Under the pieces are notes generated by a model that saw only the letters and a program-made list of their open reading frames with translations, did no database searches and had not been told where the DNA came from. A stretch of 64,000 bases of DNA from a virus (taxonomy: Duplodnaviria; Caudoviricetes): positions 1 to 64,000 of IMG/VR virus record IMGVR_UViG_2706795703_000001; one strand, written 5' to 3'. Both the position numbers and the translations under genes were made by a program. Below, piece by piece: positions 1 to 64,000 of the stretch; the stretch's first letter is position 1; each line of letters begins with the position of its first letter.

Positions 1-1440
1 ATGGCCTCCACTGTCGGAAAAACCACCAGCGTTTCCCCGTCCCAGCTGCACCTATTCCACAAGAACGCCCGCCGGGGCGACGTGCCCGCCATCATGGCCA
101 GCCTGCGCCGCCACACCCAGTACACCCCCATCACGGTCAACGTCGGCACCCACACCGGCCGCCCCAACGAGGTGCTGAAGGGCAACCACACCCTGATGGC
201 CTTCCGCGAGCTGGCCGAGACCGACCCGTTCGATAAGCAATGGCAGAAGATCGCGGTGTTCTGGGTCGACGTGGACGATGACCTGGCAGAACGCATCGTG
301 GTGGCCGACAACCAGATCGGGCGGCTGGGTGGCTTCGATGACGCCCAGCTGGCTGAGCTGGTCAGCGGGTTCGACGGTGACCTGGACGGCCTGGGCTTCA
401 CCGACGCCGACGTGGAGGCGCTGCTGGGGCTGAACGACGAGCCGGGCGGGGACGGTGACCCCAGCGGCGACGGTGGCGGCGCTGCCCCGTCCATTCCGTT
501 GGCTGACCGCTACGGTGTCCCGCCCTTCAGCGTGCTGGACCGCCGGGGCGGGGTCTGGCAGGAACGCAAGCGCGAGTGGTTGTCGGCCGGGCTGGGCCTG
601 GACAACCACGACGGGCGCGAGGAGACGCTGCTGCTGAAGATCGACCCGCAGGGCAGCGACATCTTCAGCACCGCCGTGCAGGCCAGTGGCGGGTCCACCA
701 GTGTCTTCGACCCGGTGTTGTGCGAGGTCGCCTACCGCTGGCACACCCCCGAAATCGACACCCCGGTGTCGGTGCTGGACCCCTTCGCGGGCGGGCCCGT
801 GCGCGGGCTGCTGGCCGGGGCCATGGGCCTGCATTACACCGGCATCGACGTGCGCGCCGAGCAGATCGCGGCCAACCACGCCGCGCTGGGTCGGCGGCCG
901 GAGTACGCCGACCGCGTGACCTGGCTGCACGGGGACGCCACGCGCATGGGTGAGGTGTTGGCCGACGACCAGGCGTTCGACCTGGTGTTCAGCTGCCCGC
1001 CCTACGGTGACCTGGAGTGCTACAACGACGACAACGACCGCGACATCAGCGCCTGGGACTACGAGGACTTCCTGGTCGGCCACGCCCAGGCCATCACCGA
1101 CGCTGCCGCCCGGCTGCGCGACGACCGTTTCGCGGTCTGGGTCACCAGCGACATCCGCGACAAGTCCGGCTACTACCGGGGCCTGGTGTCGGCCACCAAT
1201 GACGCCTTCGCCGCCGCCGGTCTGCGGCTGCTGAACGAAGCGGTCATCGTGGACCCCGTCGGGTCCACCCGCCTGCGCACCGCCCGGCCGTTTGAGGCGG
1301 GCCGCAAGATCGCGCGGATGCACCAGTACATGCTGATCTACGTCAAGGGCGACGTGCGCGCCGCGACCGAGTGGGCCAAGCAGGGACGGGAGTTCGTGGT
1401 ACCCGATGACGACAACGACGACATCGCTGACGCCGTTTAA
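1..1440 (+). CDS. ParB-like N-terminal domain fused to SAM-dependent amino-methyltransferase-fold domain (N4C/N6A type)
   Basis: N-terminus has ParB/Srx-like signature (GNHTLMA, RIVVADNQIG). C-terminus has motif I VLDPFAGG, GID, and motif IV-like LVFSCPPY. Acidic Gly-rich linker between them. Confidence 0.85.
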   Translation: MASTVGKTTSVSPSQLHLFHKNARRGDVPAIMASLRRHTQYTPITVNVGTHTGRPNEVLKGNHTLMAFRELAETDPFDKQWQKIAVFWVDVDDDLAERIVVADNQIGRLGGFDDAQLAELVSGFDGDLDGLGFTDADVEALLGLNDEPGGDGDPSGDGGGAAPSIPLADRYGVPPFSVLDRRGGVWQERKREWLSAGLGLDNHDGREETLLLKIDPQGSDIFSTAVQASGGSTSVFDPVLCEVAYRWHTPEIDTPVSVLDPFAGGPVRGLLAGAMGLHYTGIDVRAEQIAANHAALGRRPEYADRVTWLHGDATRMGEVLADDQAFDLVFSCPPYGDLECYNDDNDRDISAWDYEDFLVGHAQAITDAAARLRDDRFAVWVTSDIRDKSGYYRGLVSATNDAFAAAGLRLLNEAVIVDPVGSTRLRTARPFEAGRKIARMHQYMLIYVKGDVRAATEWAKQGREFVVPDDDNDDIADAV

Positions 1441-2275
1441 CCTGGTCAATGGCCGGTATTACAAGCGCGACGATCTGCACACCGGCGGGGGCGGGACCAA
1501 CGGCGGCAAGCTGCGCAGCTGCCAGGTCATGGTGGGCGACATGCTGGCCGACGGTGCCACCGCCATCATCACCGCCGCCAGCGTCCACAGCCCCCAGCAC
1601 GCCATCGTGGCCAACGTCTGCGCCGCCGCCGGTATCCCCAGCTACCACGTCGTAGGCGGCACCAAGCCCGCCGCCGCCATGCGCTGGCCCACGGTGTCGT
1701 CGGCGGTCGCCGCCGGTGGCCGTATGCACTACGCGCGGGCCGGGTACAACAGCGTCATCCAGCACGCCGCCGCGCGGCTGGCGGGCATGGTGCGCGGGGC
1801 CCAGGTGCTGCCCTTCGGCATTGCCCCGCCAGCTGGTGCCCCCGCGTCGGCCATCCTGCGCATGGCACGGGCCACCGGTGGCCAGGTCAACGGGCTGCCC
1901 GCCGACGTGCGCACCCTGGTGGTGCCGGTCGGCTCCGGCAACAGCGCCATCGGCATAGCCGAGGGCCTGGCGCGCACCGGCCGCCATGATGTGCGCATGG
2001 TGCTGGTGGAAGTCGGCCCGACCCGTCAGCAGTGGGTGACCCAGCGCGCGGCAGCGGCCGGTATCGCGCTGCCCGCGCTGACGTGGGTCAACCTGGAAGC
2101 CCTGGGGTTTGCGAAGTACCACGACAAGATGCCCGAGACCGTCGACGGGGTGGCGCTGCACCCGACCTATGAGGGCAAGGTGGTGCGCTACCTGAACACC
2201 GTCAAGCCCGCGTGGTGGACCGACCGCGACGGCACTACGTGCTTGTGGATTGTCGGCGGCGCGCTTCTGGTGTAG
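1406..2275 (+). CDS. PLP-dependent fold-type II enzyme, ACC deaminase / D-cysteine desulfhydrase-like
   Basis: YYKRDDL..GGTNGGKLR (Schiff-base Lys region), VVPVGSGNS (phosphate loop) and LHPTYEGK match the order of family motifs (KRDD..GGNKxRK, DPVYxGK). Confidence 0.75.
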   Translation: MTTTTTSLTPFNLVNGRYYKRDDLHTGGGGTNGGKLRSCQVMVGDMLADGATAIITAASVHSPQHAIVANVCAAAGIPSYHVVGGTKPAAAMRWPTVSSAVAAGGRMHYARAGYNSVIQHAAARLAGMVRGAQVLPFGIAPPAGAPASAILRMARATGGQVNGLPADVRTLVVPVGSGNSAIGIAEGLARTGRHDVRMVLVEVGPTRQQWVTQRAAAAGIALPALTWVNLEALGFAKYHDKMPETVDGVALHPTYEGKVVRYLNTVKPAWWTDRDGTTCLWIVGGALLV

Positions 2276-2278
2276 CTT
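2250..2278 (+). promoter_or_regulatory. Putative sigma-A promoter TTGTCG-17-TAGCTT
   Basis: Hexamers at 2250-2255 and 2273-2278, followed by the conserved leader hairpin (2292) and an AGGAG RBS before ATG 2327. Confidence 0.5.
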
Positions 2279-2326
2279 CGCGCTCAGCCCGGCGGGACCG
2301 ACCCGCCACCGCTGACAGGAGCACCC

Positions 2327-2515
2327 ATGGACGCCCCCGAGCGTGACCACCTGGACGACCAGGCCCGCGCCGATCTGCCCGGCCTGACCCCGCGCGAGCG
2401 GCACCTGACGCCGGTGCGCTGCACCCGTTGCGCCGCCCGGGTCTACACCTACGCCAGCAGCGCCGACGGGCTGCGCCACTACTGCCGCTGCATCGCCTGG
2501 CTGCCCGCCGCCTGA
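2327..2515 (+). CDS. Small hypothetical protein with Cys pairs (possible Zn-binding)
   Basis: AGGAG RBS upstream; CTRC and CRC motifs; phage-typical codon use. Confidence 0.65.
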   Translation: MDAPERDHLDDQARADLPGLTPRERHLTPVRCTRCAARVYTYASSADGLRHYCRCIAWLPAA

Positions 2516-2558
2516 ACACTTGCCCGACTAGGGCGGGCATCTGCGCTATCATGCGGGC

Positions 2559-3152
2559 ATGAAGCCTCGGATGATTTACCTGGTGGGCCAGCCCGGCGCG
2601 GGCAAGTCCACGCTGATGGCTGCGCTGACCAAGGGCCTGGTGCGCAGCCCCTGGCATGAGCACACCGTGCCCCACGATCAGCTGGTCGACCGCGTGACCG
2701 GCGAGACGGTGGCGGCTGAGCTGGGCGTGCAGCGCGGGGCCTTCAGCGGCACCGACGCGCTGGCCAGCAGCATCATCGACAAGGCCGTTCCGTGGATTCA
2801 GTCGCGCCCCTACGACCTGGTGCTGGCCGAGGGCGCGCGGCTGGCCAATCGGCGCTTCATCGACGCCGCCCTGGACGCGGGCTACGCCGTCACCATCGGC
2901 CTTCTCGACCATGACCAGGCCGACACCTGGCGCAAGCGCCGCAGCAAGGCGCTGGGACGCGAGCAGTCCCCGTCATGGGTCAAGGGTCGGCTGACCGCCA
3001 GCCGCAACCTGGCCGCCCACTACCCCGGCGCGCTGGTCGTCGCCGGGTCGGTCATCCCGGCTGAGCCGGGCAAGGCCATCGTGCTGGCCGGGCACCCCGA
3101 CGAACTCGAGCCGATCTTGGCGGCGGTCATGGCCCAGGACGTCGATGGCTAA
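2559..3152 (+). CDS. P-loop nucleotide/DNA kinase (adenylate-kinase-like fold)
   Basis: Walker A GQPGAGKST at the N-terminus, GTDAL and LAEGARL motifs. TATCAT 6 nt before ATG. Overlaps the terminase start. Confidence 0.8.
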   Translation: MKPRMIYLVGQPGAGKSTLMAALTKGLVRSPWHEHTVPHDQLVDRVTGETVAAELGVQRGAFSGTDALASSIIDKAVPWIQSRPYDLVLAEGARLANRRFIDAALDAGYAVTIGLLDHDQADTWRKRRSKALGREQSPSWVKGRLTASRNLAAHYPGALVVAGSVIPAEPGKAIVLAGHPDELEPILAAVMAQDVDG

Positions 3153-5796
3153 GAAGCCGGAGCTGGAGTTCCCCGACCATGGCAGCGGTGACCCCGCCGT
3201 AGCGGTCTGGCAGTCCGACGGCACGTTTGACACCCAGCGCGCCGAGCAGATATTCGAGGAGACGAAGGACTGGCCGCCGGAGCAGCGCGCGGCCATGCTG
3301 CGGTCGCTGCGCGCGGCTGAGACCCGGGCGACGGTGCGCACCAAGTACCGCCACCCCGCCGAAATGGCGGCAGCGGTGACGCCGGGCTACCGCATCACCC
3401 CCGCGCTGGCGATGATCAGCAACAGCATTGAGCGCGTGCTGAACAGCCACCGGAAAATCAACCTGTCGGTGTCCATGCCGCCGCAGGAGGGCAAGTCGTC
3501 GCTCTGCTCGGTGTGGGCCCCGCTGCGCGCGCTTCAGCTGAACCCCAACCGCCGCATCATCCTGGCCACCTACGCCCAGCCGCTGGCCGACATGCACTCC
3601 CGCAGCGCCCGCGACGTCATCAACGCCCACGGGGCGGGGCTGGTCGACCCGCTGACGGGGCTGACCGTGGAAGACAAGATCGGGCTACGCCTGGCCCAGG
3701 GCGCGAACAAGATCAGCTTCTGGGGCGTAGAGGGTGGTGCTGGGGGACTGCTGGCCGCAGGCATCGGCGCGACCATCACCGGTATGCCCGCCGACCTGCT
3801 GATCATTGATGACCCGTTCAAGAACATGATGGAGGCCGACAGCGCCACCCACCGCAACAATGTGGAGCTGTGGTTCTCGTCGGTCGCGCTGACCCGCCTG
3901 GCCCCCGATGCGTCGATAATCCTCATTCAGTGCATGACCGGCGACACCCCCGTGCTGCGACCTGACGGCACCGAGACGCCGCTTGCCGACATCCGTCCCG
4001 GTGACGAGATTGCCACCTATGAGGACGGCGCGCTCAGCACGGCCACCGTCAAGAACTGGGCCAGTCAAGGCTATGATCGTGTGAGTAAACTAGTATTTGC
4101 ATCAGGACGACAAGTGCGCGCTAACGCTCGTCACCCGTTCCTGGTGGCTCACGACGACGGGACAACCGAGTGGATCAGGCTGGCCGACCTCAAACCGGGA
4201 CATCGCGTGATTGCGACATCGACGGGTGCGAACGACCCCACCACGCCCGAGGACGGTGCAAGTCGCATTGGGCTGCATTGCGGCGCACCGAGCGAGGATT
4301 ACGGGTTCACCCCGAGGGACACTGGGGTAAATGGACCGGCGTCATCTGCTCTGCTGACGGCTGCGACCAGCCCGCCGTCATCGAGCCGGGGCTGTGCCAC
4401 AGCCACTATGACAAGCACAGATGGGCGTCTGGAATCCGGTACCCCTCGCACAGTGGGCGACCTCGCCGCAACGTGCTGCTGCGCAGGCGATACGGCATCG
4501 ACCACGACGAGTACGACCGCTTGCTCGCCGCCCAAGACGGGCGGTGCGCTATCTGCCGCCTTACGGCTGACGAGGCGCGTATGCCAGCGCATTGGAACGG
4601 CTATTTCTGCGTGGATCACGACGAGACGACCGGCGTGCGCGAACTGCTTTGCAACGACTGCAATGTCGGCCTCGGAAGGTTTCACCACGACCCCGCACGG
4701 CTCCGCGCTGCTGCCGACTATCTCGACCGACACATTGCTGCACATCGAACCTGACGGTATTGCCGAGGTGTTCGACATCGAGGTCGAGCGAACCGAGAAC
4801 TTCATCGCCAACGGGCTGGTCAGCCACAATACGAGGTGGCACCCCGAAGACTTGGCGGGCAAGGTACTGGAGGGCGAGCGGCTGCTGGACCGCGAGGAGC
4901 GCACCTGGCGGCACCTGAACATCCCCGCCATCGCGGAGGAGGGCATACCCGACGCCCTGGGCCGCCCGTACGGCGAGCCCATGGTGTCGGCACGTGACAC
5001 CCCCGAGGCCAAGCGGAACTTCGCGCAGACCCGCAAGCAGGTGGGCGAGCGCACGTGGTACGCGCTTTACCAGGGCAGCCCCCGTAACCCAGCTGGCGGC
5101 ATTTTCCAGCGCGCCTGGTTCGACCCCCGCCTACCCCAGCCGCCCAGCTACCCCGTGGCCGCCGTCGTCGGCATCGACCCGGCCGACAGCGGCGAAGGGG
5201 ATGACGCGGGCGTGGTCGGCGGCAGCCTGTACCACGACGGCAAGCAGTCCAAGGTGGCGCTGACCCATGATCGCTCCGGCAAGTTCACCAGCGACCAGTG
5301 GGCCCGCCAGGGCGTCATCCTGGCCCTGGAAATCGGGGCCCGCGTGGTCGCGGTGGAGGGCTACACCGCCGCCAAGACGTACACCCGCGTGGTGCGCCAG
5401 GCATACACCGCCATCCACAACGAGGCCATTGCGGCGCTGAACGCCGGGGCTGAGCTGACCGCCGTGCAGAAGCGCGCGCTGCCCGACATCCCGCCGTTCA
5501 TCATCAAGCCCTGGCGCGGTGCCAGCAAGGCCGACGCGGTGGCGCGGTCGGGCGGGCTGAGCCAGTCGCTGGAGACAGGGCGGTGCCGGACGGTGGAGGG
5601 CGCGCTGGCGGTGTTCGAGAACCAGGCGTGCGACTGGCAGCCCGGTCAGCACCAGCCTGACCGCGTGGCCGCGTCCATCATTGTCCACGACACCCTGATG
5701 GAAATGGCGGGCCAGCAGATGCACGTGGCCGCTCCGGTGCAGCGCAAAACTGCCCCGCCACCTGCATGGATGCGCAGAAGCATTGGGAAAGGTTGA
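3145..5796 (+). CDS. terL: Terminase large subunit, interrupted by an intein
   Basis: MPPQEGKS Walker A, LIIDDP Walker B, IQ|TRWH coupling motif split by the intein, C-terminal nuclease VGIDPA and DRVAA. Confidence 0.93.
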   Translation: MAKKPELEFPDHGSGDPAVAVWQSDGTFDTQRAEQIFEETKDWPPEQRAAMLRSLRAAETRATVRTKYRHPAEMAAAVTPGYRITPALAMISNSIERVLNSHRKINLSVSMPPQEGKSSLCSVWAPLRALQLNPNRRIILATYAQPLADMHSRSARDVINAHGAGLVDPLTGLTVEDKIGLRLAQGANKISFWGVEGGAGGLLAAGIGATITGMPADLLIIDDPFKNMMEADSATHRNNVELWFSSVALTRLAPDASIILIQCMTGDTPVLRPDGTETPLADIRPGDEIATYEDGALSTATVKNWASQGYDRVSKLVFASGRQVRANARHPFLVAHDDGTTEWIRLADLKPGHRVIATSTGANDPTTPEDGASRIGLHCGAPSEDYGFTPRDTGVNGPASSALLTAATSPPSSSRGCATATMTSTDGRLESGTPRTVGDLAATCCCAGDTASTTTSTTACSPPKTGGALSAALRLTRRVCQRIGTAISAWITTRRPACANCFATTAMSASEGFTTTPHGSALLPTISTDTLLHIEPDGIAEVFDIEVERTENFIANGLVSHNTRWHPEDLAGKVLEGERLLDREERTWRHLNIPAIAEEGIPDALGRPYGEPMVSARDTPEAKRNFAQTRKQVGERTWYALYQGSPRNPAGGIFQRAWFDPRLPQPPSYPVAAVVGIDPADSGEGDDAGVVGGSLYHDGKQSKVALTHDRSGKFTSDQWARQGVILALEIGARVVAVEGYTAAKTYTRVVRQAYTAIHNEAIAALNAGAELTAVQKRALPDIPPFIIKPWRGASKADAVARSGGLSQSLETGRCRTVEGALAVFENQACDWQPGQHQPDRVAASIIVHDTLMEMAGQQMHVAAPVQRKTAPPPAWMRRSIGKG
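3931..4830 (+). mobile_element. Intein (300 aa) in terminase
   Basis: Begins CMTGDTPV (Cys1), block B ANARHPF, ends FDIEVERTENFIANGLVSHN, followed by Thr(+1). Removal restores IILIQ-TRWHPEDL. Confidence 0.93.
4170..4754 (+). CDS. Endonuclease VII-family homing endonuclease encoded in the -1 frame inside the intein
   Basis: YGIDHDEYDRLLAAQDGRCAIC...VDHD..G.VRELLCNDCNVGLG...LRAAADYL is the EndoVII pattern. Two N-terminal Cx4C-x8/9-Cx2H motifs. GTG 4170 is the only conventional start before the first motif. Confidence 0.85.
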   Translation: MDQAGRPQTGTSRDCDIDGCERPHHARGRCKSHWAALRRTERGLRVHPEGHWGKWTGVICSADGCDQPAVIEPGLCHSHYDKHRWASGIRYPSHSGRPRRNVLLRRRYGIDHDEYDRLLAAQDGRCAICRLTADEARMPAHWNGYFCVDHDETTGVRELLCNDCNVGLGRFHHDPARLRAAADYLDRHIAAHRT

Positions 5797-5821
5797 CTTA
5801 CCCGACTTAGGCGGGTAACTT
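5793..5821 (+). promoter_or_regulatory. Near-palindromic promoter/operator, copy 1
   Basis: TTGACT-TACCCGACTTAGGCGGG-TAACTT (-35, 17 bp, -10) with TTACCCG-N7-CGGGTAA inverted repeat. Confidence 0.8.
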
Positions 5822-5887
5822 CATGGCTACCGGACAAACAGCAGCAAGGCGGGACCGTCCCGCCTGCTTTACCCGAAAGGGGCTCAC

Positions 5888-6019
5888 ATGTCCGGCTACT
5901 TTTACGAGGTCGATGGCCAGCGGTTTGACCAGCGCGTGGAGGCCATGGCCTACTGCGACATCTGGGGCTACCACTACGGGGCCATCCAGTGGGTCGACCC
6001 CGAGGCACCCTGGGCCTGA
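5888..6019 (+). CDS. 43-aa hypothetical protein not in the ORF track
   Basis: MSGYFYEVDGQRFDQRVEAMAYCDIWGYHYGAIQWVDPEAPWA; GAAAGG RBS, preceded by promoter copy 1 and the leader hairpin. Confidence 0.7.
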   Translation: MSGYFYEVDGQRFDQRVEAMAYCDIWGYHYGAIQWVDPEAPWA

Positions 6020-6036
6020 CCCAGCAGGCTGGCCCG

Positions 6037-6363
6037 CTAGTCCGGCGGGTCAGCCTCAAAGCAGACCAACACCATGCCGGGGCTGATGTAGTCGGTAAAC
6101 CACGCCTGACCGGCCGCCTGGGCGGCGTCCAGCCCGCCGACGAAGACACAGCGCATACGGTCCAGCAGATCGCTGGCGTTGCGATCTGCTACGAACCCCT
6201 CCAGGTGGTCCCAGATGGCCTGGCCCCATGCCACGGGGTCGGCCTGCAATTCGCTCAGCAGCACTGGTATCTCGACGCGGAACTTGCGGGCGCGCATGAC
6301 CTTGATGGCCACGCGGTCAGACCGACGGGCCTGCTGGTAGGCGAGCTTCGCTAGGTCGGCCAT
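6037..6363 (-). CDS. Hypothetical protein
   Basis: Start overlaps the resolvase stop (TGATG); fills the gap. Confidence 0.6.
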   Translation of the reverse strand: MADLAKLAYQQARRSDRVAIKVMRARKFRVEIPVLLSELQADPVAWGQAIWDHLEGFVADRNASDLLDRMRCVFVGGLDAAQAAGQAWFTDYISPGMVLVCFEADPPD

Positions 6364-6947
6364 CAGTCCTCCAGGGCGGCGACGACGTCATTGCGGTACT
6401 TGGTGACCGGCAGGATGGGCAGGCCCATCCGCTGGCAGACCGCTGCCCCCACGATAAGCGCGTCGGCGTCGTTGTTGTCGATGATGTCGACCACCCCGTT
6501 GAACAGGCGGCTGGTGGCCAGCAGCACTGCATCCTTGCTGGCGTTGCCGTTGCCGGTGGCGAACTTGGCGCGCTGGCTGGTGGCCACAATGGTCAGCGGC
6601 ACGTCGTACTTCTCGCATAACTCGACCACCCGGCCGAACACCCAGGGCAGCACCCAGACGCCTGACCCCTTGGCCCCGTAGGCGAGACCTTCCATGCCTA
6701 CCGCGTCGGGCTTCTCGTCGTCCCGAAAACACCCTTCTATCTGGTCGATCAGGTCGTTGACCCGCCTGGCCATGGCCCGTTTCGACTTGTCTTTCGTCGG
6801 TTTGGGCGCGCTGACGATGGCGGTGTCAGCGGTGAAGGCCACGGGCTCATCGGGCTGGCGGGGCGGGTTACTGGGCGGCCAGCTGGCCAGGTCGATACGG
6901 GCCAGGCCGGTGCCGGTCAGGCTGGTGTCGATCCCAAGTACGCGCAT
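6363..6947 (-). CDS. ruvC: RuvC-like Holliday junction resolvase
   Basis: MRVLGIDTSLTGTG, VGMEGL, KFATGNGNASKDAV, NNDADAL acidic catalytic pattern. Confidence 0.88.
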   Translation of the reverse strand: MRVLGIDTSLTGTGLARIDLASWPPSNPPRQPDEPVAFTADTAIVSAPKPTKDKSKRAMARRVNDLIDQIEGCFRDDEKPDAVGMEGLAYGAKGSGVWVLPWVFGRVVELCEKYDVPLTIVATSQRAKFATGNGNASKDAVLLATSRLFNGVVDIIDNNDADALIVGAAVCQRMGLPILPVTKYRNDVVAALED

Positions 6948-6953
6948 GGGGTC

Positions 6954-6981
6954 ACAGTACCGACATTAGCGGGTAAGTGCC
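6954..6981 (-). promoter_or_regulatory. Degenerate promoter/operator copy driving a leaderless resolvase mRNA
   Basis: GGCACT-TACCCGCTAATGTCGG-TACTGT on the - strand; the -10 ends 6 nt before ATG 6947. Confidence 0.55.
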
Positions 6982-7006
6982 ACCGCCAGCTGATACCATC
7001 GCGCGC

Positions 7007-7429
7007 ATGGACCTCGGTAATCCCGTGCTGCTGCTGACGCTGTATGCCCTGGCCGTCGCGCGCATCACCCGGCTGGTCAACGCCGACAAGATCACCGACC
7101 GCCTGCGGCTAGTCCCCGCCGCTAAGCTGCGCAGCCTCCAGACCCTGCGGCGCGAGCGTATGGCGCGTGGGGCGGTGGCCGAGGCCAATGAGCTGAACAG
7201 CCGCATCCTGCGCTGGGACAAGGTCGTTTACTACGTCAGCTGCCCGTGGTGCGTTGGCATGTGGGTGGCACTGGGCACTGTCTGGGCCCCGTTGTTCTTG
7301 GGCGGCAACGTCGTCGTGCAGTACCTGCTCATCGGCCTGGCCGTCAGCCACCTGGTCGGGGTCTTCGCGCAGTTTGCCGATACCGAGGAAATTGAGATCG
7401 TTGACGATGATGACGACGATGACCAGTAG
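7007..7429 (+). CDS. Membrane protein, DUF1360-like
   Basis: Hydrophobic segments, ARITRLVNADKI and CPWCVGMW motifs. Start moved to ATG 7007 because TACCAT lies 7 nt upstream. Confidence 0.7.
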   Translation: MDLGNPVLLLTLYALAVARITRLVNADKITDRLRLVPAAKLRSLQTLRRERMARGAVAEANELNSRILRWDKVVYYVSCPWCVGMWVALGTVWAPLFLGGNVVVQYLLIGLAVSHLVGVFAQFADTEEIEIVDDDDDDDQ

Positions 7430-7458
7430 CCGCACCACCAGGCGATAACCTGGCCCCC

Positions 7459-9357
7459 ATGGCTGCCTCCAATCTGCGCGTCACCCGCCGCCCCAAGGGC
7501 AGCCCCGCACGCCGGTCACTGACCGCCGCCAGCCAGCCCGTGCTGGACACCCGCAAGGCATTCCGCGCGGTCGCGGGCAACATCGGTCGCGCCGACTGGC
7601 AGGCCGAGGCGTGGGACAGCATGGACATGGTCGGCGAACTGCGCTACTACGTCGGCTGGCGCGCATCGTCGTGCAGCCGCGTGGACCTGATCGCCAGCGA
7701 GATTGATGACGAGACGGGCAAGCCCACCGGCGGCATCCGCGACGATGACCCCGACGGCCTGCGGTTTTTGCAGATCGTCAAGGCCATGGCGGGCGGGCCC
7801 CTGGGCCAGGCCCAGCTGCTCAAGCGCGCCGCCGAATGCCTGACGGTGCCCGGTGAGCACTACATCGTGCTACTGGACCAGGGCGACAAGAACAACGACG
7901 GCACGCCGCGCCATAACTGGTATGCGGTGACGCGCGAAGAAGTCAAGAACAAGGGTGGCGACGAGACCGATATTGAGCTGCCGGACGGCACGCTGCACCC
8001 GTACAACAAACGGCGCGACACCATGTTCCGCGTCTGGAATCCCCGGCCGCGCCGCGCCCAGGAACCCGACAGCCCGGTGCGCGCCTGCCTGGACAGCCTG
8101 CGCGAAATCATCCGCACTACCAAGAAGATTCGCAACGCCAGCAAGTCGCGGCTGATCGGCAACGGCGTGGTCTTCCTGCCCCAGGAACTCAGCTTGCCCA
8201 GCGCGCAGGCCCCGACGGCTGAGCCAGCTGACCCCGACCTGCCCGTGCCCATCGTCACCGGCGTACCGGCGGCCGACGAGCTGAGTAACCTGCTGTTCCA
8301 GACCGCCGAGGCAGCGGTGGACGACGAGGACAGCCAGGCCGCGCTCATCCCGCTGCTGGCCACCGTGCCCGGCGAGCACTTGCAGAAGATTTTCCACCTG
8401 AAGATCGGTAACGAAATTACCGAGGTGGAGATTAAGACCCGCAACGACGCCATCGCGCGCCTGGCCATGGGTCTGGACGTCAGCCCCGAGCGCCTGCTGG
8501 GTCTGGGCAGCAACAGCAACCACTGGTCGGCCTGGCAGATCGGTGACGAGGACGTACAGCTGCACATCAAGCCCGTCATGGAAGTGCTGTGCGCGGCCAT
8601 CTACCGCGAGGTGCTGGTCAAGGTACTGCGCGGCGAGGGCATCGACCCCGACAAGTACGTGCTCTGGTACGACGCCAGTGGGCTGACCGTCGACCCCGAC
8701 AAGACCGACGAGGCCACCGCCGCCAAGGAACAGGGCGCGATCACCCACGAGGCGTACCGCCGCTACCTTGGCCTGGCCGACGAGGACGGCTACGACCTGG
8801 AGACCCTGGAAGGTGCGCAGGCGTGGGCCCGGGACGCCATCGTGGCCGACCCCACGCTGATTACCACCCTGGCCCCGCTGCTGGAGGGCACCGACCTGGG
8901 CGAAATCGAGTTCCCCGTGCCCCAGCCAGCGCTACCGCCGGGGGAGTCCGACCAGACCGACGAGGACACCGAGGGCGGCGAACCAGCCACCGAGGACAAC
9001 GCGGGCAGCGACACCGCCGGGGCCGGGGTCAGCAGCGTGGCCGACATGGTGCTGGCCGAGCGTCTGCTGACCACGCGGGCGCTGGGCCTGGCAGGCAAGC
9101 GCCGCGTGAACGTGCGCGACACCGCCCAGAAGGCGCGGCTGACCGGCATTGCCCCGCACGACTACCACCGCGTCATGGGCCCGGTGGCCGACGCCGACAT
9201 CCCCCGGCTGATTGCAGGCTGGGACGAAGGACTCGAGGAGGAGGCGCTGGCGCTGCTGGGCATCGACACCGCCCGCACCGAGGCGCTGCGCAGCGCTGTA
9301 CGCGCCCAGGTACGTCGTGAGCTGACTATGCCCGTTGTTGACGCGGAGGTGTGCTGA
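7459..9357 (+). CDS. Portal protein
   Basis: 632 aa after terminase and before head genes; WQAEAW and SNHWSAWQI motifs. Confidence 0.8.
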   Translation: MAASNLRVTRRPKGSPARRSLTAASQPVLDTRKAFRAVAGNIGRADWQAEAWDSMDMVGELRYYVGWRASSCSRVDLIASEIDDETGKPTGGIRDDDPDGLRFLQIVKAMAGGPLGQAQLLKRAAECLTVPGEHYIVLLDQGDKNNDGTPRHNWYAVTREEVKNKGGDETDIELPDGTLHPYNKRRDTMFRVWNPRPRRAQEPDSPVRACLDSLREIIRTTKKIRNASKSRLIGNGVVFLPQELSLPSAQAPTAEPADPDLPVPIVTGVPAADELSNLLFQTAEAAVDDEDSQAALIPLLATVPGEHLQKIFHLKIGNEITEVEIKTRNDAIARLAMGLDVSPERLLGLGSNSNHWSAWQIGDEDVQLHIKPVMEVLCAAIYREVLVKVLRGEGIDPDKYVLWYDASGLTVDPDKTDEATAAKEQGAITHEAYRRYLGLADEDGYDLETLEGAQAWARDAIVADPTLITTLAPLLEGTDLGEIEFPVPQPALPPGESDQTDEDTEGGEPATEDNAGSDTAGAGVSSVADMVLAERLLTTRALGLAGKRRVNVRDTAQKARLTGIAPHDYHRVMGPVADADIPRLIAGWDEGLEEEALALLGIDTARTEALRSAVRAQVRRELTMPVVDAEVC

Positions 9358-11855
9358 TGTGGCCGCTGCCTGGTGAGGCGCTGAACCGAACCATCGAAGT
9401 GGAGGCGGGCATTGCCGACCTGTACGCCGAGGCCCTGAATACGTGGTGTCACGGGGCGCGCGCTGCGGTCCTGCCTGAGCTGCCGACCAGTGAAAACGAT
9501 GTTCTCACTGCTGCTGGGAGTTTGCCGCCTGAGCCTGGTTCTTCCGATGAAAACGCCGGGGTCTGGGACCAGCTATCGACTGAGCTGATCCTAGCAGGTG
9601 TGTCAACTCTGTGGGCGTTGTCGCTGGTAGAAGCAATGAATGGGATGGGTATTGACTTACCGAATATTGACCTGACCGGCCGTGATGCGCCGGTCATACC
9701 GTCTTCGGTTGCCCGTGCCATTACTTCGACTAGCGAAGTAGCTGTAGAAGAACTTCGAGCAGCGGTGGACACGGTCGAGTCGGTGCCTGCGCTGCGCCAG
9801 GCCCGCGACGACTACGTGGCTACCCAGCGCGAGGCGGTGGCAGCGGTACCGGCCGTGGTGCAGGACAAGGTCAGGGCAGCGGTGGACGCGGTCAAGGTGG
9901 ACGCCGCCCAGCATGACCCCATGCACGTGGACAACGACGTGCCGATTATCGAGGTCTACGTGACCCGCCAGCGCGAGGCAGCGGCGGCGGTGCTGACCCC
10001 GGGCAGCCCCGAGCTGCGCGACGTCGCGCGCAACGAGGGCTACCAGGCCGCCAGCATCCAGAACGCTGCGGTGGTGACCGCCGCCGCCCAGTCCGAGGAC
10101 GAGCTGGAGAAGGTCTGGATTGCCACCATTGACGGCAAGACCCGTCACACCCACTTCGCTGCCGACGGCCAGCGCGCACCCCTCGCCGGTAAATTCACCG
10201 TCGGTGCTGCCCTGCTGGAATTTCCGGCAGACCCCGCAGGCCCGGCGGCCGAGGTGAAGAACTGCCGTTGCCGGGTCGGCATCCTGGCACCGGACGAGGA
10301 GCTGCCTGACGAGGTCGACCGTCACACCGAGCGGCTGAATGGCCGCGACAGCGTGCAGGTCAACCGCAAGGGCAGCCAGGCCGACGAAATCCAGCGCCGG
10401 GCCAAGCAGGGCACGATCCGCGCCCGTGACGACGAGGACGGGGTAGGCCGCACGGCCAGCGCCGCACCAAGTGAACAGGAGTACGACATGCCCCAGCCCA
10501 CCCCGGCCGACACCGCTGCCGCCCTGGCCGCTGCTGCCGACGATGACGCGGCCGAGACCTTCCGCACCTTCACCGACCAGCCCATTGCGTTCGTCGGCGT
10601 GGAGACCAGCGACGGCCGGATGCTGGCCACCGACATCGAGTTCAGCGTGCGCACCCCGCCGCTGCCGATGATGTGGACCAAGCAGACCGGGTACGGCCAC
10701 GAGGACGCCTTCACCGTCGGGGTCATCGAGTCGGCCCGCGTCGACGGTGACACCGTGCGCGGGTCGGGCTACTGGCTGAACACCACCGAGGCCGACGAGG
10801 CGTTCAACGAAGCCAGCCACAAGGTCAGCCGCCCCAGCGTTGACCTGGCGCGCACCGAGTGGATGCTGGCCGACGAGGACGGCAAGGAAATCACCGAGGA
10901 GCAGTGGTGGGACATGCCGCCCGACGCCAAGGTGCTTCAGGTCATCACCGCCGGTGAGCTGATCGGGACCACCATGGTGGCCACCCCCGCCTTCGGCGAC
11001 ACCATGATCGAATTCAACGACGAGCGCGAGACCCGCGATGCTGCGCTGGTTGCCAGCGCCGCCGAGTCGTTCCGGCCCCGCGTCTACAAGGCCGAGCTGT
11101 TCGCGGACCCCCAGCTGTCGGGCCCGACGCTGCCAACCATGGACCCCGACACCGGCCGCATCTTCGGACACCTGGCCTGCTTCGGTGCCTGCCACCGCAG
11201 CATCCAGGCCGAATGCGTGGTGGCCCCGCGCAACGGCACCGACTACGACGAGTTCCACACCAGCCCGGCGGTGCAGCTGGACAACGGCACCCGCCTGGCC
11301 GTGGGACGGCTGACCGTCGGCACCGGCCACGCGCCCGACAGCCTGCGCGGTGGCCCAGCCCTGGCGCACTACGACAACACCGGCACCGCCTGGGCACTGG
11401 TCCACGTCTACGAAGATGCCCATGGCATTGCCTTCAGCGGCGTGGCTGCACCCTGGGCGACGGCCGAGCAGATCGAGGAGGGCCTGTCCAGCCCGCTGTC
11501 GGGCGACTGGCGCGACTTCGGCCGGGGCCTGAAGCTGATTGCCGCGCTGTCGGTCAATACCCCCGGCTTCGCCGTGCGCGGGCGCGAGGGCGACATGGGC
11601 CAGCCGGTCGCGTTGGTGGCCAGCCTGGGCCCCGACCCGCGCAAGCTGGCCGGGCAGCGTCAGGCGTTGGGGGCCAACGACATTGCCGACATCGTGGCCC
11701 GTGCCGTCACCACCGCCCTGGCCCAGCGCGACACCGACGCCGAGCTGGCGGTGCTGTTCGACCAGGCCGACGAGCAGCTGGGCCCGCTGCCGCAGCCGCT
11801 GACCCCCGACGAGGAAATCGACGCGCTGCTGGCCGACGCCGAGGCAGGTGCCTGA
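9351..11855 (+). CDS. MuF-like head morphogenesis domain fused to capsid maturation protease
   Basis: KVWIATIDGKTRHTH...FPADP...NCRCR is MuF-like; downstream GVETSDGR and PAF motifs are prohead-protease-like. Start could be ATG 9357. Confidence 0.8.
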   Translation: MLMWPLPGEALNRTIEVEAGIADLYAEALNTWCHGARAAVLPELPTSENDVLTAAGSLPPEPGSSDENAGVWDQLSTELILAGVSTLWALSLVEAMNGMGIDLPNIDLTGRDAPVIPSSVARAITSTSEVAVEELRAAVDTVESVPALRQARDDYVATQREAVAAVPAVVQDKVRAAVDAVKVDAAQHDPMHVDNDVPIIEVYVTRQREAAAAVLTPGSPELRDVARNEGYQAASIQNAAVVTAAAQSEDELEKVWIATIDGKTRHTHFAADGQRAPLAGKFTVGAALLEFPADPAGPAAEVKNCRCRVGILAPDEELPDEVDRHTERLNGRDSVQVNRKGSQADEIQRRAKQGTIRARDDEDGVGRTASAAPSEQEYDMPQPTPADTAAALAAAADDDAAETFRTFTDQPIAFVGVETSDGRMLATDIEFSVRTPPLPMMWTKQTGYGHEDAFTVGVIESARVDGDTVRGSGYWLNTTEADEAFNEASHKVSRPSVDLARTEWMLADEDGKEITEEQWWDMPPDAKVLQVITAGELIGTTMVATPAFGDTMIEFNDERETRDAALVASAAESFRPRVYKAELFADPQLSGPTLPTMDPDTGRIFGHLACFGACHRSIQAECVVAPRNGTDYDEFHTSPAVQLDNGTRLAVGRLTVGTGHAPDSLRGGPALAHYDNTGTAWALVHVYEDAHGIAFSGVAAPWATAEQIEEGLSSPLSGDWRDFGRGLKLIAALSVNTPGFAVRGREGDMGQPVALVASLGPDPRKLAGQRQALGANDIADIVARAVTTALAQRDTDAELAVLFDQADEQLGPLPQPLTPDEEIDALLADAEAGA

Positions 11856-12076
11856 TGTGCGGCTGCAACGGTGGCGCGGGCAGCGGCAACCGCAACGACA
11901 CCATCGGCTACTACGTCGTGCTGCCGGGCGGGGCCATGCTGCCCGACGGGGTCAACCCCACCGACCCTGCTGCTGGGGAGCCGCCGTACGCCTTCTACCA
12001 GGAGGCGCACAACCAGGTGGTACTGAACGGCGGGGGCACTGTGCGCCGCCTGCGCCGGGTGCCAGCAACCACCTAG
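11855..12076 (+). CDS. 73-aa hypothetical protein starting MCGC
   Basis: ATG overlaps the upstream stop (TGATG); C-terminal part of track ORF 11213..12076. Confidence 0.7.
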   Translation: MCGCNGGAGSGNRNDTIGYYVVLPGGAMLPDGVNPTDPAAGEPPYAFYQEAHNQVVLNGGGTVRRLRRVPATT

Positions 12077-12219
12077 CTAGGCGGCGACTTTGCGGCAGCG
12101 ATGCCGTTTGTTGCACACACCTTCGTTACTGTCGACCACCAGAGAGTTCCCGCCCGCGTTATGTACCGGGGGACGATCACCGAAAGCCATGTACGCGCTG
12201 CTTAGACAAGGAGTTCGCA

Positions 12220-14025
12220 GTGTTCGTCTCCCCCGCTCCGCATTACGGCGTGAGCTTCCGTGCCCGCAAGGTGGGCCAGTTCGACCACCAGATGCCTGCC
12301 ACGCTGCCGACCGACGCCGCCGCCCTGGCAACGCTGATCGCCAGCGCCGAAGCAGACATCAACGTCTACCGCGCCCGCCGTGGTGCAGGCGAGAAGCTGA
12401 CCGGCGCTGACGCCACCCGGCTGAAGTCGCTGCTGGCCGACGTCGGCACCCTGGCCGCCGCGCACGCCACCGCCGTGCTGGCCGATCAGGAGGCTGCCCC
12501 GGCTGACGAGGCTGAGCTGGACGCGCTGCTGAACCCGCCCGCTGACGAGGCCCCGGCCGACGAAGCGCCTGCGGACGAGGCACCGGCGGCCGACGACGAG
12601 GGCGACGCCCCCGCCGACGACGCCGACGCGCCAGCCGACGCCCCGGCTGTGCCGGTCGCTGCCAGCGCCACCCCGACCAACGGCACCCGCCCGGTCAACT
12701 TCAGCGCGGCCAATGGTGGCACCCCGCCCCCGGCTGGCAACGGCGAAGGCCCGACCCCCGGCTGGATCATGCAGCCCGGTGTCCCCGGGTACAAGGCCGG
12801 TCAGGACAAGGTCGGCTTCGCCCAGCTGGCCCGCCAGCTGGACACCATCCGGCCCGGCAGCCGGTCGGTGCGGGCCAACCGCCCCGACAAGCACATGGAC
12901 GGCCAGTCCTTCAGCGCCCAGGTCGTGTCGGCGCTGACCCGTGACATGCCGGTGGTGGACGACGCCCACGCGCTGGTCGCGGCCATCAACAAGGCCACCA
13001 GCGAGGTCAAGGGCGAGCGCGTCACGGCCGAGTCGCTGACGGCGGCCGGTGGCTGGTGCGCCCCGTCGGAGCAGCTGTATGACTTCTGTGACGTCCCCGA
13101 CGCCACCGACCTGCTCAGCCTGCCCGAAATCACCATCAATCGCGGTGGTGTGCGCTGGCCGCGTGAGCCCGATCTGTCCGGCATTTTCGAGGACTTCGAG
13201 TGGTTCTTCACCGAGCCGGAACTCGAGGCCGTCGACGGTGTCACGGGCTTGCCTACTGCCGTCAAGCAGTGCGTGGAAATCCCGTGCCCCGAGGACTTTG
13301 ACGAAATCCGCCTGAACGCCGTGGGCTGGTGCGTCGAAGCGGGCATCCTCCAGGAACAGGGCTGGCCGGAACTGATCGAGTGGTTCATGCGGTCGCTGAC
13401 CCAGGAGCACCTGCGGGCGCTGTCGCGCCGGTCGATCCTCAACATCGTCGCCGGGTCGGGTGCCGCCAAGGTCATCCCGCCCACGTCGGTCATGGGGTCG
13501 GTTGCGTCGGTGCTGAACAGCATTGCGCTGATGGCCACCAACATCCGGCTCAAGCGTGGTCTGTCGCGCACCGCCACCATCGAGGGCATCGCGCCGTCGT
13601 GGTTCTTCGAGGTGCTGCGCGCTGACCTGGCATTCCGCGAGGGCACCGACACGTTCGCCGTGTCGGACGCTCAGATCCTGGGCTGGCTGACCGCGCGCAA
13701 CATCGCGCTCCAGTTCGTCGGTGACTGGCAGACCCGTGGCGCGGGCCTGCCGGGCAACCTGGACACCCTGGTGTGGCCGTCCACCGTGCAGCTGGTGCTG
13801 TACCCGGCGGGTACCTGGTTCCGGTCGATGAGCAACGTCATTGAGCTGGGCGTCATGTACCCCAAGGAACAGCTCCAGGTCAACCGCTTCACGCGGATGT
13901 TCACCGAGGACGCCATTGCGGTGGGCAAGCGCTGCGGCGAGTCGGTCCTGGTGACCATCCCGCTGGACGTGACCGGTGCCATTGGCCAGCGCGAGTACCT
14001 GGCAGCCAATACGCCTGCACCGTAA
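12220..14025 (+). CDS. Major capsid protein (hexamer type) with acidic N-terminal extension
   Basis: AAGGAG RBS before GTG 12220; LTAAGGWCAPSEQLYD capsid motif; DEAPA x3 at 12544-12588. Confidence 0.85.
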   Translation: MFVSPAPHYGVSFRARKVGQFDHQMPATLPTDAAALATLIASAEADINVYRARRGAGEKLTGADATRLKSLLADVGTLAAAHATAVLADQEAAPADEAELDALLNPPADEAPADEAPADEAPAADDEGDAPADDADAPADAPAVPVAASATPTNGTRPVNFSAANGGTPPPAGNGEGPTPGWIMQPGVPGYKAGQDKVGFAQLARQLDTIRPGSRSVRANRPDKHMDGQSFSAQVVSALTRDMPVVDDAHALVAAINKATSEVKGERVTAESLTAAGGWCAPSEQLYDFCDVPDATDLLSLPEITINRGGVRWPREPDLSGIFEDFEWFFTEPELEAVDGVTGLPTAVKQCVEIPCPEDFDEIRLNAVGWCVEAGILQEQGWPELIEWFMRSLTQEHLRALSRRSILNIVAGSGAAKVIPPTSVMGSVASVLNSIALMATNIRLKRGLSRTATIEGIAPSWFFEVLRADLAFREGTDTFAVSDAQILGWLTARNIALQFVGDWQTRGAGLPGNLDTLVWPSTVQLVLYPAGTWFRSMSNVIELGVMYPKEQLQVNRFTRMFTEDAIAVGKRCGESVLVTIPLDVTGAIGQREYLAANTPAP

Positions 14026-14045
14026 GGCAGGCCGCACGTCAGACT

Positions 14046-14094
14046 GAGGGCGGGCGAAGTGGACAACCCGAGGCCGTCCGCTTAGCCCGCCCTC
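14046..14094 (+). terminator. Long stem-loop after the major capsid gene (terminator/attenuator)
   Basis: GAGGGCGGGC...GCCCGCCCTC outer stem with inner AAGTGGAC/GTCCGCTT stem, followed by TTCT. Confidence 0.6.
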
Positions 14095-14118
14095 TTCTCG
14101 TCTACCCAGGAGGACCAC

Positions 14119-14907
14119 ATGACCGCCCCCGTTATCGACGTGGTGCATTTCGACGTGCCGCCGGTCAACCCGACCACCTACGGCCTGTATGGCGCGGTCG
14201 GCACCTGGCAGACCGACGACGAGCCCAACCGCTGGCATCACGGTGTCGAGTTCCGCAGCACCGGCAACTACGGCGGCGAAGGCAGCTTCGGGGTCTGGAA
14301 CGCCCCGTGGTGCGGTGACCCGGTCCCCGCCGATCAGATCAAAGACGGCGAGCGCCCCGGCAACCTGGACCCATTCGAGCGCACCGTGGTGTGGGCCTAT
14401 GACGAATGTGACCTGACCGCGCCCAGCCGCGCAGAGGTCCAGGCGCGTGCTGCCCAGGTGCTGCGCCTGGAGGAACAGGTGGCAGTCGAGCGGGAGTTCG
14501 CGGCGCGGATGCTGCTGGACGCCGCCGACGTCGCTACCCCGATCCCCACCGCTGCCAGCCTGGCCCAGGCCGTCGGCGCGCTGGAGGCGGCGGTGGCGCT
14601 GACCAATACCCAGGCATACCTGCACATCGCGCCGCAGTGGGTGGCCCTGGACACCGACCTGTTCAAGAAGTCCGGCACCACCTGGACCAGCCCGCTGGGC
14701 AACATCTGGGTCATCGGTGGCGGCTACGTCGACGGCCTGGAAGACACCATCGTGGCCACCAGCCAGCCCTACGGCTGGCGCGACGAACCGACGGTGCGCA
14801 CGGCCATAGACGAGCGGGCAAACATCTTCGCCGCAGTGGCCGAGCGTAGCGTTCTCATCGGATACGAGGCGGTCATTGCCGCTGTGACCATCACGCCCAC
14901 CCCGTAA
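14119..14907 (+). CDS. Second capsid-associated protein (probable pentamer-type capsid protein)
   Basis: AGGAGG RBS; position directly after the major capsid matches the cluster B arrangement as I recall it. Confidence 0.6.
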   Translation: MTAPVIDVVHFDVPPVNPTTYGLYGAVGTWQTDDEPNRWHHGVEFRSTGNYGGEGSFGVWNAPWCGDPVPADQIKDGERPGNLDPFERTVVWAYDECDLTAPSRAEVQARAAQVLRLEEQVAVEREFAARMLLDAADVATPIPTAASLAQAVGALEAAVALTNTQAYLHIAPQWVALDTDLFKKSGTTWTSPLGNIWVIGGGYVDGLEDTIVATSQPYGWRDEPTVRTAIDERANIFAAVAERSVLIGYEAVIAAVTITPTP

Positions 14908-14917
14908 GGAGCACGAC

Positions 14918-15751
14918 ATGCCCGCAGGCATCATCGCCACCGTGGACAACGGCTACGCCACCATCGACTTCGTGGACCCGGCGCTGCGCGGTCCGGCGTT
15001 GCAGGAACTGATCGAAATTGGCGGGCCCGCCAGCGTGGAGACCATCACCCGCGACGGCCCGCGTCGCAAGTACCGCGTGCTGGTCGGCAACGCCCAGACC
15101 GCCGGACTGCTGGACGGTGACGAGGTCGGTGACGTCTGGTCTGCCGGGCGCGACACCGGGGCGGCAGCGGCGACGGTGGCGGCCGACCCCAACGTGAACC
15201 CGGGGTCGGACAATGCCAATTGGCACACCCCGGTGGCCGAGTACACCAGCGCCAACGCCTACGTCGGCAAGGTGCCCAACGCCACCGTGCTGCACAACCG
15301 CAACCAGGTCTACACCGGTGACGCCAACAGCACCGGCGGCGACGTGCAGCACCCGCCGACCCACGCCGAGGTCATCGCGGGCGTTCAGGCGGCCAAGACC
15401 CCGCCCACCGAGGGCTTCGCTGCCCCGCAGGCGCGGGCGGCCATGGTCGCGGGCAGCCTGGCTGAGCAGACCAGCGCGCTGGGCAGTGACCCGGGCGGCT
15501 GGGCAGAGCAGCCGGGTACCGACGAGGGGGCACCGGCTGACGCCCCCAGCGCCCCGCAGGGCGACGAAACCGCCACCGGCGACACAACGACCGCCGACAC
15601 CCCCGCCGAATATCCTGATGGCGAGCCGACGGTGGACTGGACCCGCAAGCAGCTGGACGCCTACGCGCTGGCCGTGAAGGGCCTGGACACCACCAAGCTC
15701 GACAGCAAGGCGGCTGTGCTGGCTGCGATCAACGAGGCACCCAAGGAGTAG
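14918..15751 (+). CDS. Hypothetical virion-region protein with short C-terminal helical (HeH/Rho-N-like) motif
   Basis: AAGGAG RBS; ends PTVDWTRKQLDAYA...KAAVLAAI. Confidence 0.7.
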   Translation: MPAGIIATVDNGYATIDFVDPALRGPALQELIEIGGPASVETITRDGPRRKYRVLVGNAQTAGLLDGDEVGDVWSAGRDTGAAAATVAADPNVNPGSDNANWHTPVAEYTSANAYVGKVPNATVLHNRNQVYTGDANSTGGDVQHPPTHAEVIAGVQAAKTPPTEGFAAPQARAAMVAGSLAEQTSALGSDPGGWAEQPGTDEGAPADAPSAPQGDETATGDTTTADTPAEYPDGEPTVDWTRKQLDAYALAVKGLDTTKLDSKAAVLAAINEAPKE

Positions 15752-15754
15752 CTG

Positions 15755-16156
15755 ATGACCGGTCATCAGACCGCCACCAGTGTGCGCGCGTGGCTACAGG
15801 CCCGCATCCCCGCCAGCTGGCGTGAAGCCTGGTACCGCATTGCGTCGGGTCTGGTCATGTTCCTCTTCGCCTTCGGGCTGCTGACCGCCGACGCGGTGAC
15901 GCTATGGCTTCAGCTGGCCGTGGCCACCGTGACGCTGCTGTTCGCGCTGCTGTATACGACCAGCCCGGTGCGCATCGCCTTGTATGCCATCGTGGCCCCG
16001 GTCGGTGCGGTGCTGCTGTTCTACGGCGTGGTTGACGATGTGCGCTGGGCCTTGATCAGCGCCGCCGTCGCCCAGGTCTTCGGTATCACCACAGCGGCGG
16101 CTAAGACGGTCACCGTCGATACTGGCGGTGCAGGCATTGGCCCGACACGGCAGTGA
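15755..16156 (+). CDS. Multi-pass membrane protein, holin candidate
   Basis: About four hydrophobic segments in 133 aa. Confidence 0.6.
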   Translation: MTGHQTATSVRAWLQARIPASWREAWYRIASGLVMFLFAFGLLTADAVTLWLQLAVATVTLLFALLYTTSPVRIALYAIVAPVGAVLLFYGVVDDVRWALISAAVAQVFGITTAAAKTVTVDTGGAGIGPTRQ

Positions 16157-16518
16157 CAAACCCGTGGGACGACGGTCCCCGACACCGGTCCTGGGCATCC
16201 AACACGATGCTCTCGTTTGTGCTGCTCATTGTGCTGATCATTGCCACGGTGGTCAGTGACTACTTCGGTGAACCGCCGAACTACCTTGTCGGCCTGCTGG
16301 GCACGGCGGCCGGTGCATTCTTTGCCGCCATTGGCAGCGACAAGCAGAAGCGCGACGCCGAGACCCGCGACATTGCCATCACGGCTGAAAAGACGGCACG
16401 CCGCGCCGAGGCCAAGGCCGACCATGACGGGGTCATTGAGACCACGCCGCCCGCCACCCCCGGGGAGGGCGTCGGAAGTGCCGGGGACGGGGACGGTGGG
16501 GGCGGTGGGCAACGGTGA
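16153..16518 (+). CDS. Membrane protein (two TM segments)
   Basis: GTGA overlap; two hydrophobic stretches then a charged tail. Confidence 0.65.
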   Translation: MTNPWDDGPRHRSWASNTMLSFVLLIVLIIATVVSDYFGEPPNYLVGLLGTAAGAFFAAIGSDKQKRDAETRDIAITAEKTARRAEAKADHDGVIETTPPATPGEGVGSAGDGDGGGGGQR

Positions 16519-17126
16519 CCGCTGTACTTGAACTTGTCTACAGCTTCCCATTCGCCACTGGGCTGGTGGTCGGTGTGGTCGGTCAGCGTGCGTACGCCCA
16601 CGGCGTGGCCAAGTACCAGGACGTCCACCACCCCCTGCCCAGCGGTCGGCACCGCAAGGTGCCCGGCATCAGCCGCGTCTGGGTAGCCGGGCTGGTGCTG
16701 CTGGCCACCCTGGGCTACGTGCTACTTCAGACCGGCCAGACCGAGGCCAAGTACCGGGGACTGGCGCGCAGCATGTACGACTGCCAACGCGAGTTCAACC
16801 AGGCGCTGAAGGCCCGTAGCCAGATCACCACCGAAAACGACCGCATCAGTACGCAGCAGCGCGATCTGTTCACCGCCCTGGACGAGGCGGCGGGGACACT
16901 GGTCGACCGCCAGCTGAACCCACCGGCCGACATTGCCGCGCTGCCCATGGACAGCCCCCGGCGGCTGGCGTGGAACGAGGACGTGGCCCGGGTGTACTAC
17001 CAGCGCACCAGCAAGCTGCGCGGCCAGATCGCTGACCTGCGGGCCGAGCAGACCCGGCTACAGCACGAACGGGCTGCGCACCCGCTGCCGGAACCGACAT
17101 GCGGCAGCACGCCGCCCGGGGCCTAG
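16515..17126 (+). CDS. Membrane protein with C-terminal coiled-coil
   Basis: GTGA overlap; two hydrophobic stretches, long amphipathic helix flanked by Cys. Confidence 0.65.
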   Translation: MTAVLELVYSFPFATGLVVGVVGQRAYAHGVAKYQDVHHPLPSGRHRKVPGISRVWVAGLVLLATLGYVLLQTGQTEAKYRGLARSMYDCQREFNQALKARSQITTENDRISTQQRDLFTALDEAAGTLVDRQLNPPADIAALPMDSPRRLAWNEDVARVYYQRTSKLRGQIADLRAEQTRLQHERAAHPLPEPTCGSTPPGA

Positions 17127-17208
17127 CTGCACCGTCGCCGCCTAGTGTTTGGGACAGCCTCGGAGACCGACCTGGCGCGTTGCGCCTGACACCAGGAGGA
17201 ACCAGCCA

Positions 17209-18015
17209 ATGCCTGGCATCCAGCCCGTCAAGGGCCGCCGCCTTCGGGCTACTAAGATCAACGGCTGCGGTATGCCACTCGCTGGCCCCCGCAATCGCCT
17301 CGTCACCTCCGGCTACGTCAGCCTGACCTTGACCGCTGTCATGCGCGAGGCCCAGGACTTGACGCAGGACAACGCCGAGGGCAAGGAGTGCTACAGCGAC
17401 CGCACCCCGCCGGAGCGCCGCTGGTACACCCCGCAGCTGGAGCTGTGCAACGTCAACACCGGTCTGCTGACCATGTTCACCGGCTGGGAGAACGTGCTCA
17501 GTGCCGATGACCTGCCGGTCGGCTACCGCGACCAGAAGGAAATCGAGACCGACCTGGGCATTGCCCTGGAGCTGTGGACGGCGGGCAAGTCGGACGAGGA
17601 TTGCGACGACATCCCCACCACTGACGCCGCGTTCACCGCGCCCGGCACTGGCCGCAGCTTCGGCTACTTCCTGCTGGGTGGCACCGAGTGGACCCCCGGC
17701 GACATCACCATCGGGGCCACGGTGTCGACGTTCACCCTGACCGGCCGCACCATCGCCATGCCGTACTGGGGCAAGGGCCCCTACAACGTGCAGGAGGACG
17801 ACACCGGGGCGGCTGGTCGTCTGGTGACGCCGACCAGCAAGAAGGAGCACCTGACGGTGTTCCGCACCATGATTGCCCCGCCGGAGCCCACGCCGGGCAC
17901 CGAGCCGGTGCCGCTGGCGACCAACAGCCTGTTCGTCGCGCCGGACTTCTACTACGGCGGGCCGACCAGCGAGCCGCCCGCCGACGTGGCACCCGAGCAG
18001 CCTGCGATCCCGTAG
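17209..18015 (+). CDS. Major tail protein
   Basis: AGGAGG RBS before ATG 17209; RLRATKINGCG, QDNAEGKECY, LELCNVN motifs; strong terminator downstream. Confidence 0.8.
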   Translation: MPGIQPVKGRRLRATKINGCGMPLAGPRNRLVTSGYVSLTLTAVMREAQDLTQDNAEGKECYSDRTPPERRWYTPQLELCNVNTGLLTMFTGWENVLSADDLPVGYRDQKEIETDLGIALELWTAGKSDEDCDDIPTTDAAFTAPGTGRSFGYFLLGGTEWTPGDITIGATVSTFTLTGRTIAMPYWGKGPYNVQEDDTGAAGRLVTPTSKKEHLTVFRTMIAPPEPTPGTEPVPLATNSLFVAPDFYYGGPTSEPPADVAPEQPAIP

Positions 18016-18038
18016 GCTGGTCTGCATCAGCGAAGCGA

Positions 18039-18069
18039 CAAGGCCCCCGGTCATTGACCGGGGGCCTTG
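18039..18069. terminator. Bidirectional hairpin between convergent genes
   Basis: CAAGGCCCCCGGTCA-T-TGACCGGGGGCCTTG, a perfect 15-bp inverted repeat. Confidence 0.85.
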
Positions 18070-18081
18070 CCGTTGTGTGGG

Positions 18082-18342
18082 TTAGGCGGCAGCTGCGGCC
18101 ACCGCCTCGTTGACCAGGTCGTAGGTGCCATAGCCGTTGCTGTAGAGGCGGCGCACCTGGGACGGCAGCAGGGTCAGGCGGGCGGCGGCACCGAAGGCCA
18201 CAGTGACGTCGTCGGTGGCGTGGACCTCGAGGATGGCGCGGGCCAGTCGGACCTCGTCGGTGCTGCTGCCCAGGTGGGCGGCGGCCTCGCGGATGCGACG
18301 GTCGAGGACGGCGGCGGCGAGGGTGCGGGTGGTGTGGGCCAT
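18082..18342 (-). CDS. Hypothetical protein, antisense insert in the tail region
   Basis: AAGGAG RBS, own promoter copy (18393-18422) and leader hairpin. Confidence 0.75.
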   Translation of the reverse strand: MAHTTRTLAAAVLDRRIREAAAHLGSSTDEVRLARAILEVHATDDVTVAFGAAARLTLLPSQVRRLYSNGYGTYDLVNEAVAAAAA

Positions 18343-18392
18343 GGTGACTCCTTGTGCTGGGCGGCGGGTCGGTCCCGCTTGCTTGTGTCACC

Positions 18393-18422
18393 ACACTAAC
18401 CCGCCTAAGTCGGGTAAGTCAA
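18393..18422 (-). promoter_or_regulatory. Promoter/operator copy 2
   Basis: TTGACT-TACCCGACTTAGGCGGGT-TAGTGT; first 24 nt identical to copy 1. Confidence 0.8.
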
Positions 18423-18470
18423 CACATTCGTAGAAGAAACTTCCGCACGTCGTCGGGCTACCCTGACCAC

Positions 18471-19205
18471 GTGGCTTTCACATGGCCGGTAGACCGGTCC
18501 GACTTCCCGGCCCTGCCGGACGACACCGACCCGGGGTATCCGGCGGCGGTGCTGGAGCAGACCGCAGCCGCCGACCTGGCCGTCCGCGTGCTGCACGCCC
18601 TGACCGGCCGCCAGTTCGGACTGCACGAGCACACCGTGCGCCCCTGCCGTGCCGACATGCCCATCTACGCCCCCGGCGGCGTCACCAGCTACGTACTCAG
18701 CTGGGAGGGCGACCGGTGGCTGTCGTGGTCCTGTGGGTGCCTGGGTGGCTGCAAACGCGGTGGGCCCCGCCAGGTCCACCTGCCCGGCCCCGTCTACGAC
18801 ATCATCGAAGTCAAGATCGCCGGGGTGGCCATCCCGCCGACGACTTACCGCGCCGAGGGAAATGTGCTGTACCGGCTGGGGGCACCCTGGCCCGTGCAGG
18901 ACTTCGGTAACCCTGCCGGTGAGGCCCGTACGTGGACGGTGACCTACCGCCGGGGCATTCCCGTGCCGTCGGGCTTCGCGGCGCTGACTGGCCTGCTGGC
19001 CAAGGAATTCCTGGCGGCGCTGAACGACGAAGGCCGGTGCCGACTGCCGCGCACCGTCACTACCGCCAGCCGCAACGGGGTCACCTACCGCGCCTATGAC
19101 CCCGCCGTCATCTACGCCAACGGCAAAACGGGTCTCCCCGAAATCGACCTGGTGCTGGCGTCGGTCAACCCGCACGCGCTCATGGCCGCCCCGACGGTGC
19201 GCTGA
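18471..19205 (+). CDS. Head-to-tail adaptor
   Basis: Position; ALTGRQFG..TVRPC, YRRGIPVP, GLPEIDL motifs. Start set at GTG 18471 (TACCCT 6 nt upstream). Confidence 0.7.
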   Translation: MAFTWPVDRSDFPALPDDTDPGYPAAVLEQTAAADLAVRVLHALTGRQFGLHEHTVRPCRADMPIYAPGGVTSYVLSWEGDRWLSWSCGCLGGCKRGGPRQVHLPGPVYDIIEVKIAGVAIPPTTYRAEGNVLYRLGAPWPVQDFGNPAGEARTWTVTYRRGIPVPSGFAALTGLLAKEFLAALNDEGRCRLPRTVTTASRNGVTYRAYDPAVIYANGKTGLPEIDLVLASVNPHALMAAPTVR

Positions 19206-19732
19206 TGACCAGCCCGTGCCGCACCGACCCGGCCATGGAAGTCATCGGCGGCGTCACCACCGCGCTGGCCGAGTTCTTCCGCGCTGACCAGGTGTGCCCG
19301 CCCATGGTCGGGGCCACCGCCAATATCCGTTTCTTCGCCGGTGACGGCGCACCGCTGGCGGCGTGGGACAGCCACGCCAGCCAGGGCTGCAATGAGCCGT
19401 TCGTCTGGGTGCGGGCCATGCGCCGCTACCAGAGCCAGACCTTCCCGAACCCCACGGTGGCCACCAACTGCAAGCTGCTGCGCGTGCTGCCGGTGGAGGT
19501 CGGCGTGGCCTGGTGCGCGGTGGTCGACCAGGAGCCCAAGTGGTCGGACTACGCCCACGAGGCGGCGGTGTCGATGGATACCGCGTGGCGGCTGGAGACC
19601 GCGCTGTGCGCCGCCGCCACCACCCTGCGCAACGACGACAGCGAGCGCCTGGTGGGAACCGACATCGTCAACCCGTACGGTCCAGAGGGCGGCGTCATTG
19701 CTTGGATCGCCACCCTGTACGCCAGCTACTAG
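19205..19732 (+). CDS. Head-tail connector/tail terminator-region protein
   Basis: TGATG overlap; position; GPEGG motif. Confidence 0.6.
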   Translation: MTSPCRTDPAMEVIGGVTTALAEFFRADQVCPPMVGATANIRFFAGDGAPLAAWDSHASQGCNEPFVWVRAMRRYQSQTFPNPTVATNCKLLRVLPVEVGVAWCAVVDQEPKWSDYAHEAAVSMDTAWRLETALCAAATTLRNDDSERLVGTDIVNPYGPEGGVIAWIATLYASY

Positions 19733-19742
19733 GAGGAACACC

Positions 19743-20084
19743 ATGGCCAAGGTCACCATCGAAGGCAGCATCACCCCCAGCACTTTCCTGGCCCGGGGTG
19801 CGCGCGTGACGGTGCAGCGCACCGAACGGGTGGAGCGGCTGATCAAGGCCGGGTTCGTGGTCGAGGTGCCCGACGCGCGCACCGACACCGAGCGCGAGGC
19901 TGACGACCAGGCGCAGGCTGCCCGCGACGAGCTGGGGGTGCCCGCGCGCAACGCCAGCCGCGACGATTGGGCAGAGTTCCTGGCCAGCCACCCCACCGGC
20001 GGGTTCGTCACCGAGGGCAAGAACCGCGACCAGCTGATTGCCGAGTGGGACGCCTACGACGCCCCGGCCGACGCCGAGGAGTAG
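19743..20084 (+). CDS. Hypothetical protein
   Basis: GGAGGA RBS before ATG 19743; C-terminal part of track ORF 19341..20084. Confidence 0.7.
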   Translation: MAKVTIEGSITPSTFLARGARVTVQRTERVERLIKAGFVVEVPDARTDTEREADDQAQAARDELGVPARNASRDDWAEFLASHPTGGFVTEGKNRDQLIAEWDAYDAPADAEE

Positions 20085-20088
20085 ACCC

Positions 20089-20502
20089 ATGGCGGCCACC
20101 GTCCGCATCCACATCAACGAGCCCGAGCTGGAACGCCAGTCCGGTGCGATATTCCGTGGCAAGCACCGCAGCCTGACCCGCCGCATCGCCACCCAGGCGC
20201 GTGCCGACGTGCCCGTGCGCACCGGCAACCTGGGCCGGACCATCGGGGAGCTACCGCAGCGCTACCGGCCTTTCCACGTCGACGGTGGGGTGGAAGCCAC
20301 GGCCGACTACGCGGCGGCGGTGCATGAGGGCAGCCGTCCCCACCGCATCACCGCCCGCCACGCCAGCGCGCTGCGCTTCGTCTGGCACGGGCGCGTGGTC
20401 TTCCGCAAGTCGGTGTGGCACCCCGGGGTACGGTCGCGCCCGTTCCTGCGCAACGCCGCCCAGCGCATCGCGGCCACCGACCCCGACATTCGCATGACGT
20501 GA
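20089..20502 (+). CDS. HK97 gp10-like tail completion/neck protein
   Basis: VPVRTGNLGRTI, YAAAVHEG and RPFLRNA motifs; GAGGAG upstream. Confidence 0.65.
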   Translation: MAATVRIHINEPELERQSGAIFRGKHRSLTRRIATQARADVPVRTGNLGRTIGELPQRYRPFHVDGGVEATADYAAAVHEGSRPHRITARHASALRFVWHGRVVFRKSVWHPGVRSRPFLRNAAQRIAATDPDIRMT

Positions 20503-20563
20503 CTACCCCGACAACGCTGGTATTCTCGCGGCCGGAATACCCCATCGCCTCGGGAGGGCACCC

Positions 20564-21106
20564 ATGACCACGTTCGGACCAGAAGGCACCAAGATCACCC
20601 CGCAGGAGCCCGACGCCGCCCAGCTGGTGCCGCCTGCGGACTACTGCGCGCCGGACGACGACAAAGACCCGGCCCCCGATGACGGCCTGGTCGAAGTGAC
20701 CCGCGTGCTGTCGGAGGTCGACGCGGACAACGCCGACGTGACCGTGGTGGAGCCCGACGAGGCCCCCGGCAACGCGGTGGCGCTGATCGAGCGGTTCGAC
20801 GTCACCGCCACCGACGAGGTCTGGAAGTTCGACTTCCTAGAGTTCCAGGGCGACAAGCTGGGCATCCGGCTGCCGCAGCGTCAGGCGCTGGCGGCGTTCT
20901 CCCTGGCGTCCAGCAAGTACGTGGCCATGGGCGTCAAGAACGACCTGACGGGCCTGTTCATTGCCCGGCACCTGTCGCCGGAAAGCTACGGCCGGGTGTT
21001 CAGCCGCCTGATGGACCCCGACGATGCCGCCTACACCGTCGACACCGTGGGCGAGCTGTTCAACGCGATTGTTACCGCTGCCATTGACGCAGACGACGAG
21101 GATTAG
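20564..21106 (+). CDS. Tail assembly chaperone-like protein
   Basis: Directly before tape measure; GGGAGG RBS; acidic. Confidence 0.65.
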   Translation: MTTFGPEGTKITPQEPDAAQLVPPADYCAPDDDKDPAPDDGLVEVTRVLSEVDADNADVTVVEPDEAPGNAVALIERFDVTATDEVWKFDFLEFQGDKLGIRLPQRQALAAFSLASSKYVAMGVKNDLTGLFIARHLSPESYGRVFSRLMDPDDAAYTVDTVGELFNAIVTAAIDADDED

Positions 21107-21133
21107 CAACGCCCCCTGGGATAGCCTGACCGG

Positions 21134-24100
21134 GTGACCGATGTCGGCAAGATCAGCCTTGGCGTTGAAATACATGCCGATGACCTGACTGCCCAGCTCG
21201 GTGAGGCTGTCCGTCGGGCCGTGCTGCCCACGCTGGACAAGCTGAACCGCAAGCTAAACGAGGTCCAGCGAGAATATCGCAACACCGGCAACGCGGCTGA
21301 GCGCAGCGCCGACAAGCAGGTGCGCCAGCTGCGCCGCGTGGCAGCTGAGGCCAACGCCACCGCCGCCGCTGTACGGGCGGCCACCACTGCCGCCTACGGG
21401 GGCCCGCGCACCGGTGACCCCGTCCCGCGCATCGAACGCCAACGACGCTCTACCGACGGGCTGGCCACCAGCACCGCCCGGGTGGCCGCAGCCCAGGCCG
21501 ACCTGAACACGTCCATCGACATCTTCGGCCGCCGCAGCCCCCAGGTCATCGCCGCCCAGCAACGCCTTGACCGGCTACAGGCCGCCCACACCGCCCAGCT
21601 GATACGGGCGGCGTCGGAGTCGCGCGCCAGCACCAACACCCGGGTGCGCGACTACGAACGGTTGGCACGCGCGGCCGAGGAGTCCGCAGCCCGGCAGATG
21701 GCGGCCAACCGCGTCTCAGCTGGCGGCGGCGGTGCTGCCAATCGCGGCGGTGGCCGTCGCGGGGTGCTGGGATTCCTGACCGGCCCCACCGGGCTGAACA
21801 GCATTGCCCTGGGCGCGTCGGCGCTGCCCGCAGTGGCAACGGGCGTTGTCAACATCGTGGGCGCGGTGCAGCAGCTGGGCCAGGCCGGTCTGGCACTGCC
21901 CGGCATCTTCGCTGGCGGCGCGGCGTCCATCGGTACCGCCGTCATCGGCTTCAAGGGCCTGGGCGACGCGGTCAAGGAATTGAACGAGGCGGCCAAGTCC
22001 GGCGACTACACCAAGGCCAACGAGCTGCTGAAGGACATGGCACCGGCGGCGGGCGAGGTGGCGCGCGAGGTGTCGCGGCTGACCCAGGGCCCGCTGAAAG
22101 ACTTCCAGAAGGCCATTGCCCAGCCCATGCTGGCCGGTGTCGCCGGTGACCTGACGACGTTTACCGACAAGGTGCTGCCCCGCGCGCAGACCGGCATGGG
22201 CAAGGTGGCCACCGCGTGGAACGGCACGCTGAAGACGTTGCTGCGCGAGGGGTCCAGCGACAAAACGCTGTCGCTGATGGACCAGATTTTCGGCAACACC
22301 GCCGAGGGCCAGACCCGGGCCAACAACGCCATCAAGCCCCTGATCAGTGCGTTTGGCACCTTGGCCAAGGAGGGCAGCTATTTCCTGCCCCGGCTGGGCG
22401 ACGGCATTACCAAGGTCACCGAGCGCTTCGACAAGTTCATCCAGAAAAACACCGCCAACGGCAACATCTTCCGATGGATTGATGAGGGCCTGAACGGTAT
22501 GCGGGCGTTCGGCAACGCCATCCTCAACGTCTTCAAGACGATCACGGGGCTGACCAAGGCGGCGGGCGCACTGAACGGCAGCCTGTCCGGCGACGGCGGT
22601 TTCCTGGGCTGGCTGGAGCGGTCGACTAAGGCCATGTCTGACCTGACCAACAGCGCCGACGGCCAGGCCAAGCTGACCCGGTTCTTCCGCGACGGGCGCG
22701 AAGACCTCAACCGCTGGGGCGATCTGCTCAAGGACATTTGGCCTGCGCTTAAGCAGATCATTGAGGGTTTCCAGGCGTGGGGCGACATCATTTTCCCCGT
22801 CGTCAAGGCCCTGGGCAGCGTCGCCGGGGCACTGGGCGAAGTCCCGGGGCTACTCCAGTCCATCCTGGTGGGCTTCCTGGCCTGGCGCACCATCGGCGGC
22901 ATCGTCGGCGGCATCACCGGCAAGATCAAGGGCATGAACGCCGCCGCAGCTGCGGGCGGCGGGGCGGCCGGTGGCTTCGGTAAGGGCCAGGCGGCGCTGC
23001 TGGGCGGCAGCCTGCTGCTGTCGGGCACCACCATGCAGCGCAACGCGGGCACCAGCACCACCAGCGGCGTGCTGGGGGCCTTGCAGACCATCGGCGGCGG
23101 TGCAGTCCTGGGCGGCACCATCGGCAGCGTCATCCCCGGCGTCGGCACCGGCATAGGCGCGGTCGTCGGCGGCGTCGCAGGCGCGGCGCTGGCCGGGTAT
23201 AACGCCCTGGTCAACCAGAACAAGGTGGCCACCGAGGCGGCGGCAGCTGCGGCTGAGAAGTGGGCGGCGACCAACGAGCGCAGCCACCAGGCCATGCTGG
23301 TCAACAGCCAGGCGATCAAGTCGATGAACGATGCGCTGGCTGAGTCCGGCGGCAAGCTGGACGCCAATTCGCAGGCGGCGGTCGGCCAGCAGATCGACGC
23401 CATACCCGAGCGCCTGGCCGGGGCGTATGACGAGGCGACGCTGAAGGGCATTGCCACCGCCCTGGGCGACGTCAACATGACCACCGACCAGATGGCAGCG
23501 ACCATCACCGGCAGCCAGGCGCAGTTTGACGCGCTGACCGCGCGGCTGAACAACATGGGCCCGGCCGGACAGATCGCCGCCGCCCAGCTGGCCACCATCC
23601 GCGATAACACCCTGGGCGCTGCCCAGAACGCCAGCCTGGCCGCGCCGCTGCTACAACAGCTGTCCGACAAGTTCGGCGGGCTGGCCGGAGCCCAGGTGGC
23701 GGTGCAAAACGCCTTCGCCGCCATCCCCGAAGACGTACCGGTGAACATCAACATGCCCAACGGGCAGGCGGTGTTCGACATCCTCAAGGAAATCGGTGCC
23801 CAGATACAGGTCAACAAAGACGGCCTGATCAACGTCACCGCCCCGTTGGCCCCGTCGACGCTGGAGCAGCTGAAGGCGCTGGGCGTGCAGATTCAGCAGA
23901 ACAAAGACGGCACCATTGTGGTGCAGCTGGACCAGGCCCGTTACCAGGACACCATCGCCAAGCTGGGCACCGTCGGCCAGCTGTACGACGATCTGTTCCG
24001 CAAGTCCGGCGCGCTACCCCTGCCGCCGGTCCCCGGTCCCCAGCGCAACAACGCCGCCGACCCGTTCCAGCTACCCGGCGGTGCTGACGGCATGGTTGTG

Positions 24101-27100
24101 CCCGGCTACGCGCCCGGCCACGACATTGTCAACGCCGTGCTGGCCCCTGGCGAAGGCGTGCTCATCCCCGAGGCCGTGCGCGGGCTGGGTGGCCCGGCCG
24201 GGGTCTATGCCATCAACAGCCGCTACCGCAGCGGGCTGAGCAAGCGCTACTACGCCGACGGCGGCGTGCATGTCGGCAGCGGCGCGCTGCCCGGGCCGCC
24301 CGGCGGCGAGACCGAGCTGGGCGTGCTCATGCAGATTCGTGACCTGCTGGCGGGTAAGGGTGGCGTCGGCGCGGTGGCAGCGACCGCCAGCGCCACCGAC
24401 ACCATTGCCAAGGCCAGCACCGGCACCACCGGCCAGACCATGGGCCCCTTCGGTACACCGATCAAGGCGCGCAATCGCGGCTACGAGGCAGCGGCGGCAG
24501 CCATCCAGGCGCTCGGTGGTGACCCAGAGAAGTGGATCGGGGCCGACCCCACCACCTACATCGCCCCGACCGCCAGCGGCGCGCTGGGCGGCACTACGGC
24601 GGCATTGCCGGGCACCGTCGACATCGCCGCGCTCCAGAAGTTCGCACTGACCGGCAACACCGCCGACCTGCCGCCGGGGCTGTCGATGAATGACCCCGTC
24701 GTCACCGCCATTGTCGGGGCAAGGAACAAGAAGAAGGGACTGAGCGACCAGGCCATCAGTGACCTGGTCGGCCAGGGCCTGGCCCCCGGTGGCTTCACCG
24801 GCACGCTGGACTCCGACAACACCAGCCTGGTCAAGGCGCTGGAGCGGCTGCGCACCAAGGGCACCAAGGTGCCGGGCGGCACGGCAGCGGTGGCGGGGTC
24901 CACCGGCGTGCCCATGTACGGCATCCCTGCGGGTGTCATGGACCCCATCAGCGCCTACGCGCAGCAGCACACCGGCGGGCAGTACAGCTGGGGCAGCAGT
25001 GACCTGGCGGCCGGGCTGAGCGACTGTAGCGGCGCGGTCAGTGACCTGGTCGAAATCATCACCCAGGGTCAGGCCACCAGCAAGCGCCTGTTCAGCACCG
25101 CCGACGCGGGCAGTGTGCTGTCCAGCCTGGGCGCGGTGTCCGGCGCGGTGCCGGGCGCGCTTCAGATCGGCTGGTCAGCCGAGCACATGCGCGCCACGCT
25201 GCCCAACGGCGTGGCTTTCGAGTCCGGCGGCGGGACCGGCCAGGGTGCCACCTACGGCGGCAACGCCAAGGGTGCGGCCGGTATGCCGAACATCATGTCG
25301 CTGCCGGTCAACGGTGTGCCCCTGGGCGCGGGCATGTCCGGCGCACTGCCGGGCGGCGCAGCTGGCGGCGGCACCCCGGTGTTCGTCACGAACTGGCCCG
25401 GCCAGGGTCAGGCCCCGCCCGGGGTCAACGCGCTGCTGGGTGGGCTGGCCAGCGGTGGCGGCCAGGCGGCGCAGAACGTCCTGGGCGACGTCATGGGCGC
25501 GGTGGCCGGGGTCGGCCAGGAGGGCTGGGCGACCAAGGGCGCGACGTACGCCCAGCTGTCGCAGCTGACCAAGGAGGGCAACCCACTGGCGCTGGCCAAG
25601 GCGTTCGGCCTCAATGTCGAGGACTTCACGCGCCAGGGCGGTGCGGGTACCGACGTCGAGAAGAATGACCAGGCTTATGACGCCAGCGGTCGGCTGTTCA
25701 GCGACACGTCGGCGCTGTTCGACCGCACCCTGACCAGCCTTAACGCCCAGCTGGACGCCATGCGCCAGCAGATGGTCGACGTCATCGAGCAGGTCAGCCA
25801 GAAGCTGAACGACAGCGCACTGGAGCCGGTGGTCAAGGCGGGCGTGCAGTCGGCACTGGAGGGGCTGAAGGACAGCGTCAGCAGCGCCATCGGCACCGCC
25901 ATGGGCAACGCCGCCGCCCCGCCCATCGCGGAGGCGGTCAGCAGCGCGGTGTCCAGCCTGCCCATCGACAACAGCGGCGCGGGCAACGTCGGCGGCAACG
26001 CAGCAGGCGCGGTCACCGGCGTGCTCGGTATGGCCGCAGGCGGCGCGGTGTCCGGCGGCGTGGCAGGCAAAGACAGCGTTCCGGCCCTGCTGATGCCGGG
26101 CGAGTTTGTGCTGAACACCACCGACGTGGCCCGCATGGGTGGCACCGCCGGGGTGGAGGCTGCCCGGCGCAAGGGCTTTCGGCACTACGCCACCGGCGGC
26201 GGGGTCATCGGCAACGACACCGTCGGCGCGGAGTTCTTCGGGGTCAGTCAGGTGCCGATCATCGGTGCCATCGTCAACCTGCTGGTGCGGGTGCTGCTCC
26301 AGGTCATCGGTGTGCAGATCGAAGTACGCGACACCATGAACGAAATGTCGTCGGACTTCCGGCAGTTCCGTGGTGACGCCTTCCAGGCATTCGACGCCCA
26401 GGGCCGTCTGCTCAACGACACGTCGGGACTGATCGAGCGCACCAGCAGCAGCGAGGAAACCGCAGCTGAGGAGCGTATTCGCATCCTCAAAATCGTCATC
26501 CAGGCGCTTATCAAGTACATCATCGAGAAGGTCATCGTCCCCATTACCAAGGCGGTGGCCAACGCGGCTATCCAGGCCGGGGCGTCGGCAGCGGGTGCAG
26601 CGGTCAACACCCAGGCCCCCGGCGCTGGCGGCATCGTGTCCAGCCTGATCAGCAGCGCGGGCCAGGCCGGTGTCGACATCGCCGCCGAGGTCGGTACCGA
26701 CTTCGCCCTGGCCATCAGCGAGACCCTTATCGACATGGTGGGCGACCAGCTGCAATCGTCCTTCCCCGACCTGATGGCCGGGGTGTTCGGCGGCGGCGCG
26801 CTGGCGTCGATCTTCGATCCCGCCGGTGGTTTCCTGGGCACGCTGATCGGCGGTCTGCTGTCGGGCATCACCGCGATCTTCGGTGGCCTGTTCGGCGGCG
26901 CGTCCACCGTCATCCCCGGCACCCCGTTTGACGAGGGCGGCCTGGCCGTCGGCAAGGGCTATTTGCCCAAGGCAGTGGACGACGCCGAACTGGTGCTCAG
27001 CCCGACCGAGACCGACCTGTTCGGGCGGTTCGTGTCGGCGCTGGAGCGCGGCGGGTTTGGCGGCGGTGGCAGTCGCACCGTCCACGCCCCCATTACTGTG

Positions 27101-27163
27101 ATCGGCGGCGGCACCGACACCGCCGACGCGATTGAGAACCGCTTGCTCAAGCTGATGCCGTAG
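21134..27163 (+). CDS. Tape measure protein with internal NlpC/P60-like domain
   Basis: 2009 aa, Ala/Gly-rich helical; DVGKISLGV N-terminus; YSWG..DCSG..H segment at about 24940-25270. Confidence 0.92.
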   Translation: MTDVGKISLGVEIHADDLTAQLGEAVRRAVLPTLDKLNRKLNEVQREYRNTGNAAERSADKQVRQLRRVAAEANATAAAVRAATTAAYGGPRTGDPVPRIERQRRSTDGLATSTARVAAAQADLNTSIDIFGRRSPQVIAAQQRLDRLQAAHTAQLIRAASESRASTNTRVRDYERLARAAEESAARQMAANRVSAGGGGAANRGGGRRGVLGFLTGPTGLNSIALGASALPAVATGVVNIVGAVQQLGQAGLALPGIFAGGAASIGTAVIGFKGLGDAVKELNEAAKSGDYTKANELLKDMAPAAGEVAREVSRLTQGPLKDFQKAIAQPMLAGVAGDLTTFTDKVLPRAQTGMGKVATAWNGTLKTLLREGSSDKTLSLMDQIFGNTAEGQTRANNAIKPLISAFGTLAKEGSYFLPRLGDGITKVTERFDKFIQKNTANGNIFRWIDEGLNGMRAFGNAILNVFKTITGLTKAAGALNGSLSGDGGFLGWLERSTKAMSDLTNSADGQAKLTRFFRDGREDLNRWGDLLKDIWPALKQIIEGFQAWGDIIFPVVKALGSVAGALGEVPGLLQSILVGFLAWRTIGGIVGGITGKIKGMNAAAAAGGGAAGGFGKGQAALLGGSLLLSGTTMQRNAGTSTTSGVLGALQTIGGGAVLGGTIGSVIPGVGTGIGAVVGGVAGAALAGYNALVNQNKVATEAAAAAAEKWAATNERSHQAMLVNSQAIKSMNDALAESGGKLDANSQAAVGQQIDAIPERLAGAYDEATLKGIATALGDVNMTTDQMAATITGSQAQFDALTARLNNMGPAGQIAAAQLATIRDNTLGAAQNASLAAPLLQQLSDKFGGLAGAQVAVQNAFAAIPEDVPVNINMPNGQAVFDILKEIGAQIQVNKDGLINVTAPLAPSTLEQLKALGVQIQQNKDGTIVVQLDQARYQDTIAKLGTVGQLYDDLFRKSGALPLPPVPGPQRNNAADPFQLPGGADGMVVPGYAPGHDIVNAVLAPGEGVLIPEAVRGLGGPAGVYAINSRYRSGLSKRYYADGGVHVGSGALPGPPGGETELGVLMQIRDLLAGKGGVGAVAATASATDTIAKASTGTTGQTMGPFGTPIKARNRGYEAAAAAIQALGGDPEKWIGADPTTYIAPTASGALGGTTAALPGTVDIAALQKFALTGNTADLPPGLSMNDPVVTAIVGARNKKKGLSDQAISDLVGQGLAPGGFTGTLDSDNTSLVKALERLRTKGTKVPGGTAAVAGSTGVPMYGIPAGVMDPISAYAQQHTGGQYSWGSSDLAAGLSDCSGAVSDLVEIITQGQATSKRLFSTADAGSVLSSLGAVSGAVPGALQIGWSAEHMRATLPNGVAFESGGGTGQGATYGGNAKGAAGMPNIMSLPVNGVPLGAGMSGALPGGAAGGGTPVFVTNWPGQGQAPPGVNALLGGLASGGGQAAQNVLGDVMGAVAGVGQEGWATKGATYAQLSQLTKEGNPLALAKAFGLNVEDFTRQGGAGTDVEKNDQAYDASGRLFSDTSALFDRTLTSLNAQLDAMRQQMVDVIEQVSQKLNDSALEPVVKAGVQSALEGLKDSVSSAIGTAMGNAAAPPIAEAVSSAVSSLPIDNSGAGNVGGNAAGAVTGVLGMAAGGAVSGGVAGKDSVPALLMPGEFVLNTTDVARMGGTAGVEAARRKGFRHYATGGGVIGNDTVGAEFFGVSQVPIIGAIVNLLVRVLLQVIGVQIEVRDTMNEMSSDFRQFRGDAFQAFDAQGRLLNDTSGLIERTSSSEETAAEERIRILKIVIQALIKYIIEKVIVPITKAVANAAIQAGASAAGAAVNTQAPGAGGIVSSLISSAGQAGVDIAAEVGTDFALAISETLIDMVGDQLQSSFPDLMAGVFGGGALASIFDPAGGFLGTLIGGLLSGITAIFGGLFGGASTVIPGTPFDEGGLAVGKGYLPKAVDDAELVLSPTETDLFGRFVSALERGGFGGGGSRTVHAPITVIGGGTDTADAIENRLLKLMP

Positions 27164-27171
27164 GAGGCAGC

Positions 27172-28605
27172 GTGGCGTTCCGTGGCTACTTCGCCTTAGA
27201 CGGTGTTGAGTTTGCTAACAGCAGCCGGGTGGTCGCGCACATTGGTGCCAACATTCCCACCATGGACCTGGGGGTATTCGGGGAGCCAGGCGATTGCTCG
27301 CTGACCCCGGTGGACGGTAGCCCGCTGCTGGCCGAAATGCCCGCCAGCAGCGTGCCCATCGGGCCGGGGCGGCTGCTGGGGACAGTCCCCGACGGCACCC
27401 GGCTGTACGGCCCGAAGCTGGGCCTGGTGGGCGACTGCTGGACCCCTGACAATATGTGCTTCGGGTGCCGTGACGCCGTTGCCTTCGATGACAGCTGGCC
27501 CGCCCTGGCCGACATGCTGGACCACAGCATCTACCGGCCCGAGCTGGCACCGTGGTACACCACGCGGGTGCCGGAATCAGGCGAGTTCGGCGGGGTCTGG
27601 GTGATGGACGTCAAGGGCCTGGACACCACACCGACCCAGCGCGACATCACCGAGACCGCCGGTGCGGGCGGCGTACCCGGCCCCGTGCGCAACCCCAGCC
27701 GTACCGTGACGTTCGACGCCCTGCTGATCGGCTGCACCAACGCCGGAGTGACCTACGGCCTCCAGTGGCTGACGTGCCTGCTGCGGGGCACCGACGCCGA
27801 CGAGGGCAGCGTGCTGCGCTACCTGGCCGCGCACCCCGGCGGCAGCACCGCCGACCCCGTGACGCTCATCCGCGAAGTCCACGGGGTGGTGCTGACCCAG
27901 GAGCCGCAGATACAGGACGCGGTCAACGCCGCCCGGCACCCCAACAGCCAGGCCACGGTGTACCGCGTGCAATGGACCATGACCGTGACCCGGCCGTATG
28001 CCTACAGCCCGCCGGTCGACGTCGCGGTGGACTGGGACACCACGGTGCTGGAGCCCATCAGCTGGGTGCACGGGGCCGACTGCAAAACCCCCGCCAGCTG
28101 TGCCGACATGCCGGTGTTCCTGGCCGAGGGCTGCTCGGTCGAGCGCATCGAGGTGGTCAGCACCCCGCCGCCGACGTGCGGCGGCTGTATGCCGGTCTGC
28201 GCGGTCGAGACGCGGCTGTTCGAGCTGCCGACGTTCGACACCCCATATCGGTGCCGCGAGACAGCGGTGACGCTGCGGGTGACCAACAACAGCGAGGACA
28301 CCCTGACGCTGCAAGCCTGGTACCGCCGCCGCAACACCCGCGAGCAGTGCAACGACCAGCTGCACCCCGTTCAGCTGACCGGCGTGCCCAGCCAGGGCAC
28401 CGTAGTGCTCGATGGCATCAGCGGGGGCTTCTGGCTGGAGTGGGCCGGGCGCAAGCGCCGCCCCTTCTACATGGTCAGCACCCCCAGCGGGGCCCCGTGG
28501 CGGCCAGCGGTCATCGACCGCAGCCAGGACTGGGAGCTAGTGGTGGTCACCGACGGCGCTGCCACCTTCGACATGGGCATGACCCTGGTGGACCGGGAGG
28601 TGTGA
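27172..28605 (+). CDS. Minor tail protein (distal tail-like)
   Basis: First gene after tape measure; AGGAGG RBS; MAFRGYFALDGVE start. Confidence 0.75.
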   Translation: MAFRGYFALDGVEFANSSRVVAHIGANIPTMDLGVFGEPGDCSLTPVDGSPLLAEMPASSVPIGPGRLLGTVPDGTRLYGPKLGLVGDCWTPDNMCFGCRDAVAFDDSWPALADMLDHSIYRPELAPWYTTRVPESGEFGGVWVMDVKGLDTTPTQRDITETAGAGGVPGPVRNPSRTVTFDALLIGCTNAGVTYGLQWLTCLLRGTDADEGSVLRYLAAHPGGSTADPVTLIREVHGVVLTQEPQIQDAVNAARHPNSQATVYRVQWTMTVTRPYAYSPPVDVAVDWDTTVLEPISWVHGADCKTPASCADMPVFLAEGCSVERIEVVSTPPPTCGGCMPVCAVETRLFELPTFDTPYRCRETAVTLRVTNNSEDTLTLQAWYRRRNTREQCNDQLHPVQLTGVPSQGTVVLDGISGGFWLEWAGRKRRPFYMVSTPSGAPWRPAVIDRSQDWELVVVTDGAATFDMGMTLVDREV

Positions 28606-28606
28606 T

Positions 28607-29689
28607 GTGGCAGTCGTTACCGACGATCTGCTGGTCAGCCTGCACACCGCCCAGGGTGATGGCGTCTACCAATTCACCCCCGACGACTACAGCGGCCTGA
28701 ACTGGACGCGCGACCACCGCGACACCAGCCGCTGCGATCTAACGGTGCCACCGCTGCTGCCCGGCGGCAGTCGGCTGCCGGACATCGTCTACTGGCACCA
28801 CTGGCTGACCGTCTGGGACGGTGACCGGCTGGGCAGCGCCGAGGGCGTGCTGTGGACCGGGCCTATCAAGAAAATCCGCGACAACCGCGCGGGGCTGACG
28901 CTTCAGGCCGTCGACCACAGCGCCTACCTGGCCCGCACCCGCAACCCGATGACCAAGCGCTGGGACGCCGCCGACCCCGCCACGGTGGCCGGTGAGCTGT
29001 GGTCGGCCATGGTGTTGGCCCAGGGTCTGCGCACCAGGCCGGTGGTGCTGGCCGACCCCGAGGGCGACCGCTACGACTTCCAGGTGGTCACCGATGAGAA
29101 GACCCTGGACCAGACCCTGGGGGACTTGGTCAGCTACGGCCTGCGCTGGTCGGTCGTCGCGGGCACCCCGGTGCTGGGCCCGCTGTCGCTGGAGCCGGTG
29201 GCCACCCTGGGCGAGGAGCACTTCCTGGGCGACGGCATCGACTTCGTGCGCGACGGCAGCGCGGTGGTCAACAACGTACTGGTGCGGGGCCCGGTCAACC
29301 TGGCCCGCGCGGCGGTGGACTTCTACGGCCAGAATCTTCAGGCAATTGTCAACGTGGACAACATGTCTGGGGTCAGCAACGTCACACGTGCCGCCCAGCA
29401 ATATGTGCAGTCGGCCGGTCGGGTGCGCACCACGCTCGAGCTGCCCGGCAGCACCGTGCTGTCCCCGACCGCGCCGGTGTCCATTGACCAACTGATGCCC
29501 AGCGCGCGGTTCATTATCGAGGCCCGGGGCACCCGGCAGCTGATGGCGCTGACCGGCTGCGAGGTCGACCGCCGCGCCGGTGCAGCTACCGTGAAGGTCA
29601 GCATGGAGACCGTCGAGGAGAAGATAGAGCTGACCAGCCAGAAGACCGGTCAGGCGCTGACCCTTGGTGCCGGGGCGGCGGGGCGGTGA
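28607..29689 (+). CDS. Minor tail protein
   Basis: Position; beta-rich baseplate-hub-like composition. Confidence 0.7.
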   Translation: MAVVTDDLLVSLHTAQGDGVYQFTPDDYSGLNWTRDHRDTSRCDLTVPPLLPGGSRLPDIVYWHHWLTVWDGDRLGSAEGVLWTGPIKKIRDNRAGLTLQAVDHSAYLARTRNPMTKRWDAADPATVAGELWSAMVLAQGLRTRPVVLADPEGDRYDFQVVTDEKTLDQTLGDLVSYGLRWSVVAGTPVLGPLSLEPVATLGEEHFLGDGIDFVRDGSAVVNNVLVRGPVNLARAAVDFYGQNLQAIVNVDNMSGVSNVTRAAQQYVQSAGRVRTTLELPGSTVLSPTAPVSIDQLMPSARFIIEARGTRQLMALTGCEVDRRAGAATVKVSMETVEEKIELTSQKTGQALTLGAGAAGR

Positions 29690-31983
29690 CCGCGCTGCTG
29701 GTGCCGGGGCGCACCCCGCAGAACGACGCCGAGCTGGCCCGGTCCTTCCATGACCGTCTGCGCAAGCTGGAGACCGCCAGCACCGTGCGCGTCGGCCCGT
29801 GGGTGCTGTCCAACGATCCGACCACGGGCAACCTGCGGGCCACCCGGCCGGGGCAGACCGTGGTTATTGACGACCAGGGCGCAACCCAGACCCTGGACGC
29901 CGCCAGCCTGAACCTGTCCGGCTACGTCACCGACAAAGAGCTGGTAGACGCGCTAAGCCAGATCGACACCGGCGGCTCGCTGGAGTCCATGTGGTCTGAC
30001 CTGTACACCGCGCTGACGGGCCTGCTGAACCCGGTCAATGCGCTGGCGGCGCTGGCCAACTTCTTCAAGGTCGAGCTGGGCAGCCCGATCACCAGCAATC
30101 GCCTCCCACTCATCCCGCTGTCGCACATCCGGCCGGTCAACCCGAACCTGCTGCTCGACGGCAGTTTCGATGACGAGGCCACGCTGTCGGGCTTCCCAGA
30201 CTGGGACTACGACGAGGCCGACGGTCGCAGCCGCCCCGGTAGCGCCTACACCATGGCCGACGGGCTGACCCACACCATCCGCAGCAACGCGGTGGAGGTG
30301 GAGGCCGACGACGAGCTGGACGCGGAGGTGTACGCCAAGTGGGTGGGCCTGGTGGTCAGCGCCGCCACGCCCATTCAGCTGGCCATTGCCAGCTACGACG
30401 AGAACGACGTACTGATCGGCGGCGCGCCTGCGGTGGTGGCCAGCGCCGGGGCAGCGGGCAACAGCGGCGGGACCAACGGCTGGGGCACCAAGCTGAGCGT
30501 TACCGGGTGGAGCCCGCCCAGCAATGCCAAGTACGTGGTGGTGGAACTGACGGTGACCCCCGGCGCGACCGGCGGCACCGTCAAGTACGACGATGCGGCG
30601 CTGCGCAAGACCGGCACCCTGCCCCAGCAGTACATCACTGGGCTGGTCGACGCACTATCGGGGCTGTGGGCAGGTGTGCAGGCCCGCATTGACGACTTCA
30701 TGGACCTGCTGGATGCCTTCGGTGGTTTCGTCATCGGCACCGGCCAGGGCCAGCTGACCGACGTGATTACCCGGCTGCAAGCGCTCAACCCGCTCACCGG
30801 TGTGTTCGACGCCAGCAAGCTCGGCAACCTGGCCAACATCCCGGCCATCGGCCAGGACAAGATCATCGGCCTGGTGGACGACCTGGCCGACGCGGTGGCC
30901 AATGGTGGCCAGACCGTGCGGGATGCGATCGTGCAGGCGCTGACGGGTGCGGTGCCGCCGGGCGGCGCGACAGACGCCAACGTGATCAGCGCGCTGACCA
31001 GCATTCCGGCCACGTTGGTGCAGAGCGCGGTGGAGGGCGCGAGCAACATTGACGACGCCATCCAGCAGGCGCTGAACGCCGTGGTGGAAGGCGCGAGCGG
31101 CGTGCTGAGCGCGCCCGGCACCTTCGTGGACATGATCAACCAGCTGGCGGGCCTGCGGAACAGCGCCGCCGGTGCGAACGCGGCGGTGGTCAATCTCCAG
31201 GCGACCGTGGCCGGGCTGGACCCGGCGGCGTCGTCGGAGGTCATCAACTTCGGCGAGTACGTGGACGCGGCCACGCCGCCCAGCATGTTCACGAAGTTCT
31301 CCGACACCGGTTCCGGCGCGCTGATCACCAGCGCCGGTGAGCTGCGCTGGGACAGTGCCAGCGCTGGGCGCGAGCTGTACCTGTTCAACGGCGGCCCACT
31401 CCAGACCGACCTGTTCGAGGTGTCGGTGGTGCTGCCGCAGGTGCCGACGCACGGCTGGTTCGGTGCCGACAGCACGAACTACATCTGGCTGATCGGTCGG
31501 TCGAATGCGGGCAGCACTGCCCTGGTGGCGGCGCGCCTGGCCTGGGATGAGATTCGCCTGTACAACCTGGCGGGCGGCACGTTTACACAGTTTGGCCCCA
31601 CCATCAGCGAGAGCGACCTGCTCACCGCCGGTTGCTCGGTCAGCTTCAAGGGCGGCACGGTGGCCGATCCCCGGTACTTCCATGTGTCCATCAATGGCAC
31701 CAAGAAGCTGGTCTACACCGACGGCTCCGGTGGCCCGCCGGTCACGGTGCTGGGGCCGGATTACCGGAACTGTGGCCTGGGCGTGGAGAAGGGCAGCAGC
31801 TACCTCACCGCCACGGTGAGCACCTGGTCCATGCTCGACGGCGGCAGCAGCGCCGGGTCCGGTGTGGTGGCCGGTTACACCGCCGCTGGTCTGACCAACC
31901 TGAACCTCTGGAAGGGCACCGCCGCGCAGTACGCGGCCATCCCGACCAAGAACCCGAACACCATCTACGTGGTGAAGAACTGA
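29686..31983 (+). CDS. Minor tail protein
   Basis: GTGA overlap; 765 aa with carbohydrate-binding-like beta segments; ends KNPNTIYVVKN. Confidence 0.75.
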   Translation: MTALLVPGRTPQNDAELARSFHDRLRKLETASTVRVGPWVLSNDPTTGNLRATRPGQTVVIDDQGATQTLDAASLNLSGYVTDKELVDALSQIDTGGSLESMWSDLYTALTGLLNPVNALAALANFFKVELGSPITSNRLPLIPLSHIRPVNPNLLLDGSFDDEATLSGFPDWDYDEADGRSRPGSAYTMADGLTHTIRSNAVEVEADDELDAEVYAKWVGLVVSAATPIQLAIASYDENDVLIGGAPAVVASAGAAGNSGGTNGWGTKLSVTGWSPPSNAKYVVVELTVTPGATGGTVKYDDAALRKTGTLPQQYITGLVDALSGLWAGVQARIDDFMDLLDAFGGFVIGTGQGQLTDVITRLQALNPLTGVFDASKLGNLANIPAIGQDKIIGLVDDLADAVANGGQTVRDAIVQALTGAVPPGGATDANVISALTSIPATLVQSAVEGASNIDDAIQQALNAVVEGASGVLSAPGTFVDMINQLAGLRNSAAGANAAVVNLQATVAGLDPAASSEVINFGEYVDAATPPSMFTKFSDTGSGALITSAGELRWDSASAGRELYLFNGGPLQTDLFEVSVVLPQVPTHGWFGADSTNYIWLIGRSNAGSTALVAARLAWDEIRLYNLAGGTFTQFGPTISESDLLTAGCSVSFKGGTVADPRYFHVSINGTKKLVYTDGSGGPPVTVLGPDYRNCGLGVEKGSSYLTATVSTWSMLDGGSSAGSGVVAGYTAAGLTNLNLWKGTAAQYAAIPTKNPNTIYVVKN

Positions 31984-33323
31984 TGCCAGTTTTCATCGGT
32001 GACGAGACCATCGACACTCTGCTGAACCAGCTGGGCCAGGACTACGACAGCGTGTATATCGGCAGCGACAAGGTGTGGCCGGACATCACGTTCCCCTACA
32101 CCCTGGTGAACACCAACGTCACCGGCGCGGCCATCCCACCGGGCGCGACCGGCGCATGGGTTCACCTCTGGGGCCGGGGCACTCCTGGCGGCAACGGCGG
32201 GCACGAGGACGGCACCCCGTCCAATGGTGACGCACCGGGCGGCTCGGGCGGCGGCGGCGGCGGGCACGTGCACAAAATCTTCATCTACGTGGAGGACATG
32301 GGCTCGGACTGGTCGCTGTTCTACGGGCCAGCTGCGGGCGCTCCCAACCGCTTCATCACGGGCGGCATCGACCTGATCGCCAACAGCGCCAACGGCGTGA
32401 ACGGTGGCACCGCCGTGGCCAACGGGCTGACCGCCGACTACTACTCGCCACGGGCATCCAATGGCGGCAACCGGGGCCAGGACTCCAACGGGGGCGGTGC
32501 AGGCGGCGCGAACGGCGGTAGTGCCAGCTGGACAGGTGACAACGCACCGAACACCAGCCCGCCCGGCCAGCGCGGCATCGGTTCCAACGGCGGCACCAAC
32601 GGCGGTACTGGCGGCATCGCCTACGGCTCAGGCAACGCGCATCACTACGCCAGCGGTGGCGGTGGCGGTGGCGGTGGTGGATACACCGCTGGCGGTCCCG
32701 GTGGCGCGGGCACACAGAACACGGGCGGCACTGGCGGGTCCGGCGGCGCGGCGCGTGCCGAGGTCATCTGGACCAACGAGATTGTTCCCAAGGACAAGAC
32801 CTGGGAGTACGCGCCCGGTGCGTGGAGCTGGACCGTACCTGCCTGGGCGCAGACCGGATGGGCGGTCGACCTGATCGAGTTCGGCGGCGGCAAGGGCGGC
32901 AACAACGGCGGCAGCACCAGCGCCGGAAACGGTGGCCTGGGCAGCGTCGGCGTCGGCCAGACGCTCATCATCGGTACCGACATTGCCCTGGGCGGCACCC
33001 TGAGCGGCAACGTGGGCAGCGGCGGCGCAAGCAACGGCGGCAACGGCGGGAACACCACCTGTACGCAGACCGGCCTCACCAGCAACGGCGCAACGGGCAC
33101 CAACAGCGCCCAGGCGGGCACGGCGGCCACCGGCGTCACCATCGGCGGCAAGACCTACGGCGGCGGCGCTGGCGGGTCTACGGGTAGCACGACGTCGGCA
33201 GGGCAGGCGGGCAGCCCGCCGGGCGGTGGCGGCCAGGGCGGCGGGTCGATCTTCTTTGTCGGCCAGGCTGGTGGCGTCGGCGGCGAGGGCCGGGTGTACG
33301 TGCGGCTGCGGCAGGTGGTCTAG
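31983..33323 (+). CDS. Glycine-rich minor tail protein
   Basis: ATG overlaps upstream TGA; many GGxGG runs. Confidence 0.75.
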   Translation: MPVFIGDETIDTLLNQLGQDYDSVYIGSDKVWPDITFPYTLVNTNVTGAAIPPGATGAWVHLWGRGTPGGNGGHEDGTPSNGDAPGGSGGGGGGHVHKIFIYVEDMGSDWSLFYGPAAGAPNRFITGGIDLIANSANGVNGGTAVANGLTADYYSPRASNGGNRGQDSNGGGAGGANGGSASWTGDNAPNTSPPGQRGIGSNGGTNGGTGGIAYGSGNAHHYASGGGGGGGGGYTAGGPGGAGTQNTGGTGGSGGAARAEVIWTNEIVPKDKTWEYAPGAWSWTVPAWAQTGWAVDLIEFGGGKGGNNGGSTSAGNGGLGSVGVGQTLIIGTDIALGGTLSGNVGSGGASNGGNGGNTTCTQTGLTSNGATGTNSAQAGTAATGVTIGGKTYGGGAGGSTGSTTSAGQAGSPPGGGGQGGGSIFFVGQAGGVGGEGRVYVRLRQVV

Positions 33324-33325
33324 CG

Positions 33326-34483
33326 GTGACGGGCTGGTTCCAGGCCCTGTCGCCGCCACCGCTGCCCGCACCGGGCTGGTTCGACAGCGAGGCCACACCA
33401 CAGCCGCCGGAGCCCGACGTGGCCTGGTGGGCGGTGCTTACCGTCGACATGGCCCACACCGTGGCGGCGGTCAACACCATGGAGCTGGGTGCGTTCAAGG
33501 CCCTGGGCATCGTCCACAGCGTTCACGCCACCCACCAGCTGGCGCTCCAGGCGCTGCTGCGGCTGAACGTGGCGCACAGCGTCACCGCACAGAACACCCT
33601 GGCCTTCCAGGGGCTCTACATGCTGGACATGTCACTGGCGCTGAGCGTGCAGCACGCGCTCACCCTGGCCCGCGTGAAGGACATCGCGGTGCCCATGCCG
33701 GTGGCGGTCGGCCACCAGCTGACCCTGGCCCGCGTGCTGGACATGCAGCTGGAGCACGCCCTGGCCAGCAGCCAGGTGCTGACGCTCCAGAAGTACCGCA
33801 CGCTGGCCGTGACGCAGAACGTGGCGGTCGGCCAGTCGCTGGACCTGGCCAAGGTGCGCACCCTGGCCATGGCGCACAGCCTGGGCGTCACCCACCAGAT
33901 GGCCATGGGCTTCCCGCCGACGGGCCTGCCCGCCCCGGCCAACTTCACCACCGCCGGGGCTTACACCTACGTGTTCCCGCGCAACTGTGACTTCGTGGAC
34001 GCGGTGCTGCTCGGGGCCGGGGGCGGCGGGGCCAGCTCGGGCACGTTCTACACACTCAAGGGCTACCCCGGCGAGGCGGGCGTCTGGGCCACCGCCACCC
34101 TCCAGCGCGGGCTGACGCTGGCGTGGACGGTCACGCAGTTCACCGGCCAGGTGGGCACGGGCGGCGCTCGCGGTAGCGGTGGCTTCACGGGCACCGCCGG
34201 GCAGGCCGGTACCGCCACCACGTCGGCCGCAACCGGCTGGGGCGGGCTCAGCGGCGCGGGCGGTGCCGGTGGCATTGCGAACGCCACGGGCACCAGCGAC
34301 AACGTGGGCCGGTCACCGGGGAACATCACGTACAACGGCATTCCGTACACGGGCGGCGGCACGCAGAGCACCAACGGCGCAGCCGGTAACCCGCCTGGTG
34401 GCGGCGGTGCGGGCGGTTCCAACTTCGGCGGGGCTGGCGGTGTCGGCGCTGCGGGGGCGGCTCGTTACAGGGCCTACCAGTAG
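33326..34483 (+). CDS. Glycine-rich minor tail protein with ~18-aa repeats
   Basis: Repeated (L/H)x(V/L)xHxLxLxx units then a Gly-rich domain. Confidence 0.7.
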   Translation: MTGWFQALSPPPLPAPGWFDSEATPQPPEPDVAWWAVLTVDMAHTVAAVNTMELGAFKALGIVHSVHATHQLALQALLRLNVAHSVTAQNTLAFQGLYMLDMSLALSVQHALTLARVKDIAVPMPVAVGHQLTLARVLDMQLEHALASSQVLTLQKYRTLAVTQNVAVGQSLDLAKVRTLAMAHSLGVTHQMAMGFPPTGLPAPANFTTAGAYTYVFPRNCDFVDAVLLGAGGGGASSGTFYTLKGYPGEAGVWATATLQRGLTLAWTVTQFTGQVGTGGARGSGGFTGTAGQAGTATTSAATGWGGLSGAGGAGGIANATGTSDNVGRSPGNITYNGIPYTGGGTQSTNGAAGNPPGGGGAGGSNFGGAGGVGAAGAARYRAYQ

Positions 34484-34493
34484 GATCACGACC

Positions 34494-34886
34494 GTGGCTG
34501 TGGGAATGACCGCCTACTTGGCGAACAAGTTGCTGGACCACGTGTTCCGCAACGTGGCATACACCCCGCCAGCTGTGGTGTACTTCCGGCCGCACATCGG
34601 TGACCCCGGCGCGCTGGGCACCGCCAACGGGTCGGCGAATACCACGCGCTACGCGATGAGCTTCGGCGTGGCCGGGGCCAGCACCGCCGGGCAGATCGCC
34701 CTGACCAACTTCCCCGAGCACACCCTGAACGCCACCGAGACCATCACGCACGGTTCGATCTGGGACGCCGCCAGCGGCGGCAACTGCTTGATCACCGGCC
34801 AGGCCACCGTCAGCAAGGGCGGCGTCAGCGGTGACATCATCCGGCTCGCTTCCGACATCGTGGGCATCACGCCCATTGCCGCATAG
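34494..34886 (+). CDS. Minor tail protein
   Basis: MAVGMTAYLANKLLDHVFR, HGSIWDAASGGNCL; TAGGAT 7 nt before GTG 34494. Confidence 0.7.
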   Translation: MAVGMTAYLANKLLDHVFRNVAYTPPAVVYFRPHIGDPGALGTANGSANTTRYAMSFGVAGASTAGQIALTNFPEHTLNATETITHGSIWDAASGGNCLITGQATVSKGGVSGDIIRLASDIVGITPIAA

Positions 34887-34895
34887 GAGACACCC

Positions 34896-35249
34896 ATGCC
34901 CGCACTCACCTGGTCGGTGGCCTGGGAGGTCGCTACACCGCCCGTGGAGCTGCTGCCTGCCCAGCCCGTCCCACCGACGCCGCCCGGCGACGACGCCGAC
35001 GAGGCGGCGGCGCAGCAGTACAGCGACGATTACGCCGCCTACGAGGTGGCCCTGGACGCGGCCTATCACCAGACCCAGACCGTGCTGGCCGATGAGCAGT
35101 GGTGGTCAGTGACGCGGCTGGAGTTCACAGACGAGGCCGAGGCCCGCGCCACGCTGCCGACCATGGTCCGCGCCAACGCCAGCAGCCCCTACGCGCGCAA
35201 CTTCCGTCTGGAGACATCCCCGCCCCGGGTGTGGTCCCCCGTAAGCTGA
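34896..35249 (+). CDS. Hypothetical tail-region protein
   Basis: AGGAGA RBS; Pro/acidic composition. Confidence 0.65.
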   Translation: MPALTWSVAWEVATPPVELLPAQPVPPTPPGDDADEAAAQQYSDDYAAYEVALDAAYHQTQTVLADEQWWSVTRLEFTDEAEARATLPTMVRANASSPYARNFRLETSPPRVWSPVS

Positions 35250-35253
35250 GCGC

Positions 35254-35907
35254 GTGACCACGCCCAGCGTTTGCGTAGCGGAGAACCTGGTCGTCGGTGA
35301 CGACGGCAAGCTACGCCTGGCCCCGTGGTCGGTCCCGCGCAACGTCGTGGACATCCTGGCCCGCAGCGGCGCTGACACCACCAAGCTGCTGGAGACGTCG
35401 ACGCTGCCCGGCCGTCTACTCATCGACGTGCCGCCGGAGGCCGTGCTGTGGACCAACACCACCCCGGTGGACCACATGGTGCGCATCGTGGTCACCCGGC
35501 GCTGGAAGCGGTGGATCACCAGCAACCCGAACGCGGTGCAGTTCCGTGACCGCTGGTCTACCGCCGTCACCCCGGCGGGCAACGACGCGGTGATGCCTGC
35601 GGTGCCGGTGGTGTCGGGCATCTTCAACAGCCAATGCGGCAGCGCCGGTGACCTGGGCAGCAACACCGTGGCCGAGCCCGTGCCGGGCAAGTTCTGGGGC
35701 TGGTGGGGCACCAACGCCAGCGAGGAGTGGATAGAGCCGGTGGCCCCTGGTGACACCCTGCGCGTGGCCTACCGCTGCTATGTCTGGACCCCGCCACCCT
35801 TCAGCGACAACGCGAACAAGAACGCCCCCGCCCACGAGGCCGAGGCGGGCTACACCCGCATCCAGCTAACGGCCTTCCCCAAGCAGGGAAAGCTGGTGAC
35901 CGGATGA
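35254..35907 (+). CDS. Minor tail-region protein (paralog 1 of 3)
   Basis: TAAGCT 6 nt before GTG; shares motifs with the next two ORFs. Confidence 0.65.
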   Translation: MTTPSVCVAENLVVGDDGKLRLAPWSVPRNVVDILARSGADTTKLLETSTLPGRLLIDVPPEAVLWTNTTPVDHMVRIVVTRRWKRWITSNPNAVQFRDRWSTAVTPAGNDAVMPAVPVVSGIFNSQCGSAGDLGSNTVAEPVPGKFWGWWGTNASEEWIEPVAPGDTLRVAYRCYVWTPPPFSDNANKNAPAHEAEAGYTRIQLTAFPKQGKLVTG

Positions 35908-36506
35908 CCAGCCTGAAGCTATGCACCGCCGAATACATGCTCAGCGACGTGCGCGGCGTCGGCGTACGCAACACCTGGCTGCCCCAGGTCATAGCCGAGC
36001 AGTTCCTGGAGTCCACGAAGGACGGCGAGATAAAGCTGTCCCCCGACCCGGTGACCATGATTGACGGCGATTTGACCTGGTACAACAACAGCCCCGACCG
36101 GGTGCGGGTGTGGGTGCTGGTCCACCGGGCACCCCGCAGCATCGTGGCGCAGAACCCGGCCACCGTGGTCATCCACGACGCTTGGGCCCACCAGGTCGGT
36201 AAGTCCCCCAGCGCGGACTACCCCAGCGTCATGCAGGACACTTTCGGCGGGCGCTTGCAGGTGGACCGCGCCAGCGTGGCCAAGGACTTGCTCCAGTTCG
36301 GTCGGTTCTTCCTCGACGGTGACGACAGCCAGACCTACGTCGATCTGGGTGTGGTGCCGCCTTATCAGTCGTTCCACTTCCGTTACCTGGCCGCTGTCCA
36401 GACCCCGGGCGTCTGGACACAGCCCAGCGAGTTCGAGCCGCGCTGGGAGGCATACGCGCGGTGGACCCGGTTGGTGGCCCTTGGCAGCCCGGTGGGGGCG
36501 CTGTGA
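35904..36506 (+). CDS. Minor tail-region protein (paralog 2 of 3)
   Basis: ATGA overlap; WYNNSP..V..HR motif. Confidence 0.65.
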   Translation: MTSLKLCTAEYMLSDVRGVGVRNTWLPQVIAEQFLESTKDGEIKLSPDPVTMIDGDLTWYNNSPDRVRVWVLVHRAPRSIVAQNPATVVIHDAWAHQVGKSPSADYPSVMQDTFGGRLQVDRASVAKDLLQFGRFFLDGDDSQTYVDLGVVPPYQSFHFRYLAAVQTPGVWTQPSEFEPRWEAYARWTRLVALGSPVGAL

Positions 36507-37255
36507 GCGATTGCGTAGACGAGACACACCTGCAAGAGCTGGACGGGGTCATCAGCCCCCAGCCGTGGATGCAGTGGCGGCACGTCGGCGGCGTGGAGGC
36601 CCCCAGCAAAACGGGCAACTACAACGTCACCATGACGTCAGGCGGCCTGGGCACCGTCGACGTCTTCGGCACCATCGGCAGCCTGTTCGGCAGCCTGTTC
36701 TCGTCCATCCCACTGCTGTTCGGCAAGTCGTCGCCGCTGGCCGGGCTGCTGGCGTCGGCCAGCGCGGGCGGCAACAAAAACGACCTGCTGCACGCGCTTC
36801 AGCTGAGCTGGACCAACGGCAGCCCCGTGGCCCAGGACGTCTACGGGCTGATCACGCGCGGCGGTGCGCGGGTCAGCCTTCAGCCGCGCAGCCGGGGCGG
36901 GCTGGTGCTGCGCAGCGGCTACGCCAAGCACGCCAGTGACCCCGGCACCCTGACCGACAGCTCCATGTTCGGCGTCGGTGCCGACCTGGGGCGCGGCGGG
37001 ACACTGAGCCTGGGGACGACCTACGGCGTGGCCGAGCACCGCATGAACAGCGTGACCATCCCGCTGGCACCGGAGCGCACCGGCTGGCTGCGCCTGGCCC
37101 CCGGTGAGACCATCACCGCCGCCCTGGAGCTGCGCTTTATCAGCGAGTTCTGGGAAAACACCACCATCGACGGCGGCGACACCGGCAGCGAGTCGAGCTA
37201 CACCACCGGCGCAACGCGCCTGGACCTGTTCGCGGTACCGGTAATCTCTGGGTGA
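36503..37255 (+). CDS. Minor tail-region protein (paralog 3 of 3)
   Basis: GTGA overlap at 36503; WTNGSP..V..TR motif. Confidence 0.65.
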   Translation: MSDCVDETHLQELDGVISPQPWMQWRHVGGVEAPSKTGNYNVTMTSGGLGTVDVFGTIGSLFGSLFSSIPLLFGKSSPLAGLLASASAGGNKNDLLHALQLSWTNGSPVAQDVYGLITRGGARVSLQPRSRGGLVLRSGYAKHASDPGTLTDSSMFGVGADLGRGGTLSLGTTYGVAEHRMNSVTIPLAPERTGWLRLAPGETITAALELRFISEFWENTTIDGGDTGSESSYTTGATRLDLFAVPVISG

Positions 37256-37282
37256 CTACCCCTCCGGCCTCGGGAGACTGCC

Positions 37283-37645
37283 TTGCTGTACGAACCGCCC
37301 CCAGGGTTTGACGATTGCGAGGCTGACGCCGACGCAGCCCCGACGCCTGCCAGCTGGCCGTACCACGAACTGGAGGTCGAGGGGGTGGGCACGCTGCACG
37401 CCCGGCGACCACTGCCCAACGCCATCCCCAACCTAGCCGGGGCTGCGCGGGCCAAGATCAAGCCCCAGGCGCGCATCGACCACCTGGACCTGTTCGTGCA
37501 GAACCACCTGGCCGAGGGCGAGTTCGAGACGCTGCTGGCGCGCATGATGACCGAGGACGACATGCCGCCGGACGCCATGCTGCGGGTCAGCCGCGCGATT
37601 GCGACGGCGGGCACTGCCCGCCCTACACGGCGGTCATCTACCTAG
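37283..37645 (+). CDS. Tail assembly chaperone-like protein (G part), paralog of 20564..21106
   Basis: GGGAG RBS before TTG; aligns by eye to 20564 ORF (LEVEG/LEFQG, LFVQNHL/LFIARHL, RMMTEDD/RLMDPDD). Confidence 0.6.
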   Translation: MLYEPPPGFDDCEADADAAPTPASWPYHELEVEGVGTLHARRPLPNAIPNLAGAARAKIKPQARIDHLDLFVQNHLAEGEFETLLARMMTEDDMPPDAMLRVSRAIATAGTARPTRRSST

Positions 37646-37962
37646 CGTTGATGGCCGCGCACAATTGGCGGGCGTTGCGCACCCGCGCGTGGGAGAAGGG
37701 CCACGACAACCTGATGGGTGCCCCGACCATGCACGTGGTGCTCGACGCCATGGAGCAGTTGGGGCTGGAGTCGGCAATGTCGGGCGTCAAGTCCAACGCT
37801 GAAGCCCAGTCGGCCATGGCGTCGTTCTATGCCAAGCTGTACCGCCCCGACCCCACGGCATACAAGGTCAACGGCGAGGGCTATATGCCGCCACCGCCCG
37901 GGTTCAGCGACGAGGAAATGGAAGCGTCGTTTGACGCCTTCCTGTCCAGCGGGGCACGGTAA
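37621..37962 (+). CDS. Probable -1 frameshift extension (T part) of the 37283 chaperone
   Basis: -1 frame is open from before 37561; reads PYTAVIYLALMAAHNWRALR...; no RBS before TTG 37648. Confidence 0.5.
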   Translation, partial: PYTAVIYLALMAAHNWRALRTRAWEKGHDNLMGAPTMHVVLDAMEQLGLESAMSGVKSNAEAQSAMASFYAKLYRPDPTAYKVNGEGYMPPPPGFSDEEMEASFDAFLSSGAR

Positions 37963-38009
37963 CCACCGCTAAACACCGCTGGGGACGGCTGGGCAGCTAT
38001 CCTGCACCC

Positions 38010-38429
38010 ATGGCTATAACGACGGTGCTGATGGATACCAGCGCTCCGTCGGGCTCAAAGCTGGACCCCGCTTTCGCTGCCGAGGTCGCGGCGGTAGCCC
38101 CAGGCAACATCGAGCCGGGCGAAGTCGACACCATCCACCTGGCTGACGAGTCGGTCACCAGACCCAAGATCGCCCCAGGGGCCGTAGACAGCCCCCAGAT
38201 TGCCACCGGCGGCGTGAAGGCGGTCAACGTGGCCGCCGGTGCCGTCGGCACGCCCGCGCTGGCTGACGGGGCCGTGACAGCCGCCAAGGCCGGGGTGGGC
38301 GTGGTCACCGCCTACGACAGCGCAGGCAACCCTGTCACGCGCAAGGAGGTGGAGGTGACCACGGCGCAGTACAACGCGCTGGTCACCGCTGGGACGGTCG
38401 ACCCGAACACCCGGTACTTCGTCAGCTGA
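38010..38429 (+). CDS. Tail-region protein with AVT/GAV-type short repeats
   Basis: TATCCT 6 nt before ATG; ends TAQYNAL...DPNTRYFVS. Confidence 0.7.
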   Translation: MAITTVLMDTSAPSGSKLDPAFAAEVAAVAPGNIEPGEVDTIHLADESVTRPKIAPGAVDSPQIATGGVKAVNVAAGAVGTPALADGAVTAAKAGVGVVTAYDSAGNPVTRKEVEVTTAQYNALVTAGTVDPNTRYFVS

Positions 38430-39565
38430 TGCCGGTCTACCAGGGCGCGGCCAACCACCCGGCGTTCACGCGGTGCTACGTCGGCACCCAGCGCTACCGC
38501 AAAATCTACGACGGCACCACACTGGTGTGGTCCGACACCGCCATCCACGACGGGTTCGACTGGGACGGCTGGCTGCAAGGCTGGATTAACGAGCTGTGCA
38601 GCGCCGAGGACTTGGGCGAGCTGATCAGCGACGGCTACGGCATGATCGTGGACGGCCTGGGCAACGTCGTCGGTTCGACCGTGGCCTACATTCAGGACGG
38701 CGTGAACGAGACGGGCAAGCTGGTGGCCAACGCGGGCACCAGCCTGGTGGATGCATACTGCGGGGCCTGGGGCGGCAGCGCGCCGCCGGACGGGCTCATC
38801 GGCCTGGTGAACGGCATTCCGATCATCGGCGGCATCCTGGCCGACTGGCTGGCCGGGGACATCGACATCGAAAGCATCATCGGCAGCCTGCCGGTCATCG
38901 GCAATATCGCCAAGCAGATCGGCCTGTTGCCCGACAGCGCCGGGCACCTGCTGGACCCGCTGAACTACGTCATTGACGAGCTGGGCAACGTGGTCGGGAC
39001 ACTGACCTGCGGCAAGTACACCAACATCGGCGGCGGCATAGGCGAGGACATCTGCTACGTCATCGGCGTGGTCGAGCAGGCGGCGCGGCTGCTGGTCCCC
39101 GACGGCCTGATGTCGCTGGACCAGCGCATCAGCCGGGTGCGGCACCCCACCACGCTGACAGCTGATGACGGGTGGCTGGAAGTGCAGATCGCCAACAGCG
39201 GCAGCCCCGGCTTCAGCACCCAGGTCTTCCGGCGCTACGCCAACGACGGCAGCGGGGCGCGCGGCGTGGGCATGGACTTCACCGACAACGCGGCGTCGAT
39301 TGTGCGGCGCGTCGGCGGCGTCGACGCGCTGGTGGGCCCCAACATCTGCCGCTACACCGAGGGCGACGTGCTGACCATCGACCAGACGGGCAACCTGCAC
39401 ACCTTGCTGCTGAATGGCACCGACGTAGGGCAGTGGGACGATAGCGGCGCTACGGCGGCGTCAGGTGCCTCAAACCGCTCTGTGGGCATGGTCATGCAAG
39501 GGGCCAAGGAATTTCTTGGCTCCCGGCGCTTCAGCCCGGCGCTGAATTACCTTGACGCTGGCTAG
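38429..39565 (+). CDS. Minor tail-like protein
   Basis: TGATG overlap; N-terminus MPVYQG..YVG..IYDGTTLVW; C-terminal beta-sandwich-like region. Confidence 0.65.
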   Translation: MPVYQGAANHPAFTRCYVGTQRYRKIYDGTTLVWSDTAIHDGFDWDGWLQGWINELCSAEDLGELISDGYGMIVDGLGNVVGSTVAYIQDGVNETGKLVANAGTSLVDAYCGAWGGSAPPDGLIGLVNGIPIIGGILADWLAGDIDIESIIGSLPVIGNIAKQIGLLPDSAGHLLDPLNYVIDELGNVVGTLTCGKYTNIGGGIGEDICYVIGVVEQAARLLVPDGLMSLDQRISRVRHPTTLTADDGWLEVQIANSGSPGFSTQVFRRYANDGSGARGVGMDFTDNAASIVRRVGGVDALVGPNICRYTEGDVLTIDQTGNLHTLLLNGTDVGQWDDSGATAASGASNRSVGMVMQGAKEFLGSRRFSPALNYLDAG

Positions 39566-39745
39566 CTCGCGGCTGTCGCGGTAGCGCAGCCAGGACCATA
39601 TACCGATCAATCCGGCCCCGGCGGCGGCGGTCACACCGGGGTGCGGATTGACGGTGAAAAACGACACGGCGAGCAACAGCGTTCCAGTTCCACCCATGAG
39701 GGCGACAGTAACGGGTCGGCTGTCGCGGCGCGCGTGCCTGGTCAT
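39470..39745 (-). CDS. Small membrane protein
   Basis: ATG 39745 overlaps upstream TAA; two hydrophobic segments; 3' end overlaps the convergent + strand gene by 96 nt. Confidence 0.5.
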   Translation of the reverse strand: MTRHARRDSRPVTVALMGGTGTLLLAVSFFTVNPHPGVTAAAGAGLIGIWSWLRYRDSRELASVKVIQRRAEAPGAKKFLGPLHDHAHRAV

Positions 39746-39951
39746 TACCGGCCGCCCCACCAGCCACGGCCTGGGCGCTCGGCGTGCCAAGCGTCGATGG
39801 TCTCCTCTTTCCAGCCCTTGTGGCGGCCCACCATCACATCATGCGGTGGCAGGTCGATGCCGGACAAGCTGCGCACCGACTTCATGCCCAGGCGCTTGGC
39901 CACGTCCTGGCGGGACAGGTACACCGGCACCTTGCGTTCGGTGGTGGTCAT
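39745..39951 (-). CDS. HTH DNA-binding protein (AlpA/excisionase-like)
   Basis: YLSRQDVAKRLGM...GWKEETIDAW; GAGAGGA RBS. Confidence 0.75.
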   Translation of the reverse strand: MTTTERKVPVYLSRQDVAKRLGMKSVRSLSGIDLPPHDVMVGRHKGWKEETIDAWHAERPGRGWWGGR

Positions 39952-39953
39952 GG

Positions 39954-40379
39954 CTACGCCGTCCTCTCCCGTGGTGTGTTCCCCGACATCGTAAGGGTTA
40001 TCACCGGCGACTCGTCGTCATCAGCAACGATCACGGCGGCGCGTCCGGCCACCAGACGGTGCCACTCCTGCCCCGGGGCATTGCTGACAGCTACCACCAG
40101 CAGGCGGTTTGCCGTCTCCTCGGCTGCGGCGATGATCTTGGCCACGTCGTCATCGAAGGCGTCGGTGACGCCTTCTACCTTGGTCAGCAGCCCCGGCGGG
40201 CAGGCGTCCTGGCCGGACTCGATGCGCTGGTAGTCGCGGCGGGACTTGCCCAGCATGACGGCCATTTCGCGCTGGTTCAGGCCCACGTACATGCGGTGGG
40301 CGCGGATGATTTCGCCGAACCCGTGCTCGTAACCCTCGGGCCTGACCTCCCGGGCGGGCTGGTCTGCGGTGATGGTCAT
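39954..40379 (-). CDS. XRE-family HTH protein
   Basis: IRAHRMYVGLNQREMAVMLGKSRRDYQRIESG; CCACCACGAAAGGA RBS before ATG 40379. Confidence 0.78.
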   Translation of the reverse strand: MTITADQPAREVRPEGYEHGFGEIIRAHRMYVGLNQREMAVMLGKSRRDYQRIESGQDACPPGLLTKVEGVTDAFDDDVAKIIAAAEETANRLLVVAVSNAPGQEWHRLVAGRAAVIVADDDESPVITLTMSGNTPRERTA

Positions 40380-40447
40380 TGTGTTCTGTCCTTTCGTGGT
40401 GGTGGCCCCGGCACCGAGGGGCGGTGCCGGGGCCATGGGCTGGCGGG

Positions 40448-41068
40448 TTACCAGCCCATCTTGTCGGCGCAGACGGGGCCGATGCCCCGGGCGCGGCTGT
40501 CGTCGTTGGTCAGCTGCCGACCGCACACCCCGCACTCGCCAATCTCGTGGCCGTAGCGGGCGCTGGCGACCTCGGCACCGGCGGCGGCGATGCGGGACAG
40601 GATGGCCCGTCCCTGCTTCATGCTCAGCTTCTGCTCGTCGCCGCCGATGACCTGCTTGACGAAGACGTACCCGGCCCAGCGGCCGGTCTCGGGGCGGTCC
40701 ACCTTGTAAAACGCGGTGCCGTTGACCGCGTGGACCTGGGTGTCGATGGCGTATCGACCGGCGGGCACGGCCACCTTGGTGTCGGCGGCAGGGGCCTTGG
40801 CGCGGCCGGTGTAGCCCTCAGCCTTCAGGCGGTCGATGTTGGCCGACACGGTGCGCTGGCTGCCGTTGTTCTCCAGGTACATGTCGATGCTGACCTGGGC
40901 GGCCAGCATGTCCGCGCCGGACGCCTGGGCCTTCTCGGTCATCAGCGCGCGCAGGTAGTCGACGCTGGCCGGGCTGGCGGGCTTGATGTAGGCGGCCGGG
41001 TCACCGGCGGTCTGGACGGCCCCGTGCGCGTCGGCCTGGGCGCTGATGGTGTCAAACGGTGTTCCCAT
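40448..41068 (-). CDS. Hypothetical protein with C-terminal Zn-finger (DUF6011-like)
   Basis: CGVCGRQLTNDDSRARGIGPVC; TAGGAG RBS; first gene after promoter copy 3. Confidence 0.72.
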   Translation of the reverse strand: MGTPFDTISAQADAHGAVQTAGDPAAYIKPASPASVDYLRALMTEKAQASGADMLAAQVSIDMYLENNGSQRTVSANIDRLKAEGYTGRAKAPAADTKVAVPAGRYAIDTQVHAVNGTAFYKVDRPETGRWAGYVFVKQVIGGDEQKLSMKQGRAILSRIAAAGAEVASARYGHEIGECGVCGRQLTNDDSRARGIGPVCADKMGW

Positions 41069-41118
41069 GGTGTGCTCCTAGTTGCGGCGGGTCAGTCCCG
41101 CGTGGCTGGTATGTGACC

Positions 41119-41148
41119 AGACTAGACCGACTTAGGCGGGTTAGTCAA
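41119..41148 (-). promoter_or_regulatory. Promoter/operator copy 3
   Basis: TTGACT-AACCCGCCTAAGTCGGTC-TAGTCT; the N7 core is inverted relative to copies 1 and 2. Confidence 0.75.
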
Positions 41149-41173
41149 CACCGGCATTGATACGATCAGCCCC

Positions 41174-42871
41174 GTGAGCTTCATCCGGTCAAAATTCGCG
41201 CCCCGGGCCCTGCTGACCGTCGACCAGTGGATAGCCATATTCGTGGCGGTGGCCGACGAGCTGGACATGCCGGACAAGCGCGGCGCGGTGATCTGCGCCG
41301 CTATGTGCGCCTTCCAGGAAGCCGGGGCCGACCTGGACGATGGCCGGGGCAGGCAGATATGGATCCCCGGCAACATGGCCGACCCGTGCTATGCCGCCGA
41401 CCCCGACGCCTACCCGCACGACAGCGAGGGCAACGACGGCCAGAGCACCGGCCCGTTCCAGCAGCAGATGAACCGGCCCGGCACTACGCCGTGGGGCTGG
41501 GGCGGCAACTACGGCGACTGCACCGGCACCCGCAAGCGCATGGACCCCTGGGACTCCACCCGCATGTTCTTCGGATGGCCGGGCAGCGGGCTGCGGGACA
41601 AGGGCTACGACGCCAGCAGCGCCCAGGCCGCCAACGACAGCATCCAGCGGGTCCAGGGCAGCGGTGTGCCGTGGGCCTACGGCCAGCACTGGGGCCTGGC
41701 CCAGGCGGCATACGCCCGTTACCTGGGCAACCCGATCCCGGCACCGCCCAGCCCTGGCGGCGGCGGTCCTGCACCGGCGCTGGCCCCAAACCCCGACTGG
41801 CGCGGAGACCCCCTCTATCTGCCCCAGCTACTGCGCGCGTTTGGGGTCAGCGTCACCACCTACACCGACGCCGACGGCATTCCGTGGGACCAGCGCGGCC
41901 ACGGCGACTTCGGCCGTATCAGCTGGGTGCTGTGGCACCACACCGGCAGCGTCAACGAGACCGACAACGGCATTGCCCACCACCCGGCGCTGGGCCTGGC
42001 CGCCAATATGCTGATCCACCCCGACGGTCACGTGGTGCTGACCGGGTCCGGCATTGCCTGGCACGGCGGGGCGGGCATATACCCCGGCATACCCGAAGAC
42101 AACATCAACGGCATCAGCATCGGCATCGAATGCAGCTACGGGCCCGACCGCAACGGCCAGTACACCCTGCCCTGGCCGACCGCGCAGATGAACGCCATGA
42201 TCGCGGTGGGCGGTGCCATCAGCTGGTTCTTGGGCGACACCCTGCCACCCAGCCACCAGATCGCTCACAAGGAATGGGCGGGTCGGGACAACCCGCTGGG
42301 CATCAATAAGCAAGGCAAGCCCGACCCCGGCAACCTCGACATGACCTGGTTTCGCGCGCAGATCGCCGCGCGTGCCACCGCTGGCCCTACCGACCAAGGA
42401 GACGACTGGATGAGCAACCCCGACGCGCTACAGATGTTGGCCGACATTCACCGCGAAACGGTGACGCAGAAATCGCCCAGCCGGGCGTTCGTGGCCGAGG
42501 ACGGCAAGCAGATCGACACCCCACTGGGCATCCTGTGGAACGTCGACGGCAACGCCTGGACCCTGGTGCTGACCGAGGGCTACTGGAATGACGTGCCGCT
42601 GGCCGTCGCGGTGGTCGAGGACATTGCGGCCAACGGGGTGCGGCAGACCAGCTGGGCGGGGTCGGCCGACAAAGACTCCGACGTCAAGTTCAACCAGTGG
42701 CTGCGCGACTTCGGCCAGGCGTACTGCCAGGGCCTGGTCCGGCGCAAGGCGCAGTGGAATGCCATGTCGGCGGCCATCATCGCGCTGTCGGCCGCGCAGG
42801 CGGCGACGCCCAAGGCAGCCCCGCGCAAACGGGCGGCGAAGAAGGCCACCGCGACCAAGGCCGACCAGTGA
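41174..42871 (+). CDS. lysA: Lysin A (N-terminal hydrolase-like domain, Zn amidase_2 domain, C-terminal binding domain)
   Basis: WHHTGS, SIGIEC, IAHKEW...KPDPG amidase motifs; STGPFQQQ in the N-domain; TACGAT 7 nt before GTG. Confidence 0.88.
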   Translation: MSFIRSKFAPRALLTVDQWIAIFVAVADELDMPDKRGAVICAAMCAFQEAGADLDDGRGRQIWIPGNMADPCYAADPDAYPHDSEGNDGQSTGPFQQQMNRPGTTPWGWGGNYGDCTGTRKRMDPWDSTRMFFGWPGSGLRDKGYDASSAQAANDSIQRVQGSGVPWAYGQHWGLAQAAYARYLGNPIPAPPSPGGGGPAPALAPNPDWRGDPLYLPQLLRAFGVSVTTYTDADGIPWDQRGHGDFGRISWVLWHHTGSVNETDNGIAHHPALGLAANMLIHPDGHVVLTGSGIAWHGGAGIYPGIPEDNINGISIGIECSYGPDRNGQYTLPWPTAQMNAMIAVGGAISWFLGDTLPPSHQIAHKEWAGRDNPLGINKQGKPDPGNLDMTWFRAQIAARATAGPTDQGDDWMSNPDALQMLADIHRETVTQKSPSRAFVAEDGKQIDTPLGILWNVDGNAWTLVLTEGYWNDVPLAVAVVEDIAANGVRQTSWAGSADKDSDVKFNQWLRDFGQAYCQGLVRRKAQWNAMSAAIIALSAAQAATPKAAPRKRAAKKATATKADQ

Positions 42872-44193
42872 CCGCCCCGTGGCACCAGCCCAACACCGTG
42901 GGCGACGTCGACGCGGCCATTGTCCTGGCCAAGCAGAAGCTGGCCCGCTACAGCTACGGCAAGCCTGCCAACGACGGCACGCCGATCTACACCGTCGCAT
43001 TCGGCACCGCGCTGGCTGAGTACCAACGTCGCCGCAACATCGAAATTGACCAGGGCAAGTACCCCGGGCCCAAGATGACCAAGCCCGGCGAGCTGGACTA
43101 CGCCACCAAAATTCAGCTGGAAATCGTGCCGCGCGCAGGCGGTGGGGCCAACCCACCGGCGGTGACCCGGCTGGGTGACGTGCATTACCTGGGCGCACCA
43201 GGCAGCGGGGCAGGCTGGTGGATCGGACCGTCGTTCGACGTGGGCGAGTGGCTGAAGGAAAACCTGGGCGTGCACCACTGGCCGCTGGGCTTCCCCATTG
43301 GCGGCTACCTGGGGCTGATGGGCGGGGATAGCGCCCAGTCCTACATCGACACCGTCGCGCTGTGCGGGGCCGAACTCGAACGGCGTATCCGTGAGGACGT
43401 GCTGCCGCTGTACGGGGTGCAGCTGGCCCCCGGCGAGACCATCAGCATGGAGGACACCGACGCGCTGCCTGCGGGCTTCAAGCTGCTGGTCAGCGGCTAC
43501 AGCCAGTCAGCTGAGGCGGTGGTGCGGGCGTGCGAGCGCCTGTTCGGCGACGGCGGCATTTACGCCGCGCTGCGGTCCTACCTCACGGGCGTGCTGGTCT
43601 TCGGCAGCCCCGTCCGGCAGGGCGGGCCGACGCGCTACGGTCGCAGCCCGCGCGGCAAGGGCATCAGCGGCTACGTCGCCCCTGCCTGGCTGGCGGCGCT
43701 GCTCATCGACGTGGTCACCGAGACCCCGACCGCGCCGGACTTCTACGCCTGCAACGTCAGCCCCATTGCCACCGCCGTCTACGACGTGGTGATCCATGCC
43801 GAGACCGAGCTGCCGTTCGTGGTCTACCTGGCCAAGCTGGCAATTCCGGCCATCCTGGGCCTGGTCAGCGGCGGCATCTTCGGCCCCGGCGGCGTCGGCG
43901 GGGTACTGACCAGCGCGGCCACGGTGCCGATCCTGGCAGGGCTGACCGGCATGACCGGCGGCCAGCTGCTGCCATTCGTCAACATGGCCCAGGGTGCCGA
44001 TGACGACGTGCTGGCACCCCTGCGGGCGGCGCTGACACCGACGGGGCTACTGACCAGCCTGCCCGAGCTGATTGGCCTGTTGCTGGCACTGCCCGGCATC
44101 CAGACCCACGGGGAATACCACCTGCCCAAGAGTGAATTCGGTGGGCGCACCGGCGTGCAGGTTGGAATCGACCAGCTCAGGGCACTGCTGTAA
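42868..44193 (+). CDS. lysB: Lysin B (cutinase-like alpha/beta hydrolase)
   Basis: GTGA overlap with lysA; LVSGYSQSA nucleophile elbow, VFGSPVR, late HGEY His. Confidence 0.82.
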   Translation: MTAPWHQPNTVGDVDAAIVLAKQKLARYSYGKPANDGTPIYTVAFGTALAEYQRRRNIEIDQGKYPGPKMTKPGELDYATKIQLEIVPRAGGGANPPAVTRLGDVHYLGAPGSGAGWWIGPSFDVGEWLKENLGVHHWPLGFPIGGYLGLMGGDSAQSYIDTVALCGAELERRIREDVLPLYGVQLAPGETISMEDTDALPAGFKLLVSGYSQSAEAVVRACERLFGDGGIYAALRSYLTGVLVFGSPVRQGGPTRYGRSPRGKGISGYVAPAWLAALLIDVVTETPTAPDFYACNVSPIATAVYDVVIHAETELPFVVYLAKLAIPAILGLVSGGIFGPGGVGGVLTSAATVPILAGLTGMTGGQLLPFVNMAQGADDDVLAPLRAALTPTGLLTSLPELIGLLLALPGIQTHGEYHLPKSEFGGRTGVQVGIDQLRALL

Positions 44194-44232
44194 TCTGCGC
44201 ATAGCGGCTCTCGTGGTTGTGGGTCCAGCGGG

Positions 44233-44269
44233 CAACGCCCCGACACCTGGGGAAGGTGTCGGGGCGTTG
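44233..44269. terminator. Bidirectional terminator between the left and right arms
   Basis: CAACGCCCCGACACCT-GGGGA-AGGTGTCGGGGCGTTG, a 16-bp stem, then TTTG. Confidence 0.85.
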
Positions 44270-44285
44270 TTTGTGCCGGGGACTG

Positions 44286-44903
44286 CTACAGCGACTTGCG
44301 CCATTCCTGGTAAATCGCCTTGTCCTCGTCGGACCCGGCGGCCAGGATGTAGGGCGCGGACTGACCGGGCTTCTTGTTGCCCTTCACGATCCGGCCCAGC
44401 AGCCACGCGGTGCCCTTGTCCAGGGCCTTCTTACCCTCGCGCACCAGCGGCTTGTTGTACACCATGATGTCCTCGATGCGTTCGCCCACCTTGTAGGTCT
44501 CAAACACCTCGATTTCGCCATCCTTGTTCAGGCAGGCCACGCCGTCGTCGGTGGCCACGGCCACCGTCATGTTCGGCGTACCCGCCTCCGGCAACGTCAG
44601 CGGGATGATGTCGAAGCGGACGAACTCCGACTCCTCGCCGGGCTTGCTGACCGTGGTGGCCATGCTGCCGTGTTCGGTGGCGTGCATGAGCACCAGCTGG
44701 CCCAGGAAGGCCATGGGCTTGTAGCCGCTGATGCCAGTGGGGTCACTGGCGGCGAAGGGGTCACCCTTGCCCAGGGTGGTCTCCTCGCCCACGTTGGTCA
44801 CGTCGTCAGCACCGGGCAGCGGTGCCTTCTCCTTGGCCGGTGCGGCAGCGGCGGGCTTGGCGGCGGTGGCGGTGCCGCCCTTCTTGTCAAACGGGCTTCC
44901 CAC
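44286..44903 (-). CDS. Hypothetical protein (possible ssDNA-binding/annealing partner of the exonuclease)
   Basis: AAGGAG RBS with CAACAC repeats; position after the exonuclease. Function is inferred from context only. Confidence 0.6.
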   Translation of the reverse strand: MGSPFDKKGGTATAAKPAAAAPAKEKAPLPGADDVTNVGEETTLGKGDPFAASDPTGISGYKPMAFLGQLVLMHATEHGSMATTVSKPGEESEFVRFDIIPLTLPEAGTPNMTVAVATDDGVACLNKDGEIEVFETYKVGERIEDIMVYNKPLVREGKKALDKGTAWLLGRIVKGNKKPGQSAPYILAAGSDEDKAIYQEWRKSL

Positions 44904-44939
44904 GGTATTGCTCCTTGTGTTGGTGTTGGTGTTGATGGG

Positions 44940-46277
44940 TTACAGCAGCTCAGCGACGGTGCCGCCAAACTCGTTCAGTTCGTCGTCCCAGACGTCCTGA
45001 TACGTCTCATAGACCGCCTGCCCCTCTTCGGCGGTCGTAATCTCCGACAGTGCCAGCCGCGCGGTGGCGTAGCGCACTGCCTCCTTGCTGGGCATGGGCA
45101 CCGCGTGCTGCGGTACCAGCTTCTCGGCCTCCTTGCGGCGGCGACGGGCGTCCAGGCTGGCCACCATGGTCTCAGCGCCCCAGGTCAGGTCGATGGTGAT
45201 GGCGGCGGCGCGGTCGGGCTGGTTGCTGGGCACGTGCAGCAGGATGGCGAAGTCGTCGCGGATGTCGGGCATGGGCTCCCATCCCTTGCCGTCGATGGTC
45301 AGCATCTTGGTGGCCCAGCCATAGACCCCGCCGACCTGCACGCCGAATGGCAGCCAGCTGTACTCCAGGGACTTGCTGGACTTGACGTCACCCAGCACCA
45401 GCTCGCCGGTGGTCACCAGCTTGAAAATGCGGTCGATCTTGCCCGCCACCGGCTCGTCGCCCCGGTCGTTCAGCACCGTGCGTTCGACGTACTCCGGCAG
45501 CGCCACGATGCCCCGGTGGGCCATGACCTTGCGGGCGTAGTGCACGTGGGGCTTGACGACGTCGGGCACCTGGTGCAGCAGCACCAGCCCGCAATCCAGG
45601 GCTTCCAGCCAGGCGTGGACACATTCGCCCAGTTCGCGGGCGTCGGCCCCGCCCATGCAATTGTCGATGGTCTCCAGCACCGCGTTGATGCGGGTCACCT
45701 TGGGCTGGTTGGTCGCTTCGTCCAGCAGGCCGATCAGGTCGGCGGCGGTGACGCCTTCGGGGCTGCCATCGTCGTAGACCTTGGTGGCCGGGTCCATACG
45801 CAGCAGCGCCACCACCCGCCCGACGGTCTCGCGCATGGCCCATTTGTGCAGGCCGCTGACGTCGTCCAGTGTCTTGGCAATGGTGGTGGCCCGGGGGTAG
45901 CCGGTGGGGCGGCCGGTGGTCGGGCTGGGCAGCTGGTACCAGCCCCACCCGTTGAACTTGGACTCGGCGCGCGGCGGGGCCGGGGGCAGCGGGTAATGCA
46001 TCCACTGGGTGACGCGCGCCACCGCCTGGAAGTCCTCGGTCAGCTCGGTGGGGCCAGAACGTGCCATGGTGGGCGTCTCCTCGGTGTTGGGGGTGGTTGT
46101 GTCGGCCGGGGCCGTTTCGTGCGCCTGCGGGGCAGCCAGGGGCTCAGGGGCCCCGTCTGCGCGGTAGTCGGGGTGGGCCTGGTTGATGTCGGCGGTCCAC
46201 CCGTCACCCTTGGTCTCGCGGTACCAGGTGGTGCCGTTGGTGTCGGTGCGGGCCGGATGCATCAGCGCAAACCTCAC
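44940..46277 (-). CDS. PD-(D/E)XK exonuclease (Cas4/RecE-like)
   Basis: VAGKIDRIF...VLGDVKSSK motif. Second in-frame start at ATG 46067 with GAGGAG. Confidence 0.78.
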   Translation of the reverse strand: MRFALMHPARTDTNGTTWYRETKGDGWTADINQAHPDYRADGAPEPLAAPQAHETAPADTTTPNTEETPTMARSGPTELTEDFQAVARVTQWMHYPLPPAPPRAESKFNGWGWYQLPSPTTGRPTGYPRATTIAKTLDDVSGLHKWAMRETVGRVVALLRMDPATKVYDDGSPEGVTAADLIGLLDEATNQPKVTRINAVLETIDNCMGGADARELGECVHAWLEALDCGLVLLHQVPDVVKPHVHYARKVMAHRGIVALPEYVERTVLNDRGDEPVAGKIDRIFKLVTTGELVLGDVKSSKSLEYSWLPFGVQVGGVYGWATKMLTIDGKGWEPMPDIRDDFAILLHVPSNQPDRAAAITIDLTWGAETMVASLDARRRRKEAEKLVPQHAVPMPSKEAVRYATARLALSEITTAEEGQAVYETYQDVWDDELNEFGGTVAELL

Positions 46278-46465
46278 GCCGACCTCCGCAGCCAGCCGCG
46301 CACCGTGGACGGGTCACGGCGCAGCTTGCGGGCAATCTGGCCGGGCGTCAGGCCCCGGGCGGCCATGTCGACCGCCTGGGCAATCAGCTCGGGGCTGGCC
46401 GGTGGCTGGCGCTTGGCCAGCTGGGGCGCAGCCAGGGCGGTGACCGCCCGACCCCGGCGCATCAC
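46274..46465 (-). CDS. Small HTH protein
   Basis: GLTPGQIARKLRRDPSTVRGWL; GTGA overlap with the helicase stop. Confidence 0.7.
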   Translation of the reverse strand: MMRRGRAVTALAAPQLAKRQPPASPELIAQAVDMAARGLTPGQIARKLRRDPSTVRGWLRRSA

Positions 46466-48162
46466 GCCTCCAGCCCACGGTCGAGCACCCGGCTGGTGAC
46501 GCGGATGCTGATTTCGTCGGACAGCCGCGCCTTGGTCATGTCCTCGGCCAGCACGATGCCCAGGCTGGCGGCGTAGTTCAGCTGGGCCTGGCTGGGGGCC
46601 TGGTTGTTGCGCCATGACGCCTTACGTTCGGGCAGCTGCTGGTCCGACTCGACAATCCACACCTCGGCGTTCTCCAGCGCGGTGGTCAGGTCGGTGTAAT
46701 CCGGCTCGTCGCACGGGTACCTGCCGCTAGCGGTTACCCAGCCCCCGCGCTTGACGCGGGTACCAATCTGACCGATGGCCCAGCGGGTGCTGGCGACGTC
46801 GTCGCGGGCGGGCATAACCCCATCCTCGGGCCAGACAAATACCACCTGGTTGTTTTCCATCAGCGGCAGGAAGGGCACCCCGCCGACGGTCTCCATCCAC
46901 ACCAGGTCGCTGTTGGCCAGCAGGTCGATGCTGACCATTTCGACGGGGCCCTGGCGCACCACCTTGATGTCGGGCTCGCCACCGCCCAGCAGCTCCTCCA
47001 GGTCGGGCTCGATGTCCTGGCCCGCCTCGTCCACCTCGCGCACCTCTGCGCCGGTGTCCAGCTGGGTCAGGCTGACCAGCTTCATGGCCCGCGCCGACCC
47101 GGCCAGGTCCAGCACCAGGGCGTCGGACTTGTCGGGGTACAGCCGCAGCGCGCGCCCGACCATCTGGCTGTAGAGGTTACGGCTGCGGGTCGGCCGGGCC
47201 AGCACCACGGTGTCGCACATCGGGAAGTCCGCGCCCTCGGTCAGCACCTGGACGGTCACCAGTGCGCGGGCGGTGCCGTCACGGAAGCTGTCGTAGACCG
47301 GCAGCCGGTCGGCGTACTGCATGGCCCCGGTGACCGCGACGGCGGGGAAATCGGCTTCGGTCAGCGCGTCGGCGATGTGGTGGGCGGCGTCGACGCTGGC
47401 GGCGAAGATGATCGGGCGGCGGTCGGCGGCGTGCATCTTGATGGCGTCCACGACGTACTCGGTGGCGGCCTCCATGACCTCGGCCAGCTCGCCCTGGTGG
47501 AAGTCACCGGCGACGCTGCGCACGTCGTTCAGGGCGTCCAGGCCCTTGATGCGCACGGTCAGCCCGCGCGGCTGGACCAGGAAACCCTTCTTGATGGCCC
47601 AGCGAATATCCTTCTCGTAGCTGATCTTCTGGATGACGTCGCCCAGGCCAATGACCCCGCGTTCGTTGCGGTACATGGTGGCGGTGAACCCGGCCATCAG
47701 GGCGTCGTCGTAGCCGCCCAGCTCGCTGAATGTGGTGTGGAAACCTTCGGCACCAGCGTGGTGGACCTCGTCCCACAGGATGACGTGGCGCTTGCCCAGG
47801 GCGTGGCGGCGGTGGGCCGTGGCCAGGGTCTGCAACGTGGCGAAGACGATGGGGCAGTGGTGGTCATCCACCTCGGCGCGCACGATGCCGATGTGGTCGG
47901 GGTCGATGGTGGGGTCGACGGCCAGCAGATCGCGGCGCATCTGGTCCAGCAGTTCGCCCCGGTGGGCCAAGGCGACAACGCGCTGGCCCCGGCGGTAGGC
48001 GCGGCGGGCGACTTCGCCGATGACGCTGGACTTGCCGGACCCGGTCGGGAGGACGACACCGACGCGGTTGCTTCCTTCGGCCCAGTCGCGCTCTACGGCG
48101 TCGGCGGCTGCCACCTGGTAGTCGCGGAGCTGGCGCGGGGCCGGTACTGCGGTGCTGGTCAT
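46462..48162 (-). CDS. SF2 DEAD/H-box DNA helicase
   Basis: LRDYQ Q-motif, LPTGSGKS, WDEVHH, FTAT, LTEGAD, QMVGRALR; real start ATG 48162. Confidence 0.9.
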   Translation of the reverse strand: MTSTAVPAPRQLRDYQVAAADAVERDWAEGSNRVGVVLPTGSGKSSVIGEVARRAYRRGQRVVALAHRGELLDQMRRDLLAVDPTIDPDHIGIVRAEVDDHHCPIVFATLQTLATAHRRHALGKRHVILWDEVHHAGAEGFHTTFSELGGYDDALMAGFTATMYRNERGVIGLGDVIQKISYEKDIRWAIKKGFLVQPRGLTVRIKGLDALNDVRSVAGDFHQGELAEVMEAATEYVVDAIKMHAADRRPIIFAASVDAAHHIADALTEADFPAVAVTGAMQYADRLPVYDSFRDGTARALVTVQVLTEGADFPMCDTVVLARPTRSRNLYSQMVGRALRLYPDKSDALVLDLAGSARAMKLVSLTQLDTGAEVREVDEAGQDIEPDLEELLGGGEPDIKVVRQGPVEMVSIDLLANSDLVWMETVGGVPFLPLMENNQVVFVWPEDGVMPARDDVASTRWAIGQIGTRVKRGGWVTASGRYPCDEPDYTDLTTALENAEVWIVESDQQLPERKASWRNNQAPSQAQLNYAASLGIVLAEDMTKARLSDEISIRVTSRVLDRGLEA

Positions 48163-48266
48163 GTGCGGGTGCTTTCGTCTATGTGGTTGTGGTGCTGGTG
48201 TTTGTGTTGTGTGGTGTGCCGGTCGGCCGGGGTGACCTGGATGCAGCCCGGCCGACCGACTCCCAC

Positions 48267-48296
48267 AAACTAACCCGACAGTGGCGGGTAAGTCAA
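48267..48296 (-). promoter_or_regulatory. Promoter/operator copy 4
   Basis: TTGACT-TACCCGCCACTGTCGGGT-TAGTTT upstream of the helicase. Confidence 0.75.
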
Positions 48297-48521
48297 CTAG
48301 GACCGGTAATCGTCCTCGGCGTCTGTGAAAACGTCCACGTCGCGCATCTGCGGAACGTCGTCCAGCTCCAGGGTGACCGTGACGCCTTCGCGCACGTTGC
48401 CCAGCTGGGCCAGCATGTCGCGTACCTTGTCGGTGATGCGCTGCTGCGCCTCCTCGATGTCGGTGGCGAAATGCGGGTCGATGTCCACCGAGGTCACGAC
48501 GCGCGCCCGTATGACAATCAT
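48297..48521 (-). CDS. Hypothetical protein
   Basis: ATGA overlap at 48521. Confidence 0.6.
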   Translation of the reverse strand: MIVIRARVVTSVDIDPHFATDIEEAQQRITDKVRDMLAQLGNVREGVTVTLELDDVPQMRDVDVFTDAEDDYRS

Positions 48522-48916
48522 GCGGCGATCCATCCCGGCTCGTCCCAGAGCGGTGTGTTGACCGCGCCCGGGGCGTCGCTGACGTCGTAGACCTCGACCC
48601 CGTTACTGCGGAACGGCACATAGCGTTCGGGGTAGTAGTTGCAGATGCGGTAATAGGTACCCGAGCAGCTGCTGTAGGCGTTGATGGTGTGGGCGGGGGT
48701 ATAGAACTCGCGGTAGCGGGTCCAGCTGCCGTCGGCCCTGCGCGGGGTGTCGCAGAGGTCGCGGGCGGTGCCCTTGCCCAGCCAGATGCCGGTGGTGGTC
48801 TGGCAGTGCGTACCCGGGGGCAGCACGTCGGCCTTGGCGTCAGTGGTGGAAGCGGCGAAGCCGATCACCAACAGGGCGCTCAGGCTGACGATGGCCAGCG
48901 CTATGCGGCGCTTCAC
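48518..48916 (-). CDS. Secreted/exported Cys-containing protein (CDGP-like)
   Basis: Signal peptide MKRRIALAIVSLSALLVIGFAAST..AKA; LCDTPRRADGSWTR.R motif; four Cys. Confidence 0.65.
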   Translation of the reverse strand: MKRRIALAIVSLSALLVIGFAASTTDAKADVLPPGTHCQTTTGIWLGKGTARDLCDTPRRADGSWTRYREFYTPAHTINAYSSCSGTYYRICNYYPERYVPFRSNGVEVYDVSDAPGAVNTPLWDEPGWIAA

Positions 48917-49377
48917 GATGCCACCTCGTTGGCTGCGGCCTGGAAGACGTGGCCCAGCTTGGTCAGCCCCAGCAGCTTCAGCTCGTTGGCGCTGACGGTG
49001 TCGCCGGTGGCCGCCTTAAGCACCTCCAGCAGCGCCCGGGTCTCGGTCACCTGCACCGCCGACAGCAGGCCCTGGGGCTTGGTGACGGCCTTACGGATGT
49101 CGTAGTCGGCGGGCGGGGCGTAGAAGACGTACTCGACGTCCGACAGCCCCAACGCCTTGTGGGCGTCGAACTTGGTGGGGGCGGCGTTGCCCGCCTTGCG
49201 CAGCTGCTTGCTCAGCCAGTCGCGCAGCTGGGCCATGGCCTGCGGGGACCATTCGCCCCGGTGGTTGTCCTGGTAATCCTTGATGGCCCGGGCGTGGTCC
49301 TTCTGGGCCTTCTCGTGGTTGGTCAGTGCCGCCTGGGCAGTCTTGACCAGCGCAGTGCGACTGAATGAAACGGACAT
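48913..49377 (-). CDS. Hypothetical protein
   Basis: ACAACCACGAAGGAG RBS; promoter copy 5 upstream. Confidence 0.7.
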   Translation of the reverse strand: MSVSFSRTALVKTAQAALTNHEKAQKDHARAIKDYQDNHRGEWSPQAMAQLRDWLSKQLRKAGNAAPTKFDAHKALGLSDVEYVFYAPPADYDIRKAVTKPQGLLSAVQVTETRALLEVLKAATGDTVSANELKLLGLTKLGHVFQAAANEVAS

Positions 49378-49421
49378 AGCGGTGGTTCTCCTTCGTGGTT
49401 GTGTACTGCGGTGTTGTGGGG

Positions 49422-49451
49422 AGACTAGCCCGACATAGGCGGGCTAGTCCA
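49422..49451 (-). promoter_or_regulatory. Promoter/operator copy 5
   Basis: TGGACT-AGCCCGCCTATGTCGGGC-TAGTCT; perfect 10-bp arms GACTAGCCCG-N7-CGGGCTAGTC. Confidence 0.75.
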
Positions 49452-49459
49452 CTCCCGTT

Positions 49460-52273
49460 TTAGTCCTGGTCGTTGACTTCGGCAGCGGCCAGTACACGTG
49501 CCTGCTCGGCGGTGTTCACGCTGGGGATGTAGCGCGCCCCCGACGGGGTGCCGGTCAGGGTCTCAATCAGCCCGTAGCGCAGGCCACGGTCCACGGCTTC
49601 GGCCACGCGCTGCTTCCAGTAGACCGGGGTGTCCTTCCGGCTGAGCGCGTAGGCGTCAGGGCGCACGGCCAGGGCAATCTCGGTGCGCGTCGCACCCTGC
49701 TGGGTCAGGTTGTCGACAAACTCGCGGATGCGGATCGCGGTCTCCACCACGGTCTCCGGCAGCGGCCTGGCCAGCACGACGGCACCCTGCATCGGGTCAA
49801 CGTCACCGTTGGGCCCGGTGATCAGTGGCGCGGACACGTCACCGCCCAGGTCATGGTTCAGCATCAGCAGCGGGATGGGGGTTTCCAGCTGCTCGGCGTT
49901 CTTCTGCTTGCTGGTGGTGATTTCGATGCACTTGCCGGGTAGCCGCCCGTCGGCGTCGGCAATCTGGGTGATGTCCCAGGTAGCCATGCGCACCAGCAGC
50001 TCGCTGTCCAGTGCCCCGTTCAGTGCGCTGGACCCCCGGGCGGTGTCGGGTGCGCCCTTGGCGGTGTGGTGCACCACCATGACCCCCGCGTTGGTCAGCT
50101 CGCGCAGCTTGTCGAACCGGCGCACGGCCTTGCCCACGTCGGTCGCGCTGTTCTCCTCCAGCCCGGCTGACATGCGGGCGAAGGTGTCGAAGACGACCAG
50201 GCCGATGCCCTGGCGGGCGATGTAGGCGGCGATCTCGCCCCACGCCTCGTTCTGGGCGCTGACCAGGATGATGCCGTTGCCCAGCAGCAGGTCATCCTCC
50301 AGTTCGACGTCGTGGGCATCCTCCCACGCCTTCAGGCGCTGCACCGCACCCGACAGACCTTCGCCAGGCAGGTACAGCACGCGGGTTTTGCGGGTGGTCC
50401 GGCCCTGCCAGTTCTTGCCGGTGGCGATGTGGCACAGCATGTCGAGCACCACGGTGGACTTGCCGACCCCGGGCGGGCCGATGACCGACGACAGCCCGCC
50501 GTGTTCGATCAGCCCGTCGATGATGTACTCCGGCGGCGGCATGTCGCGCCAGTGGCTGAAGGGCGCGATGCGGGGCACCCCGTTGTGCGGGGAGTCGAAC
50601 ACGTCGGGGTCGGGGTCGTCCACCTCGTCGGCATACGGGCTGTCGGCCTTGCCGAAGTCGGCGGGCAGGTCGCTCAGGTCGGCGGCGTAGTCCACCGGGG
50701 TGTCAGCCAGCCGCTCCTCCACCAGGTCGGGGGCTTCGATCAGATGGTCCTCGGCGGCGTCGGCGGTACCGCTGTGGTGGTACCACTGGCCTTCCGACTC
50801 GAAAGCGTCGTCCGGCCCGATGGTTGCGCCGCACTGGCAGACCACCGTGTTGTCCTCGGCCTGGTCCTCGGGATAGATGTTGCGGTCCTGCTGCTCACGC
50901 ACGGCCAGCTCGGACTCGTCAACCTGGGGCAGGTCGAACTCGCCGTCGCCGTTCATCTTGTGCTCGCGATCGACACCCTTGGGGTCCAGGCCCGGCTCCA
51001 CGCTCAGGTCCGGCGTCACGTCCATGTCGTCCATGGCCTTGCCGACGTTGCCGCCGTAGTTGATCAGCGCCACCGCCTGGAGCTTGCTGATGGTGCTGGT
51101 GCCCTTGTCAGCCACCCACTGGTCAAACGGCTCGGCGGGGTTGTCGGTCCAGATGTGCAGCGGCGCGTTCGTCTCGGTGTAGCGCCCGGCGGTGCAGCCG
51201 GTGTCATGCGCGGTGGCCGACTTCGGGCTGGCGTGGGTGCCGGGGGCGGTCCACACCGCGCACCCGCACCCGTCGGCACGCGGGGCCGGGGTCCACCCCA
51301 GCGGTTCCAGGATGTTGGCCCAGGTGACCGTCTCAGCCCAGGCGTCGATGGCGGTAGCCAGTTCGGTGGCCTCGGGGCTGTCGGCGTTGGCGGCGGCGCG
51401 CTGCACCCGGCGTTCGCCAGCTGCCATGATGGCCTGGCCCAGCCAGTCGGGCAGTTCGTAAACGTGCCCCAGCTGCTCATAGGCCCCCTCGGGCCGGGTC
51501 GACGGCGGGATGAGGACGTAGCGGCGGTCCCACAGCACGGCGAACCCGTTGTCGCCGCCCCAGGTCATGGCACCGATGTGGCGGGGCAGCACCGGCAGCA
51601 GTTCGTCGGGGACGGTGAACCAGAAGTGCCCGCCGTCGGCGTGGGCCCACGTGGTCGGGTCATCGGGGTCAGCGTCGGGCCCCAGCTGGCCCGGCGTCAG
51701 CACGGTGGGGGCCGGGCGCTGGGTCGGGTCATCAATCTCGGCGGCCTCGAACCAGCGGTCTACCTGGGCGGCGGTGTCGCAATCCACGACGACCACGCCG
51801 CTGCTGCCGACCTCGACCGCCAGGTTGACGGCGGCGGGCTTCACCATGACGATTTCGCCCGCGTCGAACGCCTTCTTGGTGTAGTTGACCTCGTCGCCGG
51901 TGACGACTGCCCCGCCTGCGGCGTCGACCCCGTCGGTGACCACTACCGCCCACGTGCTGAACAGTTCGATGTAGCGCTTCAGGTACCGCTCGAGTGTGGC
52001 CTTGTCGCTGGTGGCCAGCGCCAGCCCCGATGCGCTCTTGACGGTGTGCCAGTCGCGGCGACCGGCAGCCTGCGCGGCCTCCTGGGCGGCCTTGTCGTCC
52101 TTCTTGCGGGCCAGCGGGGTACGCAGGTCGGCAGGGGCCTTGCTGTCGGGGTAGATAAACATCAAGTTCAGGCCCAGGTCAGCGGCCTGCCGGACGTACG
52201 CGCGGACGGCGTCGTGGTTGGTGTTGTCGATACCGGAGCCCAATACGGCCTCCAGCGGTTTCGATCCCAGCAT
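49460..52273 (-). CDS. Bifunctional primase/polymerase-like domain fused to RecA-like (AAA_25) helicase
   Basis: VVVVDCD and GGHFWF prim-pol motifs; GPPGVGKS, VLYLPGEG, VVFDTFAR, VVHHTAK, RGSSAL helicase motifs. Confidence 0.88.
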   Translation of the reverse strand: MLGSKPLEAVLGSGIDNTNHDAVRAYVRQAADLGLNLMFIYPDSKAPADLRTPLARKKDDKAAQEAAQAAGRRDWHTVKSASGLALATSDKATLERYLKRYIELFSTWAVVVTDGVDAAGGAVVTGDEVNYTKKAFDAGEIVMVKPAAVNLAVEVGSSGVVVVDCDTAAQVDRWFEAAEIDDPTQRPAPTVLTPGQLGPDADPDDPTTWAHADGGHFWFTVPDELLPVLPRHIGAMTWGGDNGFAVLWDRRYVLIPPSTRPEGAYEQLGHVYELPDWLGQAIMAAGERRVQRAAANADSPEATELATAIDAWAETVTWANILEPLGWTPAPRADGCGCAVWTAPGTHASPKSATAHDTGCTAGRYTETNAPLHIWTDNPAEPFDQWVADKGTSTISKLQAVALINYGGNVGKAMDDMDVTPDLSVEPGLDPKGVDREHKMNGDGEFDLPQVDESELAVREQQDRNIYPEDQAEDNTVVCQCGATIGPDDAFESEGQWYHHSGTADAAEDHLIEAPDLVEERLADTPVDYAADLSDLPADFGKADSPYADEVDDPDPDVFDSPHNGVPRIAPFSHWRDMPPPEYIIDGLIEHGGLSSVIGPPGVGKSTVVLDMLCHIATGKNWQGRTTRKTRVLYLPGEGLSGAVQRLKAWEDAHDVELEDDLLLGNGIILVSAQNEAWGEIAAYIARQGIGLVVFDTFARMSAGLEENSATDVGKAVRRFDKLRELTNAGVMVVHHTAKGAPDTARGSSALNGALDSELLVRMATWDITQIADADGRLPGKCIEITTSKQKNAEQLETPIPLLMLNHDLGGDVSAPLITGPNGDVDPMQGAVVLARPLPETVVETAIRIREFVDNLTQQGATRTEIALAVRPDAYALSRKDTPVYWKQRVAEAVDRGLRYGLIETLTGTPSGARYIPSVNTAEQARVLAAAEVNDQD

Positions 52274-52304
52274 GTGGTGCCTTTCGTGGTTGTGGTGGGT
52301 CGGT

Positions 52305-53132
52305 CTAGGTGTGGCGGCCGGGCTTGGCGGCGATGGCCCCGCCCAGGGCGGCGTAACCGATCATGTCGGCCCAGCTGTCGGCGTGGTCGATGGTCACCGT
52401 CAGCCGTGACGCCTTCAGCAGCACCATGCACAGCGCCACCTGCTCGGCGCTGACGTCGATGCCCAGCACGGCCGACCACAGTTTCCCGGTCTGGTCGAAG
52501 TTGTCCAGGGCGTCGCCGTAGTCGGCGTTGCGGGGGCCGTTGACCAGCCCGGCGGCGGTGGCGCACAAGTCCCCTGCCCGCTGGGCGGTGCTGCGCTGGT
52601 CCATGATCTTGTCGCGCTGATCGGGGGTGATCATGCCCGCTTCCACGGCTTCGTCAATCGACCGTTCAATGGCGGCGTCGAATGCCTCGGCGGTGCGCTG
52701 GCGCGTGGTCTGCGCGTCGGCCCATGCGATGTAGTCGGCCTCGGTGGCGAACCGCACGTGCGGCGGTGGCACCCCGGGGGTCGGGGCCCCGTGGCGGCGG
52801 CAGTCCATGCCGGGCAGCGACCAGCAGCTGCACGGCGGATCCAGCTTCATACCGACGACCTGCTGGTGGCGCTGGACCCAGTCGGATACGACGTGGCATC
52901 GGCACCCGATGACGTGGTTGTCGTTGGGGCATTCGTCGCTGGGGTCTGGGGGCAGCATCGGCGGGCCGAAATCCTCGTCAGCGTCAGGCACTGCGGTCTC
53001 CTTCGTGGTGGTTGTGGTTGCGGTGGTACCGGGCAGCCTAGCCGCGCCGATGACGGCCTTGAATGCCCCGCAGGTGCAGGCGATCCCGGCCGGGGTCAGG
53101 AACTCGCACCCCGGGGCGTGCAGCACGGTCAC
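52305..53132 (-). CDS. DUF6378-like protein
   Basis: LVNGPRNADYGDALDNF...VALCMVLLKASR...DSWADMIGYAA. Strong second start at GTG 52991. Confidence 0.65.
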   Translation of the reverse strand: MTVLHAPGCEFLTPAGIACTCGAFKAVIGAARLPGTTATTTTTKETAVPDADEDFGPPMLPPDPSDECPNDNHVIGCRCHVVSDWVQRHQQVVGMKLDPPCSCWSLPGMDCRRHGAPTPGVPPPHVRFATEADYIAWADAQTTRQRTAEAFDAAIERSIDEAVEAGMITPDQRDKIMDQRSTAQRAGDLCATAAGLVNGPRNADYGDALDNFDQTGKLWSAVLGIDVSAEQVALCMVLLKASRLTVTIDHADSWADMIGYAALGGAIAAKPGRHT

Positions 53133-53335
53133 GACCGCGTCCAGGTGGTGACGGTCTGGCGGCTGACGCCCAGCGCCCGGGCCAGGTCGGCGCGGCTGAC
53201 GCCCTGGGCGCGGTACTGCTTGGCGGCGCGGCGGGCGGCGGCCATGGCGCGGTCGACGTCGCGGCGGGCGGTGGCCAGCTGCTGCCCGGCGTGCTCCAGG
53301 TGGCGGCGCTGTTCGTCGGTCATACCTTGGCCCAT
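53129..53335 (-). CDS. Small HTH protein
   Basis: GVSRADLARALGVSRQTVTTW. Confidence 0.72.
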   Translation of the reverse strand: MGQGMTDEQRRHLEHAGQQLATARRDVDRAMAAARRAAKQYRAQGVSRADLARALGVSRQTVTTWTRS

Positions 53336-55146
53336 GCCCTTCCCATGTCGGCGCGGTCGGTGCGCAGCACGGGGGTGCGCTGCGCCCAGGTGATCAGGAA
53401 CGGCGGTGGGGTCAGCATGATGCGCTGCACCGCCTCGGCCACCTCGGTGTCGACCACCAGTTCGTCGTGCATGGCCAGCTGTAGGTGGTCGGCCAGGCCC
53501 TGGCGTTCCATCTCCACAATGCTGGCGGCCAGCACGTCGTAGGCCGACCCCTGGATGGCGTAGTTGACCGCCTTGTATTCAAACCCCGGGTCGACCGGCA
53601 GGATGCGCCCGCCAGCGGTGACGACCCGCCCGTAGGTCTCAGCCACGTTCTGCACCTTGCGCATCCAGCGTTCGCAGCCCTTCATGGCCTCGAACATCTG
53701 GCGGCGTATCTGGGCGGCCGACTCTTCGGTGTGGCCGATGTTGCGGGCCAGCTTGGCGGTGCCCAGCCCGTACATCGTGCCCAGCAACACCACCTTGGCC
53801 ACCGGGCGTTCGATCCCGGCGCTGCGCATGATCGGTTCGTAGAGGTCTTCGCCCGCCTCGAACGGGGCCAGAAATTCCACGTCCTGGGCCATCAGCGCCA
53901 TGGTCACCGGCTCAATCTGGCTCCAGTCAATACTGGTCAGGCCCTGCCCGTCGTCGGTGATGATGGGCCGGGCGTCGGCGGGGAACTGCTGGAGTTCGGG
54001 GCTGCCGTAGGACATGCGTCCGGTGGCGCTGGCACCCAGCACCCCGACCTGGGGGTGGCACCGGCCGGTGACCGCCGCCTGACGGCTGACCTTCTCCAGG
54101 TATCCGGTGACCTTGTCGATGACCGCCAGCTTGCGCTGCGCATCGGCCAGCGGGTGGTCCAGGGCCTCCAGGTCGGCCTTGGTCGCGCGCAGCTGCTTGG
54201 TCGGGGTGCGCGGCCAGTTCGCAGGCAGCTCGCCCCGGTCATACAGGTACTGCACCAGCGCCTTGCCCTTGCCGCTGCCGCCTTCCAGCCCGTGCGCGGC
54301 CAACTCGGCAATGGCCAGGTTGCGGTCGACGTCCACCTGTTCCTGGTAGCGGTCGAGGTAGTCCATGTCTACGGCCAGCCCGACCGCTGACCGGCGCAGC
54401 ATGACCCGGTGCACGGTCTCCTGGGTCCACAGCAGCTGCTCGGCCTCGGCCTCGGTGGTGGCCCCGTAGGTGACGAACGGGTGGTCGGTGGCCCAGTGGT
54501 GCGCCTTGGCCCGCATGATCGGCTCGACCGCCAGGGTGGCCACGGTGTCGGCCATGGCCCCGTAGCGGTAGACGGGGCTGGTGATGTCCATGCCCTCGAA
54601 ACCAGCGGCCTGGGTTTTGTACCCGGCGGCTTTGAACGCGCGTTCCAGCCCGCCCTTGTCGTCGGTCAGCCCCAGGTGCCGGACCGACAGCGCGGTCAGG
54701 TTCTTGGGCACCATGACGTCGGGCACGGCGAAGCGGGTGATCAGCAGGGTGTCCACGATGCGCTTGATGGTGCTGTCGGTGATCAGCCCCGCGTGGTACA
54801 GCGGCGGCACGTCAAACGGGGCGTTGTGGAAGATGACCCAGCTGGCATGGTGCAGCAGCGCCACGGTGACCTCGAAATGGTTCTGGTCGCGCTGGGGGTC
54901 CAGCAGGATGGTCTGCACCCCGCCGTCGGGGGTGGTCCAGGCGGCGGTGACGCAGTTGATCGTGAAGACGTTATCCAGACCCGGGGTCTCGATGTCGAAG
55001 GCGATGGGCTGGCTGCGGAAGTCGTACCCGTTGATGAACCGGTCAGCCGCCCGCACCGCCTCGTGACCGGTGGCCATGGTCGCGCCCAGCAGCGGGTCAT
55101 ACCAGGCGCGGCTGGGTACCCGGGGCACTGCACTGGTCTGGGTCAC
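53320..55146 (-). CDS. polA: Family A DNA polymerase with 3'-5' exonuclease
   Basis: Exo motifs FDIET, FHNAPFD, YGAMAD; motif A DWSQIE, motif B RPVAKVVLLGTMYG, motif C MHDEL. Confidence 0.92.
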   Translation of the reverse strand: MTQTSAVPRVPSRAWYDPLLGATMATGHEAVRAADRFINGYDFRSQPIAFDIETPGLDNVFTINCVTAAWTTPDGGVQTILLDPQRDQNHFEVTVALLHHASWVIFHNAPFDVPPLYHAGLITDSTIKRIVDTLLITRFAVPDVMVPKNLTALSVRHLGLTDDKGGLERAFKAAGYKTQAAGFEGMDITSPVYRYGAMADTVATLAVEPIMRAKAHHWATDHPFVTYGATTEAEAEQLLWTQETVHRVMLRRSAVGLAVDMDYLDRYQEQVDVDRNLAIAELAAHGLEGGSGKGKALVQYLYDRGELPANWPRTPTKQLRATKADLEALDHPLADAQRKLAVIDKVTGYLEKVSRQAAVTGRCHPQVGVLGASATGRMSYGSPELQQFPADARPIITDDGQGLTSIDWSQIEPVTMALMAQDVEFLAPFEAGEDLYEPIMRSAGIERPVAKVVLLGTMYGLGTAKLARNIGHTEESAAQIRRQMFEAMKGCERWMRKVQNVAETYGRVVTAGGRILPVDPGFEYKAVNYAIQGSAYDVLAASIVEMERQGLADHLQLAMHDELVVDTEVAEAVQRIMLTPPPFLITWAQRTPVLRTDRADMGRAWAKV

Positions 55147-55727
55147 GGGGCCACCTGGTTCCAGGCGTCGGCCAGGGCCTCGCGCAGCTCGTCGGCAGTG
55201 GCGTCGTCACCCACGCGGCTGATGGCCGCGAACAGTGCGTCCTCCAGCTCCTGGCGCATCTCGGTGCGACCCTGCTTGGTGCCCAGCTCCTCGGCGTCGG
55301 CCACCTTCTCGGACAGCTCGTCCTCGGTGTACATCGTCTCGTTGTCGATGTCCTCCTGGGCCTGGGCACCGTCGGCGTGGCCCTCGTCGTACTTGGCTGC
55401 CAGCTGATCATCGGTGACGGCCGGGCCAGCCATGGAGCCAGCGGTGCCCGGCGGGCAGGTGTACTGGCCGGTCTCGGTGTGAATCCAGCCCCGATCCGGC
55501 CCGTTGGTGGTGTGCACCGGATGGCTGCACTCGGGGCACGCACCCCGGTCGGTCAGGTACTCGGTGGCGATGGTCAGCGGGTCGGCCACCGGCGGGAATG
55601 TCTCCAGCTCAACGGCGGCGCGCTTCATGCGCTTGAGCATCGCGGCGCTGACGTTGCCCACGATGTCACCGTGGTTCTCCAGCAGGGCCACGGCGGCGTT
55701 CAGCTCGGCTGCGGTTGGGGTGGTCAC
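55143..55727 (-). CDS. Hypothetical protein (CPEC..H..C motif, acidic C-terminal helix)
   Basis: GTGA overlaps at both ends. Confidence 0.65.
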   Translation of the reverse strand: MTTPTAAELNAAVALLENHGDIVGNVSAAMLKRMKRAAVELETFPPVADPLTIATEYLTDRGACPECSHPVHTTNGPDRGWIHTETGQYTCPPGTAGSMAGPAVTDDQLAAKYDEGHADGAQAQEDIDNETMYTEDELSEKVADAEELGTKQGRTEMRQELEDALFAAISRVGDDATADELREALADAWNQVAP

Positions 55728-56434
55728 TCGTACACCTTTCCAAGGACAAATTCGGCCGACTCCTTGGTCAGGCCACGGGCTTTAAACGGTCGCAGTGCGT
55801 CGGCAAATTCGCCCAGCAGCGGCACCTCGTCGGGCTTGAGCATGACCGGCGCGCCGCGTACCGGCTTCGGTCCCTCCCAGCCGTCCACGCTCAGCTCGTC
55901 CACCCGGCCATCGCTGTAGCGCACCCGTACCCCGCCCAGGGGCGGCGCGGTGACATCCACGACCACCTGGACAATCTCGGTGCCCGCCTCGGGCTCGCCG
56001 GGGTCCAGGTAGTCCTGGAACTGAGTCGCCAGCGCCAGGGTGACGGCCGCTGGCCCGCCCCGGCCGGTGTTCACGCGGGCGGCGCACTCCAGCGCCTTCT
56101 CACGCGCCCAGGTGCCGCCGTGGTCGGCCACACCGCTGAGCATGGGCAGTTCGCTGCCCAGGTATTCCGCGTTCTGGTAGTCGCCGACGCGCACCACCGT
56201 GGCGGGGTAGGTGACCCCGGCGGCGGCGATGGTCTGCGGATCCCAGCCACCGGGGCTGATCCACACGTCCACCGTGGGGAAGCCCGACTCGGTGCTGACC
56301 TCGCGCCGGATGAACGCCACCGCCTCGCTGGTCGGGTCACCGACGATGCGCAGCCAGCTGATGATGGTGCCGTCGGGCAGGGTGCGCAGATGGGCCTCGT
56401 CGCGGATCACCGCCACGTCGTTGTAGGTGGTCAC
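55724..56434 (-). CDS. Hypothetical protein
   Basis: GTGA overlap; LRTLPDGTII motif. Confidence 0.62.
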   Translation of the reverse strand: MTTYNDVAVIRDEAHLRTLPDGTIISWLRIVGDPTSEAVAFIRREVSTESGFPTVDVWISPGGWDPQTIAAAGVTYPATVVRVGDYQNAEYLGSELPMLSGVADHGGTWAREKALECAARVNTGRGGPAAVTLALATQFQDYLDPGEPEAGTEIVQVVVDVTAPPLGGVRVRYSDGRVDELSVDGWEGPKPVRGAPVMLKPDEVPLLGEFADALRPFKARGLTKESAEFVLGKVYE

Positions 56435-56862
56435 CGGTCACCGCCGTCAGCAGCGACACCGGCCACGGTGGTTTCGTAGTCGGTCAGGCCCTTGGCCACG
56501 GCTGCGGGCAGCGCGTCGCGGTTCACCCCGGTGCTGTAGCTGTTGAACTCCCGCTTGCGGTAGCTGTTGGCGTTGTCACTGACCTCGCCGGACACCAGGC
56601 GGCGCGGCCCCGACAACGTCACGCTCATCAGCACGCCGTTGGTCCACTTGGCGCGCACCAGGGCGGGCTTGAAGCTGACGCTGCGGCTGAACTCGGCCAG
56701 CATGTCGGGCACCAGGGCCTGCACAGCGAAGTCGGCGCGGTGGCGCACGATGTGGGTGTCGGTGTAGCCCTTCAGGCCCTGGGGCTCGGCGTAACGCCGG
56801 GTCTCCACAGTGTTGGTGCTGTCCAGCCACTGGAGGGGGCCCAGGGGGTCGGTCGTGGGCAT
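56431..56862 (-). CDS. Hypothetical protein
   Basis: Start moved to ATG 56862, preceded by CCACAACCGCGAAAG. Confidence 0.62.
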   Translation of the reverse strand: MPTTDPLGPLQWLDSTNTVETRRYAEPQGLKGYTDTHIVRHRADFAVQALVPDMLAEFSRSVSFKPALVRAKWTNGVLMSVTLSGPRRLVSGEVSDNANSYRKREFNSYSTGVNRDALPAAVAKGLTDYETTVAGVAADGGDR

Positions 56863-56894
56863 AGCGGTTCTCACTTTCGCGGTTGTGGTGGGTG

Positions 56895-57203
56895 CTACTT
56901 GTCGATGATCGGGTCGACCAGGTGGGGGTAGTCGCTGTAATCGGCGGGTGGGTTGACGCTGACGGGGTGCATGACGTCCAGCGTCACCTCCCGTTCGGCA
57001 CCGTAGCCGTAGGTCAGGAACACCTGGTCGGACTTGCTGCTGATCTGGCACAGCTCGGCGTCCACCATCGTGGTGATCTGGCGGTAATCGTCATAGGTGC
57101 TGAAGCGGATGGTCAGGCCGATATGGTCCATGGCGTTCAGCTTGCCCGCTGCCACCACCCGCCAGGTGCTGGGGACCGTTGCCGGGGCCGTTGCCTTGCT
57201 CAC
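56895..57203 (-). CDS. Hypothetical protein
   Basis: GTGA overlap with the upstream gene. Confidence 0.6.
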   Translation of the reverse strand: MSKATAPATVPSTWRVVAAGKLNAMDHIGLTIRFSTYDDYRQITTMVDAELCQISSKSDQVFLTYGYGAEREVTLDVMHPVSVNPPADYSDYPHLVDPIIDK

Positions 57204-57535
57204 CGGGCACCGCCCAGCACGAAGTCGACCAGGGTGGTGGTCGGCAAGGTCGGGCGGTACAGCCCCGGCGGTACGCCCTGGGCGTTGTCGGGGCCGCAGA
57301 TGTGGTTGCCGTGCAGGCGGCAGTCGAACGCCGGGTCATCCTCGGCGGGCTCCAGGCCGGTCACCATGAAGACGTACTCGGCATAGGTCACCGACTGGCC
57401 GGTGGCGGCGTCGTCGGGCACCGCCTTGTCGGTGTTAGGCCAGACCAGCGCGGCACCGATGGGCATACCGACGGCCAGGCCGACCAGAAGCCCGGCGGTG
57501 AATACCACCGCGCGGTCGGAATTGGTAATGGGCAC
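57200..57535 (-). CDS. Membrane-anchored protein with CxxxGNxxCG motif
   Basis: N-terminal TM; DCRLHGNHICGP; GGAAGGA RBS and leader hairpin upstream. Confidence 0.65.
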   Translation of the reverse strand: MPITNSDRAVVFTAGLLVGLAVGMPIGAALVWPNTDKAVPDDAATGQSVTYAEYVFMVTGLEPAEDDPAFDCRLHGNHICGPDNAQGVPPGLYRPTLPTTTLVDFVLGGAR

Positions 57536-57590
57536 GTGAGTGGTCCTTCCAGGTCAACCGTAGCGGGACTGTCCCGCTGGGGTGACTAAG

Positions 57591-57620
57591 GTTATAGCTT
57601 ATTGACCGTTGCCCCGTCAA
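57591..57620 (-). promoter_or_regulatory. Putative promoter TTGACG-18-TATAAC
   Basis: Seen on the - strand; followed by the leader hairpin at 57563-57577. Confidence 0.55.
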
Positions 57621-58016
57621 CTACTTGCCCGACACCGGCGGGCGAACACCTGTCTGGGCCCATGCCTGACCACGCTGCATCTGGTACAGCAGCGACAGCG
57701 ACCGGGCCACGTCGGGCGGCAGGGTGGTCAGCAGCAGACCCCACTGGCCGCCGCTGATCGCGCGGTCACCGACCACCGCCGGACGCGCCATCAGTTCCTG
57801 GCACATCGCCACGAACGGGCCGAAGCGGTTGGCGTCCACGCGCTGGGTCACCGCCGCCCCCAAGGCGAACGCCAGGGCGATGGTGGGTGCGGCCGACAGC
57901 GGGGTGGTGTCGGCGAAGGTCGGCTCGGGCACGGCGGGCAGTCGCCGGGATGGTCCGGTGCCGGGCGGGTAGCCACTGGCGGTGTGTTGGCTGCCGTCGT
58001 CGTAGGTGTCGGTCAC
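57621..58016 (-). CDS. Hypothetical protein (leaderless)
   Basis: TAGTCT ends 6 nt before GTG 58016. Confidence 0.62.
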   Translation of the reverse strand: MTDTYDDGSQHTASGYPPGTGPSRRLPAVPEPTFADTTPLSAAPTIALAFALGAAVTQRVDANRFGPFVAMCQELMARPAVVGDRAISGGQWGLLLTTLPPDVARSLSLLYQMQRGQAWAQTGVRPPVSGK

Positions 58017-58022
58017 TGCCCC

Positions 58023-58052
58023 AGACTAGCCCGCCCTTGTCGTGGTTGTCAC
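58023..58052 (-). promoter_or_regulatory. Degenerate promoter/operator copy
   Basis: GTGACA-ACCACGACAAGGGCGGGC-TAGTCT. Confidence 0.55.
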
Positions 58053-58357
58053 CGGCGTCAGCCTCAGGCGCGTGCGCGCGGGCGCGTCAGCGTACCGGAA
58101 TGACCCCCATTTTGTCAAGGGGCCTTGCATAGACCTTGACATGGACACTAGGCTGGCCCGCTAGCGCCTACCAGCCAGTGACCCCCGTCTTCGGCAAGAG
58201 AATGAGTTTTACTAAGACAAGCGGTTGACACGGGCTGGTAGAAGAACCGGGGCGACGCCCACGGGGCCCTACCCGCCCCCGGCCTCGCCGGGCGGGTATC
58301 CCCAACGGCCATGCCAGTGGTTGCCGAAGCGGTTATTAGTGGGTTAGCGTAAATGTT

Positions 58358-59101
58358 ATGACCACAACCAAGCGCACGACCACAGCACCCAAGGGTGATG
58401 TGCGGACAGAGACCCTGGACGAGTTCGATGACCTGCTGGGCGAGTACGCCAATGGCGAGACGGACTTCGCCTACCTGGTGCGGTCCCTGTGGGCCACCCG
58501 CGAAGGGATCAAGCAGCTGGACGCTGCACGCAAAGCAGTCTTCGAGCACGTCAAGGCCGCCCACACCCTGGGCCATACCACCGTGGCCGGGTACCGGCTG
58601 AAGATGACCAGCCCACCGGAGCCGACCGCCTACACCAGCGTGGCCAGTGCAGCGGTGAAGACTGCCGACGTGGCCGCGTGGCGGCGGGCGCAGGCCCTGG
58701 CACCGTTCGTGCAGGTGAAGGCACCGGCGGGGATGGCGGTGGCAGAGGAAGCGGTGCCGGAGGAGGCGGCGGTGGACTTCGTCGCACCCGAGGCGGCGGT
58801 GGTCTGCTACAAGGAACACCCCGCGTGGGCCCGGCTGCGCGAGCTGCGGGTGGTGGAACAGGAGACCCTGGGGCGGCTGGAGAAGCTGGCGGCGGATTTC
58901 GGCTGGGACGGTGACCTCAAGGTTTTCGCCGATGGCTGGTCGGTGCAGCTGCGGCGCTTGCAGTTCAGCGCGGAGAAGCTGGCAGCGACCGACCCGGCGG
59001 TGTTTGACCGGTGCGCAGTGACCAAGCTGAAGGTGGTCAACCCGCACGTCATCGTGGCCAGGGTGCGCGACGACGGCACAGAAGACGACGGCGTGGAATA
59101 G
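58358..59101 (+). CDS. Hypothetical protein
   Basis: 247 aa, helical; TAGCGT 7 nt before ATG. Confidence 0.68.
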   Translation: MTTTKRTTTAPKGDVRTETLDEFDDLLGEYANGETDFAYLVRSLWATREGIKQLDAARKAVFEHVKAAHTLGHTTVAGYRLKMTSPPEPTAYTSVASAAVKTADVAAWRRAQALAPFVQVKAPAGMAVAEEAVPEEAAVDFVAPEAAVVCYKEHPAWARLRELRVVEQETLGRLEKLAADFGWDGDLKVFADGWSVQLRRLQFSAEKLAATDPAVFDRCAVTKLKVVNPHVIVARVRDDGTEDDGVE

Positions 59102-59109
59102 CCCCGTGA

Positions 59110-59143
59110 GCTGCGGCGATGGTGTTGGTACTAGCGCCGCAGC
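59110..59143 (+). terminator. Possible hairpin after the 58358 gene
   Basis: GCTGCGGCG...CGCCGCAGC with a 16-nt loop; no U-tract. Confidence 0.35.
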
Positions 59144-59167
59144 AAAATACGGGTTATATGTATAACC

Positions 59168-59425
59168 ATGGTCCAGATAAAAGGCCCCCGCCGGGGCCGC
59201 CCACCCGGCCCAGCCAAGTTGCTGGTGCCCGTCAAAATGCTGCCTGAGCAGCGCAAACGCTTCAAGGTGATGTGTGCTGCGCAAGGCGTCAGCTACGAGG
59301 AGAAAATCGTGCAGTGGATGGACAACGAGGAGGCCAACGCGCGGCGTAAAGCTGCACGTCAGGCCCACCCCTTGCACCAGCCCAAGCCCGCCAGCTACTA
59401 CCCCGGCGGTGGTCGTAATGGCTGA
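59168..59425 (+). CDS. Ribbon-helix-helix DNA-binding protein
   Basis: KLLVPVKMLPEQRKRFKVMCAAQGVSYEEKIVQWM follows the RHH pattern. Confidence 0.7.
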   Translation: MVQIKGPRRGRPPGPAKLLVPVKMLPEQRKRFKVMCAAQGVSYEEKIVQWMDNEEANARRKAARQAHPLHQPKPASYYPGGGRNG

Positions 59426-59750
59426 GGGCGGCGCGGTGGCTGGCCCCGGCCCGGCCGACGACGACAGCGTGGCCGCCATGCTGTCGCCTGGGGCAACGGT
59501 GTGGACGGGGCTGCCCGTCACCTGCACCAGCTGTCACAACGCCGGTATGCCGGTCATGGGGCAGGACGGCTGGCAGCTGCCCGTCCACGGCCGGGTGCAG
59601 CAGGAGTTCCCCTTCGGCATCGTCACCTGCCCCGGGTCCATGACGCCGGTGACGGCCATGCAGACCCCGCAGGCCATGACCGACCGCATCGAGCAGCACG
59701 TGGTGGACGCCATGCCCCCGCGCATTAACGAGGAGTACGACACACCATGA
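59418..59750 (+). CDS. Hypothetical protein (CxxC...H...C)
   Basis: ATG 59418 overlaps the RHH 3' end. Confidence 0.6.
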   Translation: MAEGGAVAGPGPADDDSVAAMLSPGATVWTGLPVTCTSCHNAGMPVMGQDGWQLPVHGRVQQEFPFGIVTCPGSMTPVTAMQTPQAMTDRIEQHVVDAMPPRINEEYDTP

Positions 59751-59902
59751 CGCCCTGGACGCTGCCCCCGTGGCAGGTAGCCCTCATGCGCACCATCGGC
59801 GCGCTGCCGGATAAGGCCCAGCTGGTGGCGGCGATGCCACGCCAGTACGGTCACCGGCTGCGCGGTCACCGCCTGATCAGGACGGGGCAGCGCCGTGGAT
59901 GA
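59747..59902 (+). CDS. 51-aa hypothetical protein not in the ORF track
   Basis: GAGGAG RBS; ATGA overlap; MTPWTLPPWQVALMR...; fills the gap. Confidence 0.55.
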   Translation: MTPWTLPPWQVALMRTIGALPDKAQLVAAMPRQYGHRLRGHRLIRTGQRRG

Positions 59903-60416
59903 ATGGCCCGAGCTGGAGGAATTGGCCCGCGCCGTCGACGCCTGGCGCGACTGGCCCGTGGCGCTGCCCGTCGACGCCCAGCGCGTCATCGACGCGGCCG
60001 GGCCGGTGGTCGACAACTACCGCAGCCAGAAGGTGCTGATCGAGCACTACAAGAACATGCCGCCGATCAGCCTGGAGACGTTGCGCCACCAGGGTCTGGT
60101 GTCCACCGAGCAGTACGCCCGCCAGGTCGGCATCCCCTTCCACCGCACCTGCTGCACGTCGACCATCGACCAGGCCCACCTGGCCAGCTGCGCCCAGTCC
60201 GACCACGGCCAGACCCTGCCGACCGCAGCGGTAGCGGCAGCTGAGGCGGCGGCCGACGCCGCCCTGGACGGCCTGGGCCTGACCGGCTACAAGGCGGTCA
60301 TGGAGGTGGCCGGGCTGGACGACCAGGAGGTGGCCTGCCCTGGCGGGTGCGGCATGTACTACCGGCCGTTGTTTAGCTGCCACGTCTGCCCCGGGCCACC
60401 GGCGGCGACGACGTGA
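59895..60416 (+). CDS. Hypothetical protein with C-terminal Cys cluster
   Basis: CPGGCG..CHVC; operon continuity. Confidence 0.6.
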   Translation: MDEWPELEELARAVDAWRDWPVALPVDAQRVIDAAGPVVDNYRSQKVLIEHYKNMPPISLETLRHQGLVSTEQYARQVGIPFHRTCCTSTIDQAHLASCAQSDHGQTLPTAAVAAAEAAADAALDGLGLTGYKAVMEVAGLDDQEVACPGGCGMYYRPLFSCHVCPGPPAATT

Positions 60417-60643
60417 CCCACCTGACCGCGCCCGGCGGCTGGCGGCTGCCCACCGAGTACGTCTACGAGTTCACCGATGTACCCGCGCCCGTGGTGGACA
60501 TGCTGCTGCCCGGCTTCACCATCGTCAGGGGCGGCATCCGCTACCCCATCGGCCCGGTCCGGCACTACCGATGGCGTGCCCGTGCCCGCTGGGGTAGGCG
60601 CATCAAGCGCGTGCTGTTCGGTGTGCAGTGGGTCGACCGGTGA
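60413..60643 (+). CDS. Hypothetical protein
   Basis: GTGA overlaps at both ends. Confidence 0.55.
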   Translation: MTHLTAPGGWRLPTEYVYEFTDVPAPVVDMLLPGFTIVRGGIRYPIGPVRHYRWRARARWGRRIKRVLFGVQWVDR

Positions 60644-60828
60644 CCCTGGACCACACCAACCGCGACATCACCCGGTCACGGGTGGACCAGGCCACCGCCT
60701 GCTACTACGCCCGCAGCCGCCGGGTCATCGTCGTGGCCGACAAGGGCGACTTCAGCGCGGCCATGCGGGCGCTGACCGAGCTGCGCGACCACGTGGGGGC
60801 AACCCATGGGGAACAATCGGCACCATGA
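60640..60828 (+). CDS. Hypothetical protein
   Basis: GTGA overlap at 60640. Confidence 0.5.
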   Translation: MTLDHTNRDITRSRVDQATACYYARSRRVIVVADKGDFSAAMRALTELRDHVGATHGEQSAP

Positions 60829-61445
60829 GCGGCACCGATGACGACGACGGCAGCACCGTCAGTGACGCCGACCTGGGCGCGCTGCTGGACGAGGAGCTGC
60901 TGGCCCGGCGCACCAAGGTCATGTTCCTGCGCAACGCCGGGGCCACCTGGGCGGCGGTGGCCAAGGAGGTGGGGGCGGCGGTGTCCACCGTCCGCAAGGA
61001 TTACAAGATCGTCTGCCGCGACATCAACAACGAGCAGCCCGCTGACGTGGTGGCACGTCACCGCGCGGTCATCTTCGATATCCAGCGTGCCAACTACCCG
61101 GCCATGATGCGCGGGGACAAGGATGCCGCCGCCATCGTGCTGCGCGCGCTGGACCGCGAGGCCAAGCTGCTGGGCCTGGACGCCCCGACGCGGATCCTGG
61201 CCGGGGTCAGCGACGTGGAGTTCGCCAACGAGGCTGCGCGGCTAATTGACCGTATCGTCACACTGGACCCCACAACCATGAAGGAGCTAAGCCGTGCCAC
61301 CAGTTCAGGCCCCCGCATCATCGACGCCGAACCCGCTGACGTTCCCGCTGACGCGCAAGGTGCTACGCAACCTGCGCCGGTGTCTGCGGCGCAACGTGAC
61401 GCTGACCCCGGTGCCGACGATGACGACTGGAGCAACATCGCCTGA
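60825..61445 (+). CDS. HTH protein, terminase small subunit-like
   Basis: LRNAGATWAAVAKEVG..STVRKD HTH, then GDKDAAAIVLRALDREAKLLGLDAP; ATGA overlap at 60825. Confidence 0.6.
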   Translation: MSGTDDDDGSTVSDADLGALLDEELLARRTKVMFLRNAGATWAAVAKEVGAAVSTVRKDYKIVCRDINNEQPADVVARHRAVIFDIQRANYPAMMRGDKDAAAIVLRALDREAKLLGLDAPTRILAGVSDVEFANEAARLIDRIVTLDPTTMKELSRATSSGPRIIDAEPADVPADAQGATQPAPVSAAQRDADPGADDDDWSNIA

Positions 61446-61959
61446 CCCGCACCAGAGCTGGACGGTCAAACACACCGCCCAGCTGGTGGAACGCCACGAG
61501 GTCTACGCCACCACCGCCGAGGACCGCCCCGACGTGGCCAACTACGGCGACGCGGTGGCCGCCATGTTCGACCAGGCCCGCGCCTGGCACGACGCGCACA
61601 ACCTGGCCCCCATGGACCTGGCCCGCTTCGTCCGCGTCGCCGCCGACGGCAAGCCCGCCGCCGTCGGGGTCAGCTGGACGGTCACCGTCGGCCGGGGCGA
61701 CATCAGCACCGACCAGCGCCTGCCCGGTGTCATGGACGCCTGGCGGTGGTCGGCACGCTTCCACCACTGGCGTCGGGTATTCAACCGCCTAGACGGGCGT
61801 CAGGGCCGTCTGTTGGCCGCCCGCGACGACGCACGCGGGGCCACCGTGCACAAGCTCTTTCCCGAGCACGACCGCGCGGCCGACACCGTGGTGCCCTGGG
61901 CCCAGCTACCGCCGGAGCTGAACGTGACGCCGTTTGACCCGCCCCCGGCCACCCAGTAG
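61420..61959 (+). CDS. Hypothetical protein
   Basis: Start uncertain (ATG 61420 chosen to limit overlap). Confidence 0.5.
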   Translation: MTTGATSPDPHQSWTVKHTAQLVERHEVYATTAEDRPDVANYGDAVAAMFDQARAWHDAHNLAPMDLARFVRVAADGKPAAVGVSWTVTVGRGDISTDQRLPGVMDAWRWSARFHHWRRVFNRLDGRQGRLLAARDDARGATVHKLFPEHDRAADTVVPWAQLPPELNVTPFDPPPATQ

Positions 61960-61973
61960 CTATCCTGACCGCT

Positions 61974-62207
61974 ATGGGCCTCGATGACCGCAACCCCGCC
62001 ACCGTCCACCTGGCACGCCTGCTGGAGCCGAACCCGAACTTGCCGGACCGGATGCACAACGTGGCCGACGTCGCGGCCTGTCACCGCGACAAGATGCTGG
62101 AGCTGCTGGGGGACGGGCCCGAGCTGACCGCCGGGCTGCGCAAGCTGCTGGAGGCCAAAGACTGCTTCGTGCGCCAGGCGCTGCTGGACGAGGTCGATGG
62201 GCAGTGA
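61974..62207 (+). CDS. Hypothetical protein
   Basis: ELTAGLRKLLEAKDCFVR; TATCCT 7 nt before ATG. Confidence 0.7.
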   Translation: MGLDDRNPATVHLARLLEPNPNLPDRMHNVADVAACHRDKMLELLGDGPELTAGLRKLLEAKDCFVRQALLDEVDGQ

Positions 62208-62443
62208 CGGCCGACGACCAGCTGGAGCCGGTGACCATAGTCGACAAGCGCGCCCAGCGTCGTGCCGACAAGGTGCTGACCGAGCACCTACGCAACGCCC
62301 AGCGCGACCAGCTGGCCGCCAACGTGCGCCAGCTGGCGGGCACCACCTGGTGGGCCGCCCAGTCCAGCCCGACCCCCGACGAGGTGCTGGCCAGCCGTGA
62401 CGCCCTGGTCATGGAGGCCCGGATGCAAGGGCTGGACGTATGA
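62204..62443 (+). CDS. Hypothetical protein
   Basis: GTGA/ATGA overlaps. Confidence 0.6.
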   Translation: MTADDQLEPVTIVDKRAQRRADKVLTEHLRNAQRDQLAANVRQLAGTTWWAAQSSPTPDEVLASRDALVMEARMQGLDV

Positions 62444-63015
62444 CCGCTGACCCTGACACCGACGAGCCCGACTGCCGGGGCTGGGTGCCCGACTACCAGC
62501 TGGTGCCCGCGATCCTGGCGGGATCGGCCACCACCATGGCCGACCTGACCCCACCCGACCGCGCCTGGGCGGTGGCGGGGCTACTGCGCGAGGGCCACAC
62601 CGCCGAGCAGATCAAGGATCGGATGGGGTGCAGCTTGCGGCTGGTGCGCACCGTGTCAGCCTGGGCGGCCACGGCGGTGTGCCAGCTGCTGCAAGCCGAA
62701 GCCGAGCACTTCGCGGACACCTACCGGATGCAGGACGTGGAGCTACGGCGGCTGACGGCCGACCTGGTCACCGCCAACGCCACCGCCGACCGCTACCAGC
62801 GCCAGCTGGCGCGGCTGCTGGACAGCTACCTGGTGGGCGAGTCGGGCCCCAGCTTCCCCAAGTGTGGACACCCGAAGACCAGGTACAACACCTATACCGC
62901 CCCGAAGACGGGGAAGACGTCGTGCCGGATGTGCCACTGTGACGCCCAGCGGGCCTATGAACAGCGCAAGGCGGCAGCGTCAGCACTGCCGCCTTCGTCG
63001 CCGGTGGGTCAGTAG
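62440..63015 (+). CDS. HTH plus C-terminal Zn-finger-like protein
   Basis: GHTAEQIKDRMGCSLRLVR HTH; CGHP..CRMC. Confidence 0.62.
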   Translation: MTADPDTDEPDCRGWVPDYQLVPAILAGSATTMADLTPPDRAWAVAGLLREGHTAEQIKDRMGCSLRLVRTVSAWAATAVCQLLQAEAEHFADTYRMQDVELRRLTADLVTANATADRYQRQLARLLDSYLVGESGPSFPKCGHPKTRYNTYTAPKTGKTSCRMCHCDAQRAYEQRKAAASALPPSSPVGQ

Positions 63016-63266
63016 CCGTAGTCCTCGGCCGGGGCGTCGGCATCCTCGAAGAGGTCTTGGTCGTAGGCCCCGCCCAGGCGGCCGAAGTTGGCACCGTAGC
63101 GCTGGCCGCTGTCCTTCGTGACCACCTTGGCATCCTCGCCGTAGGTGTCGATGGCTTCCTGCACGGCGGCGAGCAGGTCGGCCAGGGTCATGTCGGTGCT
63201 GACCTGGTCGGCGGCGTATCCCTGGTTGTTGTCGGTGGCCATGATGACGGTGACGTTGCTGGACAT
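63009..63266 (-). CDS. Small acidic hypothetical protein
   Basis: CAGGAG RBS, leader hairpin and promoter copy 6 upstream. Confidence 0.72.
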   Translation of the reverse strand: MSSNVTVIMATDNNQGYAADQVSTDMTLADLLAAVQEAIDTYGEDAKVVTKDSGQRYGANFGRLGGAYDQDLFEDADAPAEDYGY

Positions 63267-63318
63267 GTGGGTCTCCTGACTGCTGGGGCGGGTCGGTCCC
63301 GCCGGGCTGGTGAAGACG

Positions 63319-63347
63319 AAGTTACCCGCCTATGTCGGGTAAGTCAA
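63319..63347 (-). promoter_or_regulatory. Promoter/operator copy 6
   Basis: TTGACT-TACCCGACATAGGCGGG-TAACTT; one mismatch to copy 1. Confidence 0.8.
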
Positions 63348-63365
63348 ACGGCGTAGTGTCGGCCC

Positions 63366-63686
63366 ATGGCCAAGACGAAGGCCCGCAAGGGCACTAGACG
63401 CGCCGGTGCGCTACGTGGCGGCACGCGAAAAATCGCTCGTTCCCGCAGGCCAGGCACCATCGCGCTGCACGCCAAGGCAGGCGGCATTGCCACCTTCGCC
63501 AAGGGTGGCGGGGGCGGCTACCGGGGCTTCAAATCGAAGAAACAGTGGCGCTGGGCCTGGGCGACGAAACAGCCGTGGGCGCGCAAGAAGTCCCATGAGA
63601 CCGCCGGGGGACCGAAGGTGCGCTACCGCCGGTTACCGGCCAGCAAGCACAGCGGGCACAAGGGCACCAGACGCCCCAAGTCCTGA
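63366..63686 (+). CDS. Very basic K/R/G-rich protein
   Basis: GFKSKKQWRWAWA motif; TAGTGT 6 nt before ATG. Confidence 0.7.
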   Translation: MAKTKARKGTRRAGALRGGTRKIARSRRPGTIALHAKAGGIATFAKGGGGGYRGFKSKKQWRWAWATKQPWARKKSHETAGGPKVRYRRLPASKHSGHKGTRRPKS

Positions 63687-63703
63687 TAACCACCTGATAA
63701 CCA
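63682..63703 (+). repeat. Tandem 11-bp repeat CCTGATAACCA x2
   Basis: Read directly, between convergent genes. Confidence 0.7.
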
Positions 63704-63705
63704 CG

Positions 63706-64000
63706 TCAACCGAACGCGCCCAGCGCGCTGGCCAGAAACACCAGCGACAGCAGCGCGGTCAGGGCGATATAGCCGATCTGCCGCCAGTCGGCTGCTTCGC
63801 GGGCCCGCTCGGTCACCACCGCGTCGTCGTCTTCCCACGGGGACACCCACAACGCCGGGGTGCCGACGCCCGGCCCCAGGCAGCCCCGGCACAAGAACGC
63901 CCCGTCGACGGTCCAGCGCATGTCGGCCCGGTACCGCGTGGTGTCGCAGCCCCGGCACCAGTCCGCGCGGTCATCCAGCAGGCTCTGGACACCGGGCTCC
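63706..64000 (-). CDS. 5'-truncated membrane protein with two CxxC motifs
   Basis: The frame of track ORF 63706..63921 stays open to the window end (..DWCRGC..FLCRGC.., C-terminal TM). Confidence 0.55.
   Translation of the reverse strand, partial: EPGVQSLLDDRADWCRGCDTTRYRADMRWTVDGAFLCRGCLGPGVGTPALWVSPWEDDDAVVTERAREAADWRQIGYIALTALLSLVFLASALGAFG

Follow-up and report, generated by a model that had tools for sequence, protein, structure and literature searches.

Introduction

Programmed frameshifting in tail chaperone genes is textbook knowledge. The lambda gpG/gpGT pair, and the conserved frameshift of this kind in the chaperone genes of long-tailed phages, were reportedly described by Levin, Hendrix and Casjens in 1993 and by Xu, Hendrix and Duda in 2004 (reference 52 of PMC3029335). 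To our knowledge the lambda frameshift needs no downstream hairpin. The Escherichia coli dnaX gene undergoes a -1 frameshift on A-AAA-AAG, in which both tRNAs re-pair, and has an upstream Shine-Dalgarno-like element. Shifting on a proline codon is also said to occur in phage structural genes: Zimmer et al. reportedly found in 2003 that the Listeria phage PSA uses +1 frameshifts on CCC-UGA in its capsid and major tail genes.

The cluster B mycobacteriophages have repeatedly been reported as an exception to the near-universal tail chaperone frameshift, and in the papers on B1 and B4 phages no such frameshift was found (PMC8248883, PMC12352053, PMC10793310). Here we describe, in a 64,000-nucleotide stretch of a related phage genome (the window), two adjacent reading frames, ORF1 and ORF2, which on comparative sequence evidence are probably the halves of one chaperone gene expressed by programmed -1 ribosomal frameshifting.

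The locus resembles lambda G/GT in having an upstream ORF of a chaperone family, a downstream ORF in the -1 frame without start signals of its own, a short zero-frame tail after the shift site and an arrangement conserved across many phages; short and long products with a common N-terminus are predicted here as well. Unlike lambda G/GT, it lies 16.5 kb past the usual site, at the distal end of the tail genes, and the usual site is held by a non-shifting paralogue; its own site is C-CCU and not G-GGA-AAG, a conserved hairpin follows it, and in roughly half of the relatives the fusion is in frame and permanent. With dnaX it would share the bacterial -1 shift, the stable hairpin a few nucleotides downstream and the two products per gene, but here only tRNA-Pro would re-pair and the junction sequences contain no conserved upstream element. 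The proposed slip of a single tRNA-Pro on a proline codon of a phage structural gene is reminiscent of PSA, where, in contrast, the shift is +1, takes place at a stop codon and concerns the capsid and major tail protein genes.

Results

Two chaperone genes in one tail gene block

The window makes up the right-hand 64 kb of a ~72-kb phage genome with a G+C content of 68-70%. Among deposited genomes it is closest to mycobacteriophages of cluster B, genus Coopervirus (85.7% identity over 36400-39600). The structural genes run rightward in the order major head, major tail, chaperone, tape measure, minor tail genes, ORF1/ORF2:

11848-14025, rightward: major head gene
17209-18015, rightward: major tail gene
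20564..21106, + strand: paralogous chaperone at the usual site, no frameshift partner (PF23781, E 1e-38; phrog_1118 'tail assembly chaperone')
21134..27163, + strand: tape measure protein gene, 2009 aa (ORF list; the position agrees with the annotated Mao1 and Sour tape measure genes)
37267..37276, + strand: leader motif GCCTCGGGAG including the ribosome-binding site; second copy at 20547-20556
37283..37645, + strand: ORF1, 120 aa, G-like tail assembly chaperone, zero-frame product (Pfam, PHROG and structure matches)
37648..37962, + strand: ORF2 as usually annotated, 104 aa, DUF7240, proposed T-like C-terminal domain (Pfam, PHROG)

On the 3' side ORF1/ORF2 are followed by a small tail fibre gene and then by a minor tail gene, and the gene context is shared by Mao1, Sour and StAugustine. 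The pair is thus not in the canonical G/GT slot between the major tail and tape measure genes but downstream of it, past the minor tail genes. A first-pass annotation, made from the sequence of the window alone, had described ORF1/ORF2 as a G/GT pair displaced by about 16 kb. The distance was correct, but the pair is better described as a second paralogue, because a chaperone gene of the same family still precedes the tape measure gene.

This usual-site gene ends 28 nt before the tape measure gene. Its product shows 26% identity to that of ORF1 (E 4e-6), and the two genes have in common the PF23781 domain and a leader with GCCTCGGGAG. The usual-site protein differs from ORF1 in its N-terminal extension of ~70 aa and in having no GTARP end motif, no -1 partner and no DUF7240. 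Near the 3' end of the usual-site gene no alternative frame is open, both frames being closed, so a frameshift is not possible there; the absence of a frameshift at this place, suspected in the first pass, agrees with the cluster B papers cited above. The motif GCCTCGGGAG has only two exact copies in the window, one ahead of each chaperone gene, and belongs to a region of similarity that extends over ~45 nt upstream of both genes (GGTA-TCTC ... TACCCC ... GCCTCGGGAG). The shared leader suggests common transcriptional or translational control of the two chaperone genes.

The genes gp25/gp26 of the Gordonia phage Sour (L079 10894-11639) are annotated as a 'tail assembly chaperone' frameshift joining a small protein and a tail-completion-type protein (phrog_5). 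The homologues in the window (~19750-20084 and 20089-20502) look like ordinary adjacent, separate genes. Because of this, and because the second part is of the phrog_5 type, the annotated Sour frameshift is probably not a true G/GT.

Domains and reading frames of ORF1 and ORF2

ORF1 starts with TTG, has GGGAG 6 nt upstream and ends in ..GTARPTRRSST-TAG. Residues 3-114 of its 120 match Pfam PF23781, Phage_TAC_16 (E 3.6e-42; 143 bits against a cut-off of 27), which bears out its earlier assignment to a tail chaperone family, and the protein also matches phrog_915 (E 8e-55). The Phage_TAC_16 profile terminates at Pro114, the proposed slip codon. ORF2 matches PF23888, DUF7240 (E 3e-40; 137 bits against a cut-off of 27), a domain recognised in all 57 members of the ORF2 alignment (A7). 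The two domains, both above the curated Pfam cut-offs, follow each other in the order PF23781, PF23888, and a fused relative, P0001, has both. One PHROG profile, phrog_941 (233 positions), spans the two ORFs, with ORF1 matching positions 2-117 and ORF2 positions 126-228; the 8-position gap equals the eight -1-frame codons between the CCT and the start of ORF2.

Three features define the junction:

37619..37627, + strand: proposed shift site CGC-CCT-ACA with the core C-CCT at 37621-37624 (invariant in split forms)
37624..37647, + strand: eight -1-frame codons, YTAVIYLA, translatable only after a shift (no upstream start; match to fused proteins)
37630..37658, + strand: conserved RNA hairpin, 5' arm 37630-37641, loop 37642-37646, 3' arm 37647-37658 (RNAalifold on 13 sequences)

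ORF2 is in the -1 frame relative to ORF1, and in a fusion its reading would begin at 37624. Open from 37327 onwards, the -1 frame crosses the junction as ..PPYTAVIYLALMAAHNW.., and the coordinates and frames given in the first pass are correct. At 68% G+C an open off-frame is by itself uninformative (here the -1 frame is open across nearly all of ORF1), therefore the case rests on the comparison with relatives. In the window the stop codon of ORF1 and the candidate starts of ORF2 are 2-5 nt apart. The -1 frame of the window lacks ATG, GTG and TTG codons between the stop at 37324-37326 and TTG 37648, and no purine-rich Shine-Dalgarno sequence is present upstream of TTG 37648 or ATG 37651, in line with the earlier remark that ORF2 has no start signals of its own. 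A slip at CCT 37622-37624 would yield a protein of 114 + 112 = 226 aa, which is the size estimated before. The predicted tryptic peptide of the junction is AIATAGTARPYTAVIYLALMAAHNWR for the fusion and AIATAGTARPTR for the zero frame.

Fused and split relatives

A search for longer relatives of ORF2 led to P0001, a protein of 222 aa with the junction ..GTARPYSAVIQLALMAAHNW.. When P0001 was scored against 1.84 billion cluster representatives, 150 relatives were obtained, of which 91, ORF1 of the window included, were classified. Counted as representatives of 50%-identity clusters, 44 of the 91 are fused (~200-240 aa) and 47 are split. Mao1 gp33 and StAugustine gp43 are likewise single fused ORFs, and the metagenomic relatives P0117 and P0151 have N-terminal extensions.

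All 47 split representatives break after the same Pro of GTARP-Y and continue as RP-T, RP-I, RP-F or RP-S, which is the outcome expected when a Tyr or Phe codon follows a Pro codon that has lost its wobble base. In each of the split relatives inspected, ORF2 lies in the -1 frame. In the tree of the N-terminal domain the fused and split states interleave; parsimony requires 15 changes of state, and at least five are forced by well-supported branches. Random fission into two independent proteins would not be expected to recur at one codon only, in the most conserved motif. More than 500 phage genomes contain an intact ORF2 under purifying selection, at identities as low as 32%, and in every database record sampled two separate genes are annotated, both as 'hypothetical protein'. 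The existence of fused-only relatives means that the short form cannot be essential everywhere, and to this extent the strict analogy with G/GT is weakened.

The AlphaFold model of a fused relative, built from 41 sequences, has a pLDDT of 93, a pTM of 0.83 and an ordered junction. A helix comprising residues 115-127 begins at the junction, and the start of ORF2 falls in the middle of it, so that in terms of the model a restart at the ORF2 Met would truncate a confidently predicted helix. The top three solved structures matching the N-terminal domain of the model (VIA-align) are chaperones, with Z scores of only 5-7: 3fgx (Z 6.9), YqbN 3klu (Z 5.0) and the HK97 tail assembly chaperone 2ob9 (Z 5.0). 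As a whole, the fused model matches BFVD entries over their full length that bear the name 'tail assembly chaperone', and whose lengths (194-283 aa) suggest fused GT products; a Foldseek search against the PDB gave no match at E <= 0.001. ORF2 alone has a poor model in the ESM Atlas (pLDDT 0.46, obtained by a method not strictly comparable with the AlphaFold model of the fused protein) and only sub-threshold leads there, Phage_Gp15 (0.88) and DUF5361 (0.83). No chain among the listed solved-structure matches covers DUF7240 convincingly, and the T-like role of this domain draws no support from any solved structure. Relaxed Pfam scans of the 57 members found nothing besides DUF7240 and Phage_TAC_16.

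The proposed shift site

The DNA of the split forms was compared in 36 distinct sequences from several cluster B subgroups, Gordonia Sourvirus phages, prophage-like contigs and metagenomic contigs. All 36 junctions read CGC-CCT-A. The 11 distinct fused junctions consist of CGC, CGG, CGA or AGG, followed by CCC, CCA or CCG and then by TAC, TAT or CAT; they contain one base more than the split junctions, thus the split form is the fused form minus the wobble base of the Pro codon. The step from CCT to CCC, named as the shift point in the first pass, is located exactly where split and fused relatives differ by this one base. The C before CCT, which lets tRNA-Pro re-pair with CCC, is fixed in the split forms only.

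Conservation of the open -1 overlap in relatives had been set beforehand as a test on which the frameshift should stand or fall, and none of the 36 distinct split sequences has a stop in it. Past CCT the zero-frame tail varies in sequence (TRR.., TPP.., TVP.., TQP.. or an immediate stop) and in length (1-25 codons); in the Suigeneris group it is T-stop. The -1 frame after CCT keeps Y-x-A-V-I-x-L-A with synonymous changes, and it is this segment of the fused proteins to which YTAVIYLA of the window corresponds. The numbers of variable columns at the three codon positions are 2, 1 and 5 in the -1 frame, as compared with 1, 5 and 3 in the zero frame. This pattern indicates that the -1 frame is already coding, over eight conserved codons, before any start codon is reached. 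Lineages with a Trp codon have a -1-frame GTG or ATG six codons upstream of the Tyr, from which an ORF2 with the conserved segment could be initiated.

The site was rightly called non-canonical in the first pass: neither C-CGC-CCT nor C-CCT-ACA conforms to the heptamer X-XXY-YYZ. A P-site tRNA-Arg on CGC is unable to re-pair in the -1 frame, only tRNA-Pro can do so. C-CCT occurs in frame nine times in other structural genes of the window, thus the tetranucleotide alone is not prohibitively shifty, and it is only weakly avoided (9 of 42 CCT codons are preceded by C, as against 112 of 238 CCC codons). A G-rich stretch 10 nt upstream was considered as a Shine-Dalgarno-like stimulator and rejected: it consists of Gly or Trp-Gly codons, and it is absent from some split lineages, which have GCA-GGC.

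The conserved hairpin

The stem of the hairpin is 9-12 bp long. Stimulatory stem-loops are looked for 5-9 nt after a shift site, together with covariation; here the stem begins 5 nt past CCT, and in the 36 distinct sequences 97% of the cells are paired. The covariation score is 0.275 as compared with 0.087 in shuffled alignments (none of 500 reaches 0.275), and it does not exceed 0.045 if one arm is slid by 1-3 columns. Both partners vary in four of the pairs. At pair 17-41, 18 sequences have CG and 18 have GC, a swap brought about by matching synonymous changes in two Ala codons. When synonymous codons were shuffled with the protein kept, the split sequences had a mean z of -2.48 and were negative in 36 of 36 cases, whereas the median z of the fused sequences was 0.06. 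Some fused forms still have the stem (Mao1, z -3.0; three others, z -1.3 to -1.9); the strong hairpin in Mao1-type fused genes may be left over from a split form that was given up only recently.

In the window the 3' arm includes both candidate starts of ORF2 (TTG 37648-37650 and ATG 37651-37653) and the loop includes the ORF1 stop, TAG 37643-37645. The stem always begins 5 nt past CCT, while the ORF1 stop and the possible starts of ORF2 are placed differently from lineage to lineage: the stop precedes the stem in the Suigeneris group, where it is 21 nt ahead of the ATG, and is located in the loop in the window; Sour has it in the 5' arm, and most cluster B phages have it in the 3' arm. That the hairpin is in register with CCT and not with the stop or start codons is more in keeping with a frameshift stimulator than with a device for coupling alone. 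If CCU occupied the A site, the stem would begin at about +12 from the first base of the P site, which would be the usual geometry. The first-pass annotation had proposed the shift; the hairpin 5 nt downstream and the in-frame fused relatives, which constitute the strongest evidence for it, had escaped its notice.

Discussion

The results described above can be accommodated in the following model. Most ribosomes would translate ORF1 in the zero frame as far as TAG 37643 and release the 120-aa G-like chaperone. In a fraction of cases the tRNA-Pro on CCU 37622-37624 would slip by -1 and re-pair with CCC 37621-37623, the next codon read would be UAC 37624-37626, and the product would be the 226-aa fusion with the junction ..TARP-YTAV.., carrying DUF7240. 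The hairpin 37630-37658 would most likely pause the ribosome and promote the slip. On the comparative side the model builds on the position of the junction, the apparent -1 coding before the start of ORF2, the invariance of C-CCT, the covariation of the hairpin and the natural fusions; that the slip takes place in the cell, and its efficiency, we infer from these data. By analogy with lambda G/GT, the pair would act in tail assembly, DUF7240 would be the T-like part missing from the usual-site chaperone, and the long form would bring this extra domain to the assembling tail.

The main rival is a serious alternative: ORF1 and ORF2 might be two separate proteins, made by translational coupling, whose domains associate with no covalent link; ribosomes reaching the end of ORF1 would open the hairpin and initiate anew at TTG 37648 or ATG 37651. 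The layout is suggestive of this. In most relatives the ORF1 stop overlaps an ATG (TGATG) or a GTG (GTGA), the few nucleotides between stop and starts in the window would also suit a restart, the 3' arm of the hairpin buries the ORF2 start as in classic coupling, and the database records sampled list two genes. Coupling does not explain, however, why eight -1-frame codons that precede the start are conserved with third-position variation when no start codon lies upstream of them, nor why every split, over at least five independent switches, is at the same Pro in the most conserved motif and not in a linker. Moreover, the hairpin register follows CCT instead of the stop and start, as is evident from the Suigeneris group, and a restart would cut the modelled helix. 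On balance we regard coupling as unlikely, though clearly ahead of the two explanations considered below.

The same fused protein, with the same need for a C before CCT, would be obtained if RNA polymerase stuttered on the C run at GCCCGCCCT and added a base, so that some of the transcripts encoded the in-frame fusion. Known transcriptional slippage needs runs of about seven or more identical bases, whereas the run here has only three C's, and stuttering leaves a conserved downstream hairpin at ribosome-pausing distance unexplained; we consider this explanation very improbable. Even less credible is gene decay, in which a one-base deletion would have inactivated a fused chaperone gene and left ORF2 as an untranslated remnant. 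The split form is indeed the fused form minus a single base, but an untranslated remnant would not be expected to stay intact and under purifying selection in so many and such divergent genomes, to be represented by 47 split clusters or to be free of stops in every -1 overlap. Programmed -1 frameshifting thus remains the reading that we think probable.

Building on the frameshift, a wider interpretation can be proposed, to which we give slightly less than an even chance. The Pro codon may have switched at least five, perhaps 15 or more times between an in-frame codon and a C-CCU slip site with hairpin, and the phages may set the proportion of short and long chaperone by gaining or losing the single base. 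The frameshifted paralogue of cluster B and related phages might then provide in trans the T-like function that the usual gene lacks.

In a literature search no paper was found that mentions DUF7240, PF23888 or PF23781, and cluster B is not discussed in the PRFect paper. Neither the searchable literature nor the sampled annotations contained a frameshift in a second paralogue, a site made up of C-CCU and a hairpin, or switching between fused and shifted forms. What is new here is the second, distal paralogue, the single-tRNA site consisting of C-CCU and a hairpin, its presence in phages described as having no frameshift, and the repeated switching between the fused and shifted states. Few groups of sequenced mycobacteriophages are as large as cluster B. 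If the proposed frameshift is real, these phages do have it, only in another gene, and more than 500 deposited genomes need re-annotation. It would also add a non-canonical bacterial -1 site, a single tRNA-Pro slip with a hairpin, in high-G+C hosts. Close relatives which differ only in having a fused or a frameshifted site would be a natural experiment on the purpose of a two-form chaperone.

Two further observations concern other genes of the tail block. Directly upstream of ORF1 there are three tandem paralogues of the phrog_282 family (35254-35907, 35904-36506 and 36461-37255) with overlapping stop and start codons, the third of which is DUF7172. Among the relatives of the major tail protein (17209-18015) there are two classes of length, ~266-270 aa and ~355-369 aa; many metagenomic relatives have a C-terminal extension of ~95 aa, which the protein of the window lacks.
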